Positions 1-64,000 of a stretch of 64,000 bases of DNA are shown here, piece by piece. The notes under the pieces were generated by a model. That model was not told the origin of the DNA. It saw nothing but the letters and a program-made list of their open reading frames with translations, and did no database searches. The translations under genes and the position numbers were made by a program. The DNA comes from Deltaproteobacteria bacterium (lineage in GTDB: Bacteria > Desulfobacterota_D > UBA1144 > Nemesobacterales > CSP1-2). Each line of letters starts with the position of its first letter. The stretch's first letter is position 1. The stretch is from positions 1-64,000 of the forward strand of contig JBQTHB010000002.1 of the NCBI GenBank assembly GCA_052390235.1, written 5' to 3'.

Positions 1-534
1 GTTCACGTCTGCGCCGGCGTAGGCAAGGGCCGTGTCCATCATCGTGAGTGTGCCGTCATTGGGGTTGAGCCTCAGGTTCTGCTCGGTGTTGCTGGTAACG
101 CGGATTCTGTCCGGCACGGGGTTGAAATCAAACCCGAACGAAGTTCCCGCGAGCGTGAAAGCCCCTGCCGCTCCAACCTGGGTTACAGTTCCCGTTGGGA
201 TGTTGATGAGATATAGGCGGTTCGTGCTTCCAATACCGTAGAGCTGGCCCGTTGCTGGGCGGAAATCTATGCCTACAAGCGATTCGCGGGGCTGAAGCCC
301 TTGGAGAAAGGTCGTTCCCAGTATCGTGCCGGGCGAAGAGCTGTCGAACCTCAATAAAATATTTCCGGGGGCGGCTATGGCAAAGACTGTAACAGTCGAG
401 GCTCCATTATTGGCCAAGGCTATATTAGAGCCGAAAGCCCCGCTCACTAAAATCCCGAGAGCGGCTACAAGGGGCAGGAAGAGCTTTCCTGCGGAAGCGA
501 AGAGCTGAAACGCCAAATTGCGAACTGTTCTCAT
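1..534 (-). CDS. Exported DUF4394-like protein (partial, runs off the window start)
   Basis: Not in the ORF track. ATG at 534 with AGGAGG RBS at 543-548 (minus). Translation MRTVRNLAF...VGIDFRPATGQLYG...FGFDFNPVPDRIRV...NLRLNP, with an N-terminal hydrophobic segment. Confidence 0.8.
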   Translation of the reverse strand, partial: MRTVRNLAFQLFASAGKLFLPLVAALGILVSGAFGSNIALANNGASTVTVFAIAAPGNILLRFDSSSPGTILGTTFLQGLQPRESLVGIDFRPATGQLYGIGSTNRLYLINIPTGTVTQVGAAGAFTLAGTSFGFDFNPVPDRIRVTSNTEQNLRLNPNDGTLTMMDTALAYAGADVN

Positions 535-827
535 GGTTACTACCTCCTGATGGGTTATTTGCTAGCGGCCGAGTGAGCCGCACTTTATAGACGAACTATA
601 GACTTCTAAAACTATATTACAATAAAAATAGCTGAAATTCTCCGCCAGAGTTGCGGCCTAGCTCTTTTAATCGTTATGATAAGATATTAATATCTATATA
701 TCAGCTTCAATAGCTCATACGAATCGCCGTCAAATTTCAGATGAAGATTCTCCGCCGCCCCATCGGGATAGGATAGAGGCTTATAATTGAATCTGCTTGA
801 AAGTTTAGTATCCTGACTCCGAGCTAT

Positions 828-1613
828 ATGGACAAAAAAACTCTAAGCAACGAAGACGCGTCCTTTATTCAGAGCATCTGCACGAGGAGCTTTGAAAGAG
901 AAAGCGAGCTTGCAAATGACTGTTTCCTATACATCTGGGAGAAGCTCCACGAGGACGGCTCGAGAAGGATAAACGCATTCAGGGGGGACTCCAGTTTCCG
1001 CACCTTTCTCTACAGCGTAGCGAGCAAGCTCGTAATTGATTTCCGCCGCTCGCGATTCGGCTACAGGGTGCTTCCCAAGTATTTCGCCGAGTTCGATGAA
1101 ATAAACCGCCGCGTTTTTAAATTGTTTATCTATCACAGGCTCGCCTCTGGCTGGATAGAGAACTCCATCTTGGCGGAGTTTAGGCTTTCCAGAGCCGAAG
1201 CCCAGAGGCGTGTCGAGGAGGTCGAAAATAGAATCCGCGAGAGCCGGGTGAGGTTTGACAACCCCCGCAATACCGAGCCGATATTCTTGCAAGAGTCCTC
1301 AGACACCGCGTTTGTGGATGGAAACGCCACCCCTGAGCAGAGGATTCTCAACGCTGAGCTCGAACGCAAGAGGGATAAAGTCGCCGACGCAGTAAATCAA
1401 AAACTAGACACGCTCGACCCTCAGGACGTTCTAATGCTCCGCCTATATTTCGAGCAGGGAATGAGCGCGAAGGAAATCTCGGCGGCTCTGCCCGGGGTTA
1501 GGGACAAAACCGTCTATAAGAGAGTGGAATTAACGCTGAGGCGACTGAGGAAACACCTCATAGACTGCGGAATCACCGACGAGGATATTAGGGAAATATT
1601 CGAGAGCATATAA
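828..1613 (+). CDS. ECF-type sigma-70 family RNA polymerase sigma factor
   Basis: Region 2-like FRGDSSFRTFLYSVASKLVIDFRR; region 4 HTH LDPQDVLMLRLYFEQGMSAKEIS...TVYKRVELTLRRLR. Confidence 0.85.
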   Translation: MDKKTLSNEDASFIQSICTRSFERESELANDCFLYIWEKLHEDGSRRINAFRGDSSFRTFLYSVASKLVIDFRRSRFGYRVLPKYFAEFDEINRRVFKLFIYHRLASGWIENSILAEFRLSRAEAQRRVEEVENRIRESRVRFDNPRNTEPIFLQESSDTAFVDGNATPEQRILNAELERKRDKVADAVNQKLDTLDPQDVLMLRLYFEQGMSAKEISAALPGVRDKTVYKRVELTLRRLRKHLIDCGITDEDIREIFESI

Positions 1614-1648
1614 AAAAAGACACCCGATGCGGATGCGTAAAGCCCCTG

Positions 1649-2254
1649 TTATTCCGGCTTTATTTTAAGCAATCCGTCGCTGTATAGGATGAGAATTAAA
1701 TTCCCCGCCGCATCGCCCAACAACTGAGCCGGCTCTTCAATTGCTATCTGCGTGATTTCAGCCCCCTGCGGGAGCGCACCGGCAAGGGCGGATTTTATCC
1801 GGGCTTCGTCTCCATCCCTTATGATTTCGAGTAGCTCAGGGGTTAGAGCCATCTGTTTTACGGCGATGAGCTGTCCCCCCCTGACGACCTCTGCGCCCTC
1901 GTCTGCAATGAAATTTGGGAATTCGATATACACGCCGAAGCCGAGCGCGACGATTATCGCAGCCGTTACAGCGGCTGGGGTAATTGCGGAGGCGTTCCAA
2001 ACTGAGGCAAATACCTTTCTCAAGCCGCTTTCCTTGGTCTCAAACCCCTGTATTCCAATTGGGATTGACAGGCGCTCCCTGCAGTCCCTACAGGAGGCAA
2101 AATGAGACACCAGAGCGTTCCTCCTGCCTCCATCGAGCCGTTGCTCCATATAAAGCGCGAATTCTTCATCGCCGGGGCATGGGGTTTTAACCTCTGCGCA
2201 GATTAGGGAATTTATAACCGCTCCAAGCCGGGTTTCCTCTCTTTCAAATTTCAT
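1649..2254 (-). CDS. Putative membrane-anchored zinc-finger (zf-HC2/ZAS) anti-sigma factor
   Basis: CP..EEFALY...HFASCRDC (HxxxCxxC), one TM helix (AAVTAAIIVALGFGVYI), C-terminal extracytoplasmic domain; adjacent to the ECF sigma. Confidence 0.75.
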   Translation of the reverse strand: MKFEREETRLGAVINSLICAEVKTPCPGDEEFALYMEQRLDGGRRNALVSHFASCRDCRERLSIPIGIQGFETKESGLRKVFASVWNASAITPAAVTAAIIVALGFGVYIEFPNFIADEGAEVVRGGQLIAVKQMALTPELLEIIRDGDEARIKSALAGALPQGAEITQIAIEEPAQLLGDAAGNLILILYSDGLLKIKPE

Positions 2255-2300
2255 TGTCTCTCCATAAAATTTAATCGCCCCAAGCCACTTATGCTATGAA

Positions 2301-2327
2301 TTAGACGAAAAACCAAGGCGATTTTCC
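2301..2327 (-). promoter_or_regulatory. Candidate ECF-type promoter GGAAAAT-N13-CGTCTAA upstream of the anti-sigma gene
   Basis: Minus strand reads ggaaaatcgccttggtttttcgtctaa; a similar motif lies at 7582-7609. Confidence 0.45.
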
Positions 2328-2331
2328 TCCC

Positions 2332-5106
2332 CTACCTCCAAGCCCCCAAAAGCACAAACGGCGCCCAGTAAAACGGCTGTCCGTATTTATCTGCCCTTCT
2401 GAGCATCTCGATTTGGGCTTTCCTCAGCGCTTCGTAGTCCCCTCCGGCGCGCCTCGATTTCAAATTCCCGTAGAAATCCCTCATCACCTCAAACGTCGCC
2501 CTGTCGTCCACTCTCCACAGCGTGGCAATGACCGAAGGCGCTCCAGCCGCGCTGAATGCCGCCGCTATGCTGTTTAGCTCCGCCCCAGTCGGATTGGCTT
2601 CGTTCTCGTCTATCGCCGCCTCGCAAGCCGAAAGCACTACTAGCTTTGTCCGCTCCGCAGGGGCAAGCCCGGCGATGTCTGAGAGCGTGAGGCTTCCCGA
2701 CCCCAAAGGGGCGAGCAGAATCGAAGGCTCGTCCTGAATCAGCCCGTGGGCGGCGAGATGAATAATTTCGTGTTTCCCCCAACTCTGCCGGAAGTTGTCT
2801 TTTGTAGCCTCTTTCTTAATAAACACTGAGGCGCTCGGAAACTCTCTTTTTATGGACAAAACCTCCTGCTCGGAGTACGGAAGCGCTAAATCCGGCTCTC
2901 CTAAGTCGGGATTGCCGAACGCGGCTACTGCGTCCAACTCGGCATTGCCGGAGGCAGTCGCTATCGAACCTAAATGCTCAGCCGACGCCGACACGAGATA
3001 GACGACACTCTTTGTCTCGATGAGGAATTCAATCCTCCCCCTCCCGGATTCTCTCCCAAGCGCGTGGAAAGGCAGATAGTGAAGCGAGCCGAAGGGGATA
3101 ACGGCGACCGTATCGGCATCGGCGATTTCCTCCTCCACAGGAGCTATTAAATATTTGTAGAGGAGCACTGATACCTGCGCCAATTTGGACTCGCCCTCCA
3201 ATCCGCCGGTCGGAGCGAACCGCTCATGGCGAATCAGCCATCTGAAGCGCGATACCAGAGAATTGAGTTCCGCCTTGGTTATCGAGACTTCTTTTACAGA
3301 CGCGTGCCGGTTATCAATGAGGAAAACGTAGGTCGCATTGTCCGTAACGAAGTACTCTATAAAAACAGTTTTTGGAGGGATTTTTTTCATATCCAGAGCG
3401 AGAAAACTCCCCGGATTTATGCTCAGTAGCCTGTATATTTGAGGGAATTCAGATTTAAGGCGTGCGGCGGCGGTTTTGAACTCGGCTCTGGTGTCGGCGA
3501 GGGTTTTGGCGATATTGCCAATCTTCTCAAGGCTCGGATAGTCCTTTGAGTTCTCTTTGAGAAGCTCCACGCTGAGGGACGCCTCTTTGCGCGAGAGATT
3601 ATTATACGCGCCGGCTAGCCCCCTTGTTCGTTCATCTAAACCCTCGATGCCGCCTTTGAGGAAATTGTCTCTTAGGATTTTTGATTTGCTCCTCTCGATA
3701 TACTCAAGGGCTTCGAGGGTTTTCCCGCGCCGAATTAGAAGGGATACCAGCCTCTCATAGGTTTTAATGTTCGCATCGGTAAAGAAGTTGCGGGCGTCGC
3801 TTCCTCCGGCAACGTCTTCGCGCACCGACTCCAGCGCTTCCACGGCTTCTGCGTATCCCGCCTCGGCTGAGTCCAAATCCCCGCCGCCTTCGTATGACTC
3901 GCCCTGCCCGAGGAGCGATGCCGCAAGCCACTCGCGGTCTCCGAGTTCTCGGTAAATTGCCGAGGCTTTGGCGAAACTCTCCGCCGCTCCGCTCCAGTTC
4001 TTCTCTCCCATCTGGGCGTTGCCGATGTTGCCCAGGCTACGCGCGGCGCCGTGCCTGAATCCTATCTCTTGCGATAGCGTCTGAGAGAGCCTAAAAAGGC
4101 GAGTGGCTTCCTCAGCGTCTCCTTGCGCTAATCTGACTTCGCCGATGTAGCCCAGGGCGACGGCTTGGGCGAGCTTATTGCCCGCGCGCTCGGCGACCCC
4201 AAGGGATTCATTAAAATACCGGAGAGCCTCGTCGAGCCGCCCCATGCTCCTGTGCGCTTCTCCGATGCTTGCGATGGTGAGGGCGGTTTTCCCCTCATCG
4301 CCCTGGAATTCGTTGATTTCGCGCGCCCTTTGGTAGTTGTCAATGGCTTCGGGGAGTTTGCCCTGCTCGCGATAGACGGATGCGGTGAGGGCTAGGGCGT
4401 CTGCGGTGAGAGCGGCGTCGAGGGCGGCGTTGGATGCGTCGAGGGCGCTCTTGAGGGTTTCTATGGATTTTTTATAGTTTCTCTGATTATGATAAATTGC
4501 GCCGAGGTTTATGAGGGTTTTTGCCTTCTGCGCGGGGTCGTTGATTTCATCGGCGATGGATAGGTATCCGGCGAGTAGCGCCTCTGCCTCTCTGTATCTG
4601 CCTAGGTAGGATAGCAAATTGGCGGCGTTATTTAAATTGTGCGCCTCCCCTGATTTATCGTACTCCCTCTGGATGGCGATGGCTTGGTTGAAATAGCCTA
4701 GGGCGTCTTCGTACCTGCCGATGTCCGAGTGGATTTTCCCGATATAGCTCAGGTTCGCGGCGGCGGCTTTTTCGGCCTTGATGGTTTTATTGATTTCAAG
4801 GGCTTTTTGGTAGTAATCGAGGGCGGCTCGGTTGTTATTTTTCTGGATAAGACCGAACCCTCCGGCGGCGATTATCTCGGCGATTTTCCCTTTGTCCTCT
4901 GGGGAGAGGGATTTCGCTTCGCCCTCGGATAATTTCTCCAGCGCCTCGGCGTATCTCCCTCCGTCGTAGAGCTTGACTGCCCGCCGAATATGCGCCGCAG
5001 AGGTCTGGTCTTGGATTTTAACGTCCTGCTTTGCTCCAACGGCGCACCCCAACGTCCACAGGGTTAGAGCTATTAAGAGCGCTAAGGCGCGGCGAGGTAT
5101 CTGCAT
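2332..5106 (-). CDS. Lipoprotein TPR-CHAT (caspase/separase-like) protease
   Basis: Lipobox LWTLGC, about 9-10 TPR repeats, CHAT catalytic motifs IIHLAAHG and VVLSACEA, C-terminal PFYWAPFVLLG. Confidence 0.93.
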   Translation of the reverse strand: MQIPRRALALLIALTLWTLGCAVGAKQDVKIQDQTSAAHIRRAVKLYDGGRYAEALEKLSEGEAKSLSPEDKGKIAEIIAAGGFGLIQKNNNRAALDYYQKALEINKTIKAEKAAAANLSYIGKIHSDIGRYEDALGYFNQAIAIQREYDKSGEAHNLNNAANLLSYLGRYREAEALLAGYLSIADEINDPAQKAKTLINLGAIYHNQRNYKKSIETLKSALDASNAALDAALTADALALTASVYREQGKLPEAIDNYQRAREINEFQGDEGKTALTIASIGEAHRSMGRLDEALRYFNESLGVAERAGNKLAQAVALGYIGEVRLAQGDAEEATRLFRLSQTLSQEIGFRHGAARSLGNIGNAQMGEKNWSGAAESFAKASAIYRELGDREWLAASLLGQGESYEGGGDLDSAEAGYAEAVEALESVREDVAGGSDARNFFTDANIKTYERLVSLLIRRGKTLEALEYIERSKSKILRDNFLKGGIEGLDERTRGLAGAYNNLSRKEASLSVELLKENSKDYPSLEKIGNIAKTLADTRAEFKTAAARLKSEFPQIYRLLSINPGSFLALDMKKIPPKTVFIEYFVTDNATYVFLIDNRHASVKEVSITKAELNSLVSRFRWLIRHERFAPTGGLEGESKLAQVSVLLYKYLIAPVEEEIADADTVAVIPFGSLHYLPFHALGRESGRGRIEFLIETKSVVYLVSASAEHLGSIATASGNAELDAVAAFGNPDLGEPDLALPYSEQEVLSIKREFPSASVFIKKEATKDNFRQSWGKHEIIHLAAHGLIQDEPSILLAPLGSGSLTLSDIAGLAPAERTKLVVLSACEAAIDENEANPTGAELNSIAAAFSAAGAPSVIATLWRVDDRATFEVMRDFYGNLKSRRAGGDYEALRKAQIEMLRRADKYGQPFYWAPFVLLGAWR

Positions 5107-5114
5107 CTTTTCAC

Positions 5115-7418
5115 CTACTCGAAACTCTCGGCTCTGACATCTACCGATACTATTACCACCCCTGCGGCGATGTCTATGACCGAGACGCTTCCGCTAACGG
5201 AATTCGCCGTGTAAGCCTTAGCCCCGTCCGGCGTTACGGCTACGTCTATCGGGCCCCGTCCGACCTCAAGGGTTGCGGCTACGCTCTCATCAGCGGCGTT
5301 TATCACTGACACGCTCGCGCTAAAGAAATTGGGAACTACTATCACCCCCCCGTCGGGCGTTGCGGCTAGGTCAAGGGGTCTTGAGCCTACGCGGATTCTA
5401 CTGACCACGGTGTTTGTCTCCACGCTCACTACAGACACGCTACTTCCCGTTTCGAGGAAGAAGGATTTATCGCCTGGGCTTGCGACAAAAATCCTCGATG
5501 GCGTGATTTCGATGAATCCGGGCCCTGGTCCCACGCCCTCTACCGTGGCAGTAACCTCGTCCGTCGCCGCGTCAATTACAGAGAGCGAGTTGCTCAGGAA
5601 ATTGGCGGTATAAACCCTGGTTCCATCCCCGCTTATAGCCAAATCAAGGGGGCGCAGTCCCACGGTTATCGTGGCTTCCACTGTGTTTGTCGAGGCGGCG
5701 ATTACCGAAACCGTGTTGTCGGGGACGGCGTTTGTGCCGAGATTCGACACATAGATTTTCCCCCCGTCCGGGGTGATTGCGGCGCGTATCGGGCGAATTC
5801 CGACCGGGATGACGGCTATGACAGCATCCGTAGCCACATCAATTGCCAAAACGCTGTTGCTTGAGAAATTAACACAGTACAGAGTCCCCCCGTCGGGTGA
5901 GATGGCCAAATCCACCGGACGAATTCCGACTGGGATGACGGCAGAGACCTCGTCCGTAGCCACGTCGATTACCGAAATTGTGTTCTCCGCTTGGTTCGCA
6001 GCGTAAATTTTTGCCCCATCGGGAGTTGCGGCGAGGCTTACCGGGCGCTCTCCCACGGGGATTTCGGCAACTAGGTTGTCAGTGGCTGAATCTATGACGG
6101 ATACGGTGTTTATGCCGGAGTTGGCTGTATAGACTTTCGCTCCGTCGGGGGTTAGGGCGATGTTAGCCGGGCCCGGGCCTCGTATCGGAATCCTGCCAAC
6201 GACCCGGTCAACCGAGGTGTCTATTACCGAGACCGTATCGGGGCTTGCCACATACACTCGTAAACTATCGGGGGAGATAAAAACCGCCACGGGCCTATCT
6301 TCGACGGCGATAGTTTCTGTAACCTGATTAGCGGCCGTTGCCACTACGGATACCACTCCCGGATTGGAACTGCCGGAATTCACAGCGTAGAGCTTGGCGC
6401 TATCCCCAGTAATGACAATTCCGAGCGGAGCAAGCCCTACATTTATTGTGGCGGCGAGGGCGTTAGCGGATACGTCAATGACCGAAAGCGTGCTTCCGGG
6501 CTGAGCGCTACTTCCCGAATTCGCCACGTAAGCGCTTGCGCCGTCGGGCGATATGGCGATGTTGATTGGGCCCACGCCTACAGGAATCATGCCGATGGTC
6601 TGGTTGTTTATGCCGGATATTACTGATACAGAGTTGCCGAGGGCGTTTGCTACGAATACTTTTTCGCCGTCAGGGGTTACGGCTACAGCCGCGGGCAAAA
6701 GCCCTACGACCGCAAAGGCAATGAGCGTGTCCGCGCGCCCGTCAATAATTGATACCGTGGTTCCGGGGGTTGCCTGGGCGCCCGAATTGACCGCATAGAC
6801 CTTTGCGCCGTCCGGGGAGATGGCTACATTTGTGGGCCCTTCGCCAACCGGTATAACGGCTATCACCTGGTTTATTGGCGTGCCGATAACTGACACGGAG
6901 TTGCCGACAGTATTTGCCACATAAGCCTTAGAACCGTCGGGCGATATGGCGATTCCGGCGGGACTCAACCCTACGACTATAGTGGCGACGACCCTATCCG
7001 AGGCGGTATCAATCACGGATACGGTTCTGCCGGGGTTTTGAGGGGAGCCTGAATTAACTACAAAGACTCTCCCCCCGTCAGGGGTTATCGCGATGTTAGA
7101 GGGTCCCCCCTCGACATCTAAAATAGCGGATACCTCGTTGGTCAGGGTATTGACCACCGAGACGCTATTATTCAGCCTGTCGGTGGCGTAGAATTTTGAG
7201 CCGTCTCTCGTGATGGCTACGGCTTGAATACTGGCGTCGAACCGCAGAATCAGAGCGGGCCCGGGAATAATTATAGGAGCAATTATCGGAAGCACATTGG
7301 AAGCGACGCCTAGCAATCCGAGCAGCGTAGAGACGGCGCAGGAGCAGAGGGCGAGGCACAGGACGCCGAATCTCTTCGGAGTCAACCACGACGCCGGCTC
7401 GGATGAGGATTTATTCAT
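5115..7418 (-). CDS. Exported YVTN/YncE-type beta-propeller repeat protein (about 16 blades)
   Basis: 16 repeats of GxxP..IAI(T/S)PDGxKxYVxN..NxVSVID; N-terminal hydrophobic segment with a possible lipobox LCSC. Confidence 0.9.
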   Translation of the reverse strand: MNKSSSEPASWLTPKRFGVLCLALCSCAVSTLLGLLGVASNVLPIIAPIIIPGPALILRFDASIQAVAITRDGSKFYATDRLNNSVSVVNTLTNEVSAILDVEGGPSNIAITPDGGRVFVVNSGSPQNPGRTVSVIDTASDRVVATIVVGLSPAGIAISPDGSKAYVANTVGNSVSVIGTPINQVIAVIPVGEGPTNVAISPDGAKVYAVNSGAQATPGTTVSIIDGRADTLIAFAVVGLLPAAVAVTPDGEKVFVANALGNSVSVISGINNQTIGMIPVGVGPINIAISPDGASAYVANSGSSAQPGSTLSVIDVSANALAATINVGLAPLGIVITGDSAKLYAVNSGSSNPGVVSVVATAANQVTETIAVEDRPVAVFISPDSLRVYVASPDTVSVIDTSVDRVVGRIPIRGPGPANIALTPDGAKVYTANSGINTVSVIDSATDNLVAEIPVGERPVSLAATPDGAKIYAANQAENTISVIDVATDEVSAVIPVGIRPVDLAISPDGGTLYCVNFSSNSVLAIDVATDAVIAVIPVGIRPIRAAITPDGGKIYVSNLGTNAVPDNTVSVIAASTNTVEATITVGLRPLDLAISGDGTRVYTANFLSNSLSVIDAATDEVTATVEGVGPGPGFIEITPSRIFVASPGDKSFFLETGSSVSVVSVETNTVVSRIRVGSRPLDLAATPDGGVIVVPNFFSASVSVINAADESVAATLEVGRGPIDVAVTPDGAKAYTANSVSGSVSVIDIAAGVVIVSVDVRAESFE

Positions 7419-7581
7419 GAGGGCGCGACCTTCTGCGGTGAACTATCATAGCAGCACTCCTATCATAACACTATCCGCGCTCTAGGGATATGCCCCGGGC
7501 CGGATAACCCCCGCTCGCAATCGCCCGGGGACGGATTCCTGCCGAGGCATCTACTACGAAACTAATATGCGCAGACTACAG

Positions 7582-7609
7582 TTAGACGAAAAGTCCCGTA
7601 AAGTTTGCC
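7582..7609 (-). promoter_or_regulatory. Candidate ECF-type promoter GGCAAAC-N14-CGTCTAA upstream of the propeller-CHAT operon
   Basis: Minus strand reads ggcaaactttacgggacttttcgtctaa; shares TTTTCGTCTAA with 2301-2311. Confidence 0.45.
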
Positions 7610-7721
7610 GGGTCTGCCTACCGCGCCCGGATTTTAGCTTTACACGGGCGGCTCGCGGGGCTAACCTTAGAGGTAAATCCCTGCGCTTTGGAGAATTCTG
7701 GGGAGAAATTAAGGAGAAATA

Positions 7722-9422
7722 ATGCGAGCTAAAATTCTATCTGCCTTACTAATGTCCATCCTGATTCCCGCTCACCTGGCGCTCTCTGACCCGCTGACGA
7801 GCGATAGAGGCGATATGCCGGTTATCGCCGCCATGGAAGCCGAACTCCTGCGCTCATCAAAGAAGCTCAGGCTCGAAGGATATGAAAATCCCTATTTTAT
7901 CAGCTATCAAATCAAAGATAACTCCTACTACTCGGTCAAAGGGAAATTCGGCGCCATCGTAACCTCCGACGGCAACCGCACGAGGCGGCTTTTCGTTGAT
8001 GTCCGCGTGGGCGACTATGAATTTGATAACTCGATAATGGGAAAATCGGGCGGCAGAGTTCCTTTTTTCGACGCCTCCTACGCCCCTCTCGGCAACGATG
8101 ATGAGGCTATAAGGACGGCTCTTTGGCAGGTAACCGACTACGCCTATAAACAGGCTCTGACCCAATACCTCAATAAGAAGGCGAGTTTCGTAGAGAAAGC
8201 CAAAAAAGCCGCCGCCGCGAGCTTCTCCGCCGAGCTTCCCTATGTTCAATTCGACAATGAGCTGAACCTCGTGTTCGATGCCGAGGACTGGGAGGCGAGA
8301 ATCCGCGAAATCTCGGCGGTTTTCAAAGACTACGGCGATTTAATTGACGCAAGTGTCGGCATCACGGCCCAAAAAGAGACCACTTACTTCGTCAACACCG
8401 AAGGGGCGCGCCAAATCCGGGACGAGATTCTCTACTCCATAGACTCCCAAGTGTTGACCAGGGCTGAGGACGGAAGCCCGATAAAGAACTATAGAAACCT
8501 CTACTATCTATCCCCCCAGGACGTGCCTTCGGTTGAAGCGATAAAATCTAAAGTGCGGCGGCTCGTGGAAGAGACCCTTAGCATCAGGCAGGCTGAGGTC
8601 ATATCCCCGGTGAATGTTCCCGCGATACTTGAACCTGAGGCGGCGGGAGTGGTATTTCACGAAGCCGTGGGACACAGGCTCGAAGGGGAGCGACAGATTG
8701 ACGACAAAGAGGGGCAGACCTTTAAAGAGCGCGTCGGGGAGATAATAATTCCGCCCTTTCTCTCGATAGTTGACGACCCCACGATGAGGAGATTCAACGA
8801 AACCGGTCTTATGGGGTACTACTCCTTCGACGACCAGGGGATTCCGGGGCAGAGAACTATTCTCGTTGAAAATGGGGTGCTGAGGAATTTTCTACTCTCC
8901 AGAACGCCGATAGAGGGCTTTAATAAATCCAACGGACACGGCAGGGCGTCAGTCGGGCGCGCGCCTATGGCGAGGATGAGCAATTTGACCATAACATCCA
9001 ATAGGCAGCGCGCGAAGGGGAAACTCAAGGAACTGCTGATTGAGGAAATAAAGCGGCAGAAAAAACCATTTGGACTCATAATCAAGCGTATGCAAGGGGG
9101 CGAAACCAACACCTCTTCGTACGATTTTCAAGCCTTCAAAGCCACCCCTCTTCTAGTTTATAAGGTTGACCCCAAGACCGGAGAGGAGATACTCGTAAGA
9201 GGGGTAGAGGTGGTTGGCACTCCGCTGGTAACTATAAATAAAATCATCGCAACCGGCGACGACTATTCGATTTTCAACGGCTTCTGCGGGGCGGAATCCG
9301 GTTATGTGCCGGTGTCAACCGTAGCCCCCAGCGTGCTGATTTCGGAAATCGAACTCCAGAGAATCTCGGACGGAAAAGAGAAGCTCCCCATACTTGCCCC
9401 GCCCTACCTCGGCGCGGAGTGA
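7722..9422 (+). CDS. tldD: TldD/PmbA family metalloprotease with signal peptide
   Basis: FHEAVGH (HExxxH), FDDQG, NGHGRA, RMSNL, GFCGAESG; AAGGAG RBS. Confidence 0.85.
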   Translation: MRAKILSALLMSILIPAHLALSDPLTSDRGDMPVIAAMEAELLRSSKKLRLEGYENPYFISYQIKDNSYYSVKGKFGAIVTSDGNRTRRLFVDVRVGDYEFDNSIMGKSGGRVPFFDASYAPLGNDDEAIRTALWQVTDYAYKQALTQYLNKKASFVEKAKKAAAASFSAELPYVQFDNELNLVFDAEDWEARIREISAVFKDYGDLIDASVGITAQKETTYFVNTEGARQIRDEILYSIDSQVLTRAEDGSPIKNYRNLYYLSPQDVPSVEAIKSKVRRLVEETLSIRQAEVISPVNVPAILEPEAAGVVFHEAVGHRLEGERQIDDKEGQTFKERVGEIIIPPFLSIVDDPTMRRFNETGLMGYYSFDDQGIPGQRTILVENGVLRNFLLSRTPIEGFNKSNGHGRASVGRAPMARMSNLTITSNRQRAKGKLKELLIEEIKRQKKPFGLIIKRMQGGETNTSSYDFQAFKATPLLVYKVDPKTGEEILVRGVEVVGTPLVTINKIIATGDDYSIFNGFCGAESGYVPVSTVAPSVLISEIELQRISDGKEKLPILAPPYLGAE

Positions 9423-9476
9423 TGGGTCATTAATATATACGCGCTCGGCAGATGCGGACGGCTGAGTGGAATCTTA

Positions 9477-10694
9477 TTACGGAGTAACGTAGTTAGTTCT
9501 GAGAAATAAATACGCCGCCCAGCCGTTAATCAGCGCCGAGATGGCAAAAAGAGCGATTTCGCTCGCCGTGAGTCTCTTCGGACTGCTCTCCAGTATTATG
9601 AGATACATCCACGGCAGAAGCACCATTGCATAGCGGTAGGACACCTGCCAGCCCCCCGGATTTCCGTGTATCCACAGTATAAATGTGAGAATTAGAACCG
9701 CCGCCCATGCCGTAGCTTTTAAGGCTCTATCCGCCCCGCCCCGCCGAAATAACAGAAACAGCGCCGGGCTTGCCATGAAAATAGAGCCGCCGAACCCAGT
9801 AGGCACGTAATAGGGATATTCGGCAAGGCGTTTCCACCCCTGAAAGAGCATCTCTTTGGCGTTAAGCGGTATCGCCGATAGAGAAAATATGCCGCCGCTG
9901 TACCAAGGCTCGCTCAGCACGCCGGGGATTCTCGCGTAGCCGAAATCGAATGGGGACTCAAAACGGGCGTAATTATAGGCGAGAGTCGCAGCGCCTAGGG
10001 CAAATGGCAGGGCGGAAAATGCGGCAATCCGCCCGAGCTGTTTTGGAATATCTACGACAGAGCGGACGCGCCCCCGGAGCAATAGATAAAAGAAAATAGG
10101 GAATAGGGCTATAATCTCCGTGCGATTGCCGAATCCGACGGCGAAAAAAAATCCTGCCAAGAAGGGTTTTTGGCGCACAAGCAGAAAATACAGCGCCCCC
10201 GCCTCTCCGAGTACCGCGAACCCCAGCGCAATATGCCATGCGCCGCCAAATGCGAGATTCGCCCACGTCCAAGTGCCAAGTAGCGGAAAAAGCGATAAAA
10301 CGGCGCGTTTTGAGGGGGTCAATTCATATCTGCCAGCGAGCGCGAAAAAGAACGCCGCCGATAAAGCCGCTACCGTTGCCACAATAGCCGCGGCGGGAAA
10401 CCCGTTAATAACCCCTATCATCTGTAGAGCGGCGGCAGGGATAACGCTCAGCACAGCTCCGAGTGGAAAAACCGAATAATATAATCCGTTGTGCGGCACC
10501 ATCTCGCTCAGCCACGACGGCGGCTGTTCGGCGACTCCTAAGTTTCCGTTGAGCAGGGCGAGGGCAATACGAGAGGTGTAGTCATAAAAATGCCCGGGGT
10601 TCGGATTGGTAAAGTAATATATAATCCCAGCGGCGGCGGCAATTGCGAGCGGCGGAAGCGATTTTGTTATTTTACACTTTCTTGGATTTGGCAT
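9477..10694 (-). CDS. Polytopic membrane protein, GT-C glycosyltransferase-like
   Basis: About 10 TM segments, YYSVFPLG loop, YNYARFESPFDFGY and GGWQVSYRY motifs. Start uncertain (10694 chosen; ORF open to 10766). Confidence 0.6.
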   Translation of the reverse strand: MPNPRKCKITKSLPPLAIAAAAGIIYYFTNPNPGHFYDYTSRIALALLNGNLGVAEQPPSWLSEMVPHNGLYYSVFPLGAVLSVIPAAALQMIGVINGFPAAAIVATVAALSAAFFFALAGRYELTPSKRAVLSLFPLLGTWTWANLAFGGAWHIALGFAVLGEAGALYFLLVRQKPFLAGFFFAVGFGNRTEIIALFPIFFYLLLRGRVRSVVDIPKQLGRIAAFSALPFALGAATLAYNYARFESPFDFGYARIPGVLSEPWYSGGIFSLSAIPLNAKEMLFQGWKRLAEYPYYVPTGFGGSIFMASPALFLLFRRGGADRALKATAWAAVLILTFILWIHGNPGGWQVSYRYAMVLLPWMYLIILESSPKRLTASEIALFAISALINGWAAYLFLRTNYVTP

Positions 10695-10892
10695 TGGCTG
10701 AAACGGAGAGATTTGTGTCCGTCTTTTGTGGGATTGGGGTGTCTGCGTATGACCATCGTAAAGCACGCGGGACGGGATGTCAAGCCGTCTGAATGCGTTG
10801 GCGCGGCGAGGGGAAATTGATTAATTTTCTCAAAAAATATATAGCACCAAAATCGGATGAAATTTATATTTGAATCTGCAATCTTTAGTGGC

Positions 10893-10922
10893 TTGACAAA
10901 TAATCGCCAAAGCTGATACACT
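10893..10922 (+). promoter_or_regulatory. Sigma70-type promoter for the polysaccharide locus
   Basis: TTGACA (10893-10898), 18 nt spacer ending TGn, TACACT (10917-10922); AAGGAGGT RBS before the ATG at 10976. Confidence 0.65.
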
Positions 10923-10975
10923 TAAACGAACCCGCGTATATTCTATAGAAAATCAAAAGGAGGTAGATTAAGAAT

Positions 10976-11917
10976 ATGAACCTGCAGAAATTAATCTCCT
11001 TATTCCTAGTTTTTTTAATTATGAATCTCGAAGTTCACGCCGCGTCCATTCTTGGGAAGGTGGCGGTCTATACTGGCCCGTCTAAATCCGAGATAGTCCC
11101 TTTAATCTCCGGCAATAAGATGAGCTATCAGCACAAGACTCTCGTTAGGATTAACGGCGGCACATTGGTTGCCGATGCCGGAACGGTGTTTGAGGCTCTC
11201 GACGAGGGGGATAGAATAACCTTTAAAATCGAGCGCGGCAGCCTTTATCTGCGTGTTGCTCCTGAGAAAGGCAGGGTTGCCGTCAGAACCCCCCTGGGCG
11301 ATGTAACCTCTCCGGCGGTTGCCTTGGCGTCGAACTCCGTTGTGTCGGGCGAGGTTATCGTAAGCGGCAAGCAGACAACAATAGAGGTCTCTGAAGGCAC
11401 TCTGGAACTCACTCCCTCCAGAAACGGCGTGAGTGTGGTGAAGTTTAATGAAGGCAAATCCGAGAGAGTCGCCCCAAGAGGCGGAGTTATAAAAATATCG
11501 GAAGGGGATAGGATAGTCGTTGCGCAGGCAGGGCTAGACGAGGTCGCAGGCGCTGATTTGTCCGGCTTGATAAATCAGACTGGCGTGGCTGTCGGGTCTC
11601 TGAATCCGAGCGGGAGCGTTCAGGTAGGCGATAAAACCTACAGCGCGGCGGTTGTAAATAAAAACCTCAAGGTTGTAAAGGCGAATCTGCCGAGCGGCAC
11701 TGCGGTGAGAGTCATAGGGGCTAGGGATTTGCTCCTTCTGGTCGTCCCAATTGAAGCCGCCGCTGGAGAGGTCTTCGGCTTGGGAAATGCGGCGCTCATT
11801 CCCTTTTATGTTGGCGGAATACTGGCGTGCTTTCTCCCTAGAAAGGGCCGTCTGTTCGGTATCATAGCCTGCGATGACGACGACGATGACGAAGAGGCAA
11901 GCCCTATACGGAGATAA
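10976..11917 (+). CDS. Exported protein with FecR-like beta region, NfeD-like OB domain, C-terminal TM helix and acidic tail
   Basis: Signal peptide ending VHA; VRTPLG...IEVSEG (FecR-like); GVAVGSLNPSGSVQVG...LPSGTAVRVIG (NfeD-like); ends CDDDDDDEEASPIRR. Confidence 0.6.
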   Translation: MNLQKLISLFLVFLIMNLEVHAASILGKVAVYTGPSKSEIVPLISGNKMSYQHKTLVRINGGTLVADAGTVFEALDEGDRITFKIERGSLYLRVAPEKGRVAVRTPLGDVTSPAVALASNSVVSGEVIVSGKQTTIEVSEGTLELTPSRNGVSVVKFNEGKSERVAPRGGVIKISEGDRIVVAQAGLDEVAGADLSGLINQTGVAVGSLNPSGSVQVGDKTYSAAVVNKNLKVVKANLPSGTAVRVIGARDLLLLVVPIEAAAGEVFGLGNAALIPFYVGGILACFLPRKGRLFGIIACDDDDDDEEASPIRR

Positions 11918-11942
11918 TAACCCTTCGGGACAGCAGTTTATT

Positions 11943-12980
11943 ATGAATTTGAGATATAAAACAGAAATATGTCATTCCATACCCTTAATATTTATATTTT
12001 CGCTTCTCATAGCCGGCTGCGGCGGGGGAAGGGGCGTTAGTTCGTCTTCCACTTCGCTTGCGAAAATACAGACCTCTCAAGAAGTTAACGAACTCAACAC
12101 TAAAATCCTCTTGCAGGGGTCAGGCTCTCCGGCGTCTCCGGCGGATTATTTAATCGGCCCGGCGGATTTGCTCGAGGTGAAGGTGTTTGAATCCGACAGG
12201 CTTACGGCTACCTCCAGAGTAAGCTCAAGGGGGGATATAACGCTTCCGCTTCTAGGCAGCGTCGCCGTTGACGGGCTTACCGCCAGAGAAGCCGAGCAGA
12301 AAGTCGAGGATTTATTAAGGCGAGGCCGCTATATAAACGATCCTCACGTGAGCGTGTTTCTAAAGGAGAACCGCAGCAAGCTCGTCTCCGTCGTGGGATA
12401 CGTCGCCGCTCCCGGAACCTATGACCTCCTTGGCAAACAGACCATCTTAGATATTCTCGCGGCTGCCAAAGGGCTCAGAGATAACGCAGGCTCGTCGGTC
12501 TATATTACCAGAGCCAACGGCGCCGATGGGCAAAGAGAGGCTTTCGTGGTTGACCTTGACCAATTGCTCGTCAAGGGAAATACAGACATCAATCTCGCTC
12601 TCAAAGCGGGGGACGTTATTTATATCCCCGAAGCGGGAACTATCTTCGTTGAGGGCGCGGTAAAAAGGCCCGGCTCCTATCCGATAAAGGGAACAACGAC
12701 TGTGAGCCAAAGCATAGCAATAGCCGGCGGAAAGGCAGGATTTGCGGGTAACGGTGTCGAGTTGGTTCGATATTTGGGCAATGGAAGAAGAGAGGTTGTC
12801 CAACTCGATTTGGGTAGCATTCAAAACGGTGAGACCGAAGACCCCATATTAAAAGACAGAGACGCGATAGTTCTCAGCGCCAGCACGGCAAAAAGGGTAC
12901 TCTACGGGCTTCGCCTCAACTTTCTATTGGGGCTCATAGGCGTTGGGTATTCCCCGCCGGAAACGCTTCAAACTCAGTAG
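11943..12980 (+). CDS. wza: Polysaccharide export lipoprotein (Poly_export + SLBB domains)
   Basis: Lipobox LIAGC, DYLIGPADLLEVKVF, GDITLPLLG, SLBB repeats; start placed at ATG 11943. Confidence 0.88.
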   Translation: MNLRYKTEICHSIPLIFIFSLLIAGCGGGRGVSSSSTSLAKIQTSQEVNELNTKILLQGSGSPASPADYLIGPADLLEVKVFESDRLTATSRVSSRGDITLPLLGSVAVDGLTAREAEQKVEDLLRRGRYINDPHVSVFLKENRSKLVSVVGYVAAPGTYDLLGKQTILDILAAAKGLRDNAGSSVYITRANGADGQREAFVVDLDQLLVKGNTDINLALKAGDVIYIPEAGTIFVEGAVKRPGSYPIKGTTTVSQSIAIAGGKAGFAGNGVELVRYLGNGRREVVQLDLGSIQNGETEDPILKDRDAIVLSASTAKRVLYGLRLNFLLGLIGVGYSPPETLQTQ

Positions 12981-13005
12981 TGATTTTCTTCTGGAGATTC
13001 TTGAC

Positions 13006-15411
13006 TTGGAAGACAATGACGACAGACGCCTACCGCCTTCGGGTAGAAAAGGGATGGAGCTCAAACAACGGGACGATTATTCCCTCTCCACCGAAATCAG
13101 AAGAGAGTACTTTGACCCCTCGGTTGAAGAAGATTTAAATATCCGCGATTACCTAGATGTTATTATCAGGCAGAAGTGGCTCGTATTGACCTGCCTTGTG
13201 ATTTCTCTGGTCGTCGGAATCGTCCTGACTCTAAAGTCCGAGAAGCTCTTTCGAGCCATTGCCACTATAGAAATCGCCCCCGAAACCCCGAAAATAACCT
13301 CGTTTGAAGAGATAGGCTCTCGCACCGTGGATATTAGAGAGTTCTACGAAACTCAATACAGGCTTATTAAGAGCAAGTACCTTGCCAGAGACGTTATGGA
13401 CGCTCTGTCTTTGGACTCCGACCCGTTGTTTGTCGGGTCTAAGTCCAACGGCGTTCTATCCTCGATAAAGAGTAAATTCTCCTCTCCTCAATCAACCGAA
13501 GATACTCAAAAATCCCTTGAACTGATGACTCAAAAGGAGCAAATTGCAAGGGAGGAGGGGCTGATTCAATTTTTCCTCTCCCGCCTCAACGTAGTGCCGG
13601 ACACTGGCTCAAGGCTCGTACAAATTGCCTTTGATAGCCCTTACCCGGAGATTGCCGCAAAAACCGCCAATACCGTCGTGGATAGGTATATCGAATGGAT
13701 TTTAGAGAGAAAACTAGGCACCACAAAGGGCGCGAGGCAGTTCCTCGAGAGGCAGATTGAGCAGTCTAAAGTGAAACTTGAGCAGTCCGAAGAGGATCTG
13801 GGCAAGTTCGCAAAGAGCGTGGATATAGTATCCCTCGATAGGGACCTGAACTTGGTATTTAAACAACTCGCCGAGCTCAACGACTCGCTTGCCAAAGCCG
13901 AAACCGACAGGCTCTCCAAGGAGGCTCTCTACGGGCAGATTCAGTCGGGCAGTTTTGATTATCTCCCTCAGATACTCAACGACCCGGCGACTCAGGGCTT
14001 AAACGCCGAATATGCAAAACTCAAGGGGCAGTACGATAATCTGGCAGTCGTCTATGGCCCAAATTTCCCGGAATTGAAGCAAATTGCGGCGCAAATCGGC
14101 AGAGTGGAGTCCGAGATTGAGAAGCGCAAACTCTCGGCCGCCGAGGGGATTAAAAAAGATTATGAAACGGCAGTACAAAGGGAGCGAATCCTAAGGCAGA
14201 GAAACGACCAGCAAAAGCTAGCCGCCGCCGACCAAAACGAAAAAGCCATACAGTATAAAATTATTGAAAGAGAGGTCAATACAAATAAAGAAATCTACGA
14301 CAACCTCTTGCAGAAATTAAAAGAAACCGAGGTAACGGCGGATATTAGGGCTACAAACGTTCAAGTCGTGGATTATGCCTTCCCCCCGCTCGTGCCTTAT
14401 AAGCCAGATGTAAAATACAACCTCCTCTATTCGATAATTATCGGACTTATGTCTGGCATCGCGCTGTGCTTCGTGCTTGAGCAGTTTAACACCACAATAA
14501 AGGACGAAGACGAAATCAAGCGCCGATTTGCCGCGCTACCCTTCTTAGGCACCGTGCCGCTTAGAGCAGACGGAGACCGCGGGGCAATTGAAAAAACCGT
14601 TCATATAAACCCGCGCTCAATAATTTCTGAAGCCTTCCGCGTCATCAGAACCTCAATTCTATACTCCTCACCGAACCACCCCCCGCGATCAATTCTCGTA
14701 ACCAGCACCCAGCCCATGGAGGGGAAAACCACCTCGGCCTCAAATCTGTCTCTAGCCATGGTTCAATCTGGGCTTCGAGTCGTGCTGATAGACGGCGACA
14801 TGAGAAGGCCGAGGATACATAAAATTTTCTTCAGCAACGCTCCCAACGCCATCGGGCTTAGCAGTTATCTCGTGGGTAAAATTGAGCTTAAGGACGTAGT
14901 TGCCCCCTCTGGCATAGAGGGCTTAAGCATTATCTCCTCAGGTCCCATCCCCCCGAATCCCGCCGAGCTTCTAGGCTCGAAGAGAATGGTGGATATGATT
15001 GCCGCTCTCCTAGAAGAGTTCGACCACGTAATTATTGACGCCCCTCCGGTGCTGGCATTTGCCGACTCTAGGCTTCTTGCAAGCGCAGTTGACGGAGTGC
15101 TAATTGTAACCAGCGTGGGCATTACGCAGAAGCAGTGGCTCAAAACGTGTATAGAGGATATTATCAAAGTAAGGGGCAGAATTATCGGAGCCATCGTCAA
15201 CAGATTTGAATCGGGGCGCAGTAAGTACGGATACGGATATTACTACTACTACGGCGAGGGAGACGAGAGGAAGCGGAAGAAGAAATTCTCCCCTACCGCA
15301 AAGGTTGACCCCGATAACTTCCACATTGCCTCGGATATGAAAAAGAGGATGCAGAAAGGCAGAGGAAAACTCGCCTCCTTCTTCAATAACCGCAGAGACG
15401 GGCAAACCTAA
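13006..15411 (+). CDS. wzc: Polysaccharide co-polymerase / BY tyrosine autokinase (Wzc/GumC)
   Basis: Two TM helices around a coiled coil, Walker A PMEGKTT, IDGDMRRP, IIDAPP, tyrosine cluster YGYGYYYYY. Start uncertain (TTG 13006 or ATG 13054). Confidence 0.93.
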   Translation: MEDNDDRRLPPSGRKGMELKQRDDYSLSTEIRREYFDPSVEEDLNIRDYLDVIIRQKWLVLTCLVISLVVGIVLTLKSEKLFRAIATIEIAPETPKITSFEEIGSRTVDIREFYETQYRLIKSKYLARDVMDALSLDSDPLFVGSKSNGVLSSIKSKFSSPQSTEDTQKSLELMTQKEQIAREEGLIQFFLSRLNVVPDTGSRLVQIAFDSPYPEIAAKTANTVVDRYIEWILERKLGTTKGARQFLERQIEQSKVKLEQSEEDLGKFAKSVDIVSLDRDLNLVFKQLAELNDSLAKAETDRLSKEALYGQIQSGSFDYLPQILNDPATQGLNAEYAKLKGQYDNLAVVYGPNFPELKQIAAQIGRVESEIEKRKLSAAEGIKKDYETAVQRERILRQRNDQQKLAAADQNEKAIQYKIIEREVNTNKEIYDNLLQKLKETEVTADIRATNVQVVDYAFPPLVPYKPDVKYNLLYSIIIGLMSGIALCFVLEQFNTTIKDEDEIKRRFAALPFLGTVPLRADGDRGAIEKTVHINPRSIISEAFRVIRTSILYSSPNHPPRSILVTSTQPMEGKTTSASNLSLAMVQSGLRVVLIDGDMRRPRIHKIFFSNAPNAIGLSSYLVGKIELKDVVAPSGIEGLSIISSGPIPPNPAELLGSKRMVDMIAALLEEFDHVIIDAPPVLAFADSRLLASAVDGVLIVTSVGITQKQWLKTCIEDIIKVRGRIIGAIVNRFESGRSKYGYGYYYYYGEGDERKRKKKFSPTAKVDPDNFHIASDMKKRMQKGRGKLASFFNNRRDGQT

Positions 15412-15492
15412 TTGCCATTATCGAGCGGCGAATTTACAATCCCGCATCGAAAGTGTAAATTAGAATAAAATCGAACCCCTAGGGAGCGCGAG

Positions 15493-16599
15493 ATGAAGAT
15501 AAGCTCGGATGATATACTAAGACAGGACTTCAGCACCAAGGCTTTTGGATTCAGCAAAGAAGAGGTTATGTCTTTTCTCGAAATAGTAAGCGCCGAGTAC
15601 GAAGAACTCGTCAGCGAAAACGCGCTTCTAAAAAAGCAACTCGGAGAAAAAAATACCCAAATTCAGCTTCTCGACGAGAGCAAAGCCGAGATAAAAGACA
15701 TCCTAAACACCCTCCGCCAGTTCAGTAAAGAATCCCTTGAGGTTGCCCACACAAACACCCTCCTTGACCAGCAACTCATTAAAAAAGACGAGGAAATTAT
15801 AAAATCCATTAGCGGAGATGTAGGGGCCGAGCTAAAGAGACTGCTCGCCGGGATTCAATCCCTCAAAGAACTCTACGATGCCAGATTGAAAGAGGATAAA
15901 TTACTCAACAAAGGGGATTTGGAGCGATTTGTCTCGACTGTCCAGATAATTAAAGAGCAGGAATTCAAAAAAATCGAAGCCGAAGCCGCCTCAATCGTAA
16001 AAGATGCAAAGCAGAGGGGCGAAGAGGTGATTAAAGAAGCCACCTCCCACGCCGATAAAATAAGGGAGCAAGCCGCCCCAATTGTGCATCAGGCAAAGCA
16101 GAAAGCCGAAGAGGTAATAAGAGAAGCCCTTGAACTGGCGTCTAGGAAAAAAGAGGAGTCCGCCCTGCTTGCGAATCAGACTCAGCAGAGGTCCGACGAG
16201 ATGCTCCGCGACGCCGAGAGGGCGAAAGAGAGCGCCGTATCAATCGTCGCCGAGGCGCATCAGAGAGCCGATGAACTAGTTAGAGAAGCGCAGAGAGAGT
16301 CCGAGAGAGTACAGGAAGACGCCTCGCATATAGTCAAAAAATCCCAGCAGCGCTCCGAGCTAATAGTCCAGGAGGCTGAAGAAGAGGCGTCCCGCATACG
16401 CTCGGCTTTCGCTGAGATTAAAAAACAGCACCAGTTCTTCAAAGACAGAATGAAAGAGGTCATCGAGCTGCAGCTCCAGATTTTAGGCTCTCCGGGCGGC
16501 GCGGGGGGGGCAGGAGCGGTCTTGCCCACTCCAATTGAAGACGCGCTCGGCAAAGAACCTAGTCCATGGATGGCGCCAAGCGAGCAACGCAAAAACTAG
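15493..16599 (+). CDS. DivIVA-domain coiled-coil protein
   Basis: N-terminus ISSDDILRQDFSTKAFGFSKEEVMSFLEIV matches the DivIVA domain; long repetitive coiled coil. Confidence 0.8.
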   Translation: MKISSDDILRQDFSTKAFGFSKEEVMSFLEIVSAEYEELVSENALLKKQLGEKNTQIQLLDESKAEIKDILNTLRQFSKESLEVAHTNTLLDQQLIKKDEEIIKSISGDVGAELKRLLAGIQSLKELYDARLKEDKLLNKGDLERFVSTVQIIKEQEFKKIEAEAASIVKDAKQRGEEVIKEATSHADKIREQAAPIVHQAKQKAEEVIREALELASRKKEESALLANQTQQRSDEMLRDAERAKESAVSIVAEAHQRADELVREAQRESERVQEDASHIVKKSQQRSELIVQEAEEEASRIRSAFAEIKKQHQFFKDRMKEVIELQLQILGSPGGAGGAGAVLPTPIEDALGKEPSPWMAPSEQRKN

Positions 16600-16759
16600 G
16601 GCGTCAATCTCTCGCTTCTGCGGGCTTATAGCGCGCGCTGTCTGATGAGAGCCGGGCGGGGCGGAGGCAGGGGGGGCGAACATTCTCTGGGTTTTGAGAT
16701 GCCACAATTGCCGGAGTTAGGTAGCCGGAACACTAGACAATGGATTTCGGGATTAATTT

Positions 16760-18019
16760 ATGAAAACCCTTGGCTTAGCCTCTAAGTTTGCTCCTCAGTT
16801 GCTTCTCCTCGCCGTATCCCTGTTTTTTATATTCAATATCGCCCGCTATCTTCCCCCCATCCTCGGCGACCAGGCCGATATAGGCTCTCTGGAAAAGGGC
16901 GTCTATTATAATCCGAGCGACGCCGAGTTGCACTCCCAATTGGCAAATATCTACTCGCTCCTGATGATAGCAGGAGACGACAGGGTGAAGTCTCTCTATG
17001 AGACCTCGCTTATGCTCAGCCCCCTTATGTCCTCATCGTGGCTAGGGCTTTCGGAACTGCTTTTTGAGCAGGGAGATAGTGATAAAGCCGTTATAGCCCT
17101 AAAGCGCGGGCTTTCAATGATACCTGCCTCGATAGGGCGTCTGTGGGAGGCATCGATGCTCGCGCTCCGCCTGGATGAGAGGGCTCTGGCTGTGGATGGG
17201 CTTCGGCTCGTAGCCAAATCCGACCCGGAGAGAAGGGAAAGGGTGTTTGATATTTCATGGCAGCTAATAGGGGATTCCAGATTTATACTTAATGAGATTG
17301 TGAGCGATGAAATATTGCCGGATTACTTAAATTATCTCGCTAGAAGGGACAAAATTGTGGAGGCCCTTGCGGTTTGGAAGAGAATTGAAAAGGCAAAAAT
17401 TCCGGTTTCGGATAATTTTGCCTTTAGCTACATGGAGCTATTGGTGAGAAAAAATAGCGTGTCCGAAGCCTATTCGGTTTGGACGGCGAGGTTTGGTCTG
17501 CCGGACGCCGATACGCTTGTTTGGAACGGGGGGTTCGAGAGAGACCCTCTCGGCGGGGGGTTTGATTGGCAGATTTCAAGGGTGGACGGGGCGAGGGTTG
17601 ACTTCTCATGGCTCAAGAAATCCTCCGGCAATAAGTCCCTCAGGCTCAGATTTGACGGCAATCACAACGTTGACTTCTATCACGTGTTTCAGTTTGTTCC
17701 TGTAAAACCTGGGGCGGATTACCTGCTCTCTTCCCGAATATCCACTGATGGGGTTACGACGAGGAACGGCTTGGGGTGGGAGGTCGTCTGCTTTCCCGCG
17801 TTTAGCTTGTTTAAATCCTCCGCTACTGTCGTTGGAACGACCGATTGGGAGGAACTGGAGCTTAATTTCCGCGCCCCTTCGGATTGCAGGTCGGTTGTCG
17901 TAAGGCTTAGGCGTTTCCCCAGCGACAGGATTGACCGCAACATCGCGGGAATGGCGTGGGTGGACGATGTGAAATTGGTACGACTCAAGGCGGCTCAAGA
18001 TGCTCGTAGTGGAAACTAA
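16760..18019 (+). CDS. Membrane-anchored TPR-like protein with C-terminal carbohydrate-binding (CBM4/9-like) domain
   Basis: N-terminal TM, helical repeats, LVWNGGFE...GTTDWEELELNF...AWVDDVKL. Confidence 0.7.
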   Translation: MKTLGLASKFAPQLLLLAVSLFFIFNIARYLPPILGDQADIGSLEKGVYYNPSDAELHSQLANIYSLLMIAGDDRVKSLYETSLMLSPLMSSSWLGLSELLFEQGDSDKAVIALKRGLSMIPASIGRLWEASMLALRLDERALAVDGLRLVAKSDPERRERVFDISWQLIGDSRFILNEIVSDEILPDYLNYLARRDKIVEALAVWKRIEKAKIPVSDNFAFSYMELLVRKNSVSEAYSVWTARFGLPDADTLVWNGGFERDPLGGGFDWQISRVDGARVDFSWLKKSSGNKSLRLRFDGNHNVDFYHVFQFVPVKPGADYLLSSRISTDGVTTRNGLGWEVVCFPAFSLFKSSATVVGTTDWEELELNFRAPSDCRSVVVRLRRFPSDRIDRNIAGMAWVDDVKLVRLKAAQDARSGN

Positions 18020-19553
18020 GGTATATGAAAAGGTAATCCTCCAAATTATCAACGCCGAGGATATGAGAAAGCTCGTAAAGGAGTTTCTCAAGGATAGGTT
18101 TTTCTTCTACTCTGTGGTGAGGGACATCTCAAAGGGCGAGTTTTCGCCAAATTACCATATTATCGCTAAAGTGGCTCGCGAGAAGAAAATTGACGAGCAG
18201 TTTATACTGGATCAGGCGAGGTTCGTGCTTTCCTATTTCAACCTCGACGAAGGGGGCGACGACCACTATAAAACCCTCAATATCCCGCGCGACGCCTCCC
18301 CTGAGGAGATTAGAAAAAACTGGCTTGAGCTTATGAAAGCCTATCACCCGGATAAAATCGGGGACAGAGGGCTGGATATTACCAAGAAACTGAACGAAGC
18401 CTACGCCGTATTGGGGGACGCTAAAAAGAGGCGCGCCTACAATATGCGCTATCTCCCGGAAGAAGAGGTCATCGTGAGGGAGGGCCGCCGGAAGCCCAAT
18501 TATCTCATCTACGGAGCGGCTGGGGCGGCTACCCTTGGGGCGCTCGCGCTGGGTTTTATTCTGCTGTCCTCGCCTCAGGACTATGAGATAAAAGACGCCG
18601 AGTACGCCCGGCGCTTCCAGAGCGGTGAAGGCTCGAACTTTAAGCCTCGGCTGAATCTCCCATCTCCGACTCCGCTCGAGCCGCTTAAAGAGCCGATAGC
18701 CGCGCAAACCCCGGAGGGTTTTGCCAAAATTCCAGAATCCCCCCCCGCTCCCGCGTTCGCGCCTCCCGACAAGTCGCCCTCTACCAAAGCTAAGGAAGAT
18801 GAATCCATCGCTTCTGCTTTGATTGCCGAATCTCGCAAGGGAGGCAAAAACATCTATATCGTTCAAAAAGGGGACAATCTCTGGAAAATTGCAAGGGCTT
18901 TGAACACCACAACTAAGGCAATTTCCGAGGCAAACACCCTTAGCGGCAGGCGGCTCAACATTGGCGATGCGCTGGTTATTCCCCAGGCTGCTGAGAGGGA
19001 TACGCAAATCGCAAAAGCCGAGCCGACGCCCGACTCCGCTCAGAAAACCGAAAAAGCCGAAAAAACTCCAGATAATATTCTAACCCCTACGCCTCAGTCT
19101 CCCGCTCCCAACGAGAAAGCCCAAAAATCCCCACCCCCCCGCTCATCGTCGAAGATAGCCGCCGCCTCCGCCCCCGATACGAATTCCCTCTATAGCTTTG
19201 TGTCTGACTACGCCTCGGCTTATCAGCGAAGGGACATCAACCGATTCTTGTCTTACTTCGAGCCTGACGCCAGAGAAAACGGCTCTCCTATATCGCAAAC
19301 CATGAACTCTTACTCGGATAATTTTTACTATTTGGAGATTAAAAAGTATGATATTTTTGTAAGGCAGATTAAAATTGCAGACCTCAGGGGTTATGTCGAA
19401 GGGGATTTTGTGGTTAATTATAGAAAAATAGACGAATCAAAGGTTAAAACCTCGCGGGGGACTATAAGCTGGGTTCTGCTCTGGCAGGATAATATGTGGA
19501 GAATAAAAGAGCTGAACTACAAACTAAGGGATACGAAATCCATAAATGAGTAA
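18000..19553 (+). CDS. DnaJ domain - TM - LysM - NTF2/SnoaL-like fusion protein
   Basis: DHYKTL...AYHPDK...LNEAYAVLGD (J domain with HPD); TM; YIVQKGDNLWKIA (LysM); YASAYQRRDINRFLSYF...WRIKE (NTF2-like). Confidence 0.8.
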   Translation: MLVVETKVYEKVILQIINAEDMRKLVKEFLKDRFFFYSVVRDISKGEFSPNYHIIAKVAREKKIDEQFILDQARFVLSYFNLDEGGDDHYKTLNIPRDASPEEIRKNWLELMKAYHPDKIGDRGLDITKKLNEAYAVLGDAKKRRAYNMRYLPEEEVIVREGRRKPNYLIYGAAGAATLGALALGFILLSSPQDYEIKDAEYARRFQSGEGSNFKPRLNLPSPTPLEPLKEPIAAQTPEGFAKIPESPPAPAFAPPDKSPSTKAKEDESIASALIAESRKGGKNIYIVQKGDNLWKIARALNTTTKAISEANTLSGRRLNIGDALVIPQAAERDTQIAKAEPTPDSAQKTEKAEKTPDNILTPTPQSPAPNEKAQKSPPPRSSSKIAAASAPDTNSLYSFVSDYASAYQRRDINRFLSYFEPDARENGSPISQTMNSYSDNFYYLEIKKYDIFVRQIKIADLRGYVEGDFVVNYRKIDESKVKTSRGTISWVLLWQDNMWRIKELNYKLRDTKSINE

Positions 19554-20067
19554 TCTCGCCGCCCTAGCCGAAGATACACAGAGAAATTGGTACGCGGTTT
19601 ATACCGTGGCAAGGCACGAGAAGTCCGTGAACGAAGCCCTGATAAAAAGGGACATCGAGACGTTCCTGCCGACAATAGAAGCCCTGAGCCAGTGGAAGGA
19701 CAGAAAAAAGAGGGTTCATTTTCCGCTATTTCCGGGGTATCTGTTCGTTAACATCCCCATCGAGCAGAGATGGGGCGTTCTAGGCGCTAAGGGCGTCGTG
19801 AGGATTTTGGGGGCGATGGGAGCGCCTGCGCCCATTCCTGCGAGTCAAATCGAGGCCATTAGGAAACTTATTGGCAACAAACTTGAGTACGACCCATATC
19901 CCTACCTAACCGAAGGAAAAGAGGTTTTTGTCATAAGAGGGCCTCTTATGGGTGTGAGAGGGCGAATAATTAGCAGAAAGGGTATTTACAGACTGGTTCT
20001 TTCCGTTGATATTATTCGGCGTAGCGCCTCGGTCGAGATGGATATAAGCAACGTGGAACCGGCTTAA
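19546..20067 (+). CDS. NusG-paralog transcription antiterminator (UpxY/RfaH/LoaP-like)
   Basis: WYAVYT...HEK, FLP, PLFPGYLFV, KOW motif VIRGPLMGVRG. Confidence 0.9.
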   Translation: MSNLAALAEDTQRNWYAVYTVARHEKSVNEALIKRDIETFLPTIEALSQWKDRKKRVHFPLFPGYLFVNIPIEQRWGVLGAKGVVRILGAMGAPAPIPASQIEAIRKLIGNKLEYDPYPYLTEGKEVFVIRGPLMGVRGRIISRKGIYRLVLSVDIIRRSASVEMDISNVEPA

Positions 20068-20223
20068 CATCCCTCCTTCGTTTCAGCGTCCGAAAACTGA
20101 TTGTGAAACTCAGGCTTGGGGCGGTCAATAAACTAGGCTGATAGCATACGTCCGCTCGGTTTTATGTAACTGAGGCGGCGAAGCTGCGGCTAGATTCCAA
20201 ATCTCCCGCTCTCTAATCCCGAA

Positions 20224-20931
20224 ATGTCAGGCGATTCATTTTCATACACAGGCACTGAACTCGACGCGCTTTCTCAAGCCCAGAACTATCACGCCTGGAT
20301 TTACGGCTACTTTGCGGGCTACTTCGGGCGGAGAGTCATTGAAGTTGGCGCGGGTATAGGCACGTTCTCCGAGTTTATTCTGGCAGGGGAGGGGGTATCG
20401 GAGCTCACGCTCTTCGAGCCGGCAGAGAACCTGTTTCCCAAGCTCCAAGCGAGGTTTCGGACGAGCGCCAGGGTGAGAGCAATTCACGGTAAATTCGACG
20501 CGCCCGCGCTTTCGGCAGATTCCATTGTGCTTGTAAACGTGCTTGAACACATAGAAAAGGACGAACTTTTTCTCGAATCTGCTTATAGCACTCTTGCCCC
20601 CGGCGGGAGGATATTACTATTTGTCCCTGCTCTGCCGTGGATTTATGGGACTCTCGACGAGGCAGTTGAACACTTCCGCCGCTATACGAAACCATCGCTT
20701 TGCTCCAAGCTCAAGGGGGCGGGATTTCAAATCGAGACTGCGCGCTATTTCAACCTCCCCGGAGCGCTGAGCTGGTTTATCGCGGGCAGGGCGCTGAAGA
20801 AAAAGACCATCAGCCCGTCGGATGTGTGGTTTTATGATAAATGGGTTGTGCCTTGGGTGTCTCGGCTAGAGAGACTCATTGAGCCTCCGTTGGGGCAGAG
20901 CCTCATCGCGGTCGCCAGGAAATCGGGCTGA
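20224..20931 (+). CDS. Class I SAM-dependent methyltransferase
   Basis: VIEVGAGIG, NVLEHIEKD, LAPGG, HFRRY. Confidence 0.85.
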   Translation: MSGDSFSYTGTELDALSQAQNYHAWIYGYFAGYFGRRVIEVGAGIGTFSEFILAGEGVSELTLFEPAENLFPKLQARFRTSARVRAIHGKFDAPALSADSIVLVNVLEHIEKDELFLESAYSTLAPGGRILLFVPALPWIYGTLDEAVEHFRRYTKPSLCSKLKGAGFQIETARYFNLPGALSWFIAGRALKKKTISPSDVWFYDKWVVPWVSRLERLIEPPLGQSLIAVARKSG

Positions 20932-21062
20932 CAGCGCGAGATGAGCGTATAGACGTGAATTAAAGTGATTAATTTTGCGTATAGAGAACCCGCACTTTCG
21001 CGCCATTAGCGGCAAAAAATCCCCCTTTTCATTGAAAATTTAATTCTTACCAAAGGACTGAA

Positions 21063-21962
21063 ATGGACTCAAATCAAATTCTCACCGTTGTAATCCCCGC
21101 GCTGAACGAGGCGGCAGGCATTGCGCGCGTGGTCTCGGCTATTCCACGCGAAGTGGGCAAGTACCGGGTTGAGGTTCTCGTCGTCAACGATGGAAGCGCT
21201 GATGACACGGCTCACAGAGCCTCCGAAGCCGGCGCACGCGTCATCTCTCATCCCGTCAACAGGGGCTATGGAGCGGCTCTTAAAACTGGCTTTGCCAACG
21301 CCAGGGGAGACCTACTCGCTTTCCTCGACGCAGATTTTACCTACCCCCCCGACGAATTGCCCAAAATGGTTCGGGAACTAGAAACGGGGGATTTCGACAT
21401 CGTCGTCGGCTCGAGAATAGCCGGAGGCGCCGAGGGGATGCCCGCTGTGAGGTTCTTCGGCAACAGGGTTATGGCCGAGATTGTCAGCGCGCTGACCCGG
21501 AGCCGGATAACTGACCCTGCAAGCGGGATGCGAGTGTTTAAAAAAGGGGCGATTGAAAGTCTCTATCCGCTTTCGGACGACCTCGATTTCACCCCTGAAA
21601 TGACCACAAAGGCGATTCAGCAGAAGCTCAAATACGGCGAAGTCCCAATAAACTACAGAGAGCGCGTGGGAACGTCGAAACTCAGCGTGTTCAAGCACGG
21701 CTACATTTTTCTTGCCACTATCCTCAGAACCGTAAGAGACCACAACCCGCTTCTCATTTTCGGCTCCGCGGGGATTATATCACTCTTCATTGGAATTTTG
21801 CTCTGCCTGTTTGTGGTTATCTCCTTTCTCGCTGGCGGCTCTGAGCATCAATACTCGCTCATTTTCGGAATCCTCGCCGTATTCCTAGGGGTTCAGCTTA
21901 TTCTCTTCGGTTCTCTCGCCGATATGATTCTGGTACATCTCAGGAGACTCAAGGGAAAGTAG
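21063..21962 (+). CDS. GT2 polyprenyl-phosphate glycosyltransferase (DPM1/GtrB/ArnC-like)
   Basis: VIPALNE, VNDGSAD, NRGYG, LDAD, GSR, two C-terminal TM helices. Confidence 0.88.
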   Translation: MDSNQILTVVIPALNEAAGIARVVSAIPREVGKYRVEVLVVNDGSADDTAHRASEAGARVISHPVNRGYGAALKTGFANARGDLLAFLDADFTYPPDELPKMVRELETGDFDIVVGSRIAGGAEGMPAVRFFGNRVMAEIVSALTRSRITDPASGMRVFKKGAIESLYPLSDDLDFTPEMTTKAIQQKLKYGEVPINYRERVGTSKLSVFKHGYIFLATILRTVRDHNPLLIFGSAGIISLFIGILLCLFVVISFLAGGSEHQYSLIFGILAVFLGVQLILFGSLADMILVHLRRLKGK

Positions 21963-22007
21963 CCCGCGCCGCCGCCCGCCGCAAAGCCGATTTGACTCTG
22001 CCCCCGA

Positions 22008-23507
22008 ATGAACGCTAATACCGAATTCTCAGCCGTCGCCGCTATAAAACTCATGTCCCTGCTCACGGGGCTTGGGGTCGCTATGATTTATCTCGCTTTT
22101 CTCCCCCCGGCGATTTACTCGGTTGACGGCAATTCGATGCTTGCCGTGTCAGAATCGCTTGCCACGAGAGGGGATTTTACCGTTCCCCCTTGGCTTGGAA
22201 ACGTCGGGGCAGACGGGCGATATTACTCGATTTGGTATCCGCTTCTCTCGATTGCCGCCCTCCCGTTTGTGGCGGCTGGGCTTCGTATCGGCGGTTTTCT
22301 GGACCTCCCCCCGCACTATGTGGCAGCGGTTGCCGCCGTTGGGCTTAACATCCTGCTCACCTCGGCGACCGCCTCAATTGTGGCTCTTCTCGCGCTTCGG
22401 CTTGGGAGCGGCGCGAGGGACGCTTTTATAGCCGCCTTGGGGTTTGCATTCGGCACCATCGCGCTAGTGTATGCGAGAAATTTTTTCGCCGAGCCGCTAC
22501 TCGCGTTCCTCGCCATTTCTGGGCTATACTGCGCCCTCAAGCCTAGCCCTGCGATTCCCTCTGTTGCCTCGGCTCTGTCGGTTTTGGCTAAGCCCACGGG
22601 GGTGATAGCCGCTCCCATTTTCGCCTTATATTTCTATGTAAAAGGGCGTTCCCTATGGTTTTCTCTCTCCCCGGTGATTGCCCTTGCCGTGGGGGCGGCG
22701 CTCTACGCGCTCTATAACTATGCGAGGTTCGCAAGCCCTTTTTCGGTGCGCGGCGGGGAGTCGGCGGCTTTCGATATTTCCGTATTCCCAGAGGGGCTGG
22801 CGGGGCTTGTGGCAAGTCCGGGGCGGGGGCTTATTTGGTACTCTCCGCCTGTGATTTTGGCTATTATCGGGTTCTCAAAATTAGTAAAGTCCAAGCCCTG
22901 GGAGGCGTCGGCGATAGCGGGGCTTTTCTTCGGGTATCTGCTCTCTCATGCGCTTCTGCCTTACTGGCATGGGGGGTGGTGCTGGGGGCCACGGTATCTT
23001 CTGCCGGCGATTGCCCCCCTGATGGCGCTCTCGGCGGCGGCGAGATGGCGGCGCGTGGCTGTGTGTCTGCTCGCCATCGGGTTTGTTGTAAACGCTCCGA
23101 CGCTCGTGTCGTATTATGAGCGCTACTACGCCGAGCTTTGGGATAGAGGGGTGAGTGAGCAGGCTCTGCTCTGGTCTGCGGCTGATGCCCCGCTGCTCAA
23201 TATCTGGGGAGCGGCGGCGCGCCAAATCGAGGACGCGCGCACTGCCGATGTTTCGGCTCTCGTCGGCGAGGCTGGCAGGATACAGGATACGGGGGTTGCG
23301 AACTCTCAGATTTTGAAGGTTGTCGCTGTTTGGTGGTGGATGCTTCCGGCGGCTGGGATTCCACGTTGGGTTGGGGCTTTGGCTTCGGCGCTGATGATTG
23401 CATCCGGCGTTTTGTTGCTTACGAGGGCGTGGGCGGCGGCTCGGAATCTCGATGCGCGAGGTCAGGGCGGCGATACAAGGCCCCTCTGCTGTCATTTCGA
23501 GCGATAG
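22008..23507 (+). CDS. GT-C fold membrane glycosyltransferase (lipid-linked donor)
   Basis: Polytopic; SVDG, RYYSIWYP, FAEP, YNYARFASPF, WHGGWCWGPRYLLP; follows a DPM-like GT2. Confidence 0.65.
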   Translation: MNANTEFSAVAAIKLMSLLTGLGVAMIYLAFLPPAIYSVDGNSMLAVSESLATRGDFTVPPWLGNVGADGRYYSIWYPLLSIAALPFVAAGLRIGGFLDLPPHYVAAVAAVGLNILLTSATASIVALLALRLGSGARDAFIAALGFAFGTIALVYARNFFAEPLLAFLAISGLYCALKPSPAIPSVASALSVLAKPTGVIAAPIFALYFYVKGRSLWFSLSPVIALAVGAALYALYNYARFASPFSVRGGESAAFDISVFPEGLAGLVASPGRGLIWYSPPVILAIIGFSKLVKSKPWEASAIAGLFFGYLLSHALLPYWHGGWCWGPRYLLPAIAPLMALSAAARWRRVAVCLLAIGFVVNAPTLVSYYERYYAELWDRGVSEQALLWSAADAPLLNIWGAAARQIEDARTADVSALVGEAGRIQDTGVANSQILKVVAVWWWMLPAAGIPRWVGALASALMIASGVLLLTRAWAAARNLDARGQGGDTRPLCCHFER

Positions 23508-23690
23508 CGAGAAATCTCAAATAAGATTCCTCTCTGGGCGTTCGGAATGACAAGAGTTAATGCGCTGGCAATGGCAGGAGCGAGGTTTTCGGAGTGGGGC
23601 AATTCACGAGGGAGAGAGGGGGACGCTTCACACCGAGAGGGATACTCGTATGTCATTCTCACGAAAGTGGGAATCCAGAGCTCGACTCCA
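23490..23690. repeat. Mosaic palindromic repeat cluster 1
   Basis: TGTCATTTCGAGCGATAGCGAGAAATC, AGATTCCTCTC..TTCGGAATGACA, TGTCATTCTCACGAAAGTGGGAATCC. Confidence 0.9.
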
Positions 23691-23780
23691 GCCATGAACA
23701 GGTAATTATCCGATGCTGAGAATCACTCATAAATTAATAGCCCCTCAAGCGCGGGCTTTGAATTCAATCTGCGAGGTTTC

Positions 23781-24845
23781 ATGAAAGCGCTGGTGCTTGC
23801 AGGGGGCAGAGGCACTCGCCTTCGCCCGCTCACCTACACAATGGCGAAACAGCTCGTCCCGGTGGCGAATCGGCCGGTTCTCCACTACGTGATGGATCAT
23901 CTCTGCGATGCTGGAATTAGAGACGTCGCAGTGATAGTCTCCCCCGAAACCGGAGGGCAAATCCGCGACGCGCTTGCCCACAACCCTTGGGGATTTCGCC
24001 TCAATTTTATTATTCAGAACCAGCCCCTGGGACTCGCCCATGCCGTCAAGACGGCCGCTCCGTTTCTTGGGGACGACGATTTCATCATGTACTTAGGGGA
24101 TAACTTAATCGCCGCCGGCATTGGGGATTTCATCGAAAAGTTCCAAACCCTCAAGCCCGATGCCATGCTCCTGCTCAAGGAGGTCGAAAATCCCAGCCTA
24201 TTTGGAGTGGCTGAGCTTGACCCGCGCGGGAAAATTATTCACTTAGTAGAGAAGCCGAAAAATCCCCCGTCGAATTTAGCCCTCGTTGGCATTTACGCCT
24301 TTTCCCCCTCGATTCACAGAGCGATAGCCGAGATAAAACCCTCTTGGCGCGGGGAGCTAGAAATCACTGACGCTCTCGATTGGATGCTCAAGGAAGGACG
24401 CCCCGTGGAAAGCTCGCTTGTCGAGGGTTGGTGGCTCGATACGGGTAAAAAAGACGACCTGCTCGAAGCCAACCGCACTGTCCTGGACGACTGGTCTCAG
24501 CGACGCATCGAGGGCGAGGTTGACTCTGGGAGCCGGATAACGGGGCGCGTGATGCTCGAAGCCGGAGCGAAAGTCCTCGGGAGCGAGATAAGGGGCCCAG
24601 CAGTCATCGGCGCGGGAGCGGTCATTGAAAAATCCTTTATAGGCCCTTACACGAGCATAGGCGACGGTTGCCGGATAGAGAATTCCTCGATTGAGCATTG
24701 CGTCCTCCTCTCAGGCGTGAGTATTCAGAGCGTCGAGCGGATGGAAGACAGCGTGCTTGGGAAAAACGCCAGAGTATTCGGTCTCGCTGAGAACCGCAGG
24801 GCGCTTAGGCTTCTCATAGGCGAAGACGCCGAGGTGCTACTGTAG
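23781..24845 (+). CDS. rmlA: Glucose-1-phosphate thymidylyltransferase, long form
   Basis: LAGGRGTRLRP, KQLVPVANRP, YLGDN, EKP, RGELEITDA, C-terminal LbH extension. Confidence 0.93.
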   Translation: MKALVLAGGRGTRLRPLTYTMAKQLVPVANRPVLHYVMDHLCDAGIRDVAVIVSPETGGQIRDALAHNPWGFRLNFIIQNQPLGLAHAVKTAAPFLGDDDFIMYLGDNLIAAGIGDFIEKFQTLKPDAMLLLKEVENPSLFGVAELDPRGKIIHLVEKPKNPPSNLALVGIYAFSPSIHRAIAEIKPSWRGELEITDALDWMLKEGRPVESSLVEGWWLDTGKKDDLLEANRTVLDDWSQRRIEGEVDSGSRITGRVMLEAGAKVLGSEIRGPAVIGAGAVIEKSFIGPYTSIGDGCRIENSSIEHCVLLSGVSIQSVERMEDSVLGKNARVFGLAENRRALRLLIGEDAEVLL

Positions 24846-25394
24846 ATGCCTTTTGAATTTCGCAAAACCGAGATACCGGATGTCCTCGTCGTTGCGCCTG
24901 CCGTGTTCCGGGACGGACGCGGTTTTTTCGCAGAGACCTATAAACGCTCGGAATTCGCCCAGAATGGGATTCTCGCCGCGTTTGTGCAGGATAATCTCTC
25001 GCGCTCGAAGCGGGGCGTTATACGCGGTATTCACTATCAACTTCGCCCGAAGGCTCAGGCAAAGCTCGTATCTGTTGCCGAGGGGGAGATTTGGGACGTC
25101 GCCGTGGATATTCGCAGGAACTCCCCTACCTACGGCAGGTGGGTGGGCGTGAGGCTCACGGCTGGGAATAATCTGATGCTCTATGTGCCTGAGGGGTTCG
25201 CTCACGGCTTTGCGGTTCTGAGCGAGGAGGCGAGGGTCATCTATAAAGTGTCCGAGGAGTATTGCCCGGAATATGAGAGGGGCATTCGTTGGGACGATGC
25301 GGCGGTGGGCGTTGAGTGGGCTGTGCAAAATCCGATAATTTCCCCGAAGGACAGCGCTCTTCCCCCGCTTTCCGGGGCGGAGAATAATTTTTAA
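24846..25394 (+). CDS. rmlC: dTDP-4-dehydrorhamnose 3,5-epimerase
   Basis: DGRGFF, QDNLS.S, RGIHYQ, DVAVDIR, PEGFAHGF. Confidence 0.95.
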   Translation: MPFEFRKTEIPDVLVVAPAVFRDGRGFFAETYKRSEFAQNGILAAFVQDNLSRSKRGVIRGIHYQLRPKAQAKLVSVAEGEIWDVAVDIRRNSPTYGRWVGVRLTAGNNLMLYVPEGFAHGFAVLSEEARVIYKVSEEYCPEYERGIRWDDAAVGVEWAVQNPIISPKDSALPPLSGAENNF

Positions 25395-25395
25395 G

Positions 25396-25422
25396 AAGGC
25401 AGTTTTTAGTGGCGAGTGGCGA
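25396..25422 (+). repeat. Short heptamer-containing element (related copies at 42407-42438 and 43277-43306)
   Basis: AAGGCAGTTTTTAGTGGCGAGTGGCGA, 26/27 identical to the reverse complement of 42407-42433. Confidence 0.7.
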
Positions 25423-25479
25423 GTATGAGATTGATGCCTAAAGCCCTTGGTTTCATCCTGCGATGAGGAAATCTCCATA

Positions 25480-26529
25480 GTGAAAACCGTTCTCGTAACA
25501 GGCGGGTGCGGATTTATCGGGAGCCATTTTATCCGCCTCCTGCTCGCTCAGACGGGCTTTAGGGTCGTCAACCTCGATAAGCTCACCTACGCGGGAAATC
25601 CAGAGAATCTAAGCGACGTGGAAACTAACCCGCGCTACAGGCTCGTGAGGGGGGATATTTGCGACGCCGCCTTGGTATATTCTGTATTCCGCGATGAAAA
25701 GCCCGCCTCAGTCGTCAATTTCGCCGCCGAATCCCACGTTGATAGGAGCATTCTCGACCCATCGCCGTTTATTCAGACGAACGTTGCCGGGGCGCAGGTT
25801 CTGCTTGAAGCCTCAAAACGCCTCGGAGTCGAGAAATTCCTCCAGATTTCAACCGACGAGGTATATGGGGACGCCGATGGCAGAGGGCCTTTTGACGAGC
25901 AAAGCCCGCTTCATCCGAGCAGTCCCTATTCGGCGAGCAAGGCGGCGGCTGACCTCCTATGCCTAGCCTATGCCCGCACCTGGGGCTTGCCCGTCGCCAT
26001 CGCTCGAAGCTCGAATAATTACGGCGCGCATCAGTTCCCGGAAAAGCTGATTCCTCTCATGATACGAAACGCCGCATCGGGCGCGCATCTGCCCGTTTAT
26101 GGCGATGGACTCCAGAGGCGGGATTGGCTATTTGTCGAGGATAACGCCCGCGCCCTTGTGAAAATTCTCGTCCAAGCCCCGGCAGGAGAGATTTACAACG
26201 TCGCAACCGGCGCTGAAACGGCGAATCTCGACGCTGTAAATTTAATCTGCCAAATCCTCGCCGAGCAGTCCTTATTCGATTCCTCGGCGCTGTGCGAGCT
26301 GATAAGAAGCGTTCCCGACCGCCCCGGACACGATAGGCGCTACGCCGTGAATATCGAGAAAATCAGGCGTGATCTCGGCTGGTCTGCCGAAATTTCCTTT
26401 GAGCAAGGACTGCGGCGCACGGTTGGCTGGTATCTGGCTAATCCCGGCTGGGTTCAGCGCGTGGAGTCGGGCGAGTACCAATCCTACTGCGACGCGGTTT
26501 ACCTCCGCTCATGGGAGAGAGATACCTAA
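25480..26529 (+). CDS. rmlB: dTDP-glucose 4,6-dehydratase
   Basis: VTGGCGFIGS, LDKLTYAGN, AAESHVDRS, STDEVYG, YSASK, DRPGHDRRY; GTG start at 25480. Confidence 0.95.
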   Translation: MKTVLVTGGCGFIGSHFIRLLLAQTGFRVVNLDKLTYAGNPENLSDVETNPRYRLVRGDICDAALVYSVFRDEKPASVVNFAAESHVDRSILDPSPFIQTNVAGAQVLLEASKRLGVEKFLQISTDEVYGDADGRGPFDEQSPLHPSSPYSASKAAADLLCLAYARTWGLPVAIARSSNNYGAHQFPEKLIPLMIRNAASGAHLPVYGDGLQRRDWLFVEDNARALVKILVQAPAGEIYNVATGAETANLDAVNLICQILAEQSLFDSSALCELIRSVPDRPGHDRRYAVNIEKIRRDLGWSAEISFEQGLRRTVGWYLANPGWVQRVESGEYQSYCDAVYLRSWERDT

Positions 26530-26532
26530 AAC

Positions 26533-27624
26533 ATGGAAGCCGCCAGTACAATATCGAAGTTGCCGGATAAATCGCAGTTTCGCCTTGGCTATATGCCGTT
26601 TTTGGACGGTATGCGCGGGTTCGGGATACTGCTCTTTATGGCTTGGCACGCCGACGCCCCTTACCTGCGGGGGAGCTTTGTGTATCTCAATGTTTTCTTT
26701 GTGCTGAGCGGATTTCTCATTACATCGCTTTTAATCAAGGAATGGGATAGGCACGGCGAGATTAGTCTGGGGAAGTTCTACGCTCGAAGGGCGCTTCGAC
26801 TTCTGCCCGCGCTCGTGGTGATGCTTACGCTCTACGTTGCGGCGAGTTTTTTTTTGCTCTCGAACCCATTTGACCATTTCGTGGACGCGCTCCTCGTCTT
26901 GTTCTACGCCTCGAACTGGACTCGCGCCTTCGGGCTAGACAGGCCATCGCTCCTGGGACACGCATGGTCTCTTTCGATAGAGGAGCAGTTTTATCTGCTC
27001 TGGCCCGTGATTTTGATATTGATGCTCCGCTTTATGCCCTCCCCGCGCCGAATGCTCGCCTTCGCCGTGTTGGGAATTGTCCTCATCACGGCTTACAGAA
27101 TTGATATGGCTGCCGCCGGAGCCACTATAGAGCGGCTCTACAACGGATTCGACACAAGGGGGGATTCCCTGCTTCTGGGATGCGCGTTGGGCATAGTTCT
27201 ATCCTCAAACCTCATTAGGGCGAGCGCGCCGACGCTTCAAATTACCCGTATTTTGTCGTTCATCGGGGCGGCGGGGATGCTCGCAATATTTCAGTTTGCC
27301 GACTGGCGGGAGCTGTCAACCTATTACTATATGCTCTCGCTCTGTGATATTTTCTCCACGCTGATAATTCTCGATATGGTCTTATCGCCCTCGCCGGGGA
27401 TTGTGAAGAGGCTATTTGAAGCCCCATTGTTTGTCTGGACGGGGAAAATTTCCTACGGGCTATATATCTGGCACTTCCCGATATTCCGCGCCCTGCAGAT
27501 TAAGCTCGGCTGGGATTGGTATTTGGTGCTTGCCGTCGGCGGCGCTATGACCTTCGCCGTAGCTTCGGCATCGTATTACCTGCTGGAGCGGCCGTTCCTT
27601 CGCATGAAGACCCGATTCGGCTAA
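26533..27624 (+). CDS. Acyltransferase family 3 (OafA-like O-acetyltransferase), TM domain only
   Basis: LDGMRG, FFVLSGFLI, FYARRALRLLP, HAWSLSIEEQFY, GKISYGLYIWH. Confidence 0.93.
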   Translation: MEAASTISKLPDKSQFRLGYMPFLDGMRGFGILLFMAWHADAPYLRGSFVYLNVFFVLSGFLITSLLIKEWDRHGEISLGKFYARRALRLLPALVVMLTLYVAASFFLLSNPFDHFVDALLVLFYASNWTRAFGLDRPSLLGHAWSLSIEEQFYLLWPVILILMLRFMPSPRRMLAFAVLGIVLITAYRIDMAAAGATIERLYNGFDTRGDSLLLGCALGIVLSSNLIRASAPTLQITRILSFIGAAGMLAIFQFADWRELSTYYYMLSLCDIFSTLIILDMVLSPSPGIVKRLFEAPLFVWTGKISYGLYIWHFPIFRALQIKLGWDWYLVLAVGGAMTFAVASASYYLLERPFLRMKTRFG

Positions 27625-27730
27625 ACGTAAAGTAAAACCCCTGAGCAACGCAAATTTGCGCGAATGAAAATTCAGTTCAAGCTATTTCTCGGACACCTCA
27701 ATCGTCATTGCGAATAAGCTCTACGACTAG

Positions 27731-27792
27731 TGTCATTCCGAATGTAGAGAGGAATCTTATTTAGGATTTCTCGGCTTTGGCTCGAAATGACA
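27731..27792. repeat. Palindromic repeat cluster 2 (inverted module pair)
   Basis: TGTCATTCCGAA..AGAGGAATCTTAT..GGATTTCTCG..GCTCGAAATGACA, the reverse complement of the first pair in cluster 1. Confidence 0.85.
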
Positions 27793-27850
27793 CGTTGGCG
27801 ACTCTAGCATGGCTTCATCTAAATTATAAAAACTGCGGTTCAACCTGACA

Positions 27851-28753
27851 ATGAAAAAATTGATATTCTCACTATTTAAATTTGTCTCGAGGGCGATGTC
27901 CGGCTCAGGGCTATGGAAATTCGCGCCGGTAAGAGCGCTCTGGATACTCCTCTACAGAGCCTTTAGCCCCAGGGGAGAGGTTTTAATCGAGTGCCAAGGG
28001 AGCCGGATGTTTGTCCTCGCCGAATATGGCTACGGCGGGGTGGGAAATATTCTCCTCATGCGGGGGGTCTATGAAGAGTACGAAACGGAGCTATTTAAAA
28101 GCCTAATCCATCCGGGGATGACCGTTATTGATATAGGCGCGAACATCGGATATTTCACGCTCATTGCCGCCAAATCCCTTCAGGGAACCGGCAGGGTATA
28201 TGCCTTCGAGCCTGAGCCGAATAATTTTAAACTCCTCGCCAAGAGTGTCCGCGCTAACGACTATAAAAACATTGAAATTTTCCCCAAGGCAGTATCGCGC
28301 AGCAGGGGGACGCTCAAACTCTACGTTGATAAGACAAGCCCCGTTCATCCGTCGTTTGCTAAGGAAAACGTCCCAGAGAGCGCCGGTTATATCGAGGTTG
28401 AAACCGTTGCCCTCGACGATTTTCTTGCCGAGCGTTCGGGCGGCGGCGATAATGGCCCAGCGCTTATTAAGATGGACACCCAGGGGGCGGAGGGCTACGT
28501 CATCGAGGGAGCGGGCAGGATGCTCAGCCGGGGCGATGTTAAAATCATAATGGAGTTTTGGCCCCTTGGGCTTCGCAACTTAGGCACAGACCCGCTAAAG
28601 CTCCTTGAAACCCTGAGGGGCTATGGCTTTATCATGAAAATAATTGACGAGGCAAGTCCCTACCCCGAACAGATAGACGCATCCAAGGTGATGGAGATTT
28701 CCAATAAAGCCAGGGGCGGGAATGGCTACGTCAATCTCCTGCTCGAAAAATAG
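27851..28753 (+). CDS. FkbM family methyltransferase
   Basis: IDIGANIGYF, AFEP, IKMDTQGAE. Confidence 0.9.
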   Translation: MKKLIFSLFKFVSRAMSGSGLWKFAPVRALWILLYRAFSPRGEVLIECQGSRMFVLAEYGYGGVGNILLMRGVYEEYETELFKSLIHPGMTVIDIGANIGYFTLIAAKSLQGTGRVYAFEPEPNNFKLLAKSVRANDYKNIEIFPKAVSRSRGTLKLYVDKTSPVHPSFAKENVPESAGYIEVETVALDDFLAERSGGGDNGPALIKMDTQGAEGYVIEGAGRMLSRGDVKIIMEFWPLGLRNLGTDPLKLLETLRGYGFIMKIIDEASPYPEQIDASKVMEISNKARGGNGYVNLLLEK

Positions 28754-28820
28754 ATTCTAGTATTGATACTCGCCCCTTGCCGCGAGCGGCAGTCTCAGAT
28801 TATAGACTCAGAGCAATAAA

Positions 28821-29834
28821 ATGGCATCTGCTAAGAAAATCGCCCTTATCACCGGCGTAACTGGTCAGGACGGCGCGTATCTGTCAAAATTTCTCCTCGG
28901 CAAGGGCTACGAGGTCGTCGGTCTCGTCCGCCGTGAACCCAGGGTTAACACGCGCAATCTCGAATATCTGGGAGCCGCTGGTGGTGTCCGGCTCATCGGG
29001 GCGAACCTCCTAGACGGCGCTGAGGTCTGCGGCATCATTGACGAATTGAAGCCCGATGAGATTTATAACCTCGCCGCGCAAAGCTCCGTGGGGCGGTCTT
29101 TCGGCGACCCGCTCGGCACGCTGGAGTTTAACGTCATCTCGGCGGCAAATCTCCTTGAGGCTGTGCGCCTGAGGAATCCCGTCTCCAGGTTCTATCAGGC
29201 ATCTTCCTGCGAGATGTTCGGCAATGTCCCCGAAGGAGGGCTTCCCGTAACTGAGGCGACTGCCATACTCCCGCAAAGCCCCTATGCCGTATCCAAAGCC
29301 TCGGCTCACTGGATAACGGTAAATTATAGAGAGGCTTACGGCGTTTATGCCGCCTGCGGGATTCTATTCAACCACGAATCCCCACTTCGCGGGGAGAACT
29401 TCGTTACGAAGAAAATTCTCGATGCCGCCGTCAGGATTAAAATGGGCATTGCCCGCGCGCTCACCCTCGGCAACCTCAATGTTTCCAGGGACTGGGGATA
29501 CGCCCCTGAGTACGTCAAGGCAATTTGGCTGATGCTCCAGCAGGACGCGCCCGATGATTTTATTATCTGCTCAGGGGGCGGGGCAAGAACCCTCGGGGAG
29601 TTTGTCTCTGGGGTTTTCCAGAGGCTTGGGCTGGATGCGGCGGAGTTTGTCGAGACTGATAAGTCCCTAATTCGCCCCGTGGATTTGAACGTAATCTACG
29701 GCGATAACTCAAAGGCGAGGCGCGCCCTCGGCTGGCGGTACGATATGAAGTTTGATGAATTAATCTCGACGCTCGTCGAAGAGGAGCAAAAATTCCTCTC
29801 ATGGCGGCTCAATAACCGTATCGGGGACGGCTAA
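28821..29834 (+). CDS. gmd: GDP-mannose 4,6-dehydratase
   Basis: ALITGVTGQDG, YNLAAQSSV, FYQASS, PYAVSK, GILFNHESP, RDWGYA. Confidence 0.92.
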   Translation: MASAKKIALITGVTGQDGAYLSKFLLGKGYEVVGLVRREPRVNTRNLEYLGAAGGVRLIGANLLDGAEVCGIIDELKPDEIYNLAAQSSVGRSFGDPLGTLEFNVISAANLLEAVRLRNPVSRFYQASSCEMFGNVPEGGLPVTEATAILPQSPYAVSKASAHWITVNYREAYGVYAACGILFNHESPLRGENFVTKKILDAAVRIKMGIARALTLGNLNVSRDWGYAPEYVKAIWLMLQQDAPDDFIICSGGGARTLGEFVSGVFQRLGLDAAEFVETDKSLIRPVDLNVIYGDNSKARRALGWRYDMKFDELISTLVEEEQKFLSWRLNNRIGDG

Positions 29835-29843
29835 GAGGGGCGG

Positions 29844-30665
29844 ATGGCTCGACAAATTTTCCTGATAAAGCAGGGGACAGGATTTAGTCTAAACCTCCGA
29901 GACCTGTGGCGCTACAGAGAGCTTCTGTACTTCCTCACGTGGCGGGATATTAAAGTGCGCTACAAGCAGACCATCATCGGCGCTGGCTGGGCTGTGCTTC
30001 AGCCCCTGCTGACGATGGTCGTTTTCACGATATTCTTCGGCAGGATTGCGAGTATCCCATCCGAGGGGATTCCCTATCCGATATTCTCGTATTCGGGGCT
30101 TCTTCTGTGGACATACTTCTCGACCTCGGTGTCGAGTTCGAGCAACAGCCTTGTGGGAAGCGCCAACCTCATTACGAAGGTCTATTTCCCGCGCCTCATC
30201 ATACCGCTTTCATCCGCCGTCGCCGGGGTGGTGGACTACTTCATCGCCCTCACGATACTAGTCCTCATGATGCTCTACTACGGATTCGCTCCGGGACTCT
30301 CGATAGTGTTTCTCCCTGCGACGCTCGTCCTCGCATTCATCTCGGCCACGGGAGTCGGGCTTTGGCTCTCCGCGCTCAACGTAAAATACAGGGACGTGCG
30401 CTACGCCATACCGTTTTTTATTCAGCTTATGCTCTTTGCCACGCCCGTAATTTACCCTGCCGATTTAGCGCCTGAGCGGTTTCGCTGGCTCATGGCGCTG
30501 AACCCAATTTCGGGGATAATTGACGCTCACAGGGCTTGTGTTCTGGGCTATAAGCCAATAGACTGGGACTTTTTTCTCCTCTCCTCAGCGGCATCTGTGG
30601 TGATATTTCTCACAGGAGTCGTCTATTTCCGCAGGGTCGAGCGCACTTTCGCCGATGTGATTTAA
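29844..30665 (+). CDS. wzm: Glycan ABC exporter permease
   Basis: RDIKVRYKQT, NLITKVYFPR, YRDV, TPVIYP, LNP, FADVI. Confidence 0.93.
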   Translation: MARQIFLIKQGTGFSLNLRDLWRYRELLYFLTWRDIKVRYKQTIIGAGWAVLQPLLTMVVFTIFFGRIASIPSEGIPYPIFSYSGLLLWTYFSTSVSSSSNSLVGSANLITKVYFPRLIIPLSSAVAGVVDYFIALTILVLMMLYYGFAPGLSIVFLPATLVLAFISATGVGLWLSALNVKYRDVRYAIPFFIQLMLFATPVIYPADLAPERFRWLMALNPISGIIDAHRACVLGYKPIDWDFFLLSSAASVVIFLTGVVYFRRVERTFADVI

Positions 30666-30747
30666 TAGCGCTTTGGGATAAGAGATGACGCAACTTGCCC
30701 TAACTCTCGAATAACTTGAGCGGCAATCCGGCGGTCTAAAATGCTAG

Positions 30748-30778
30748 GGATGCCCGATAAAGGCATCCGAGCATGACA
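30748..30778. repeat. Solitary degenerate GGAT...ATGACA palindrome
   Basis: GGATGCCCGATAAAGGCATCCGAGCATGACA between wzm and wzt. Confidence 0.5.
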
Positions 30779-30841
30779 TAGAATAAAAGAGCGGCTACCG
30801 AATTTTGATAGATTTATCCCTCTATTCATCGAAAGAAAACC

Positions 30842-32143
30842 ATGAGCGATATTGCCATTAGCGCGGATAAATTAAGCAAGCTCTACCTGCTCGGCGCGGG
30901 CGAGAGGTACTACACCCTAAGGGACGCTCTGACGGATATTCTCTCTGCTCCGATTCGTCTATTTCGACGCTCGAAGGCGAATTCTCCCGCCTCGCCCGAT
31001 AATCAAATCTGGGCGCTCCGGGACGTTTCATTCGAGATAAAGCGGGGCGAGGTCGTAGGCATCGTCGGGCGGAACGGCGCGGGCAAAAGCACATTGCTCA
31101 AGATTCTCTCGCGCATAACCGAGCCTACGCGGGGCTCTGCCGAGGTCAGGGGGAGGGTCGGCTCTCTGCTGGAGGTAGGCACGGGATTCCACCCTGAGCT
31201 TACGGGGAGGGAGAATATTTATCTCAACGGCGCGATTTTGGGGATGACCCATAGCGAAATCAAGCGTAAATTCGATGAAATTGTCGCCTTTGCCGAGATT
31301 GAGAAATTCATTGACACAACCGTGAAATTTTATTCAACCGGTATGTACATGAGGCTTGCCTTTGCCGTTGCCGCGTACATGGAGCCTGAGATTCTGCTTA
31401 TTGACGAAGTGCTTGCCGTGGGGGATGCCGCATTTCAGAAAAAATGCCTCAACAAGATGCAGGACGTAGGCGGCGAGGGGCGCACAGTGCTTTTCGTATC
31501 CCACAATATGCCGGCGATAACTCGACTCTGCTCGCGGGCGATTCTCCTGGGGCAGGGCGGCGTGGTCGCCGACGGGGCGTCGCACGAGGTCATAAGCGGC
31601 TATCTGCAATCCGGCGTGGGAACGACGGCGCAAAGATGCTGGCAGGATTTCAATAAAGCCCCCGGCAACAGTATCGCGCGCCTAGTTTCGGTCAGGGTGC
31701 TTGATGGTGATGGGAACGTATCCGACACGGTTGACATCCGCAAACCCGTGAGAATCGAAATCGAGTATCATAATTTCCCCAACGATTACTTCCCATACGC
31801 GGGCATTCAGCTATTCGATGAAAACGACGTCTGCCTATTTAGCTCCGGCGATTTTACCGACATGAACTGGCGCTACGCCCCGCGCCGCTTCGATGGGAGG
31901 GTAAAGAGCGTCTGCGCGATACCGGGGAATTTCCTCGCCGAGGGATTAAAACGCGTGCTAGTGGCGATAACCACCTATAACCCTGACGCGGTGCTGGCAA
32001 TGGAGAGGGACGCCGTCTCGTTTATGGTCGTTGACAGGAGCGAAGGGGACGGCGCGAGGGGGGATTACAGCGGATATTTTCCCGGAGTGGTGCGCCCGCT
32101 TCTCGATTGGCGGGTTGACACCGAGACTCTGGCGAAATCCTAA
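30842..32143 (+). CDS. wzt: Glycan ABC exporter ATPase with C-terminal Wzt carbohydrate-binding domain
   Basis: GRNGAGKST, YSTGMYMRL, IDEVLAVGD, VSH, about 180 aa C-terminal extension. Confidence 0.93.
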   Translation: MSDIAISADKLSKLYLLGAGERYYTLRDALTDILSAPIRLFRRSKANSPASPDNQIWALRDVSFEIKRGEVVGIVGRNGAGKSTLLKILSRITEPTRGSAEVRGRVGSLLEVGTGFHPELTGRENIYLNGAILGMTHSEIKRKFDEIVAFAEIEKFIDTTVKFYSTGMYMRLAFAVAAYMEPEILLIDEVLAVGDAAFQKKCLNKMQDVGGEGRTVLFVSHNMPAITRLCSRAILLGQGGVVADGASHEVISGYLQSGVGTTAQRCWQDFNKAPGNSIARLVSVRVLDGDGNVSDTVDIRKPVRIEIEYHNFPNDYFPYAGIQLFDENDVCLFSSGDFTDMNWRYAPRRFDGRVKSVCAIPGNFLAEGLKRVLVAITTYNPDAVLAMERDAVSFMVVDRSEGDGARGDYSGYFPGVVRPLLDWRVDTETLAKS

Positions 32144-32188
32144 GATTCGGGATTGGCAGGAGCGAATTATGTTATATAGGAATATAAA

Positions 32189-32830
32189 ATGTTGCCCAAG
32201 ATAATTCTGCGGATGCTTGACCCCTTTCTGCTCTCTCTTGCAAGGCGGATGGAATCCCTAGCCGCAAGGGAGAGGATTCGCGCCGCAGGCCACTCGGCGG
32301 TGATACATCCGACGGCTACCATTCACCCCGACGCTCAAATCAGCAATTTCCTCGGCGACCCAAAAGCCATTTCCATCGGCGCGAACTCCCACATAAACGG
32401 GGAGCTTCTAGTCCTGTGGGATGCTGGGCGAATCTCCATCGGCGAGTGGTCTCACCTTGGCGACGGCTCTCGCATCTGGTCTCACGCCTCGGTTTCAATC
32501 GGCAATCACGTCCTGATTTCCTATCTCGTCAACATTCACGACACGAACGGTCATCCCCTCGAATGGCAGGCGAGGCGGCAAGATATTCAGGCAATAATGT
32601 CCGGCAAATTCGGCAACCGCCTCCCAGATAAAATGAATTCCGAGCCTGTAGTGATTGAGGACGACGCGTGGATAGGCTCTAAGGCGACGGTTTTCAAGGG
32701 AGTCCGCATTGGGCGCGGCGCGATAATCACTCCGGGCGCGGTTGTGGTTAAAGACGTTCCTGCGTGGACTGTCGTAGCTGGGAATCCCGCGCGCGTGATT
32801 CAGGAGTTGCCCCCTAGCGATGCTGAATAA
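32189..32830 (+). CDS. Hexapeptide-repeat (LbH) acyltransferase
   Basis: [29 protein letters not shown]. Confidence 0.9.
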
Positions 32831-33443
32831 AATTTTAGGCGGCGTATTTGACCCAATTCTGCTTCGGGCGGCGCGGCGAATCTCGTTTCTCGCCGAGGCT
32901 GACAACGCCCGCCGCGCGAGGGTTGCCGCCGACATCGCCCCTACGGTGAAAATCTATCCCACGGCGCGGGTGAGGAATATGCGCCAAGACCCGAAGGCGG
33001 TAAAAGTCGGCGCAGGCACCCATTTAGAGTGCGAGCTATTCGTGTTCTGGGACGGGGGGCAGATTGAAATTGGCAAGCTGTGTCATATTGCGGCGGGAAC
33101 GCGCATTATCTCTCAATCCTCCGTATTGATTGGCGATTACGTGGGGATTTCCCATCTCGTTGACATCCACGACACCGATTGCCACCCCCTCGATTGGCGG
33201 GAGCGGCGGCTCGATGCCGAGGAGATGTTTCGCGGGGGATACCTCAGCCCTACGAAAACCGTTTCAAAACCCGTGATTATCGAAGACGACGTATGGATAG
33301 GGTTTAAGGCGACGGTGCTAAAAGGGGTTCGCATCGGGCGGGGGGCGATAGTGGCGGCGGGGGCGGTTGTAGCCGAGGATGTTCCCGCTTGGGCAGTAGT
33401 AGCCGGCAATCCAGCGCGCGTGGTCAAAGAGATGAAGCCCTGA
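32820..33443 (+). CDS. Hexapeptide-repeat (LbH) acyltransferase, paralog of the previous gene
   Basis: [29 protein letters not shown]. Confidence 0.9.
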
Positions 33444-33480
33444 GCCGGATTGCCGGGATACACAATTATAATCTGAGAAT

Positions 33481-34572
33481 ATGCAGGAGATTTCACTATT
33501 GAACGCAAAAAGCCGCGCGAGAATTTCCGAGATAAAATCGAGAGTCAGCTCCATGCTCAGGGAGCGGCAGTCCCTTCAAGGCGGGGGCGACACGGCAAAT
33601 CCGAGCAAGTATTGGACGGATTTCTGCTCCTTTTTCGACTATATGCCATCGCTCTCGGAGGAGTCGTTCGAGAAGCTCCGCCTGCACACCTATCACCTCA
33701 CGGCGGACAATTACCAGACCTACTACTTCAACGTTGACCTGGACATCTTCGCGCAGTATTGGCGGGGGCTTCATGCGGGGGTACCCCCTCGGTACGTTCT
33801 CAGCGAGCCGGAGGGCGGAATAGGCTTCTCAATTGACGGCAGGCTCGTAAGCCACGATATTCTCAGATTCCAGAGCATCGTCAATACATTCCTCAGGCGC
33901 GGGGTTATATCATCGATGCAGGCGGCGGGCGCGGCGAGGGGATTCGCTCTCGAAATAGGCGCGGGCTACGGCGGGCTTGCCCATCATCTCTCGAACGTCA
34001 TTGGAGGCGTTACCTACTTCATAGTTGACCTGCCGGAAACGCTGATTTTCTCAGCCCCGTATCTGTTTTTGCAAAACCCCGCTAAGAAGGTCTATGTCTA
34101 TGGGGATTCGGATTTTGGCGGATTTATCGAGTCCGGCGAGTTTGCCTCCTATGATTTTGTCCTCATCCCGAACTATAAATTAAGCGCCCTTCGCAATATC
34201 CGCTTTGACCTCGCCGTGAACGTGGCGTCGCTCCAAGAGATGAGCGCGCATCAAGCGGCGGAGTATCTCGATTTTCTCGCCGACGGATGCGCGGGGCTGT
34301 TCTATAGCCTCAATCAGGACGTTCAGCCCCGAAACAGCGAGCTTGGCAACCTCTCGGATATGATTCGGGCGCGGTTCGAGGTTACTGAAGCATCGCTGGG
34401 GCTGCTGCCGACGAGTCGCATGGGACAAGAGGGGGCGAAGCAGGCGCTCCGCAGGGCGATGAGGAAAGCCGCAACATCCCTAGGAATTCTGGACGCTCCG
34501 AGGGAGAGCTTTAAATATCCGCCGTTTAAAGAATGGCTCTGCCGCTCCCGCAAAAATAAAAACAAGTATTAG
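33481..34572 (+). CDS. Putative sugar O-methyltransferase
   Basis: LEIGAGYGGLA, IVDLPETL, FDLAVNVASLQEM. Confidence 0.75.
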   Translation: MQEISLLNAKSRARISEIKSRVSSMLRERQSLQGGGDTANPSKYWTDFCSFFDYMPSLSEESFEKLRLHTYHLTADNYQTYYFNVDLDIFAQYWRGLHAGVPPRYVLSEPEGGIGFSIDGRLVSHDILRFQSIVNTFLRRGVISSMQAAGAARGFALEIGAGYGGLAHHLSNVIGGVTYFIVDLPETLIFSAPYLFLQNPAKKVYVYGDSDFGGFIESGEFASYDFVLIPNYKLSALRNIRFDLAVNVASLQEMSAHQAAEYLDFLADGCAGLFYSLNQDVQPRNSELGNLSDMIRARFEVTEASLGLLPTSRMGQEGAKQALRRAMRKAATSLGILDAPRESFKYPPFKEWLCRSRKNKNKY

Positions 34573-34637
34573 CCAATGCACGCGGACAAGCAGAGATAAT
34601 AAATCCCCCCTGCCCAATTTTTATATCCAAATCCGAT

Positions 34638-35426
34638 ATGACCCTAGAGAAATCCACTAAAGTCGTAATCCTAGCCGGAGGCTTAGGCACGCGCCTAGCC
34701 GAAGAGACGGAAATCAAGCCCAAACCCATGGTAGAGATAGGCGCTCGCCCCATGCTCTGGCACATAATGAAGCTCTACGCCCATAGCGGTTTCAAGGAAT
34801 TCTTCATAGCCCTGGGCTACAAGGGCGAGGTCGTAAAGAGATATTTCCAAGACTATATAAACCTAACCGGCAGTATGACGATAACTCTCGCCTCAGGCAC
34901 AGTGCAGGCATACGACAAGCAGTGCGAAGACTGGCTCGTGCATCTCATGGAAACGGGCAGGGACACCTACACCGCAGGCAGGATAAAACGCCTTGAGCCG
35001 TGGCTTGCGGCTGAGACTTTTATGGCTACCTACGGAGACGGCGTCGCGGATATTGATTTGGGCAAACTCCTCAAATTTCATAAATCGCACGGCAGGATTG
35101 CAACCGTAACCGCGGTGCGCCCGCCTGCGCGCTACGGCGGTATTATCTTCGACGGCGACCTCGTGGCTAGTTTCACCGAGAAGCCGCAAACGGGCGAGGG
35201 GTGGATAAACGGCGGGTTTTTCGTGTTTGAGCCTCGCATATTTGATTACATCGAGGGGGATTTCAGCACGCTGGAGATTGACGTGATGGAGCGGCTCGTC
35301 TCGGATAGAGAGCTTGCCGCGTATCGCCATGACTCGTTCTGGCAGTGTATGGATACGCTCAGAGACAAACGCCTCCTTGAGAGCCTGTGGCAGGAGGGGC
35401 GCGCCCCGTGGAGGGTGTGGGATTGA
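34638..35426 (+). CDS. rfbF: Glucose-1-phosphate cytidylyltransferase
   Basis: [46 protein letters not shown]. Confidence 0.95.
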
Positions 35427-36409
35427 AGAATTTCTGGCTAGACAGGCCAACCTTTGTAACCGGAGCTACGGGGCTTGTAGGCGGATGGCTCGCGCGTCGT
35501 CTGCTTGCCGAGGGGGCGGACGTGGTCTGCCTCGTGAGGGATTGGTCTCCTCAGTCGCAATTTCAGCGCGCGGGGATGATTGACCGCGTTAAGTCCGTCC
35601 GGGGGGACGTGCGAGACCGAGCGCTTATGGAGCGAATCCTCGGCGAATATGAAATTGACACGGTGATTCACCTTGCCGCGCAGACGATAGTAACAATTGC
35701 GAATCGCAATCCCGTCTCGACTTTTGATACGAATATTCGCGGAACTTGGTCAGTGCTTGAAGCGTGCCGAAGAAGCCCGCTCGTCCGCCAAATTATCCTC
35801 GCCTCGTCCGACAAAGCCTACGGAGACCAAACCGCTCTGCCCTACAGCGAGGAAGCCCCGCTTCAGGGGAGGCATCCCTATGACGTGAGCAAATCCGCCG
35901 CAGACCTCATCGCGCAGACCTACGCCGCTACGTACTCGCTTCCCATAGCTATTACCCGATGCGGCAATTTCTATGGCGGCGGGGATTTGAATTGGAATCG
36001 CATCGTCCCCGGCACGATTCGCTCCGCTCTAAGGGGGGAGCGGCCCGTAATACGCTCGGACGGCAGTTATGTGAGGGATTATTTCTATGTCGAAGACGGG
36101 GCGGCGGCTTATATGCTCCTTGCCCAGAGGCTCGCAGAAAATCCCGAACTCAGGGGCGAGGCGTTTAATTTCTCAAATGAGATTCGCCTAACCGTGCGGG
36201 AGATTACAGAGCGGATTCTCGCCCTAATGGGGTCGGCTCTTGCGCCGGACATCCGCGCTGAAGCCTCAAATGAAATCCGCGAGCAGTATCTAAGCTCCGG
36301 CAAGGCAAGGAGCGCGCTCTCATGGAAGCCGCTTTTCACGCTCGATGAGGGGCTTCGGCTCACGATAGATTGGTACAGGGATTTCTTCGCCCCCTCGGAG
36401 ATTGGATAA
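35423..36409 (+). CDS. rfbG: CDP-glucose 4,6-dehydratase-like SDR
   Basis: [40 protein letters not shown] start overlapping the rfbF stop. Confidence 0.75.
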
Positions 36410-36957
36410 TGAAATTTATTCAAACCCATCTTGCCGGCGCGTACATCATCGAGCCTGAGCCGATTTCGGATGGCAGGGGATTTTTCGCCCGCGCCTTCTG
36501 CCGCTGGGAATTCGCCGAGTGGGGGCTTGAGACTGATTTCGTTCAAAATAACATCTCGTGGAATCGCGAAGCAGGAGTCCTCCGCGGTATGCACTACCAG
36601 ATTCCCCCTCACGCTGAGGTGAAACTCGTTCGATGCACCAGAGGGGCAATTCGGGATGTGATAATTGACCTGCGCGCCGACTCTGCGACCTACTGCAAGT
36701 GGGCGGGGGTTTTGCTCACGGCTGAGAACTACAGGATGCTCTATGTGCCAAGGGGTTTTGCTCACGGCTATGAGACTCTTTTGCCGGACTCCGAGGTGTT
36801 TTATCTGGTGTCGGAGCGTTACGCGCCTCAATCCGAGCGAGGAGTCCGCTGGAGCGATGCGGCGTTTAATATCGAATGGCAGACGATAAATCCCATTGTC
36901 TCCCCGAAAGACGCCTCGTACCCGGATTTCAATAAAAAAGCGGCGGCTAACGATTAG
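36409..36957 (+). CDS. NDP-4-keto-6-deoxyhexose 3,5-epimerase (second RmlC-like cupin)
   Basis: DGRGFFARAFC, RGMHYQ, EVKLVRC, PRGFAHG. Confidence 0.9.
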   Translation: MKFIQTHLAGAYIIEPEPISDGRGFFARAFCRWEFAEWGLETDFVQNNISWNREAGVLRGMHYQIPPHAEVKLVRCTRGAIRDVIIDLRADSATYCKWAGVLLTAENYRMLYVPRGFAHGYETLLPDSEVFYLVSERYAPQSERGVRWSDAAFNIEWQTINPIVSPKDASYPDFNKKAAAND

Positions 36958-36991
36958 TTCTGAGACTATAAGCCGTTACAAAAATACCCTG

Positions 36992-37330
36992 AGCGCCCCT
37001 CTCCCTCACTTCTGTCATTCCGAACGCCGAGAGAAATCTTATGACGCAGGATTTCTCGCTATGGCTCGAAATGACACCAGAGGACTCGAAAGGGCAGGGG
37101 GCGGAGTCAAGCTCTGGATTCCCACTTTCGTGAGAATGACAGAAGAGGCTCCCGCTCGGCATGAAGCGCCCCTCTCCCTCACTTCTGCCGTTCCAGCAAG
37201 CCATCACCCTCTGTCATTCCCGCAATTTCTCTGAGCGGGAATCCAAGTTAAGATTTCTCGCTATGGCTCGAAATGACACCAGAGGACTCGAAAGGGCAGG
37301 GGGCGGAGTCAAGCTCTGGATTCCCACTTT
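36992..37330. repeat. Mosaic palindromic repeat cluster (inverted orientation) containing an exact 79-bp direct repeat
   Basis: 37050-37128 is identical to 37252-37330; same modules as the other clusters. Confidence 0.92.
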
Positions 37331-37356
37331 ATGCGATACTGCCTTAGCGTAAAAAT

Positions 37357-38274
37357 ATGAAAATTCTCCTCACAGGAGCCACAGGTTTCATAGGCTCTCA
37401 CGTCGCTCGCAAATTGGCTGCCGAAGGGTGCGATGTTTATGCCCTCGTGCGCCCCGGCAGCGATGCGCGCCGAATTGCCGATTTAACCTCTTCGATGCAA
37501 ATTATCGCCTGCGACCTGTTCTCGACCTCGGAGCTACGCGAGCGCGTCCTTGCGGTAAAACCCGATGCGTGCATCCACCTGGCGTGGTACGTAGAGCCGG
37601 GCAAGTATCTCTCAAGCCCGGAGAATCTGCGCTATATGTCCCGGAGCCTCGAGCTTGCCCAAATTCTCGCAGATGCTGGATGCCCCAGGTTCATCGGCGC
37701 GGGAACGTGCTTTGAATACGACCTCAGTTGCGGCTATCTGTCCGAGCGAAGCCCGACCCGCCCTGAAACCCTCTATGCCTCGAGCAAACTCTCGGTCTAT
37801 TTGAATCTGGAGCAACTGGCGCGGCTTAATGGAATTAGCGTCTCGTGGATGCGTTTTTTTTATCTCTACGGGCCGTGCGAGGACAGACGCCGCCTCGTGC
37901 CATCGGTTGCTACCGCGCTCCTTTCGGGCAGAGAGGCTAGGGTTACCTCTGGCGGTCAGGTTCGGGATTTCATCCACGTTGAAGATGCCGCCTCAGCCGT
38001 TTGGGCTATCGTGAGGAGAGGCATTTCAGGAGCCGTCAACATCGCATCTGGCGCGCCAGCATCAATTCGGCACATCGTGGCTACCATCGGAGAGGTTACC
38101 GGACGCGGGGAGCTTATCGCCTACGGGGCTTATCCCACAAACCCCGCCGATGCGAAATTTATCTGCGCCGATAACGCGAGACTCGTCCATGAAGCCGGAT
38201 GGACGCCCGAATACGACTTGGAGCGAGGTATTCGCCTCACGGTTGACTGGTGGCGGGAAGAACTGCTAAGATGA
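37357..38274 (+). CDS. NAD(P)-dependent NDP-sugar reductase/epimerase (SDR)
   Basis: TGATGFIG, HLAW, GTCFEY, YASSK, RDFIHVED. Confidence 0.85.
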   Translation: MKILLTGATGFIGSHVARKLAAEGCDVYALVRPGSDARRIADLTSSMQIIACDLFSTSELRERVLAVKPDACIHLAWYVEPGKYLSSPENLRYMSRSLELAQILADAGCPRFIGAGTCFEYDLSCGYLSERSPTRPETLYASSKLSVYLNLEQLARLNGISVSWMRFFYLYGPCEDRRRLVPSVATALLSGREARVTSGGQVRDFIHVEDAASAVWAIVRRGISGAVNIASGAPASIRHIVATIGEVTGRGELIAYGAYPTNPADAKFICADNARLVHEAGWTPEYDLERGIRLTVDWWREELLR

Positions 38275-39527
38275 GCGAGAAAAATCAATGCCCCATCTGT
38301 AAATCCCCCTCCATCGAGGATTTCCTCTCCCGCCGAGGCGTTCCAGCGCACCAGCACCTAATATGTCCGAACAGACGCGGGGCTAGGGAAGCGGCGCGCG
38401 GCGACCTTGTCCTTGCCCTATGCCGAGACTGCGGATTCATCTATAACCGCGCTTTTGACCCCTCGAAAATCGCTTACGGCGGGAGCTACGATAACTCGCA
38501 GACGTATTCTGCCGTCTTCGAGCGATATTTATCGGGGCTGGCGATGTATCTGGTTGCGGACAGGGGCGTGAGAAATTCCCGAATTCTGGAAGTCGGGTGC
38601 GGCAAGGGCTGGTTTCTGCGCCGTCTCGTGGAGTTTGAAGGCGCGGGCAACGAGGGCTACGGGTTCGACCCAAGCTACGAAGGAGACGAAGTTTCTCTGG
38701 GCGGACGGCTCAGGTTTGAGAGGGGCTTTTATGATTCCCGCCACGCCGATATTTCCGCCGACGTCGTTCTGTGTCGCCACGTGATAGAGCATCTGCCGGA
38801 GCCGCTCGCGCTGATTCAGACGATTAAACAAGCCCTCGTCGGCTCTGCGGGAGGGGCGCGGGTGTTTTTCGAGACCCCTTCGTCGGAGTGGATACTCGAA
38901 AATAGGGCCTTCTGGGATTTTTTTTATGAGCATTGCTCGTATTTCTCGGAGGGGTCTCTGAGGGGCGCGTTTGAGATTTCTGGGTTTCGGGTTCGAGAGA
39001 TAAGGCCGGTGTTCGGAGGGCAGTATCTGTGGCTTGAGGCTTCATTGTCGGATGAACCCGCCCCTTTGGGCAGAGGCGGCGGCGGCGGCGAGGTTTCGGC
39101 TCTGGCGGCGCAAATTGCCTCGTCCGAGAAGTCGCTAATAGATCTTCTGACCCAGAGGCTTCGGCGCGAATGCGAGGGGGGGCGGAAAATTGCCTTTTGG
39201 GGCGCTGGGGCAAAGGGCGTAACCCTTGCCAATCTTATTGACCCAGGCGGGGAGCTAATTCGGTGCATCGTGGATTTGAATCCCCGTAAGCAGGGCAAAT
39301 TCCTACCCGGCTCGGGGCATCCGATAGTCGCCTGCGCGGAGCTTGCAAATTACGAGGTCAACGCCGTGATTTTAATGAATCCGAATTATTTTGACGAGGT
39401 TCTCGCGCTTGTTACCGAGGCTAGGCAGAGAGTCTCCGTGATAGACCTCGCCGACCTTATCAATCCCGGCAGCAGGACGCGCTCCCCTCTGCCGTATCCC
39501 GCGCCCAAGATTGGAGATACAGCTTGA
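38271..39527 (+). CDS. NDP-hexose C-methyltransferase-like protein
   Basis: Zn-site CPIC...CRDC, LEVGCGKG, RHVIEH, FYEHCSYF, WGAGAKG, VDLNPRKQGKFLPGSG. Confidence 0.8.
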   Translation: MSEKNQCPICKSPSIEDFLSRRGVPAHQHLICPNRRGAREAARGDLVLALCRDCGFIYNRAFDPSKIAYGGSYDNSQTYSAVFERYLSGLAMYLVADRGVRNSRILEVGCGKGWFLRRLVEFEGAGNEGYGFDPSYEGDEVSLGGRLRFERGFYDSRHADISADVVLCRHVIEHLPEPLALIQTIKQALVGSAGGARVFFETPSSEWILENRAFWDFFYEHCSYFSEGSLRGAFEISGFRVREIRPVFGGQYLWLEASLSDEPAPLGRGGGGGEVSALAAQIASSEKSLIDLLTQRLRRECEGGRKIAFWGAGAKGVTLANLIDPGGELIRCIVDLNPRKQGKFLPGSGHPIVACAELANYEVNAVILMNPNYFDEVLALVTEARQRVSVIDLADLINPGSRTRSPLPYPAPKIGDTA

Positions 39528-40717
39528 GCCGCCCCTATTTCTCAATCGTTATGCCAACAAAGAACCGCGCCCGGCTTCTCGCCCACGCTATGGAGAGCGC
39601 GCTTGGGCAGGATTTCCAGAGCTTTGAGATTATCGTAAGCGACAACTGCTCGTCCGATGACACGGAAAGCGTGGCAAAGGGCTTCAATTCCCCGCGTGTT
39701 CGGTATATCCGCCCGCAAGAGCCGCTCACGATGCCAGACCACTGGGAATTTGCCCTCGATTACGCCCAAGGGGAGTACATCACCTATCTGTGCGACGACG
39801 ACGCCCTCTGCCCCGGCGCGCTCCAAAGCGCCGCCGCCGCCATAGCCGACCGCAAAGCGGAGCTTCTGGTCTTGGGGACGGCTATATACTACGGCGATAA
39901 TTGGATGGATGCCTCTCTAAGCAACTCCGCCGTTGTGCCGCCGTATTCGGGTCTCGTAGAGGAGCGCGCAAGCTCCGACACATTAGCCGAGCTTTTTAAG
40001 TGCTGGGATACTTACGACGCCCCAAGGATGCAGAACTCCTTCTGCCGCCGCAGCGTGATAGCTCAAATACGCGAGGAGTGCGGCAGGCTGTTTCACCTCA
40101 TCCCCGATTACTCCTTTGCCGCATTTTCGCTCGCCTATGTCCCCCGATGGACTTATTTAAACGAGCCGCTGCGCCTTCAAGGCGTGTTCGCCGAGGGCAT
40201 CGGCTCTACGACGTTTTACAACAGGGGCGAGAAAATGCAGGAGTTCATCCGCGAGTTCAAGCGCGAAATCCTGTTCGAGCGCACCCCGCTCAAATCCCCG
40301 ATAACGACCAATTTCATTGCCGAGGCTCTGCTCATGGTCAAGGAGCGCGCCGGTGATAGGCTCGCCGGAGTGGATATAAGCTGGGACGAGTATTTCATCG
40401 CCTGCTGGGACAGGCTTAGGACGCATGAAATCACGGGGGTCAATATTGAGCCTGACAGAGCCGCATTTTTCGATGCCCTTGCGCTCCAGCCCGCCTTGGT
40501 TCAATCCCGCGTGAGGGGGGTTATTTCTCAATCGCCGAGCGGGGGCGGAATTCGCAAAACCCTCCGGCGCGCGATAGATTCATCTTCCATCCTCAAATTA
40601 GCCGAATCTCTCGTGAGGGGGGGTAGGCGCAAATCCCGGATAATTTACGGCAGCGATGCGGGATTTAGCAACATCTGGGAGTGCGCCAAGAGGGTGCGGG
40701 ATATAGCTCAGAGATGA
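39524..40717 (+). CDS. Glycosyltransferase family 2
   Basis: SIVMPTKNR, SDNCSSD, YLCDDD. Confidence 0.88.
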   Translation: MSRPYFSIVMPTKNRARLLAHAMESALGQDFQSFEIIVSDNCSSDDTESVAKGFNSPRVRYIRPQEPLTMPDHWEFALDYAQGEYITYLCDDDALCPGALQSAAAAIADRKAELLVLGTAIYYGDNWMDASLSNSAVVPPYSGLVEERASSDTLAELFKCWDTYDAPRMQNSFCRRSVIAQIREECGRLFHLIPDYSFAAFSLAYVPRWTYLNEPLRLQGVFAEGIGSTTFYNRGEKMQEFIREFKREILFERTPLKSPITTNFIAEALLMVKERAGDRLAGVDISWDEYFIACWDRLRTHEITGVNIEPDRAAFFDALALQPALVQSRVRGVISQSPSGGGIRKTLRRAIDSSSILKLAESLVRGGRRKSRIIYGSDAGFSNIWECAKRVRDIAQR

Positions 40718-40752
40718 TGATGTACTTGTGATTTGCAATAGTTGAATCCCCA

Positions 40753-41931
40753 ATGAAAATTGCGTTTCAGATGATGGGCGGAGACGCTTGGCCCGTCGGG
40801 CTAGTTTATCTTAGGAATTTGTTCTACGCCCTCAGACAGACCCCCGCCGCAGGACTCACGCTCGCGCTTCTAGCGTCCAAAGAGGATAGGGGCGCGTCCC
40901 ATTTTGCCGAGTCCGCCGACGCCGACGAGGTCATACTCTACGACGCTCCGCCGAGAAAATCCCCGCTTTGGCTCGCAAATGGAGCCGTCCGCCGGATGCT
41001 CGCGCGGGACATCCTGCTGGAGAGGCTCTTTAGGCGGCGCGGTGTTGATGCTCTATTTGCCCCGACTATTCTATTCGGATGCCCTGATGTTGCCGCTCTG
41101 TCGTGGTTTCCCGACTTTCAGCACGCGCATTTCCCGCAGATGTTCTCGGAAGCCGAAGGGGCGTCGCGCAATAAGACGTTTCTTAAATCCGCCGAAGCGT
41201 CAACGCGGGTAATTCTCATGTGCGAGGCTGTAAAGAGGGATTTTGCCGCCTTCGCCCCGCAATATGCCCAAAAGGCGAGGGTTATCCATCCGATGACCCT
41301 CATTCCTGAGTCGGTTTACGAGACGCAGGCGCGCTCAATCCTCGGCGTCTATAGCCTGCCGGAGAGATTCATATATCTGCCCAATCAATTTTGGAAGCAC
41401 AAAAACCACGAAATCGCCTTCCACGCCGTTAAAATCCTCAAGAGCAGGGGCGTCAAAGTGAATTTGGTCTGCACGGGAAGCCCGTCGGATTACCGTCATC
41501 CGTCTTATTTCCCGGAGCTGAGCCGAAAAATCTCGGAGTGGAATATCCGGGAAGAGGCGATATATCTGGGATTAGTCCCGCGTGAGCATGTACTGCTTCT
41601 CATGAGAGAGTCTCTTGCCGTGCTGAATCCATCTCTGTTCGAGGGCTGGGGCTATACGGTTGACGAGGCGCGCTCGCTGGGAAAAAGGGTGATTCTCTCG
41701 GATATTCCCGCTCACAGGGAGCAGAATCCCCCGAAAGCCGAGTATTTCAATCCCGAAGACTCCGAGGCTCTGGCAGATAAATTAGCCCGGATTTGGGCGG
41801 AGGCGAGTCCGGGCGCGGACTTAGGGCTAGAGCGTGAGGCGCGCCTGCATCAGGGGGCGAGGCTCGCCGCCTACGGGGAGACTTTCCTCTCGGTAGCAAC
41901 TGAAGCCGTCCGGCAGGTTCGTGGGGGTTGA
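40753..41931 (+). CDS. Glycosyltransferase family 4 (GT-B)
   Basis: PDFQH, PNQFWKHKNH, PSLFEGWG..VDEA, SDIP. Confidence 0.88.
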   Translation: MKIAFQMMGGDAWPVGLVYLRNLFYALRQTPAAGLTLALLASKEDRGASHFAESADADEVILYDAPPRKSPLWLANGAVRRMLARDILLERLFRRRGVDALFAPTILFGCPDVAALSWFPDFQHAHFPQMFSEAEGASRNKTFLKSAEASTRVILMCEAVKRDFAAFAPQYAQKARVIHPMTLIPESVYETQARSILGVYSLPERFIYLPNQFWKHKNHEIAFHAVKILKSRGVKVNLVCTGSPSDYRHPSYFPELSRKISEWNIREEAIYLGLVPREHVLLLMRESLAVLNPSLFEGWGYTVDEARSLGKRVILSDIPAHREQNPPKAEYFNPEDSEALADKLARIWAEASPGADLGLEREARLHQGARLAAYGETFLSVATEAVRQVRGG

Positions 41932-41953
41932 AGCGAGATATGGGGGATTTATT

Positions 41954-42380
41954 GTTCGACTCCGCTCCCTTCGACGTGGTTTATTTATAGTGAGCGGAGT
42001 CGAACTACTCAGTGTGAAAATGAAGTGGATTCCCGCTCAGGAGGCTTGCGGGAATGACAGAGGGTGATGACCTGCGGGAATGACAACCCTTTGCGTCATT
42101 TCGCCTCTTCGCCCCTATCACTTCGAGTCTTCTGCTGTCATTTTGAGCCGAAGGGCGAGAAATCCTGCGTTTTAAGATTTCTCTCGGCGTTCGGAATGAC
42201 AGATTCGGAATGACAGAAGTGAGGGAGAGGGGCGCTTCATGCCGAGCGGGAGCCTCTTGTGTCATTCTCACGAAAGTGGGAATCTACAGTTCGACCAAGC
42301 TCCCTTAGACACCGCTCAGTGTGAAAATGAAGTGGATTCCCGCTCAGTAGGCTTGCGGGAATGACACAGGGTAATGACTT
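41954..42380. repeat. Mosaic palindromic repeat cluster
   Basis: GGATTCCCGCTCAG..TTGCGGGAATGACA at 42027 and 42334 with the other modules between; hairpin GTTCGACTCCGCTC/GAGCGGAGTCGAAC at 41954-42005. Confidence 0.92.
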
Positions 42381-42408
42381 GCCAGAATTCTGACCTCTCT
42401 GCATTTTC

Positions 42409-42438
42409 GCCACTAGCCACTAAAAACTGCCTTTCCCA
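42409..42438 (-). repeat. Left arm of a 30-bp imperfect inverted repeat flanking the FkbM gene
   Basis: Reverse complement TGGGAAAGGCAGTTTTTAGTGGCTAGTGGC, 26/30 identical to 43277-43306. Confidence 0.7.
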
Positions 42439-43295
42439 TGTCCTCGCTGATAAAATTCATCAAATTCGCCTTTATAAGAGACTTCTACGCCACTCTCGCC
42501 CGCGTGCCTCTCGTGGGGGCGGCGCTTCGAGCGGTCGTCCGAATGCTCATTCCCTATGGAAAGCGGGTGTGGCTTCAGGTGTCTGGCGGGATTATCAAGG
42601 GCTTGTGGATGAACCTTGACCCCCGCTATGAGCTTGATTACTGGCGTGGAAACTGGGAGTCTGGGCTTGAGGGCTGCTTCGTCGAATATCTCAAGCCCGG
42701 AGGCGTTTTCTATGACGTGGGAGCGCACATAGGATATTTCAGCATGGTCGCCGCCCGCTTGGTTGGAGACGGCGGCAGGGTGTTTACCTTTGAGCCTGAC
42801 CCGGATAACGCCTCGTGCGTCAGGAGGCATATCGCCCGAAACCGGCTCTCTCAAATCGAGATTACCGAAGCCGCCGTATGGTCTGGGAGCGGCTCTCTTA
42901 CGTTCAAACGGGCAATCGAGCGCTCAAGCCGTAACATGGGCGCGGTGGATGCCGAGGGAGTCTCCGGTTCATCTGAGGGTATGATTCGCGTCTCTGCGGT
43001 CTCACTGGATGAATTCTGCCGCAGTCATCCCCTGCCGAGTATGATAAAAATTGATGTGGAGGGGGGCGAAATTGAAGTTCTGCGGGGCGCGACCGGCTTA
43101 CTTACTGGGAAGGATAAGCCGGTCGTGCTTTGCGAGGTGCATAGCTCGGAAAACCTCGACGCTTTCCAGTCTCTCATGCGCTCTTTTGGGTACTCGGTTC
43201 GCCCCTTAGGACAGAGTACGGGGGAATTCCCCGCGCATTTTCTCGCCCGTCCCGAAATTTTAGCTCAGAACCAGTCTGGGAAAGGCAGTGATTAG
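42438..43295 (+). CDS. FkbM family methyltransferase
   Basis: YDVGAHIGYF, FEP, IKIDVEGGE, CEVH. Confidence 0.9.
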   Translation: MSSLIKFIKFAFIRDFYATLARVPLVGAALRAVVRMLIPYGKRVWLQVSGGIIKGLWMNLDPRYELDYWRGNWESGLEGCFVEYLKPGGVFYDVGAHIGYFSMVAARLVGDGGRVFTFEPDPDNASCVRRHIARNRLSQIEITEAAVWSGSGSLTFKRAIERSSRNMGAVDAEGVSGSSEGMIRVSAVSLDEFCRSHPLPSMIKIDVEGGEIEVLRGATGLLTGKDKPVVLCEVHSSENLDAFQSLMRSFGYSVRPLGQSTGEFPAHFLARPEILAQNQSGKGSD

Positions 43296-43306
43296 TTGCT
43301 AGTTGC
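43277..43306 (+). repeat. Right arm of the 30-bp imperfect inverted repeat
   Basis: TGGGAAAGGCAGTGATTAGTTGCTAGTTGC, contains the FkbM stop codon. Confidence 0.7.
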
Positions 43307-43427
43307 TAGTGGAACTCATCCCTAGAGACTCAGCTTGATTCAGATTAAAAACAGTGGACTCTCCAATTACGCCCCCCCTCAGCATAGAATTTTCGAGATT
43401 GCCTCTATACGCTAGGAACTGCCCCTC

Positions 43428-44468
43428 ATGCGCTCGCCAAAATTAGCCGACCTCCCCCCCGCGCCTGCCGGAAAAACCGGATGGCCCTGGACTTGCGAAA
43501 GCGCCCCGATGCCGGATTCCGCCCCAGACGGACGCCCTATTGCCAGAATCAGCGTCGTAACCCCGTCATACAATCAGGGGCGGTTTATCGAGGAGACGAT
43601 TCGCTCCGTGCTTCTTCAGGGCTACCCCGACATCGAGCTTATCATCATGGATGGCGGAAGCCGAGATGAAACCCTTGAGGTCATAGGCAGATATGAAAAG
43701 TGGATTTCCTTCTGGACTAGCGCTCCCGACGGGGGGCAGACGCAGGCTATCAACGCCGGATGGAGGCGGGCTACGGGCGGATACCTCACGTGGCTCAATT
43801 CGGATGACTACTTCGCGCCGGAGTGGTCAGCAGTGGCGGCGTCCGCGCTCTGGGCTGACGATAGCGTTGGGATAATATGCGCCGACGCTCTTGTAGTGGA
43901 TGCGTATTCCCGTGTTCTGTCAATCTTCAGAGGCTCTGAGCCGGACATCGGGCGGATGCTGACGCGCTGGCAGGGGTTTGCGCAGCCCGGGTTTCTGATG
44001 AGGCGCGAGGTTTTGGATAGATGTGGATTCTTGGACGAAAGTATGCAGTTTACAATGGATTTTGAGTACTGGGTGAGGCTACTAGCGCGCGGGGTGAAAT
44101 TTGGCTACGCGCCAAAATCCATTGCCGCAACGAGGCTTCATCCGCATTCAAAGACCTCGACGCTCTACCGCGTCGCAATAGCCAATCTGCTCGATGTCGT
44201 CGGGAAATTTCAGGCAGACCCCCCGGCGCATCTCGAAGCGCTTGCCCGCCGGGCATCTGAGAGGGCCCCTTGGAATGCGGCATATCTAGCTTTTGTGAGC
44301 GGCGACGATACTCTGGCTAGGCGGTATCTCGCGGATTATCTAAAGCGCGCCGGGGTACGGGCGGCGCCAAAATCCGCCGCTCTGTGCGCGCTCACTTTTC
44401 TGGGCGGATGGGGAAGGGATATCCTCGCGTTCTATCAGCTCTATCAAAACACGCGCTCCGGTTCATGA
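43428..44468 (+). CDS. Glycosyltransferase family 2
   Basis: SVVTPSYNQG, MDGGSRD, WLNSDD, MDFEYW. Confidence 0.9.
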   Translation: MRSPKLADLPPAPAGKTGWPWTCESAPMPDSAPDGRPIARISVVTPSYNQGRFIEETIRSVLLQGYPDIELIIMDGGSRDETLEVIGRYEKWISFWTSAPDGGQTQAINAGWRRATGGYLTWLNSDDYFAPEWSAVAASALWADDSVGIICADALVVDAYSRVLSIFRGSEPDIGRMLTRWQGFAQPGFLMRREVLDRCGFLDESMQFTMDFEYWVRLLARGVKFGYAPKSIAATRLHPHSKTSTLYRVAIANLLDVVGKFQADPPAHLEALARRASERAPWNAAYLAFVSGDDTLARRYLADYLKRAGVRAAPKSAALCALTFLGGWGRDILAFYQLYQNTRSGS

Positions 44469-44681
44469 TGATGCAGAAGATTCAAAAACAGGAGATTTTT
44501 CCTTTTCAACTTAAAATGACAAGCTCCGCCGCTTAGCTATTTTGTAGCGCTATTGTTCGGCGCGCTTATTTTAGGTTCTGCCTTTGCATATCAAAACACT
44601 CGATGCGTGCTCTGCCATCCCGGTCAGAAGTGGCAGACATCTGAATTTCTGGTCTCTACTAACGGCTTGACGGTAAAATCC

Positions 44682-45584
44682 ATGAATATATCTGAAATCA
44701 TCCGCGCGCTCCCCCGTTTTATGCGCCGCCACAAGCTCATCCAGGCTATGCTCCGCGTCTGCCCGTCATCTCGCATTCAGGAGATTCGCTTCAACGGCTC
44801 AGCGAGTCTCTACGCCGACCTCCGAGACCCGTTTGCGAGGAGTTATCTAATTGCCGAGGGCTTCGACCCTGAATTTTTCGCCATCGCCGCTCCATTTCTC
44901 TCAAATGGCGGGGTGTTCTTTGATGTGGGGGCAAATTTTGGCTTCTGCACGTTCGGGCTGATTGACCTCCTCGGCGGGGGGGCGGGCGTTAATTATCACC
45001 TATTTGAAGCAAATGGCGATATATGCTCCCTCCTTGCGCGGTCGGCGGCTCTTCATGCGATGGGAGATATTTGGATAAATCGCTGCTGCGTAACGGATGT
45101 CGCCGGAGTGTCGAGGTTTCAACTCGTCGCCGATAATTTTGGGGCGTCTCATATATTGTCGGACGGCGGCGGCGAGGAGGTAGAAAATCTAATTCTCGAT
45201 GAATACGTCGCCCGTCATTCAATTCGCAGGATAAACCTCCTCAAGATTGACATCGAGGGGTGGGAGGCGCGGGCTTTTCGAGGCGGCATTAACACTCTGG
45301 CATCGGGCGCTGTGGACGCGGTCTATTTCGAGGCGTCATCTGAAAATCTGGGGCGCGCGGGGTTTTCCCTCTCGGACTGCTTCTCAATTCTCGAAGATGC
45401 CGGGTTCTGCCTCTATTACGTCAGAAGCGCGGACTTCCACTCCGGAGTTGCAGACGAGCGCAAATCCCTCACTCTTGGCGTGAACGGGCATCGCCTGACT
45501 GTTGCCCGTGTCGGCGCGATTCCTACCCGTCTTCACACGGACATTCTCGCTGTACACAAATCTTGCGCGTATATAGGGCTATGA
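44682..45584 (+). CDS. FkbM family methyltransferase
   Basis: FDVGANFG, FEAN, LKIDIEGWE; start placed at ATG 44682. Confidence 0.88.
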   Translation: MNISEIIRALPRFMRRHKLIQAMLRVCPSSRIQEIRFNGSASLYADLRDPFARSYLIAEGFDPEFFAIAAPFLSNGGVFFDVGANFGFCTFGLIDLLGGGAGVNYHLFEANGDICSLLARSAALHAMGDIWINRCCVTDVAGVSRFQLVADNFGASHILSDGGGEEVENLILDEYVARHSIRRINLLKIDIEGWEARAFRGGINTLASGAVDAVYFEASSENLGRAGFSLSDCFSILEDAGFCLYYVRSADFHSGVADERKSLTLGVNGHRLTVARVGAIPTRLHTDILAVHKSCAYIGL

Positions 45585-46723
45585 ATATTCTCACTTTCAC
45601 CGGATACCCGCTCGACCCCAAACTCGGAAGCGGAAAAACTGTGCTTATGTTCTCCGAGGGGCTGCGCGGCGCCGGGCATTCAGTGCGCGTCTGCGAGCCG
45701 GAGCAGTACGAGCCGCTCTACGGGCTTGGGCGAGGCACTCAGTTCCGCCAAGCATGGGGAAGCGACAGGCTGATAGGCAAATTGAGCGTCGCCGAGAGCT
45801 TCGACTTGCTTGAATTCTACGGGGCGGAGTTTTGGATAGCCATACGGAGGCTCTCGAAAATGCGTCGAAGACCGCTTCTGGTGAGCCACACGAACGGCTT
45901 AGAGCTTTTGCTCTTCGACCGTCAGAGGGAATACGAGCCTCGCCCGAAATCATTGGGAGGCAGGATGCGCGCTTTCATCTTCGGGCAGACCCACGAGAGG
46001 TTCTCGAAAATCGCGTTTGCCCATGCCGATGCGTTTATGGCAATTTGCGAACTGGACCGAAAATACGTCGTCAACGCGGGACTCTTCCCGCCGGAGCGCA
46101 CGGCAGTAGTAGAGCCGGGGATTGACGCAGAGTATCTAGCCCATACCTTCACCGCTCAGCGTGAACACAGGGTCGCGTTCTGCGGCACATGGATTGCGCG
46201 CAAAGGCATTGGCGCGGTGTCAGCGGTTATGAGGGAGGCTCTCCTGAGGGATAAGAATCTCTCGTTCGACGTCTATGGGACGGGCGGAGCAAGGGACGGC
46301 GTGCTTGCCGGATTTCCGCCGGAGGTTCACCCGCGCATAGAGGTTCACCCGAAACTCTCGAACGGGGATTTGGCGCGGAGTTTGTCGAGGGCGAAGGTTT
46401 TTTTCTTCCCCACTCAGTACGAGGGATTCGGCATCGCGCTTGCCGAGGCTATGGCGTGCGGACTCGCGGCGGTAACCACTCCGACGGGATTCGGGGCGGA
46501 TTTGCGGGACGGCGAGGAGGCATTAATTCGGGGTTTTGACGACCTCAAGGGGATGCGGGATGCCGTGTTGAGTCTCCTCGGCAATGAAGCGATGAGGCGC
46601 GCCGTAGCCGAGAGGGGCTGGCAAAGGGTCCGCTCTTTGACCTGGGCAAGGAGCGTCGAGCGGCTTGAAGCCGTATATCGGGACTGGGTGTCGGAACACA
46701 AGCGGCGGATGCGGGAGGGATGA
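45581..46723 (+). CDS. Glycosyltransferase family 4
   Basis: RKG, PTQYEGFGIALAEAMACG. Confidence 0.9.
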   Translation: MNILTFTGYPLDPKLGSGKTVLMFSEGLRGAGHSVRVCEPEQYEPLYGLGRGTQFRQAWGSDRLIGKLSVAESFDLLEFYGAEFWIAIRRLSKMRRRPLLVSHTNGLELLLFDRQREYEPRPKSLGGRMRAFIFGQTHERFSKIAFAHADAFMAICELDRKYVVNAGLFPPERTAVVEPGIDAEYLAHTFTAQREHRVAFCGTWIARKGIGAVSAVMREALLRDKNLSFDVYGTGGARDGVLAGFPPEVHPRIEVHPKLSNGDLARSLSRAKVFFFPTQYEGFGIALAEAMACGLAAVTTPTGFGADLRDGEEALIRGFDDLKGMRDAVLSLLGNEAMRRAVAERGWQRVRSLTWARSVERLEAVYRDWVSEHKRRMREG

Positions 46724-46746
46724 TTCAAGCGAGCGGCGAGGAGAAG

Positions 46747-46968
46747 CGCTCAGGGTGAAGAGAAGTGGATTCCCGCTCTGATGGCTTGCGGGAATAACAG
46801 AGGGTGATGGCTTGCGGGAATGACAATCCCCTCATCATTTGTCCTCTTCGCTCCCTGTCCTTTCGAGCCGAAGGGCGAGAAATCCTGCCATTTTAAGATT
46901 TCTCCTCACGGCTAAGCGGTTCGTCGAAATGACAACCTCTAAGATTCCTCTCCGCGTTCGGAATAACA
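46747..46968. repeat. Mosaic palindromic repeat cluster
   Basis: GGATTCCCGCTCTGATGGCTTGCGGGAAT, TTTCGAGCCGAAGGGCGAGAAATCC, AGATTCCTCTCCGCGTTCGGAAT. Confidence 0.9.
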
Positions 46969-47079
46969 ACCTCTACTCTTCTGCCGGATGGCTTCTGGGC
47001 ATCTTTAGTTTCCATTGGCGCAAAATTCGTGGCTGGAGTGGAGTTTACAATTCCAAGCCGTCTTTATACTGAATTCCGA

Positions 47080-48258
47080 ATGAAACTGCTCATCATATCG
47101 CCGCATTTCCCGAATATCCGAGGGGGCGTTGCAGACCACACGCTCCATCTCGCCAAAGCCCTCGCCGAAGCGGGAAACGAGGTCTCGGTGCTGACATCCT
47201 CCGACGACAGAGTCATTGCCAAAGCCGATAATATTGAGATTTCTGCGTCAATTGAAAATTGGGGAATTCTGGGTCTTCCCCCCCTCGTTCGAGCGATAAA
47301 ACGGGCGATGCCGGATTGCGTCCTCATTCAATACGTCCCGTATATGTATAGCGGGGCGGGCGTGCCGGTTGCCGCCGCGCTCCTCTCGATATGGCTCCGC
47401 TTTGCCAATTTGCGGGTGGTTGCTACGTTTCACGAAATAGCCACGGCGTTTAATCCGGCAAAGCCTAAAGCCGCTATGCTCTCGCTTGCGCAGAGGCTAG
47501 TAGCCAATGTAATCTGCCGAATGGCGCACGGCGTAGTCATCACGGCTGAGGCTTATAGGGCGACGATTTGCGGGTTCGGCGCAAAAGCCTCAAAAATCTA
47601 TGTCGGGAGCAATATCCTGCCCGTTAGTTTCTCGGATGATGATAAAAGAGATTTCAGGCGCCGCCTCGCCTCACCCGATGAAGCCATCATCTCGACTTTC
47701 GGGGCGAATCCCAAAAGAGCCGATGTTCTCATCGGAGCGGTTAAGAGGCTCGGCGAACGGGGAGTTCCCTCCAAACTGCTGATTCTTGGAGGCGCGCCCG
47801 ATGAGTGGGTTCAAACAATCCGCGCTAGGGTTCGAGATGAAAATCTCCAGGAGCAGGTCGTCATCACGGGCTATCTCGAATCGGATGACGTTTTTCGCTA
47901 TCTCTCAGCCTCGGATATATTCGTGATACTCGAAGGGGTTTCATCCGAGGGAGCGGGCGGCGTCGGCGTGAAAAATACATCCCTCACAGCCGCCCTTGCC
48001 GCCGGAGCGCCTGTCATCGCCAACCGCGGACACATGACGCAGGGCGATTACCTATCTCACCGAGAAAACGCTATCCTCATAGACTCGCTGGATGAAGAGT
48101 CCATTGCCTCGGAGATACAAAATCTCCTCTCAGACCCCGCGCTGATGAAAAAATTAAGCTCTGCCGCCCTCTGCGCTTTCAACAAGGAACTCGACTGGCG
48201 CGCCGTCGCCCGAAAATATCTAAAAGCTATATCCGATGCATCCAACCCTCGCCCATGA
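47080..48258 (+). CDS. Glycosyltransferase family 4-like (GT-B)
   Basis: MKLLIISP..GGVADHT..LA, TFHE, ASDIFV, AALAAGAPVI (atypical ExxxxxxxE site). Confidence 0.8.
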   Translation: MKLLIISPHFPNIRGGVADHTLHLAKALAEAGNEVSVLTSSDDRVIAKADNIEISASIENWGILGLPPLVRAIKRAMPDCVLIQYVPYMYSGAGVPVAAALLSIWLRFANLRVVATFHEIATAFNPAKPKAAMLSLAQRLVANVICRMAHGVVITAEAYRATICGFGAKASKIYVGSNILPVSFSDDDKRDFRRRLASPDEAIISTFGANPKRADVLIGAVKRLGERGVPSKLLILGGAPDEWVQTIRARVRDENLQEQVVITGYLESDDVFRYLSASDIFVILEGVSSEGAGGVGVKNTSLTAALAAGAPVIANRGHMTQGDYLSHRENAILIDSLDEESIASEIQNLLSDPALMKKLSSAALCAFNKELDWRAVARKYLKAISDASNPRP

Positions 48259-49289
48259 CTCAAAATAAAATATCAACCGAGCCGGTAGTGAAATGCCCCC
48301 TCTGCGGCGTCTTCGGAGAAATCCGTTATTCGGGACTCCGCGATGCCATATGGGACACCCCCGGCGAGTGGGCTTACAGAGCCTGCCCCGAATGCAAAGC
48401 CCTGTGGATTGACCCGCGCCCACTGCCTCGCAGCTTCCCCGCCATCTACCCTGAGGATTATCTCACGCACTTCGGGCCCTTTGACGCGCTCTGTCCGAGG
48501 GATGGCGCGCTCGAAACCCTGCGCCTCGGCGTTAAGCGTGAAATTCTGCGCCGCTCTTGGGGCTATTCCTCCTCGAATGCGCCGGGTTCGCTGGCGGGTT
48601 TTTTAGGAGCGGCGGCGGCAAAAATCCCTCAGCTTCGGCGGTGGGCGGGATTTACCGTGAGGTTTCTCCCTGCCGTGAACGGGGGGAGGTTGCTCGATGT
48701 TGGCTGCGCTACGGGGGGATTTCTCTACACGATGTCGAAGCTCGGCTGGGGGGCAACGGGCGTTGAGCCTGACCCGATTTCAGCCTCGATGGGGCGCAAG
48801 GCTGGGGTCGAGATATTCGACGGCACGACGGATACGGTCTCGTTCCCTCCTGATACCTTCGACGGCGTAACGCTTCATCATGTTATCGAGCATCTGGCGG
48901 ACCCGCTAGGCGTGGTCGTGAAGCTCGCATCGGTTCTCCGTCCGGGGGGGTTGTTTGTCTCTGTTTCGCCTAATCCCGACGGGTTTCTAGCGAGGCGTTT
49001 CGGGGGGTATTGGAGGGGGCTTGAGCCGCCCCGGCATTTTATCCTCCTCGGAAGGCTCGCTCTTGGCAGGATAGCCTCTTCGGCGGGACTCTCCGTGGAT
49101 GAGATTTTCACCACTGCGCGCAACGCAGACTGGATGGCGCGGGAAAGCGAGTCAATTCGGCGATGCGGCAATATTAGGGATTACAAAGGTGGCGCGGCTA
49201 ATAGAGCGGCGGCGGCGATGTCGAGAATTGTCTCTCTACTCGGCGGGGACGAAGGCGATGAGATTGTGATTATTGCCCGCAAGAAATAA
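48255..49289 (+). CDS. Class I SAM-dependent methyltransferase with N-terminal Cys pairs
   Basis: CPLC..CPEC, LLDVGCATG, HHVIEH, LRPGG, PPRH. Confidence 0.85.
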   Translation: MTQNKISTEPVVKCPLCGVFGEIRYSGLRDAIWDTPGEWAYRACPECKALWIDPRPLPRSFPAIYPEDYLTHFGPFDALCPRDGALETLRLGVKREILRRSWGYSSSNAPGSLAGFLGAAAAKIPQLRRWAGFTVRFLPAVNGGRLLDVGCATGGFLYTMSKLGWGATGVEPDPISASMGRKAGVEIFDGTTDTVSFPPDTFDGVTLHHVIEHLADPLGVVVKLASVLRPGGLFVSVSPNPDGFLARRFGGYWRGLEPPRHFILLGRLALGRIASSAGLSVDEIFTTARNADWMARESESIRRCGNIRDYKGGAANRAAAAMSRIVSLLGGDEGDEIVIIARKK

Positions 49290-49300
49290 TATCAATAAAA

Positions 49301-49344
49301 GGGGAATCTTATCTAGGATTTCTCGCTATCGCTCGAAATGACAG
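49301..49344. repeat. Truncated inverted repeat module overlapping the next start codon
   Basis: GGAATCTTATCTAGGATTTCTCGCTATCGCTCGAAATGACAG. Confidence 0.85.
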
Positions 49345-50213
49345 AAAGAAAACCCCTTGCCGTATTCATAATTCACTGGAATCGCCCTGAGGAGTGCGCC
49401 GCCTCAGCGCAAAAGTTCCTCGCTCAGACCGTGCCGGTTCGGATTACCGTGATAGACAACGGCTCTTCGCCCGAAAATCTGGCGGCTCTTCGAGAGGGGG
49501 TTTGCGGCTTTGCGCAGGTCATGCCGCTGGCGGAGAATCTGGGCTTTGGGCCCGGACTCAACGAGGGGCTTAATCTGTGGCTCGCCGATGAAGACGGGGG
49601 GGATTTCGTCGTTCTCTCGGCTCACGACGCGGCGGCGGATGGGGACTGCCTCGAAATTCTCATTAAGGCGATGAGGGAGAATCCGCGAGTAGGCATTGCC
49701 GGGGCGGAGTTTGGCGTTGGCTACGCCGCGTCCTTCAGCGCTTTTAGGGGCCCCGTCATCGAATTTGGCGAGAAGGGCGAGGGATTTGAAAGGCACGCCT
49801 TCGCCAACGGCACGGTCATGATATTTCGGCGCGCTTGTATCAGCGAGATTGGGATTTTCGACGATATTTTCTTTGCTTATGGAGATGAAGTTGACCTGTG
49901 TCTCAGGGCGGCGGCGGCGGGCTGGATGACGGGAGTCGTTTGGGGAGCTAGGGCGCGCAATCCCGGATGCTCCGCGCCTTCGGCAATGGTGTCGTATCTT
50001 CAGGTGCGAAACGCGATACTACTGGTGAGGCGGTGGAAGGGGCGGGGTTTTGCGGCGGCGAGGACTGCGCTATTCGCGCTGAATGCGCTTCGAGGGATTG
50101 TGTGGAAATCTAAAAAGCCGGCGATGTTCTCAGCCCGCGCCTGGGCGTTTGCCATTCGGGACGCTTGGCTCGGAAGATACGGCGCGCCCCCCGAGTCGCT
50201 GAGGCGGAAATAA
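49338..50213 (+). CDS. Glycosyltransferase family 2 (rhamnosyltransferase-like)
   Basis: IIHWNR, IDNGS, ENLGFG, FFAYGDEVDLCLR. Confidence 0.88.
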   Translation: MTERKPLAVFIIHWNRPEECAASAQKFLAQTVPVRITVIDNGSSPENLAALREGVCGFAQVMPLAENLGFGPGLNEGLNLWLADEDGGDFVVLSAHDAAADGDCLEILIKAMRENPRVGIAGAEFGVGYAASFSAFRGPVIEFGEKGEGFERHAFANGTVMIFRRACISEIGIFDDIFFAYGDEVDLCLRAAAAGWMTGVVWGARARNPGCSAPSAMVSYLQVRNAILLVRRWKGRGFAAARTALFALNALRGIVWKSKKPAMFSARAWAFAIRDAWLGRYGAPPESLRRK

Positions 50214-50312
50214 ATCCCCCCATGCGAGAAATCCGCAACGGAGGCAATTTTTTAATGAGCGTTGTGGCAACCAAGCGCTAGCCCTTAATTTACTATAATT
50301 CATCTCAAAATT

Positions 50313-50582
50313 TGTCATTTCGAGCCGAAGGGCGAGAAATCTCAAATAAGATTCCTCTCTGCGTTCGGAATGACAGAAGTGGGGCTTGCGGAGTGGCAGC
50401 AGTGAGGAGTTCGGAGTGGCAGAAGGTGAGAGAGAGGGACACTTGATACCGAGCGATAGCCTCTTGTGTCATTCTCACGAAAGTGGGAATCCATAGCTCG
50501 GCTCCGCTCAGGGTGAAGAGAATTGGATTCCCGCTCAGATGATTTGCGGGAATGACAGGAGTGAGGCTTGCGGAGTGGCAGA
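50313..50582. repeat. Mosaic palindromic repeat cluster
   Basis: Full module series from TGTCATTTCGAGCCGAAGGGCGAGAAATC to GGATTCCCGCTCAGATGATTTGCGGGAATGACA. Confidence 0.92.
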
Positions 50583-50684
50583 AGCTCTGTCGCCCCGCTT
50601 TTGCTCATACTCATTTGGGATATTCCCTCGCAATGGCACTTTGAGGTAGCTCCTAATCATAATCACCGCTTTTCATCTCGAACC

Positions 50685-51842
50685 TTGAAACCCAAAATCC
50701 TGTACATTCACGGCGGCGGCGACGCCATAGGCGGCATTGAGACCTATCTTGCCCGCTCGCTTAAATATCACTCCTCTGTAGAGCCATATCTAGCCGTGGT
50801 GAGGCGTGGCAGAGTGTTCGACTATATGAGGGATTCGGGCTTCGGCAACCTATTTGACCTTGAGGGCGGGAGGCTTCGGGACGGCATCAAATTTATAAAA
50901 GCCCTGTACCGAGCGCGCCAAATCGTCCGCCGCGAGGGGATAGCTCTCATCGCCGCTCATGGCCCTCACTCGTGGATTTTCGCGGGAGCAACAGCAAAAA
51001 TTTGCGGATTGAAGAGCCTCTATTATGTCCAAGGCGAGATTAAAAAAGAGGATTTCAGGCATCCCGTCTCCGGGTTAAGCCTCATGCTCAAGCCCGATGT
51101 CTATGTGGCAAACTCCCAGTTCACCGCCAAAACCATAATGGCGCACATCCCCAAAGCCCGGGTAGCGGTCAACTGCCTAGCCTCAGATATTCACGAATTC
51201 GACTGCATTGACGAAGCGGCGGCGAGGGCGCGTCTCAGAGCCGAATTCAACATTGCCGAGGATAAATTTATCTTCTGCGTAACCGGTAGAATTCAGGCGT
51301 GGAAGGGGCAGGACACCGCAATTGCCGCCTTCAAAGATATGCGGATGAGACCCAGGGCGGCGCTCCTAGTCGTAGGGGACTGCACGTTTGCGAGCGATGA
51401 GCCATTTTACGAGAGGCTCAAATTGCTCTCAGGGGGCGACCGCTCTATAATATTCACCGGTTTTCGCCGCGACGTTCCATTTATCATGAAAGCCTCGGAC
51501 GCCGTGCTTCACACCTCGAGAGAGGCTGAGCCATTCGGGATAGTGGTCGTCGAGGGGATGATGGCGAAAAAGCCCGTTATCGCCACGGCTCACGGGGGAC
51601 CAGAGGAGATAATCGAGCGCGGCAGGAGCGGTTTTCTATTCCCGCCGGAGGATTTCGCGCAACTCGCCCGAATTATGGACTCCCTCGTAGAGAACGGCGA
51701 TTTATGCTGCGAGGTATCGGCGAGGGCTTATGAGAGGGCTAAGGCGAAATTCTCGATGGAGGCGTCGGTCGGCAGGCTTGAGAGAATAATGCGCGATACT
51801 CTGGGATGCGAGATGCTGGATGGCGATAATCGAGACACTTAG
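50685..51842 (+). CDS. Glycosyltransferase family 4
   Basis: GGIE, GRIQAWKGQ, GFRRDV, EPFGIVVVEGM; TTG start at 50685 (the longer ORF extends into the repeat). Confidence 0.88.
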   Translation: MKPKILYIHGGGDAIGGIETYLARSLKYHSSVEPYLAVVRRGRVFDYMRDSGFGNLFDLEGGRLRDGIKFIKALYRARQIVRREGIALIAAHGPHSWIFAGATAKICGLKSLYYVQGEIKKEDFRHPVSGLSLMLKPDVYVANSQFTAKTIMAHIPKARVAVNCLASDIHEFDCIDEAAARARLRAEFNIAEDKFIFCVTGRIQAWKGQDTAIAAFKDMRMRPRAALLVVGDCTFASDEPFYERLKLLSGGDRSIIFTGFRRDVPFIMKASDAVLHTSREAEPFGIVVVEGMMAKKPVIATAHGGPEEIIERGRSGFLFPPEDFAQLARIMDSLVENGDLCCEVSARAYERAKAKFSMEASVGRLERIMRDTLGCEMLDGDNRDT

Positions 51843-51851
51843 GTAGCGGCA

Positions 51852-53309
51852 ATGAGAGAGTTCCTCCTCAGATATAGAGACATCATCGGCTTCGGCATCG
51901 TTGGCTTGGCTCTAGCCTACGTCCTAAAAACGTTTATAGGCGTAAAGTTTACGGTACTCCTCATGGGGGCGCTGGTGGCTGTGCCGGTTGCGGTGTTTTT
52001 GAGCTTGCAGAAGTGGCGGCTTCTTAGCTATTTTTTCTTCGTCTGGCTTCTCTTGGAGGGGGTATTCAGAAAGTGGGTTCTGCCGGAGATGGCTACGGCG
52101 CTTTTTTTCGTGAAGCACCTCTTGCTCGCAGGGCCATATTTCTATATGTTCACGAGGGGAATAAAGGTTTCGAGGGCATATTATCCGTTCTTGGGGATAG
52201 TTCTGGCCTATGTGCTATGGGGGGCGCTTGAGTCTCTCAATTTCCGCGTTACGACGAATTTCAGGGTTCAAGCCCTTGGGTTTATTACCCATTTCTATTT
52301 CGTGCCTCTCATATTCTTGATACCGATGCTACTGGACTCGCAGGAGCGGATACTGCGATTCCTCAAGATGATTCCCTATCTGTCAATCCCCGTGTTTATG
52401 CTCGGCGTGGTTCAGTACTACTCTCCAAGCACGAGCGCGATAAATAAATACGTTGACAAAGACGCCCACGTAGCCGGCATAGGGGAATTCGTGCGAATCA
52501 CGGGCGTTTTCTCCTATATCAGCCCTTTCAATACCTACATTGGCATCTCGATTGCGCTGATTCTATACCTCATCGTCATCGTAAGGGGGGTCAACAAGCG
52601 GGAGACTCTGGTCATATACATCGCTTTCGCCCTTGGGATGGCAAATCTCTTTATGACGGGTTCTCGCGGGGCTGTTGCGGCGTTTATCCTCCAAGCCGCG
52701 CCGTTTTTGTTCTTCGCCCTGAGGGGAAGGGTCAGAATCAGAAAAAAGGTCATAGCGCGCCTCCTGCTCGCGATGCCGCTTATGATAGCTCTGCTCATTT
52801 TTAGCGAGACGGGAAGCAGGGCGGTCGAGGCTTTTGTAGAACGAACCAGGAGTGTCAGCTCGGACGTCGTGCCGAGGATAATTGACAATTTCACCCCGTT
52901 TAAATTTCTGTCTGAGTCTGGCTTGGCGGGGTTCGGCATCGGCACGGCGTATCAGGGGGCGTTTAACTTGGTTGAGAACTGGAAAGATATGCCCCGCGAA
53001 TTTGAAGAGGAGTGGGAGAGGCTGGTTCTCGAACTCGGTTTGATAGGGTTTGTCATCATCATGGCGCTTCGGTTCTATATAATTTTTTATTCATTTAAAA
53101 TCTGGCGGAGGATAAAAACCTATGAGCTTAAGATTCTCGCCCTCACGATATTCCTACATCAGTGTCTGATTCTCACCGGGCTCAATATCGTCTATAATCC
53201 GCTCCAGAATATAATTTTCTGGTCTCTGGTGGGACTGCTGGTCGCCGTAGTCAGAATAAACAGAATCAATGAATTTGAAGCCCAACACTCTAGTGTCTCA
53301 TCCGGCTAG
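51852..53309 (+). CDS. Wzy polymerase / O-antigen ligase-like polytopic membrane protein
   Basis: About 12 TM helices, RITGVFSY, MTGSRG, GFGIG, ELGLIGF. Confidence 0.7.
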   Translation: MREFLLRYRDIIGFGIVGLALAYVLKTFIGVKFTVLLMGALVAVPVAVFLSLQKWRLLSYFFFVWLLLEGVFRKWVLPEMATALFFVKHLLLAGPYFYMFTRGIKVSRAYYPFLGIVLAYVLWGALESLNFRVTTNFRVQALGFITHFYFVPLIFLIPMLLDSQERILRFLKMIPYLSIPVFMLGVVQYYSPSTSAINKYVDKDAHVAGIGEFVRITGVFSYISPFNTYIGISIALILYLIVIVRGVNKRETLVIYIAFALGMANLFMTGSRGAVAAFILQAAPFLFFALRGRVRIRKKVIARLLLAMPLMIALLIFSETGSRAVEAFVERTRSVSSDVVPRIIDNFTPFKFLSESGLAGFGIGTAYQGAFNLVENWKDMPREFEEEWERLVLELGLIGFVIIMALRFYIIFYSFKIWRRIKTYELKILALTIFLHQCLILTGLNIVYNPLQNIIFWSLVGLLVAVVRINRINEFEAQHSSVSSG

Positions 53310-54519
53310 GCAGCACGCCCATGAGCTTGCCCACGCCCTCTACCAGGGGGGAATGCTCCAGAAATTCATAACCTCCATCTGGTATAAGCCCGGCAAATTT
53401 CCCTACTCTCTGCTCGACTCTCTCCCCGAAAGGGCGCGCCGCGGCGTGGAGCGGGAACTGAAGAAGCGCTACATCGAGGGCGTCCCTCCTCGGCTTGTCG
53501 AGCAGTTCCCTTATTTCGAGATTCTGCGCGAGGGGGCTGACCGGCTTCTTCGGGGCTATAAAAGCGACATCGGGCATTATATCGGCAATAGAATCCACGA
53601 CAGGCGCGTCGCCTCCCGAATTCCCGCGCTCAAACCCGATATTGTCATAGGCTACGAGATGGCATCGCTCCGAAGCTTCATCGAAGCAAAAAAAGCAGGC
53701 GCGGCGGCTGTGCTGGATCTCGCCCAGGTGCATTGGCGGTTCATCGAGGATTTAAGGGCGCAATATCCGCTCTACGCCGCGACGTTTGACCCGGAGGTCA
53801 TAGGGCGGATAAATGCCCTCAAAGAGCGGGAACTTCGCGAGGCGGATTTCATCATCACGCTCTCCGAATTGGTCAAGCAGAGTCTAATCAGCCGAGGATT
53901 CGCAGGGGATAAAATCTACACTGCCAACATGGGATTCGACCCGCGCCGCTTTACTCCGAAAAGCGATTACCCAGAGTCGGGAGCGTTTCAGATGCTCTAT
54001 GTTGGGGCGATAACGCTAAGAAAGGGGGTCGGGCTAATGCTCGAAGCCGTAAAGCGACTGAACCTCCCCGATGCCGAGCTTCTGCTGATAGGCGGCATGA
54101 CGCGGGACGGCGCAGATCTGCTGCGAAAATACCGCGGTCTATGCCGATACCTCCCCTACGCGACTCACGAGGAGCTTTCGCGCCGCTATCGGCAGGCTGA
54201 TGTTTTCCTCTTCCCGTCCTATCTCGATAGCTGGGGAATAGTCGTTCTCGAGGCTATGGCTTCGGGTATCCCCGTGATAGTTTCAGCGAACACGGGGGCA
54301 AAGGAAGCCGTGCGGGACGGCGAGAGCGGATTCATTATTCCCGTCGAGGACGCCTCGGCTCTGGCTGATAGGATTTCCTACTTCTACGACAATAGAGCCG
54401 AAGCCAGGCGCATGGGCGGCAATGCGGCATCAAGCGCGGGGAGCTACACTTGGGGCGCTTACGGGGCGAGGGTTCGTGAGATAATCCTGGAAATTGCGGC
54501 GCTGAGGGCTGAGAGATGA
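53269..54519 (+). CDS. Glycosyltransferase family 4
   Basis: YVGAITLRKG, FPSYLDSWGIVVLEAMASG. Confidence 0.9.
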   Translation: MNLKPNTLVSHPARQHAHELAHALYQGGMLQKFITSIWYKPGKFPYSLLDSLPERARRGVERELKKRYIEGVPPRLVEQFPYFEILREGADRLLRGYKSDIGHYIGNRIHDRRVASRIPALKPDIVIGYEMASLRSFIEAKKAGAAAVLDLAQVHWRFIEDLRAQYPLYAATFDPEVIGRINALKERELREADFIITLSELVKQSLISRGFAGDKIYTANMGFDPRRFTPKSDYPESGAFQMLYVGAITLRKGVGLMLEAVKRLNLPDAELLLIGGMTRDGADLLRKYRGLCRYLPYATHEELSRRYRQADVFLFPSYLDSWGIVVLEAMASGIPVIVSANTGAKEAVRDGESGFIIPVEDASALADRISYFYDNRAEARRMGGNAASSAGSYTWGAYGARVREIILEIAALRAER

Positions 54520-55628
54520 AAGTCGCTCTGATACGCAACGTTGAGGAGGCGAGGAGCCTCAGTATGCCCTTCTACGCAGACTCACTTCGGGACGCGCTTA
54601 GGGATTTGTGCGAAGTGCAGGACGCCCGGTTCCGTCCCGATTCCCTACACAGGCTAGCCTCTCTCGCAGGCGCGCGCGCTGGGGATTACGCGGGGCGATT
54701 TGTGAGCTTCCCGAAGCAGCTGCGCTCTCTTCGGGCGGATGTGTTTCACATTGCCGACCACTCAAACGCACATTTTATCCGCTCACTAGATGCCGAGGCG
54801 ACGGTTGTAACTTGCCACGATTTGATGCTCCTCAAGCTCGCCTCTGGCGAGATTCCCTCAAATGGCGCAGTCCCCCGAATTGCGCTTCGCGCTTTTAGCT
54901 GGAGCGTCGGGCATCTGTGCCGGGCGAGGGTCGTCCTGTGCGATTCGGAGTCAACCAAGCGGGACGTAATAAAATTTCTCGGATGCCCTGACGAGCGTCT
55001 CAAAGTTGCCTATATCGGGATTCACGAGGCATTCCGCCCTATTGGGGACGCCGCCCTCATCGCTTCTGCCCGCGCCCGCTTTGGCTTCGATTCGCCGCTA
55101 ACGGTGGTGCACGCGGGCAACTGCTCGTTTTATAAGAATTTAGAAGGGGTCATTAATGCGTTCTCGCTTCTGCCGCCGGGGATTCGCGCTAGGGCAAGGC
55201 TCGTGAAGGTCGGCGCTGATTTTTCCCCTGAGCAGTGGAGGCTGATTCAAAGGCGCGGTATTGCCCAGAGGGTGAGCTACTTGGGCAGGCTCTCTGTGCC
55301 GGATTTAGCCCTAGCCTACGGCTCTGCGGGAATACTGCTCTTTCCCTCTTTATATGAGGGGTTCGGCTGGCCCCCGCTGGAGGCTATGGCTTGCGGCCTG
55401 CCGGTCGTCTGCTCGGACAGAGGCTCTCTGGGGGAAGTAGTAGGGGACGCGGCGGCGATAGTTGACCCAGACAGTCCCGAATCCATCGCCGAGGGGGTTC
55501 GCATCGCCTTAGATGACGACGAATTCAGGCGGGGGCTCATTGCCAGAGGCTTCGAGAGGGTGAAACTCTTTAGTTGGCACAGTGCCGCGAGGCAGGTTTT
55601 GGAGGCTTACCGAGAGTGCGTATCCTGA
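54516..55628 (+). CDS. Glycosyltransferase family 4 (WbaZ/MtfB-like)
   Basis: TCHDL, YKN, FPSLYEGFGWPPLEAMACG. Confidence 0.9.
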   Translation: MKVALIRNVEEARSLSMPFYADSLRDALRDLCEVQDARFRPDSLHRLASLAGARAGDYAGRFVSFPKQLRSLRADVFHIADHSNAHFIRSLDAEATVVTCHDLMLLKLASGEIPSNGAVPRIALRAFSWSVGHLCRARVVLCDSESTKRDVIKFLGCPDERLKVAYIGIHEAFRPIGDAALIASARARFGFDSPLTVVHAGNCSFYKNLEGVINAFSLLPPGIRARARLVKVGADFSPEQWRLIQRRGIAQRVSYLGRLSVPDLALAYGSAGILLFPSLYEGFGWPPLEAMACGLPVVCSDRGSLGEVVGDAAAIVDPDSPESIAEGVRIALDDDEFRRGLIARGFERVKLFSWHSAARQVLEAYRECVS

Positions 55629-56785
55629 TTTCCGTGCAGAATTATCACCCCGCCTATTCGTTTGGCGGCAGGGTGGTAAAATCCACAGCCGTCGCCGAGG
55701 GACTCGCAAAGCTCGGACACGAGGTCTCGGTCGTAACCTCAAGCGTTATTGACCGCGAGACAAAGCCCGCCTTTTTCACCCGCCGCGAGTCCGTAAACGG
55801 GGTATCGGTTATATATCTCGGCACGTGGCTCCGGTTCTCGCAGATTTCGCTGAACCCTTCTGCGCTTCGTTTTGCCCTCTCGGAGGTCAAAAAATACGAC
55901 GCCGTCTATATCGTGGGACTCTATGACGCCATCTCGCCGTTGGTAGCCCTTGCCGCCCGCAGAGCAAGAATCCCTTATATAGTCGAGCCGAGCGGAATGC
56001 TCATTCCCATTGTGAGGAGCCTGAGGCTCAAGCGCGCGTATCATAAAATCATCGGTTCATGGATGCTGAGAGACGCCCACGCCGTGTTCTATACGTCTCA
56101 AATCGAGCATGACGAGGCGGTAGGGTTCGGAATCGCTCCTGAGAAATTATTGCTCTCGCCGAACGGGATAAATTTAGGCGATTATAAATCCCTCCCCACG
56201 CGAGGCGCGTTCCGAAGGTGCTACGAGATACCCGAGGGGTCTTCTCTTGTTCTCTCGCTTGGGCGGATTGAGCAGAAAAAGAATCTGGAGGAGCTATTTC
56301 GCGCCGTCGCCGGGCTAAGGAGTCTCGATTTCTTTTTGGCGGTTGTGGGTCCATCGGAGTCCGAGGGGTACTTGAATAAATTGAAGCGTCTCGCCTCAGA
56401 GCTTCAAATTGAGCCGCGGGTTCGGTTTATTCCGACTCTACTGGGAGAGGAAAAACTCTCGGCTTACGTTGACGCGGACATATTCGCAATAGTTTCTATT
56501 AACGAAAATTGGGGGATTACCGCAACCGAGGCGATAGCCTGCGGTCTGCCGGTCGTGGTTACGGACACGTGCGGAGTCGCCGAGGTAGTTGAGGGGCGCG
56601 CGGGGCTTGTCGTAAAGCGGGACGCCGCCTCCATCCGCGAGGGAATCGAGAAACTGTCTGCGGACGACGGGCTTCGGGCAGAAATTAAGGCGCGTCTGCC
56701 AGAGGTAGCAGGCGGGCTGTCGTGGGATAGCAAGGTGTCTCAGTTGGCGCGGATATTCTCATTCCTGATAGCGATGCCGGATTAA
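55616..56785 (+). CDS. Glycosyltransferase family 4
   Basis: PNGI, LGRIEQKKN, ENWGITATEAIACG; GTG start at 55616. Confidence 0.9.
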   Translation: MRILISVQNYHPAYSFGGRVVKSTAVAEGLAKLGHEVSVVTSSVIDRETKPAFFTRRESVNGVSVIYLGTWLRFSQISLNPSALRFALSEVKKYDAVYIVGLYDAISPLVALAARRARIPYIVEPSGMLIPIVRSLRLKRAYHKIIGSWMLRDAHAVFYTSQIEHDEAVGFGIAPEKLLLSPNGINLGDYKSLPTRGAFRRCYEIPEGSSLVLSLGRIEQKKNLEELFRAVAGLRSLDFFLAVVGPSESEGYLNKLKRLASELQIEPRVRFIPTLLGEEKLSAYVDADIFAIVSINENWGITATEAIACGLPVVVTDTCGVAEVVEGRAGLVVKRDAASIREGIEKLSADDGLRAEIKARLPEVAGGLSWDSKVSQLARIFSFLIAMPD

Positions 56786-56801
56786 ACGATGTGCGGGGGA
56801 T

Positions 56802-57335
56802 GAGTGGGGCAATTCACGAGGGAGAGGTGGACGCTTCCTACCGAGCGGGATACTCGTATGTCATTCTCACGAAAGCGGGAATCCAGAGCTTGACTCCGCT
56901 CACTATGAAGAGAAATGCTCGGTATGAAGAGAAGTGGATTCCCGCTCAGATGACCTGCGGGAATGACAGACTCTCTGTGATTTCGCCCCTTCGCCCTCTG
57001 TTCTTTCGAGTCTCCCGTTGTCATTTCGATGGAGCGTGTTAGCGACTGAGAAATCTTATGGCGAGAAATCCTGAATAAGATTCCTCTCTGTGGTCGGAAT
57101 GACAGAGTTGATGCGTTCGGAATGACAGGAGCGAGAGGCTTGCGGAGTGGGGCAATTGACGCAGGGGAGGGAGCGCTTCCTACCGAGCGGGATACTCGTG
57201 TGTCATTCTCACGAAAGTGGGAATCCAGAGCTTGACTCCGCTCACTATGAAGAGAAATGCTCGGTATGAAGAGAAGTGGATTCCCGCTCAGATGATTTGC
57301 GGGAATGACAGAAGCGAGAGGCTTGCGGAGTGGGA
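56802..57335. repeat. Mosaic palindromic repeat cluster containing a 139-bp direct repeat
   Basis: 56832-56970 versus 57174-57312, 4 mismatches. Confidence 0.92.
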
Positions 57336-57465
57336 CGCTCCGGGTATTGTTGCGATGTAGTCAGTCTAAGCTAGAAAATCCGCTATAGCCGCTATAAAAT
57401 CAAAGAATGCGCCAAACTCAGGTTATATTATTCTCCGAGTCGAGTTAGATTAAGGGGATTGCCTA

Positions 57466-58461
57466 GTGTCTCAGCATCGCCGAGTAGCGCTTAAATCGAG
57501 CGGAGAAAACCTAGCCGCCGCCGTCCGTTCCGCGCTTATGGAGTCAGGGATTCTCTCTAGCATCAGCCGGACTTCGAGAGTAGCTCTGAAGCCAAATCTG
57601 ACCTATCCGTACTACAAAAAGGGGGTAACTACGTCCCCTGCGGTCATCCGCGAGACGGTCAAAATCCTGCGCGAATATACGGATTTCATCGCCATAGTTG
57701 AGTCCGACGGGGGCTACGGAGCCTGGGAAGCGCCGGAGGCGTTTCGGGGGCATAATCTGTATTCTCTGGCAGAGGAATATGGGGCAGAGGTCATAAACCT
57801 GTGCGCCGAGGGCGAGGAGCGAGAATTCATAGCTGTAAAGTCTCGTGGCTCGGAGTATCAAATCCCGCTGCCACGCCGACTTTTGAGGGAAACCGATTTG
57901 CTCATCACCATGCCCGTGCCGAAGATTCACTGCATGACGGGACTCACGCTCGGCTACAAGAATCAGTGGGGGTGCATCCCGGACAAAATGCGTCTCCGCT
58001 CTCACTTCGTCTTCAACGACGCTATTATCGCCATAAACCGCGCCCTGCGTCCGGCGGTGCTCGCAGACGGGACCTATTTTCTAGACCGAAATGGCCCGAT
58101 GGAAGGAGACCCCGTGCAGATGGATTTTATTATCGCCGCAACGGACGTCGGCTCGTTCGACAGGTACGCCTCTGAACTCATGGGCTGGAGTTGGCGCGAT
58201 GTGCCGCACCTAAGACGCGCCGTCGCCCTCGGGGATATGCCCGCAAATCTCGAGGAGATTGAATTCAACGTTCACCCGAAGCAGGCGTCGGGGCGGAAAT
58301 TCCGGCTTCAGCGCACCCCCCGAAATTATATTGCTCTGTCTGGCTTTCATAGCCGCTATCTCACGTGGTTTATGTATGAATCGTGGTTTGGCCGCGTTGT
58401 GCTTCATTCGATTTTTTACGCTATCGTGGGGAAACCCGTAAAGCCGAAGCCGGAGCAATAG
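57466..58461 (+). CDS. DUF362 domain protein (LarA N-domain-like)
   Basis: VALKPNL, TTSP, VES, PVPKIH..GLTLGYKNQWG, ADG..GPMEG, DVGSFD. Confidence 0.85.
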   Translation: MSQHRRVALKSSGENLAAAVRSALMESGILSSISRTSRVALKPNLTYPYYKKGVTTSPAVIRETVKILREYTDFIAIVESDGGYGAWEAPEAFRGHNLYSLAEEYGAEVINLCAEGEEREFIAVKSRGSEYQIPLPRRLLRETDLLITMPVPKIHCMTGLTLGYKNQWGCIPDKMRLRSHFVFNDAIIAINRALRPAVLADGTYFLDRNGPMEGDPVQMDFIIAATDVGSFDRYASELMGWSWRDVPHLRRAVALGDMPANLEEIEFNVHPKQASGRKFRLQRTPRNYIALSGFHSRYLTWFMYESWFGRVVLHSIFYAIVGKPVKPKPEQ

Positions 58462-58579
58462 GGCGAGTCCGGCGGCTGAGATGATACTGGATTCTCGCAT
58501 CAAATCTGCGTAAATTAGAGGACTTATGTCGGAGCTATGGCGGCGTCCGGCAAAATGCGCTTCGGAGGTTACAGTTCGG

Positions 58580-58819
58580 ATGAGATATTTAAAAGCGCTT
58601 TGGGAGTGGTGGAAGCCCCTAGCGAGAAAAATCGGCGATTTTCAGGCGCGGGTTATCCTCACGGTTTTTTATTTCGTATTTCTTTCTCCCTTCGCGCTTA
58701 TTGTCCGTTTTGCAACTGACCCCCTGGCGATAAAACCCAAAACGCCTCGGGGCTGGCTCCTCAGAGAAGATTCAGGCGCGCCTGAGGCTCAGAGGGCGAC
58801 GAAAATGTTTTCCCTTTAA
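58580..58819 (+). CDS. Small membrane protein, SxtJ-like
   Basis: W..LARKIG..QARVILTVFYF..PFALI.R..DPL...GW; directly precedes the carbamoyltransferase. Confidence 0.7.
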   Translation: MRYLKALWEWWKPLARKIGDFQARVILTVFYFVFLSPFALIVRFATDPLAIKPKTPRGWLLREDSGAPEAQRATKMFSL

Positions 58820-58836
58820 GGAGAGTTTCCCTACTG

Positions 58837-60612
58837 ATGAAAATACTCGGAATCTCATGCTATTTTCACGATGCTGCCGCCGCCCTGCTGGTTGACGGAC
58901 AGCTCGTTGCCGCCGCCGAAGAGGAGAGGTTCTCGCGCAAGAAGCACGACTACGAATTCCCGCAATTGGCAATTGATTTCTGCCTCAAAACGGCGGGGCT
59001 GAAACCATCCGACCTCGACTACGTGGTGTTTTTTGAAAAGCCGTTTGTTAAATTTGAACGTCTGCTCCTGTGCGCGATGCAGACCTTCCCGCGCTCCATT
59101 AAGCTGTTCCGCGAGGCTATGATAACCTGGCTTGGGGATAAGCTGTGGATAAAACACCTCCTTCAAAAAAAACTCGGCGTAGAGGAGTCTAAAATCCTCT
59201 TTTCAGAGCATCACCTCTCTCACGCCGCAAGCTCTTTTTACTGCTCCCCCTATGAAGAGGCGGCGATTCTCACCGTTGACGGCGTGGGCGAGTGGACTAC
59301 AGCCGCCATCGGTGTGGGCAGGGGCAATGAGATAAAGCTACTCAAAGAGATTCGGTTTCCGCATTCCCTTGGGCTTCTCTACAGCGCGTTTACGGCGTTT
59401 TTGGGGTTTGAGGTCAACGAGGGGGAATATAAAGTGATGGGAATGTCGCCGTTTGGCAAACCCAATTATGTGGATGAGGTGATGAAGCTCGTCCGAGTCC
59501 ATGACGACGGCGGGTTTGAACTCGATATGGACTATTTCTCGTTTCATTACTCCTCCGAAAAGACATTCAGCCGCAAATTCGAGGAACTCTTCGGCGAGCC
59601 TAGAGACCCGAAGTCCCTATTTTTCACCGGCGAGAGCGGATTTCCGGCGTATTTCGGACAGAAGCCCGTTGATTTTGACGAGCTTGCCCTGAGCAATCAG
59701 CGCTACGCCGATATTGCCGCGAGCATCCAAGCCGTAACCGAGGGGATTATGCTCAAAATGGCGCGCGAGGCTCGCCGCCTGACCGGTCTTACAGCGCTCT
59801 GCATGGCTGGAGGAGTCGCCCTAAACAGCGTTGCAAATGGGAAAATTCTCGCAGGCGGGGCATTTGACGAAATCTACATTCAGCCCGCCGCAGGAGACGG
59901 TGGGGCGGCTCTGGGCGCCGCTCTCTGGGCGTATCACTCCGTGCTGGGCAAACCCCGAAAATTCGTAATGCGCCATGCCTACTGGGGGGAGGAACACTCG
60001 GACTCTGAAATTGAGCAATTTCTCGCGGAGAATAAGATTGCTTATGAGAGGCTCGACGACGAGGGGATTATCCAAAGCGTCGCCGAGAGAATTAGCCGAG
60101 GGAAGGTCATAGGCTGGTTTCAGGGGCGATTTGAGTGGGGGCCCCGGGCCCTTGGCGCAAGGAGCATCCTCGCCGACCCGCGCCGTGCCGATATGAAGGA
60201 CATCGTCAATACGAAAATTAAATTCCGTGAGCCGTACCGCCCGTTTGCCCCTTCTGTGCTTGCTGAAAGGGCAGGGGAATTTTTTGATTTCCCTGAGCCT
60301 GCGCGCCACTTCCCAGCGCGATTCATGCTCTATGTAGTGAATGTAAAAGAGGATAAAAGGGCGCTTCTTCCCGCCATAACGCACGTTGACGGAACGGGTA
60401 GGCTTCAGACCGTGGACAAGGCGGCGTCCCCTCGATATTACCGCCTCATTGAGCGGTTCGGCGAGCTTACGGGCGTGCCAGTGGTGCTGAACACCTCGTT
60501 TAATCTGCGCGGAGAGCCGATAGTGAACACTCCGGCAGAGGCTTACAGCACATTCATGAGGAGCGAGATGGACGTGCTGGCGCTGGGGAATTATCTAGTG
60601 GAGAAGGTCTAA
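58837..60612 (+). CDS. NodU/CmcH family O-carbamoyltransferase
   Basis: ILGIS..HDAAA, EEERF.RKKH, HHLSHA, DGVGE, GGVALN, GPRALGARS, RPFAP, THVDG, NTSFN. Confidence 0.95.
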   Translation: MKILGISCYFHDAAAALLVDGQLVAAAEEERFSRKKHDYEFPQLAIDFCLKTAGLKPSDLDYVVFFEKPFVKFERLLLCAMQTFPRSIKLFREAMITWLGDKLWIKHLLQKKLGVEESKILFSEHHLSHAASSFYCSPYEEAAILTVDGVGEWTTAAIGVGRGNEIKLLKEIRFPHSLGLLYSAFTAFLGFEVNEGEYKVMGMSPFGKPNYVDEVMKLVRVHDDGGFELDMDYFSFHYSSEKTFSRKFEELFGEPRDPKSLFFTGESGFPAYFGQKPVDFDELALSNQRYADIAASIQAVTEGIMLKMAREARRLTGLTALCMAGGVALNSVANGKILAGGAFDEIYIQPAAGDGGAALGAALWAYHSVLGKPRKFVMRHAYWGEEHSDSEIEQFLAENKIAYERLDDEGIIQSVAERISRGKVIGWFQGRFEWGPRALGARSILADPRRADMKDIVNTKIKFREPYRPFAPSVLAERAGEFFDFPEPARHFPARFMLYVVNVKEDKRALLPAITHVDGTGRLQTVDKAASPRYYRLIERFGELTGVPVVLNTSFNLRGEPIVNTPAEAYSTFMRSEMDVLALGNYLVEKV

Positions 60613-60625
60613 TACAGTGGATTTC

Positions 60626-61040
60626 CCTCTTCGCCCCGTGTCATTTCGAGCAATAGCGAGAAATCTCAAATAAGATTCCTCTCTGCGTTCGGAATGACAG
60701 AGTTGAGAGAAGGGGGCGCTTAATACCGAGCGGATACTCGTATGTCATTCTCACGAAAGTAGAGAATCCAGAGCTTGACTCCGCTCCCTTCGGCGTAGTT
60801 TATAGTGAGCTTAGTCGAAGCGCTCGCCCTTTGACTCCGCTCAGGGTGAAGAGGAATTGGATTCCCGCTCAGATGGCTTGCGGGAATGACAGCGTGTTGA
60901 GGCGTTCGGAATGACACTCCCCTCTGCGTTATTTTGCCTCTTCGCCCCGTGTCATTTCGAGCAATAGCGAGAAATCTTGAATAAGATTCCTCTCTGGGCG
61001 TTCGGAATGACAAGAAGTGAGGTGTTCGGAATGACAGAGG
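60626..61040. repeat. Mosaic palindromic repeat cluster
   Basis: TGTCATTTCGAGCAATAGCGAGAAATCT at 60639 and 60950, with a full module series between. Confidence 0.92.
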
Positions 61041-61218
61041 TGAGAGAGGAGTGGCGGAAGCTCCGTCGCTATACTTTTGCTCATATTCACTGTGGGACAT
61101 ACCTTCGGAACGACGCGCGAGGTATTATCCTAGTATCTCATCGCCTGCCGCGCATCACTTACGGCGGCCTCTCTTAGCGTTTTTGCGGCTAGACGATATA
61201 CAATGGAGGTGGTTCACA

Positions 61219-61389
61219 ATGGGAAAATTAGGCTCTAGGCTTGGCATTGCCGGCGAGTTGCTGCAATTTTTCTGGGGGCGCAAGTGGTGGTGGATTACGC
61301 CGATGCTCATTCTGCTCATAGCCCTCGGCATATTGATAGCGTTTGCCCAAAGCTCTGCTGTTGCCCCGTTTATTTACACGCTGTTCTAA
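61219..61389 (+). CDS. 56-aa membrane micro-protein, DUF5989/SxtK-like
   Basis: GGAGG RBS; MGKLGSRLGIAGELLQFFWGRKWWWITP...SSAVAPFIYTLF. Confidence 0.85.
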   Translation: MGKLGSRLGIAGELLQFFWGRKWWWITPMLILLIALGILIAFAQSSAVAPFIYTLF

Positions 61390-61415
61390 GTTTCGCTGTT
61401 TGGAGGTTGCCTTCG

Positions 61416-62447
61416 ATGAAAAAAATTCTGCGTCTCCTCTTTCTCTCCGTATTCGGTCTCGGTGTAGGATTAATAATAGCGGAGTTCGCGTCGCGGCTTT
61501 TTCTCCCCGCGCCCGTGCCTTGGAAATTCCCCCTGCTCAGGTACGAGGTGGCGGCTGACTGCGGTTACCGGTTTCAGCCGAATAGAGAGGGATACCAGCT
61601 CTCAGGGCTTGCCCGTATCAACCGAGACGGCTTTCGCGGGGGCGATTGGGAGATTGAAAAACCTGCGGGCGTGAAGCGAATCCTAATTCTCGGCGACTCC
61701 ATGGCATTTGGCCCTGGGATGAACGACGACGAGACTTTCACCGCTCTGATGGAGGCGTCTCTGAACGAGGGCGCGCCCTTGGGAACTCGCTACGAGGTAA
61801 TGAATTTCAGCGTGCCGGGATACGACACGGGGCATGAAATCTGCATCCTTGAGCGATACGCTATGAAATTCAAGCCCGATGCCGTGTTTCTCAATTTCTA
61901 TCTCAACGACCTCATCTACGTGCGCGACTACGGCGTCTATCCGCAACTGTTTAAACAGGGGGAGAAGGCTTTTAACGAGTCCAATTGGAAACGTCGCGAG
62001 CTTATACGCAAAAGCCGCCTCGTCATGACAATTTGGGATTTGATGCAGGCGAGAGCCGAAACCCAGATGACCCGAATCGTGCGCGCTTACGTCGAGGAGG
62101 GAGTCGCTCCGCCGAAGGGCAATGAGGACGGCTGGCAGTTTGTCGAGGGCAAACTCGCAGAATTTAAGAAACTCGCATCCGGCAACGGATTCAAACCCGC
62201 CCTTGTGATTTTACCTCTACCGCAGGAGGTGCAGGGGGCCGGAGGGAAATCCACATATCCCGAATACCTTAACCTCAAAGCCTCAGCCGCCGGAATTGAT
62301 TTCATCGAGATGCTCCCCGCGCTCAAACAAAGCGGCCTCACATTCAATGAAATTTTAATCCCCTACGACAACCATCTTAACCGAGAAGGACACCGCATTG
62401 CGGCACAGGCTCTAGCTGAGGCGGCAGCGAGGATGCTCGGCGAGTAG
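61416..62447 (+). CDS. Membrane-anchored SGNH/GDSL family protein
   Basis: N-terminal TM, INRDGFRG, LGDSMAFG, YLND, DNHLNREGH; GGAGG RBS. Confidence 0.88.
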   Translation: MKKILRLLFLSVFGLGVGLIIAEFASRLFLPAPVPWKFPLLRYEVAADCGYRFQPNREGYQLSGLARINRDGFRGGDWEIEKPAGVKRILILGDSMAFGPGMNDDETFTALMEASLNEGAPLGTRYEVMNFSVPGYDTGHEICILERYAMKFKPDAVFLNFYLNDLIYVRDYGVYPQLFKQGEKAFNESNWKRRELIRKSRLVMTIWDLMQARAETQMTRIVRAYVEEGVAPPKGNEDGWQFVEGKLAEFKKLASGNGFKPALVILPLPQEVQGAGGKSTYPEYLNLKASAAGIDFIEMLPALKQSGLTFNEILIPYDNHLNREGHRIAAQALAEAAARMLGE

Positions 62448-62513
62448 TAGCGCTCTTACCCCCACTGACCCCGTTGACCAAGCGCGGGGAGACACTGAAA
62501 AAACTGAGAAATT

Positions 62514-63317
62514 ATGGACAAGATAAGCCAAAAACACGAAAAACTAATTGCCTTGATAAAACCGCTCGAGTCCGCAATCATCGCCTTTTCGGGCGGCGTT
62601 GACAGCGCGCTTGTGCTGAAAGTCGCCTTCGCCACTCTTGGGAGCAGGGCTATTGCCGCCACAGCTGACTCCCCGTCCCTGCCGAGACGAGAGCTTCGAG
62701 AGGCTCAGCGGGTTGCCGAGTCCATCGGCGCAAGGCACGTCATCATCGAGACAGGCGAGATGCAGGATGAAAATTACGCGAAGAACCCTCCTAACCGGTG
62801 CTATTTCTGCAAATCCGAGCTATATTCAAAGCTACTGAAAATCGCCGCCCGCGAGGGAATATCCCATATTCTAAACGGGACACAGTACGACGACCTCTCG
62901 GACTATCGCCCAGGGCTTCTCGCCGCATCCGAGCAAAAAATCCTCTCTCCGCTTGCCGATGCCGGACTGTCCAAATCCGAGGTAAGGGCTTTAGCCCGCC
63001 TGCTCGGTCTCGAGGTGTGGGATAAGCCCGCAAGCCCTTGCCTCTCGTCGCGGATTCCTCACGGGAGCGAGGTTACGCCTGAGAAACTCGCCGCAATTGA
63101 ATACGCCGAGGAATTCCTGCGGGGGTTCGGCATCCGAGAACTGAGAGTGCGCCACTTCGGACTCCGCGCCAGAATCGAGACGGGGAGCGAGTACTTCTCC
63201 ACAATTCGAGATAACTTCGGCGTTATCCAAGACCGCTTCAAAGCCGCCGGATTCGCCCACATTGAGCTTCGGCAGTTCAGGAGCGGCGCTCTCAATCCAG
63301 CGCGCAGGGATTCATAA
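62514..63317 (+). CDS. larE: ATP-dependent sulfur transferase LarE (nickel-pincer cofactor)
   Basis: PP-loop AFSGGVDS, NRCYFCK, DYRPG, WDKPASPCLSSRIP, LRVRH. Confidence 0.92.
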   Translation: MDKISQKHEKLIALIKPLESAIIAFSGGVDSALVLKVAFATLGSRAIAATADSPSLPRRELREAQRVAESIGARHVIIETGEMQDENYAKNPPNRCYFCKSELYSKLLKIAAREGISHILNGTQYDDLSDYRPGLLAASEQKILSPLADAGLSKSEVRALARLLGLEVWDKPASPCLSSRIPHGSEVTPEKLAAIEYAEEFLRGFGIRELRVRHFGLRARIETGSEYFSTIRDNFGVIQDRFKAAGFAHIELRQFRSGALNPARRDS

Positions 63318-63388
63318 TCCACAAAGCAGGAGGAATCCCCCTTTGCGATACTATTGAGGGGCAACCTCTCCAGCAAAACTAATAAATC

Positions 63389-64000
63389 ATGCAAAGAGAA
63401 AAAATCAGAGAAATCCTCGCCGGTGTGGAGCGCGGCGAAATTCCCGTTGACCATGCTCTAAAATCCCTTGAGAGGCTGCCTTTCGAGGACATCGCATTTG
63501 CCAATATTGACCATCACAGGGCTTTGCGCAAGGGCTTTCCCGAGGTCGTCTATTGCGAGGGCAAAACCCCAGAGCAGGCGGCGCAGATTATAGAGCGACT
63601 CTCGGAGACGGGAGACGTTCTCGCCACGCGCGCCTCGGCGGATGTTTTTCGGCTGGTTCAAACTGTAATTCCACGCGCCGAATACAGCGAAACTGCCCGT
63701 CTCATAGCCGTAAGGCAACCGGCCCAAGCAGGGGGGCGTACTCTGAAATCTGGGCTGATTCTCGTCATGAGCGCGGGAACCTCTGATATTCCCGTAGCCG
63801 AGGAAGCCGCCCTTACGGCGGAGGTCATGGGAAACCGCGTCGAACGGCTGTTCGATGTGGGAGTTGCGGGGATTCATCGCCTGTTTGCGAATAAGGCGAG
63901 AATTGACGGAGCGGCGGTGCTTGTAGTGGCTGCCGGAATGGACGGGGCGTTGCCCTCGGTTGTTTCGGGGCTAGTGTCGAAACCGGTTATTGCGGTGCCT
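63389..64000 (+). CDS. larB: Nickel-pincer cofactor biosynthesis carboxylase/hydrolase LarB (partial, runs off the window end)
   Basis: Not in the ORF track. MQREKIRE...IDHHRALRKGFPEVVYCEGKT...AGTSDIPVAEEA...DVGVAGIHRL...AGMDGALPSVVSGLV..PVIAVP. Confidence 0.93.
   Translation, partial: MQREKIREILAGVERGEIPVDHALKSLERLPFEDIAFANIDHHRALRKGFPEVVYCEGKTPEQAAQIIERLSETGDVLATRASADVFRLVQTVIPRAEYSETARLIAVRQPAQAGGRTLKSGLILVMSAGTSDIPVAEEAALTAEVMGNRVERLFDVGVAGIHRLFANKARIDGAAVLVVAAGMDGALPSVVSGLVSKPVIAVP

Follow-up and report, generated by a model that had tools for sequence, protein, structure and literature searches.

In this study, we address the question of which protein is the client of the nickel-pincer cofactor in a bacterium that carries larE, larB and larC in a glycan gene cluster and lacks lactate racemase, the bacterium being Deltaproteobacteria bacterium GCA_052390235.1. 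In the available parts of two accounts (PMC11796402; PMC13524815), the NPN user of organisms without LarA, the cyanobacteria being mentioned by name, is stated to be unknown, and one of the two expects a client with a fold distinct from that of LarA. Our data suggest otherwise: a DUF362 protein, which is a half-size relative of LarA overlooked by LarA profile searches, is a strong candidate for a previously unrecognised cofactor user. The window, that is, the whole stretch of DNA that was analysed, covers 64,000 nucleotides (positions 1–64,000) of contig JBQTHB010000002.1 of this assembly.

Gene content of the DUF362 locus

The DUF362 gene is part of one strand-continuous glycan cluster, in which a full larE–larB–larC set is found 4 kb downstream of it. 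The features of this region are as follows.

55574–56785, + strand: ORF for a GT4 glycosyltransferase, the conserved partner upstream of the DUF362 gene
56820–57320, no strand assigned: modular block of GGAATGACAG-containing repeat units in the intergenic gap between the GT4 and DUF362 genes
57466–58461, + strand: DUF362 protein, 331 aa, GTG start (PF04015, E 7.5e-33)
57928–58005, + strand: H155...K165...H180 segment of the DUF362 protein, aligned with LarA His174, Lys184 and His200
58526–58819, + strand: small SxtJ-like protein, 97 aa, carbamoyltransferase companion (PF19588, E 1.5e-4)
58837–60612, + strand: carbamoyltransferase CT1, NodU/CmcH type, 591 aa (Carbam_trans_N, 2.2e-80; Carbam_trans_C, 2.8e-71)
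61219–61389, + strand: small membrane protein of the DUF5989 family, counting about 56 aa from an internal ATG (PF19451, E 9.2e-18)
61416–62447, + strand: SGNH/GDSL-family protein, hydrophobic segment at its N-terminus (Lipase_GDSL_2, E 1.5e-9)
62514–63317, + strand: LarE, sulfur-insertion enzyme of nickel-pincer cofactor synthesis (TIGR00268, 2.8e-90)
63389–64000, + strand: LarB, 250 aa, cut by the window end and running to contig position 64141 (NF033503, 1.3e-57)
Contig 64654–65841, beyond the window: LarC (PF01969, 4e-139)
Contig 65846–67567, beyond the window: second carbamoyltransferase, CT2 (Carbam_trans_N/C)

The initial annotation had placed larE and larB in the glycan cluster, which is confirmed by the profile matches (for LarE, 302 bits against a cut-off of 150 bits), and the larC gene that it suggested looking for further downstream is present. 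It had also pointed out that there is no larA in the window, and this extends to the whole genome, in which no match to PF09861 was obtained, the assembly being 99.81% complete. The DUF362 gene at 57466–58461 is the only copy in the source genome, and the ornithine-cyclodeaminase family has no match there. Among the smaller genes, the SxtJ-like protein scores 22.9 bits with PF19588, slightly below the cut-off of 24.4 bits, the PF19451 match covers residues 65–112 of a longer ORF (61051–61389), and the start of the SGNH/GDSL protein is probably an internal ATG, as judged from the sequence. The intergenic block upstream of the DUF362 gene consists of four repeat families, D1–D4. The 10-mer GGAATGACAG is present in 14 copies in the window, where 0.1 would be expected. 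Scans for promoters and terminators gave counts not above those of shuffled sequences.

Family assignment and fold of the DUF362 protein

The DUF362 ORF contains DLLITMPVPKIHCMTGLTLGYKNQWGCIPDKMRLRSHFVF and its translation places H155, K165 and H180 at codons 57928–57930, 57958–57960 and 58003–58005, respectively, as had been read from the DNA initially. The protein matches PF04015 with 114.7 bits (cut-off 24 bits) over profile positions 1–199 of 200, and this is the only Pfam family reported for it; Lar_N (PF09861) is not matched. The nearest named model, NCBIfam NF052623 (Npun_F2552 family), gives 64.8 bits, which is below its cut-off of 500 bits. Sequence and profile searches against PDB chains returned nothing or noise only, and the link between this protein and LarA is visible only by fold comparison and profile–profile alignment. 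The AF2 model (pLDDT 90, pTM 0.89) has the LarA family as its sole strong match: the top 18 Foldseek matches in the PDB all belong to this family, and VIA-align comparisons with 12 LarA-family entries gave Z scores of 13.8–16.2 with an rmsd of 2.9–3.6 Å over 208–221 aligned residues, while the next-best fold reached a Z score of 6.1. The core of the structural match lies between residues 11 and about 280 of the model and residues 34 and about 266 of LarA. The C-domain of LarA (approximately residues 270–424) is absent from the 331-aa DUF362 protein, in which the core is followed by an aromatic-rich tail of three helices at residues 285–321, the chain ending at residue 331. The DUF362 protein is thus a shortened LarA relative with a single domain, and its distant homology to the N-domain of LarA is genuine.

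No signal peptide and no membrane helix were predicted for the DUF362 protein and therefore it would act in the cytoplasm. The C-terminal tail was considered as a membrane anchor, which is not borne out, as no window scores like a membrane helix (best 19-residue Kyte–Doolittle mean 1.13), and a scan of the tail revealed no standout amphipathic segment.

Active-site residues in comparison with LarA

Two profile–profile alignments of DUF362 with LarA (hhalign probability 62%, E 7.4e-5, and 85.6%, E 5.6e-6) have an identical register, in which H155 pairs with His174, K165 with Lys184 and H180 with His200. Given these moderate alignment probabilities, K165 and H180 are probably the equivalents of the cofactor-tethering Lys184 and the nickel ligand His200. 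The LarA numbering used here (Arg75, His108, His174, Lys184 and His200) is that given in the available part of PMC11770544, which also places DUF362 and LarA in the same Pfam clan, CL0471. It agrees with the residue count in the 6C1W/5HUQ alignment, and the residue numbers for His174, Lys184 and His200 given in the initial annotation were thus correct, whereas the sequence string given with them was slightly off: the Lactobacillus plantarum enzyme reads GFIESHFFAGFSGGRK, and the -EPH- form is that of the Thermoanaerobacterium enzyme. Because the two families share a clan, the fold match has a Z score of about 16 and the register was obtained twice, the likeness of the H/K/H motif exceeds chance and reflects homology; the proposed match to the catalytic positions of LarA has in this respect been borne out.

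However, the site is not a full copy of that of LarA. The position of His108 corresponds to Y84 or falls inside an insertion, the segment ESDGGYGAW being devoid of histidine. Of the catalytic pair His108 and His174, only the latter therefore has a counterpart, namely H155. At the position of Arg75, which in LarA belongs to the D-x-T-R-P cofactor-binding motif, one alignment has Y47 and the other K52.

H155, K165 and H180 are invariant in 37 orthologues, and in a set of 50 diverse relatives K165 never varies, with H155 and H180 each kept in at least 90%. Conservation across DUF362 in general extends to K42, N44, K153, H155, K165, N166 and D201. The triad is also retained in a Tat-signal DUF362 class from 22 Bacteroidota genomes without LarB, which means that the conserved site can serve something besides NPN. 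Since the triad is family-wide and occurs in such genomes, the motif alone is no evidence for the cofactor, and the view that it is a special LarA-like feature of this one protein had to be given up. A first alignment had suggested that the LarB-independent Bacteroidota proteins lack the equivalent of H180, which could have made this residue a marker of cofactor use. In a wider Bacteroidota set, a conserved histidine was found one column off the H180 position, in 'WH(R/K)ND', and the marker was dropped.

Conservation, gene neighbourhood and co-occurrence with Lar genes

Orthologues of the DUF362 protein share 60–77% identity across phyla, with 82 positions unchanged throughout a set of 37. In 12 of 16 genome loci, the next gene upstream encodes a GT4 (Glycos_transf_1), which is orthologous at 50–61% identity in five of these, including two from cyanobacteria; an O-carbamoyltransferase gene directly follows in many loci, and no further conserved partners were found. 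These proteins form a glycan subfamily of DUF362 whose members are cytoplasmic, keep a helical tail at the C-terminus and go together with GT4 and often with a carbamoyltransferase. Linkage to lar genes is rare and the exception in this subfamily: it was seen in one of the 16 other genome loci, and none was found in the 80 loci from metagenomes, 38 of them with 5 kb or more of sequence on one side.

At the level of whole genomes, Lar pathway genes are present in all 17 orthologue-bearing genomes (the source genome and 16 others), a raw count that, like all co-occurrence counts given here, is not corrected for phylogeny. LarB scores above the cut-off in 14 of the 16 others and the remaining two have LarC and LarE. 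LarA is missing in seven of the 17 genomes, the source included. The association of DUF362 with larBCE that the initial annotation had proposed to test is therefore seen, but 10 of the 16 other genomes also have LarA, which explains their Lar genes alone without any need for a DUF362 client.

In the taxonomic family of the source organism (15 genomes), LarB is found in eight, each with LarA or an orthologue, and six genomes lack LarB, LarA and the orthologue altogether; both genomes that are LarB-positive and LarA-negative (n=2) have the orthologue and larEBC in one cluster. Among 301 cyanobacterial genomes, only six of which have LarA, LarB occurs in 102 of 103 with a DUF362 relative as against 69 of 198 without one (uncorrected for phylogeny), and such a relative is present in 98 of the 165 genomes in this sample that have LarB and no LarA. 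Culturable examples are Chlorogloea sp. CCALA 695, in which the orthologue is present, and Synechococcus elongatus, used as a control genome, in which DUF362, LarB and LarC occur while LarA is absent. In 301 Bacteroidota genomes, DUF362 was found in 28 of 32 LarB-positive as against 27 of 269 LarB-negative genomes, again without phylogenetic correction, and for one DUF362 class of 370–420 aa, 25 of the 26 genomes have LarB. Three subfamilies of DUF362, each from a different phylum, are nested within the set of genomes that have LarB. The DUF362 family as a whole comprises 3915 cluster representatives at an E value of at most 0.001.

Discussion

On balance, and with modest confidence, we favour the interpretation that the DUF362 protein is a nickel-pincer enzyme of LarA-like, single-domain build that acts on a glycan intermediate and is coupled to the GT4 glycosyltransferase and the O-carbamoyltransferase. 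The initial annotation had named it as the local cofactor client; the homology, the lack of larA and its being the only DUF362 protein of the genome speak for this, while the motif argument does not and lar linkage is confined to one of 16 genome loci and none of the 80 metagenome loci. For its substrate and chemistry we infer the following course. K165 would carry the cofactor, covalently or otherwise, H180 would bind the nickel and H155 would act as acid/base. Hydride transfer to and from the cofactor could bring about a transient oxidation of a C–OH group on a sugar or sugar-acid intermediate, with epimerisation or redox isomerisation as the net reaction, and the product would be handled by the upstream GT4 and the downstream O-carbamoyltransferase.

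It is unlikely, although to be taken seriously, that DUF362 is instead a glycan enzyme that works without NPN, its Lys/His site binding another ligand or metal, as that of DUF362 members from genomes lacking lar genes must do, and larEBC serving another client. Such an enzyme would fit the family-wide triad and its retention in the 22 LarB-less Bacteroidota genomes, and in the Bacteroides thetaiotaomicron control genome DUF362 is present and LarB and LarC are absent. In addition, the steady neighbours of the orthologues are GT4 and carbamoyltransferase genes and not lar genes, which are lacking near the orthologue in 80 of 80 metagenome and 15 of 16 genome loci. However, this leaves to be explained that Lar pathway genes accompany the orthologue in 17 of 17 genomes (raw count), that both LarA-less members of its own family have larEBC inside the DUF362 cluster, that these two clusters have no other candidate client in common, and that the three subfamilies are nested in LarB-positive genomes.

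We consider it quite improbable that the client is an AKR-type (NphT-like) or other non-LarA enzyme elsewhere in the genome and DUF362 a mere neighbour. AKR-fold NPMN enzymes that co-occur with larBCE do exist, according to the available part of PMC13524815, and the source genome has three aldo-keto reductases (AKRs); however, their genes lie on different contigs or at a distance of 85 kb, the two of the three that were compared with structures best match classical AKRs that depend on NAD(P)H, and the tracking of LarB by the DUF362 subfamilies would be left unexplained. Even less credence is given to a role of DUF362 as a carrier, storage or delivery protein that binds the cofactor for another enzyme of the cluster and is not itself a catalyst. 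The missing C-domain, which in LarA closes the active site, and the missing second catalytic histidine would be in agreement with this, but the very strong conservation of the protein (60–77% identity, 82 invariant positions in 37 sequences), which includes the His174 equivalent, argues against it, as do its only conserved partners, GT4 and carbamoyltransferase, and the single-His LarA homologues, described in the available part of PMC12611868 as enzymes in waiting.

Returning to the nickel-pincer enzyme that we favour, we tentatively propose, as a possibility short of probable, that DUF362 represents another branch of the nickel-pincer enzymes, the second and a single-domain one, that is behind much of the orphan larBCE systems, and that its glycan subfamily brings nickel-pincer hydride chemistry to surface glycan assembly, readying a sugar for GT4 and O-carbamoylation. 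If true, a rare organometallic cofactor would act in glycan biosynthesis as well as in 2-hydroxy-acid racemisation, and DUF362, a large family without known function, would gain a cofactor. The question of the client is open to direct test in existing E. coli co-expression systems, such as the Duet system of PMC11796402, a paper that reports a mass shift of about +450 Da for LarA.

A similar logic has led to the recognition of NphT, an AKR-fold NPMN-dependent hydride transferase, which travels with larBCE where LarA is missing, has a His/Lys pair and carries out hydride transfer on sugars, as stated in the accessible portion of PMC13524815. Its fold is a TIM-barrel and unrelated to the LarA-like fold of the DUF362 protein. 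By that account, the study deliberately sought proteins without LarA homology, and neither its main text nor the 12 of its 17 supplement files that were searched mention DUF362. Within DUF362 at large, the cyanobacterial relatives and the Bacteroidota class exported by Tat have the full-length domain and the invariant residues in common with the glycan subfamily; however, the Tat class occurs in many genomes without LarB, whereas the glycan subfamily has so far always been found with Lar genes.

LarA itself (PF09861 plus LarA_C; PDB 5HUQ, 6C1W, 2YJG, 9EIA and 6D6Z) shares with the DUF362 protein the clan, the N-domain fold, the equivalents of H174, K184 and H200, and the company of larB, larC and larE. 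It is longer, with about 420–430 aa compared with 331 aa, has a C-domain where the DUF362 protein has its aromatic-rich helical tail, possesses His108, for which the latter has no equivalent, and is found in the context of 2-hydroxy-acid metabolism rather than glycan assembly. The single-His LarA homologues (PDB 9Q3J and 9Q3K) resemble the DUF362 protein in that they also lack one catalytic histidine and in that their gene context indicates carbohydrate metabolism, as described in the part of PMC12611868 available. These homologues have two domains and about 450–500 aa and have been shown in that source to load NPN, whereas the DUF362 protein is a single-domain, putative NPN user, and the missing histidine is replaced by Asn in the former and by Tyr or a gap in the latter. 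With Z scores of 14.6–15.3, they are among the best fold matches of the DUF362 model.

Results

The lar genes are embedded in a glycan cluster

At the window end, the + strand carries a long glycan-biosynthesis cluster, including several glycosyltransferases upstream of a GT4 enzyme, and the lar genes stand within it.

Genes and repeat copies of the glycan cluster
55574-56785, +, GT4 glycosyltransferase
Between the GT4 and DUF362 genes, repeat-filled gap of 680 bp
57466-58461, +, DUF362 protein
58526-58819, +, SxtJ-like small ORF
58837-60612, +, carbamoyltransferase CT1
61219-61389, +, DUF5989 mini-protein
61416-62447, +, SGNH protein
62514-63317, +, LarE
63389 onward, +, LarB
Contig 64654-65841, past the window end, LarC
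Contig 65846-67567, CT2, second carbamoyltransferase, starting 4 bp after LarC
After CT2 on the contig, GT2, GDP-mannose 4,6-dehydratase, SDR epimerase and initiating sugar transferase (Bac_transf)
37012-37220, 42051-42216, 50298-50615, 56820-57320 and 60620-61090, intergenic repeat copies in the window
476-485 and 3757-3766, repeat copies in locus L003

Since glycan genes continue past LarC and CT2, the lar genes are embedded within the cluster and are more than its neighbours. The initial annotation had proposed the DUF362 protein as the local client of the nickel-pincer cofactor, and the residues on which this was based (H155, K165 and H180) and their coordinates proved exact. The larC gene that it had asked for downstream is present, and the absence of larA that it had claimed for the window extends to the whole assembly, 99.81% complete at 2.285 Mb in 9 contigs, which has no match to Lar_N, one LarC and one DUF362, the window gene. 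The three cysteines of LarE, a CxxC motif formed by C96 and C99 plus the separate C176, make a pattern which we take to fit the [4Fe-4S]-dependent, non-sacrificial LarE type and not the L. plantarum type, which has a single Cys. CT1 is flanked by two small proteins, SxtJ-like and DUF5989 (58526-61389), an arrangement resembling that in saxitoxin clusters, where the carbamoyltransferase also has two small companions.

A modular intergenic repeat family occupies the gaps that separate the gene blocks of the cluster, and is also found between larB and larC and past CT2; the window contains 14 copies of the 10-mer GGAATGACAG, where 0.1 would be expected. The block running from the SxtJ-like ORF through CT1, DUF5989, SGNH, larE and larB to larC stands between the DUF362 gene and CT2 with repeat copies at its bounds, as if it had been inserted between a DUF362 gene and a CT2 gene that are usually paired. 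As this block, with CT1 and the lar genes, is delimited by the copies, these may mark the junctions of cassettes.

The DUF362 protein resembles the LarA N-domain

Sequence searches of the window protein against solved structures gave no match. A structure model built from 37 orthologues (pLDDT 90, pTM 0.89) had LarA-family entries as all of its top 18 Foldseek matches, and VIA-align with 12 such entries gave Z 13.8-16.2 and rmsd 2.9-3.6 Å over about 210 residues, against Z 6.1 for the next fold, eIF2B-like. The predicted structure thus resembles the LarA family and essentially nothing else, with model residues 11 to about 280 matching the LarA N-domain from 34 to about 266.

Profile-profile alignments with 9 LarA homologues drawn from related genomes gave a probability of 62% (E 7.4e-5) for 50 diverse subfamily representatives and 85.6% (E 5.6e-6) for 79 more diverse DUF362 sequences. 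Both place H155 on His174, K165 on Lys184 and H180 on His200 (L. plantarum numbering, verified on the printed 6C1W alignment; residue roles after PMC11770544), and they disagree on the equivalent of Arg75. Both DUF362 and DUF2088 (LarA) belong to Pfam clan CL0471, and in PMC11770544 the Desguin laboratory rooted its LarA tree with DUF362 sequences as outgroup; full-text searches gave this one paper mentioning both DUF362 and LarA, and the outgroup is its only use of DUF362.

Neighbours and distribution of the orthologues

Orthologues 60-77% identical to the window protein occur in records labelled Spirochaetia, Dadabacteria, cyanobacteria, Verrucomicrobiota, Chloroflexota, Acidobacteriota and Aminicenantes, and two loci from Nitrospirae and Bacteroidota show 38-39% identity. 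A GT4 gene immediately precedes the orthologue in 12/16 genome loci and immediately follows it in 2 more; orthologues of the window GT4 (50-61% identity) occur in 5 loci, two of them cyanobacterial. A CT2-type carbamoyltransferase lies directly 3' in 4/16 genome loci, and a carbamoyltransferase is found in 13 of 80 metagenome loci (the best 80 of at least 525), mostly 36-194 bp downstream. In two Acidobacteriota loci (L014, 8386-9896; L015, 7562-9187), HisH/HisF-like amidotransferase and cyclase genes, which are typical of acetamidino-sugar synthesis, precede the orthologue in place of a GT4 gene.

LarB scored above the cut-off in 14 of the 16 other orthologue-bearing genomes and the remaining two have LarC and LarE, so that, with the genome studied here, Lar pathway genes are present in 17/17. 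All four orthologue-bearing and all eight LarB-positive genomes among 120 of the phylum fall inside one 15-genome family, whose LarB-positive members have LarA alone (5), the orthologue alone (2) or both (1); six members lack LarB, LarA and the orthologue, and G003 (95% complete) has LarA, the orthologue, LarC and LarE and no LarB. In the two LarB-positive, LarA-less genomes of this family, larE-larB-larC lie inside the DUF362 glycan cluster.

Among 301 sampled cyanobacterial genomes (G136-G435), 103 have a relative of this DUF362 subfamily (E up to 1e-10 against its 50-sequence profile), 171 LarB and 6 LarA. DUF362 and LarB occur together in 102, DUF362 alone in 1, LarB alone in 69 and neither in 129 (Fisher p 2e-32, uncorrected and ignoring shared ancestry). 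Relatives of ~320-350 aa are present in 98 of the 165 LarB-positive, LarA-negative genomes, and cyanobacterial relatives retain K153, H155, K165, N166, H180 and D201. The other 67, many of them small (1.7-2.2 Mb), have neither LarA nor a DUF362 relative, and one or more additional clients should therefore exist.

In 301 sampled Bacteroidota genomes (G436-G735), LarB is present in 32 and DUF362 in 55, with DUF362 in 28/32 LarB-positive versus 27/269 LarB-negative genomes (shared ancestry ignored). The 370-420-aa DUF362 class occurs in 26 genomes, 25 with LarB; the triad is found in all 20 members fetched and in two more, and LarA is missing from 4 of 5 LarB-positive genomes whose sole DUF362 is of this class. 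Three genomes of the sample (G604, G645 and G653) have a DUF362 gene at a distance of 2.4-4 kb from larB. The two Bacteroidota classes behave oppositely, the longer nearly always accompanying LarB and that of ~305-330 aa often occurring without it.

Discussion

We lean, with modest confidence, towards reading the DUF362 protein as a candidate nickel-pincer enzyme of glycan synthesis, LarA-like but half the size. The observation in the initial annotation was confirmed and its interpretation is partly supported, although the motif argument is insufficient alone. The ~305-330-aa Bacteroidota class, with a twin-arginine-type N-terminus in all 9 members, of an initial 10, whose N-termini were inspected, retains K153, H155, K165, N166 and a nearby His and is present in 22 LarB-less genomes; Bacteroides thetaiotaomicron, the control genome, has DUF362 and lacks LarB and LarC. 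Conservation of the site is thus shared across the family, and the site can work without the cofactor. Physical linkage, too, turned out to be exceptional, with lar genes within 10 kb in 1/16 other genome loci and no lar gene near the orthologue in the 80 best metagenome loci out of at least 525 (38/80 with 5 kb or more on one side).

The proposed co-occurrence held, for Lar pathway genes, in all 17 orthologue genomes, although LarA, present in 10 of the other 16, could account for the Lar genes there. Seven of the 17 are LarA-less, and in three of these (the present genome, G001 and G004) the orthologue is the sole DUF362. The nested pattern, client within cofactor makers, is what cofactor dependence predicts, and is seen in three phyla and three subfamilies.

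In the mechanism we propose, the cofactor is made by LarB, LarE and LarC in their established roles (PMC11770544) and would be bound by the DUF362 protein through K165 and H180, H155 serving as acid/base while hydride passes to and from a C-OH of an intermediate that is a sugar or sugar acid; GT4 would use the product, which would also be carbamoylated. Homology, residue correspondence and co-occurrence are what the data show, and binding, chemistry and substrate are inferred.

Both PMC11796402 and PMC13524815 pose the identity of the cofactor user in organisms without LarA as an open question. Besides LarA, the users known are an enzyme with the AKR fold and an ornithine cyclodeaminase (PMC13524815, in 12 of whose 17 supplement files DUF362 has no match). 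LarA has a C-domain, whereas the DUF362 protein has no counterpart and ends in three helices (285-321) that are aromatic-rich (10/38 residues) and carry no membrane-helix signal. LarA also has a second catalytic histidine, His108, with no His counterpart in the DUF362 protein, and LarA homologues tied to carbohydrate metabolism provide a precedent for a single catalytic His (PMC12611868).

Follow-up and report, generated by a model that had tools for sequence, protein, structure and literature searches.

A J-CT-K-SGNH gene cassette as a candidate MBOAT-free carbamoyl relay in a bacterial cell-surface glycan cluster

The window analysed here (the whole stretch of DNA, 64,000 nucleotides, from a Deltaproteobacteria bacterium) holds four neighbouring genes that encode a short membrane protein (J), a carbamoyltransferase (CT), a DUF5989/SxtK microprotein (K) and a membrane-anchored SGNH protein. 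With the gene content of sxtI/J/K/L, the set is best regarded, from its sequence features, as a cassette of a cell-surface glycan cluster, and it corresponds to the already named CT/SxtJ/DUF5989(SxtK)/GDSL module, which is widespread and uncharacterised; this correspondence had been missed in the earlier, sequence-only reading of the same DNA. We give an even chance to the proposal that J-CT-K-SGNH is an MBOAT-free carbamoyl relay, in which the group would pass via Tyr53 of K and then Ser95 of the SGNH protein to a glycan. What was computed here is the gene set with its conservation, the homology of K to the MBOAT shuttle, the fusions of K to SGNH and to MBOATs, a topology that puts the K tail and the SGNH domain on one side of the membrane, and the lack of MBOATs.

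Gene cassette and surroundings

The four open reading frames described in the sequence-only reading were all recovered on the + strand at the positions it had given, together with the FIYTLF ending and the GDS and D-x-H motifs. The features are the following:

58580..58819, + strand: J, short SxtJ-like membrane protein, 79 aa (open reading frame plus sub-threshold PF19588 match)
58837..60612, + strand: CT, putative NodU/CmcH/SxtI-type O-carbamoyltransferase, 591 aa (PF02543 and PF16861)
60613..61218, no strand: spacer between CT and K, 606 nt, full of short interspersed repeat copies
61219..61389, + strand: K, DUF5989/SxtK microprotein, 56 aa, C-terminal end ...AVAPFIYTLF (PF19451)
61369..61386, + strand: codons of the terminal hexapeptide of K, F51-I-Y53-T-L-F56, with the Tyr53 codon TAC at 61375..61377
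61416..62447, + strand: SGNH, membrane-anchored, 343 aa (PF13472)
61698..61700 and 62367..62375, + strand: codons of S95 and of D318 to H320 of SGNH, in the domain predicted to face outward

An alternative upstream ATG at 58526 would extend J to 97 aa. A GGAGG lies 8-9 nt 5' of the ATG of both K and SGNH, the gap between these two genes being 27 nt. K is alone among the 21,012 ORFs of at least 30 aa of the genome in ending with F[ILVM]Y..F, and the gene that follows it is the one strong member of the window's SGNH family in the genome. The window contains 11 copies of CGTTCGGAATGACA, where 0 would be expected, and four of them fall within the spacer between CT and K. J, K and SGNH hold one hydrophobic segment each and CT none. 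The same cluster contains ABC2_membrane and ABC_tran/Wzt_C genes (Wzm/Wzt), a second, partner-less CT gene close downstream of the cassette, and an AT3 acyltransferase gene at about 26.6 kb of the window, 32 kb from the cassette, which the sequence-only reading did not mention.

The DUF5989/SxtK microprotein and the MBOAT shuttle helix

K matches PF19451 (DUF5989) with an E value of 2e-18 and 66.6 bits (cut-off 27; 65.5 bits in the genome scan), and consists of a basic amphipathic N-terminus, one transmembrane segment (residues 25-43) and an uncharged tail ending in FIYTLF. K has 2.45 K/R in its N-terminal flank vs 0.02 in the tail, and this charge bias, along with the SGNH~K fusion described below, predicts that the N-terminus is inside and the F-x-Y-x-x-F tail outside. 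The tail, on the opposite side of the membrane from CT, is the most conserved part of the protein. A search of 1.84 billion proteins gave 2004 cluster representatives of the family at E<=1e-3; within the best 150 of these 2004 hits, a ranking to which the tail itself adds score, Tyr is kept in 146 and is the fourth residue from the end in 138, so that the conservation of the terminal Tyr motif proposed as a check on the earlier reading was found in the best part of the family. K shares the layout of DltX, namely a one-TM microprotein with the N-terminus predicted in and a C-terminal F-x-Y-x-x-F predicted out, and its search against Pfam gave no match to DltX (PF12459) at E<=0.01, returning only DUF5989 and a weak TRP.

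The kinship of K with the acyl-shuttle tails of MBOATs, suggested in the sequence-only reading, is borne out by profile comparison. When the K profile was aligned by hhalign with the last 70 residues of 55 AlgI-like MBOATs, chosen as those without a match to the K HMM, the probability was 97.4 and the E value 1.1e-11 over 47 columns reaching the very C-terminus (97.1-97.4 and 5e-11 to 1e-11 over the runs), while the controls gave 0.4 for reversed sequences, 1.1 for K against J and 0.3 for K against SGNH. The relationship concerns a particular clade: tails of the 'classic' F[IV]Y[FML]QF type (n=11) reached a probability of only 17.6, and no significant similarity was found between K and seven ordinary MBOATs. 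Direct fusions also exist, with 14 protein clusters combining PF03062 and a C-terminal PF19451. At 56 of 80 loci of such K-related MBOATs, an SGNH protein of the same broad family is encoded within about 500 nt, and these SGNH members are kin to that of the window. On profile grounds, K is best described as a probable free-standing counterpart of the 'acyl-shuttle' helix with which AlgI/PatA-type MBOATs end; the homology covers the peripheral helix, the TM and the Tyr motif, and the covalent acyl-Tyr step is putative.

Carbamoyltransferase, J and the SGNH protein

CT contains both NodU/CmcH domains in complete form, the Kae1-like Carbam_trans_N (PF02543, E 2.2e-80, profile positions 1-346 of 346) and the YrdC-like Carbam_trans_C (PF16861, E 2.8e-71, positions 1-170 of 170). 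By its domains it is a NodU/CmcH-type carbamoyltransferase, with a putative activity of transferring the carbamoyl group from carbamoyl phosphate, with ATP, to a hydroxyl.

J holds one hydrophobic segment (residues 24-42) followed by a charged tail with a D-P-L motif, and its AF2 model is a single helix over residues 2-45. Its matches to SxtJ (PF19588), at 22.1 and 21.9 bits, lie under the cut-off of 24.4 and are confined to positions 48/50-98 of the 99 in the profile; with the 97-aa version, no SxtJ match appeared at E<=1e-4. Nevertheless, J keeps the core W...W..lG..R..L..F..P..l..DPL..YW.R common to the J genes beside CT and K, jackhmmer ties it to the J genes of 65 of the 78 K loci surveyed below, and comparable short forms of 77-92 aa at four of these loci (L006, L007, L011 and L012) are 45-55% identical to it. 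Only W11 and P37 are conserved at 90% or more, and no polar or catalytic residue of J is invariant; a membrane conduit is therefore not evident.

The SGNH protein matches PF13472 (E 1e-9, 39.6 bits vs a cut-off of 32.9) and holds an N-terminal TM at residues 4-22. An alignment of 40 sequences identified the catalytic residues G93-D94-S95 and D318-N-H320, of which G93 and S95 are invariant and D318 and H320 conserved at 90% or more. Searches with its predicted structure (pLDDT 87.9) retrieved SGNH structures at Z 15-24; CgnD (8a2n) comes first with Z 24.0, 21% identity and an rmsd of 2.8 across 242 residues, the next match reaches Z 17.1, and most structural neighbours are esterases. Fold and catalytic residues place the protein in the SGNH/GDSL hydrolase superfamily. 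Its score against ALGX (PF16822) is 19.2 bits, under the cut-off of 26.5, which is exceeded by K-neighbouring relatives (42.4 bits at L083, 39.9 at L072 and 39.1 at L080) and by the SGNH~K fusion (36.9 bits).

Distribution of the cassette and the SGNH~K fusion

In a survey of 78 K loci from many phyla, obtained with a scan that used the K tail as one search pattern, CT, J and K occur together at 65 loci and CT and K at three, with variable gene order, and K lacks CT at the other 10. These loci sit in glycan clusters, and two phage-like contigs carry K without CT, J or SGNH nearby. An SGNH protein of the window's family is encoded within 8 kb at 34 of the 78 loci, directly adjacent to K at 23, and is absent within 8 kb at 44; one of five genomes checked among those with SGNH-less K loci contains no family member at E<=1e-15. 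SGNH is consequently a frequent, not obligatory, neighbour of K.

A search of the entire 2.29 Mb genome gave no MBOAT above the cut-off, and none was found at E<=1e-10 in 81 sampled genomes of the same phylum, 23 of which carry K; the earlier remark that no MBOAT was visible thus extends from the window to the genome and to the phylum genomes sampled. The 171 TM-bearing proteins flanking the 78 K loci include no MBOAT and one AT3. At L185 and L188, an MBOAT directly adjoins K-J-CT.

The partnership of K with SGNH proposed earlier is backed by a physical fusion. Three Caldilineaceae genomes encode an SGNH~K protein of 526 aa (identities of 100, 92 and 58% among them) whose C-terminal domain is K; none of these genomes has another DUF5989 protein, and each has a J-CT pair without a K of its own. 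At L107 the order J-CT-SGNH~K is contiguous. From the three hydrophobic segments of the fusion and the charges of its loops, its SGNH domain and its tail are predicted to share one side of the membrane.

Proposed relay and alternative explanations

In the proposed relay, K would have a helix lying peripherally on the cytoplasmic side, a single TM helix and, outside, its F-I-Y-T-L-F tail. We infer that J and the basic N-terminus of K would hold the soluble, ATP-dependent CT at the membrane, where CT would act as the loader, placing a carbamoyl group on Tyr53 as a covalent Tyr-carbamate; the outward-facing, membrane-anchored SGNH protein, acting as a transferase and not as a hydrolase, would take it onto Ser95 and pass it to a hydroxyl of an exported polysaccharide. 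Aryl carbamates carbamoylate serine hydrolases. Acyl-Tyr in FXYXXF motifs is described as the donor for PatB and DltD in the available part of PMC12148441. An MBOAT-free Tyr relay is well supported architecturally, because of the homology of K, the fusions and the K-bearing genomes without an MBOAT. Of the relay put forward in the sequence-only reading, this architecture stood, while the SGNH partner proved not to be obligatory.

Against the relay stands its topology, in which CT is predicted to be cytoplasmic and the Tyr of K to face outward. The K loci that lack SGNH or CT, the weak or missing similarity of K to the 'classic' tails and to ordinary MBOATs, and the MBOAT beside K-J-CT at L185 and L188 also count against it. 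The AT3 gene and the second, partner-less CT of the window leave room for a simpler cytoplasmic carbamoylation, with a separate use of SGNH. J and K might merely hold or activate CT inside, with CT carbamoylating a lipid-linked or nascent glycan in the cytoplasm and SGNH being an unrelated periplasmic esterase or acetyltransferase. Such tethering, which we consider unlikely, would fit an ABC-transporter pathway because of the Wzm/Wzt genes in the cluster; it also agrees with the presence of both catalytic domains in CT, with a CT-J-K triad far more constant than SGNH, with the lack of an evident conduit in the conservation and model of J, and with characterised CT relatives (TobZ/NodU family), which are not known to need a partner. 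However, it does not account for a K whose best-conserved part is an uncharged tail predicted on the opposite side from CT and homologous to the MBOAT acyl-Tyr module, nor for the fusion of K to SGNH where J-CT has no K. The AT3 gene in the cluster, the K modules serving MBOATs elsewhere and the kinship of the SGNH proteins beside them would also suit an acyl-Tyr relay of K and SGNH loaded with acetyl or another acyl group, for instance by AT3, with CT acting separately. This seems improbable given that K adjoins CT at 68 of the 78 loci, with AT3 nearby at one and MBOAT at none, and that J-CT-SGNH~K is contiguous at L107; the available part of PMC12148441 offers no precedent of AT3 loading a separate peptide.

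Two further explanations concern the SGNH protein and K themselves. SGNH could be a hydrolase acting on carbamoyl or acetyl groups, to remove or edit them, with the K tail regulating or anchoring it, as might be expected from the prevalence of esterases among its structural neighbours, from the listing of sxtL as a GDSL lipase with a role in 'decarbamoylation' (in the accessible part of PMC2679770) and from the slow hydrolase activity reported for CgnD, its closest structure (PMC10070186, in part). There is little to recommend this possibility, since a pure hydrolase would not explain why SGNH is fused to a Tyr shuttle motif that is invariant, and the SGNH kin beside MBOATs occupy the position of the transferase in the PatA-PatB and Dlt systems as these are presented in the available part of PMC12148441. 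The similarity to CgnD, well ahead of the next structure, also calls to mind crocagin, whose cluster includes the carbamoyltransferase CgnI and a precursor ending in Ile-Tyr-Trp (from the portion of PMC10070186 available), so that K might be a ribosomal precursor peptide with a Tyr C-terminus modified by CT and cut by SGNH. It is very hard to reconcile this with a K that spans the membrane, keeps a near-invariant tail across many phyla, is homologous to part of MBOAT enzymes and sits in glycan clusters, at a cassette where no oxygenase or peptide-binding partner genes were found.

Relation to known systems

The carbamoyl relay would be closest to DltX-DltB-DltD of teichoic acid D-alanylation and to the MBOAT-SGNH O-acylation systems PatA-PatB and AlgI-AlgJ/X, where a single-pass element likewise ends outside in F-x-Y-x-x-F and has a membrane-anchored SGNH-type protein beside it. 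K resembles the PatA/AlgI side in its profile homology to the shuttle helix that closes the MBOATs of an AlgI-like clade, and DltX in being a separate microprotein. In contrast, those systems contain an MBOAT, found neither in this genome nor in the 81 phylum genomes sampled, and transfer an acyl group, whereas here loading is ascribed to a soluble ATP-dependent carbamoyltransferase with the small J, and the group is presumed to be carbamoyl.

When gene tables and Pfam names are compared, SxtI-SxtJ-SxtK-SxtL present the same four families side by side. Cyanobacterial sxt clusters combine SxtJ and SxtK (a DUF5989 protein of about 54 aa) with an O-carbamoyltransferase and a GDSL lipase (PMC2679770, PMC2684587, each in its available part), and SxtJ and SxtK are said to act 'with SxtI' in the available passages of PMC2885083 and PMC12300590. 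The cassette described here differs in lying in a polysaccharide cluster, with the order J-CT-K-SGNH, and in its short J, reduced to the conserved core.

The crocagin system of CgnD and CgnI also combines a carbamoyltransferase with a peptide bearing a Tyr near its C-terminus. However, CgnD is reported to be a slow leader peptidase and was obtained in soluble form for purification and crystallisation (PMC10070186, in the part available), and the terms CgnJ and CgnK have 0 occurrences in that paper, which therefore names neither a J nor a K partner. In the AT3-SGNH proteins OatA and OafA, an acyl-Tyr intermediate is passed to an SGNH domain at the outer face (PMC12148441, available part), but that Tyr is part of a 10-TM AT3 domain to which SGNH is fused. 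The AT3 gene of the window is remote from the cassette, and elsewhere AT3 is unlinked to K (1 of 171 flanking proteins).

Implications

To our knowledge, acyl-Tyr shuttles to cell-envelope polymers, such as those of DltX and PatA, have only recently been shown, in each case together with an MBOAT or AT3. Our more general proposal, which we advance tentatively and hold to be somewhat doubtful, is that DUF5989/SxtK is the carrier arm of an unrecognised MBOAT-free transmembrane group-transfer machine, where CT, sitting on J and K, would load the Tyr and SGNH would carry out the final O-carbamoylation outside. The mechanistic question that it sharpens is how an activated group would cross the membrane with only two single-helix proteins. 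If true, the shuttle principle would reach carbamate chemistry and a soluble loader, and SGNH, not the 'carbamoyltransferase', would be the final transferase, outside the cytoplasm. A DUF family that numbers about 2000 sequence clusters would also gain a role, as would the SxtJ/SxtK-type genes; the J, K and L-type genes, listed as 'unknown' since 2008, would have a function, and the same logic would apply to thousands of bacterial CT/SxtJ/SxtK cassettes.

Gene Content and Identity of the Cassette

The cassette comprises four genes, all on the plus strand and exactly at the positions reported by the earlier sequence-only reading:

58580..58819, plus strand: J, a short SxtJ-like membrane protein of 79 aa (97 aa from an alternative upstream ATG at 58526)
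58837..60612, plus strand: CT, a NodU/CmcH carbamoyltransferase of 591 aa, with Carbam_trans_N and Carbam_trans_C both full-length (Pfam)
61219..61389, plus strand: K, a DUF5989/SxtK microprotein of 56 aa with the C-terminus AVAPFIYTLF (PF19451, 66.6 bits against a cut-off of 27)
61416..62447, plus strand: SGNH, a membrane-anchored SGNH/GDSL protein of 343 aa (Lipase_GDSL_2, 39.6 bits against a cut-off of 32.9; weak ALGX match)

J matches only the C-terminal half of the Pfam SxtJ profile, at 22.1 bits and thus below the cut-off of 24.4. The genes for K and SGNH are both preceded by a GGAGG 8–9 nt upstream of the start codon. J, K, and SGNH each hold one hydrophobic segment, and CT holds none. 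An alignment of 40 SGNH relatives shows G93 and S95 in every sequence, with D318 and H320 conserved at 90% or above.

The same families—a carbamoyltransferase, SxtJ, DUF5989, and a GDSL protein—are found in sxtI, sxtJ, sxtK (165 nt), and sxtL, described side by side in cyanobacterial sxt clusters (PMC2679770, PMC2684587). The likeness is at family level, and by it the cassette belongs to a known module that has a name but no explained function; the sequence-only reading recognized the four genes and overlooked the module. In the reviews consulted, up to 2025, SxtJ and SxtK appear as uncharacterised proteins, described merely as acting "with SxtI" (PMC2885083, PMC12300590). The literature searched, which covers few subscription journals, yielded no mention of DUF5989, no paper combining "acyl shuttle" with "carbamoyl", and none linking a carbamoyltransferase to MBOAT/SGNH relays.

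The cassette is embedded in a large glycan cluster with GT1, GT2, and GT4 genes, FkbM methyltransferases, sugar-nucleotide enzymes, Wzm/Wzt-type ABC genes, and a Wzy-like protein. A stand-alone AT3 acyltransferase of the same cluster (26533-27624, plus strand; PF01757, 92.5 bits) is the sole transmembrane acyltransferase found in the genome. The gene directly upstream of J encodes a DUF362 protein whose C-terminus is hydrophobic (57466-58461, plus strand); with a homologue in only one of 78 related loci (L018), it is unlikely to belong to the module. An interspersed short repeat with the core CGTTCGGAATGACA is present in 11 copies in the window against 0 expected, chiefly between glycan genes. 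Four copies, together with a duplicated stretch of ~40 nt, fill the CT–K spacer (60613-61218, 606 nt); others lie near 23539, 27731, 37013, 42188, 46955, 50362, and 57114.

The Tyrosine Tail of the Microprotein

Exhaustive searching of 1.84 billion cluster representatives with phmmer retrieved 2004 relatives of K at E<=1e-3. Among the best 150 of them, a set in whose selection the tail itself adds to the match score, 125 end exactly in F-x-Y-x-x-F, 138 hold a Tyr as the fourth residue from the C-terminus, and 146 retain the Tyr; of the four exceptions, one ends in FISTLF and the other three look like frameshifts. Within this set, the Tyr on which the earlier reading had hung its relay is conserved. 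The 76 tails collected from genome loci read APFIYTLF (69), APFIYTIF (5), or APFIYTMF (2), a count biased by the presence of the tail among the search patterns of that scan. The window's genome contains 21,012 ORFs of at least 30 aa; apart from K, none has the C-terminus F[ILVM]Y..F.

Searching PDB sequences with K gave nothing beyond chance similarity to rhodopsin helices (E>=0.067), and no usable look-alike outside PF19451 was found in the ESM Atlas. Five apparent K fusions (P0002, P0047, P0058, P0151, and P0152) were set aside as gene-calling or assembly artefacts by their look, or as single short contigs. Homologues of K with full tails (SAVAPFIYTLF and SVVAPFIYTLF) also occur in phage-like viral contigs, where small genes for membrane and structural proteins surround them (L094:6019-6171 and L095:4155-4325); at all three loci found by scanning viral contigs with the K alignment, CT, J, and SGNH are absent beside K.

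Gene Neighbourhoods and the Absence of an MBOAT

Of 79 K-bearing loci fetched from many phyla, 78 were examined. CT, J, and K occur together in 65; another 3 hold only CT and K, and 10, some of them at contig ends, hold only K; the orders CT-J-K, J-K-CT, J-CT-K, CT-K-J, and K-J-CT are all represented. An SGNH protein of the window's family is encoded within 34 of the 78 loci and directly adjoins the module in 23 (24 and 14, respectively, of the 51 loci with at least 3 kb on each side). In three K-only loci (L025, L051, and L083), K is paired directly with an SGNH gene. Five genomes with a triad locus devoid of SGNH were searched at E<=1e-15: four encode an SGNH elsewhere and one has none. The genome of the window has one strong member of this family, starting 27 nt after K.

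The remark of the earlier reading that no MBOAT is visible withstood scrutiny. No MBOAT exceeds the cut-off in the 99.8% complete genome of the window (top match 16.3 bits), and none was found at E<=1e-10 in a sample of 81 genomes of its phylum, 23 of which carry DUF5989, related genomes not being independent. Five other K-bearing genomes do encode MBOATs, located elsewhere and with tails of their own. A Pfam scan of the 171 flank proteins of the K loci with a predicted TM segment, as against 242 without one, found no MBOAT. Two Acidobacteriaceae MAGs (L185:6598-12042 and L188:6562-11892) have a row of five genes, for SGNH, an MBOAT that carries a FMYRFF tail itself, K, J, and CT. In these two loci, the presumed carbamoyl relay and an acyl relay may draw on a common SGNH or a common polymer.

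In Bacteroidota-type loci (L050, L055, and L063), CT-K-J is directly followed by a UbiA-family prenyltransferase, an arrangement suggestive of a lipid-linked acceptor in these bacteria.

Fusions of the Microprotein to SGNH and MBOAT Proteins

The strongest evidence that the tail of K would serve the SGNH enzyme, and that K would belong functionally to J and CT, is a fused protein, SGNH~K. Its 526 residues run from an N-terminal anchor through an SGNH/ALGX domain and a second TM to a complete K module with the C-terminus GPFIYTLF. The fusion is kept in three Caldilineaceae genomes (identities of 100, 92, and 58%), in each of which it is the sole DUF5989 protein and a short-J/CT pair lacks a K of its own. 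In one of them (L107), J (6851-7129), CT (7130-8980), and SGNH~K (9001-10578) follow each other in that order without gap; in the other two, 0.84 and 1.4 Mb separate the J/CT pair from the fusion. From the loop charges of SGNH~K (two K/R before TM1, an acidic domain of 422 residues, six K/R in the loop from TM2 to TM3, a tail devoid of K/R), the SGNH domain and the Tyr tail are both predicted to face outward.

A second fusion connects K with the MBOATs. In a search restricted to longer proteins, the last 38 residues of a 511-aa AlgI-type MBOAT proved to be a DUF5989 domain (PF03062, 8e-20; PF19451, 4.6e-13), and a follow-up search raised 14 clusters combining both domains. Scanning genomes with one such protein brought up 279 relatives, and 80 of their loci were retained; a related SGNH lies within about 500 nt in 56 of them. 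All 76 full-length MBOATs of these loci end in Y-x-x-[F/Y], and most carry the pattern of K, R-x-R-W-x-W-x-x-P, a TM, and P-x-[M/I]-Y-x-x-F. The K HMM directly matches 21 of the 76. Compared with the last 70 residues of the remaining 55, the K profile aligned over 47 columns reaching both C-termini (Prob 97.4, E 1.1e-11), against Prob 0.4 for reversed sequences, 1.1 for K with J, and 0.3 for K with SGNH. On this match, K is the counterpart of the peripheral helix, last TM, and motif that PatA and AlgI are described as carrying (PMC12148441). PatB is reported to have been assayed with an acetylated peptide (PMC12148441). Against 11 "classic" F[IV]Y[FML]QF tails the profile reached a Prob of just 17.6, and the K HMM found nothing (E>100) in seven MBOATs from K-bearing genomes, so the homology is confined to one MBOAT clade. 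J is not recognisable as an MBOAT fragment (profile against profile, Prob 0.5).

Three to four paralogous SGNH genes surround one K or one MBOAT-K in L016, L147, and L189, an arrangement that a single shuttle supplying several transferases would explain.

Predicted Topology and Membrane Crossing

Across 138 K sequences, the mean number of K/R residues is 2.45 in the N-terminal flank against 0.02 in the tail; this bias and the agreement of both fusions fit a predicted N-in/C-out orientation. J tracks CT rather than K or SGNH, being present among the 80 MBOAT loci only in the two that hold CT. In J, only W11 and P37 are conserved at 90% or more, and both flanks of the hydrophobic core are basic (K/R of 1.96 in 15 aa and 6.45 in 30 aa). 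A re-entrant hairpin, suggested by these basic flanks, is unsupported by the AF2 model, a single straight helix (residues 2-45, pLDDT >90). The very basic C-tail (K/R of 8.05 in the long forms) argues for a cytoplasmic location of this tail. With CT in the cytoplasm, the transferred group must cross the membrane, and no conduit is apparent; an oligomeric J/K ring or a movement of the uncharged tail are speculative routes.

Proposed Mechanism and Alternatives

In the proposed relay, CT, docked on J and K, would load carbamoyl onto Tyr53 of K, from which the outward-facing SGNH would take it onto Ser95; the exported glycan would be the final acceptor. Aryl carbamates carbamoylate active-site serines. 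We give this complete chain an even chance.

Among the alternatives, a role of J and K as a membrane tether only is the least improbable, albeit unlikely; the fusion SGNH~K speaks against it. That the shuttle carries a different acyl group, such as one delivered by the AT3 protein encoded at ~26.6 kb, is quite improbable; one AT3 protein was found among the 171 TM-bearing flank proteins of the K loci.

The AF2 model of SGNH (pLDDT 87.9, N-terminal TM helix at residues 2-29) bears on the remaining alternatives. Its best structural match is CgnD from the crocagin pathway (Foldseek E 4e-10; VIA Z 24.0, rmsd 2.8 over 242 residues, 21% identity), followed by generic GDSL esterases (Z 17.1); AlgX, AlgJ, PatB, and DltD are absent among the matches listed. 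That pathway is reported to include a carbamoyltransferase and a precursor peptide with the C-terminus Ile-Tyr-Trp, and CgnD to be a very slow hydrolase in vitro (PMC10070186). SGNH acting as a de-carbamoylase or esterase carries only a slim probability, and K being a peptide substrate is very improbable. The predicted SGNH and K complex (ipSAE 0.02/0.03 against a mark of 0.32) weighs neither for nor against their pairing.

The glycan cluster continues past the window into the flanking stretch L085 (G000:C2:64001-76000). LarE, a LarB-like (AIRC) gene, and LarC, makers of the nickel-pincer cofactor, lie between the two carbamoyltransferase cassettes (window 62514-64000 and L085:654-1841). The second carbamoyltransferase, of 573 aa and without J or K, is encoded at L085 1846-3567 and followed by GT2, GDP-mannose dehydratase, epimerase, and Bac_transf genes. 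It provides a natural comparison between a partner-less and a partnered carbamoyltransferase.
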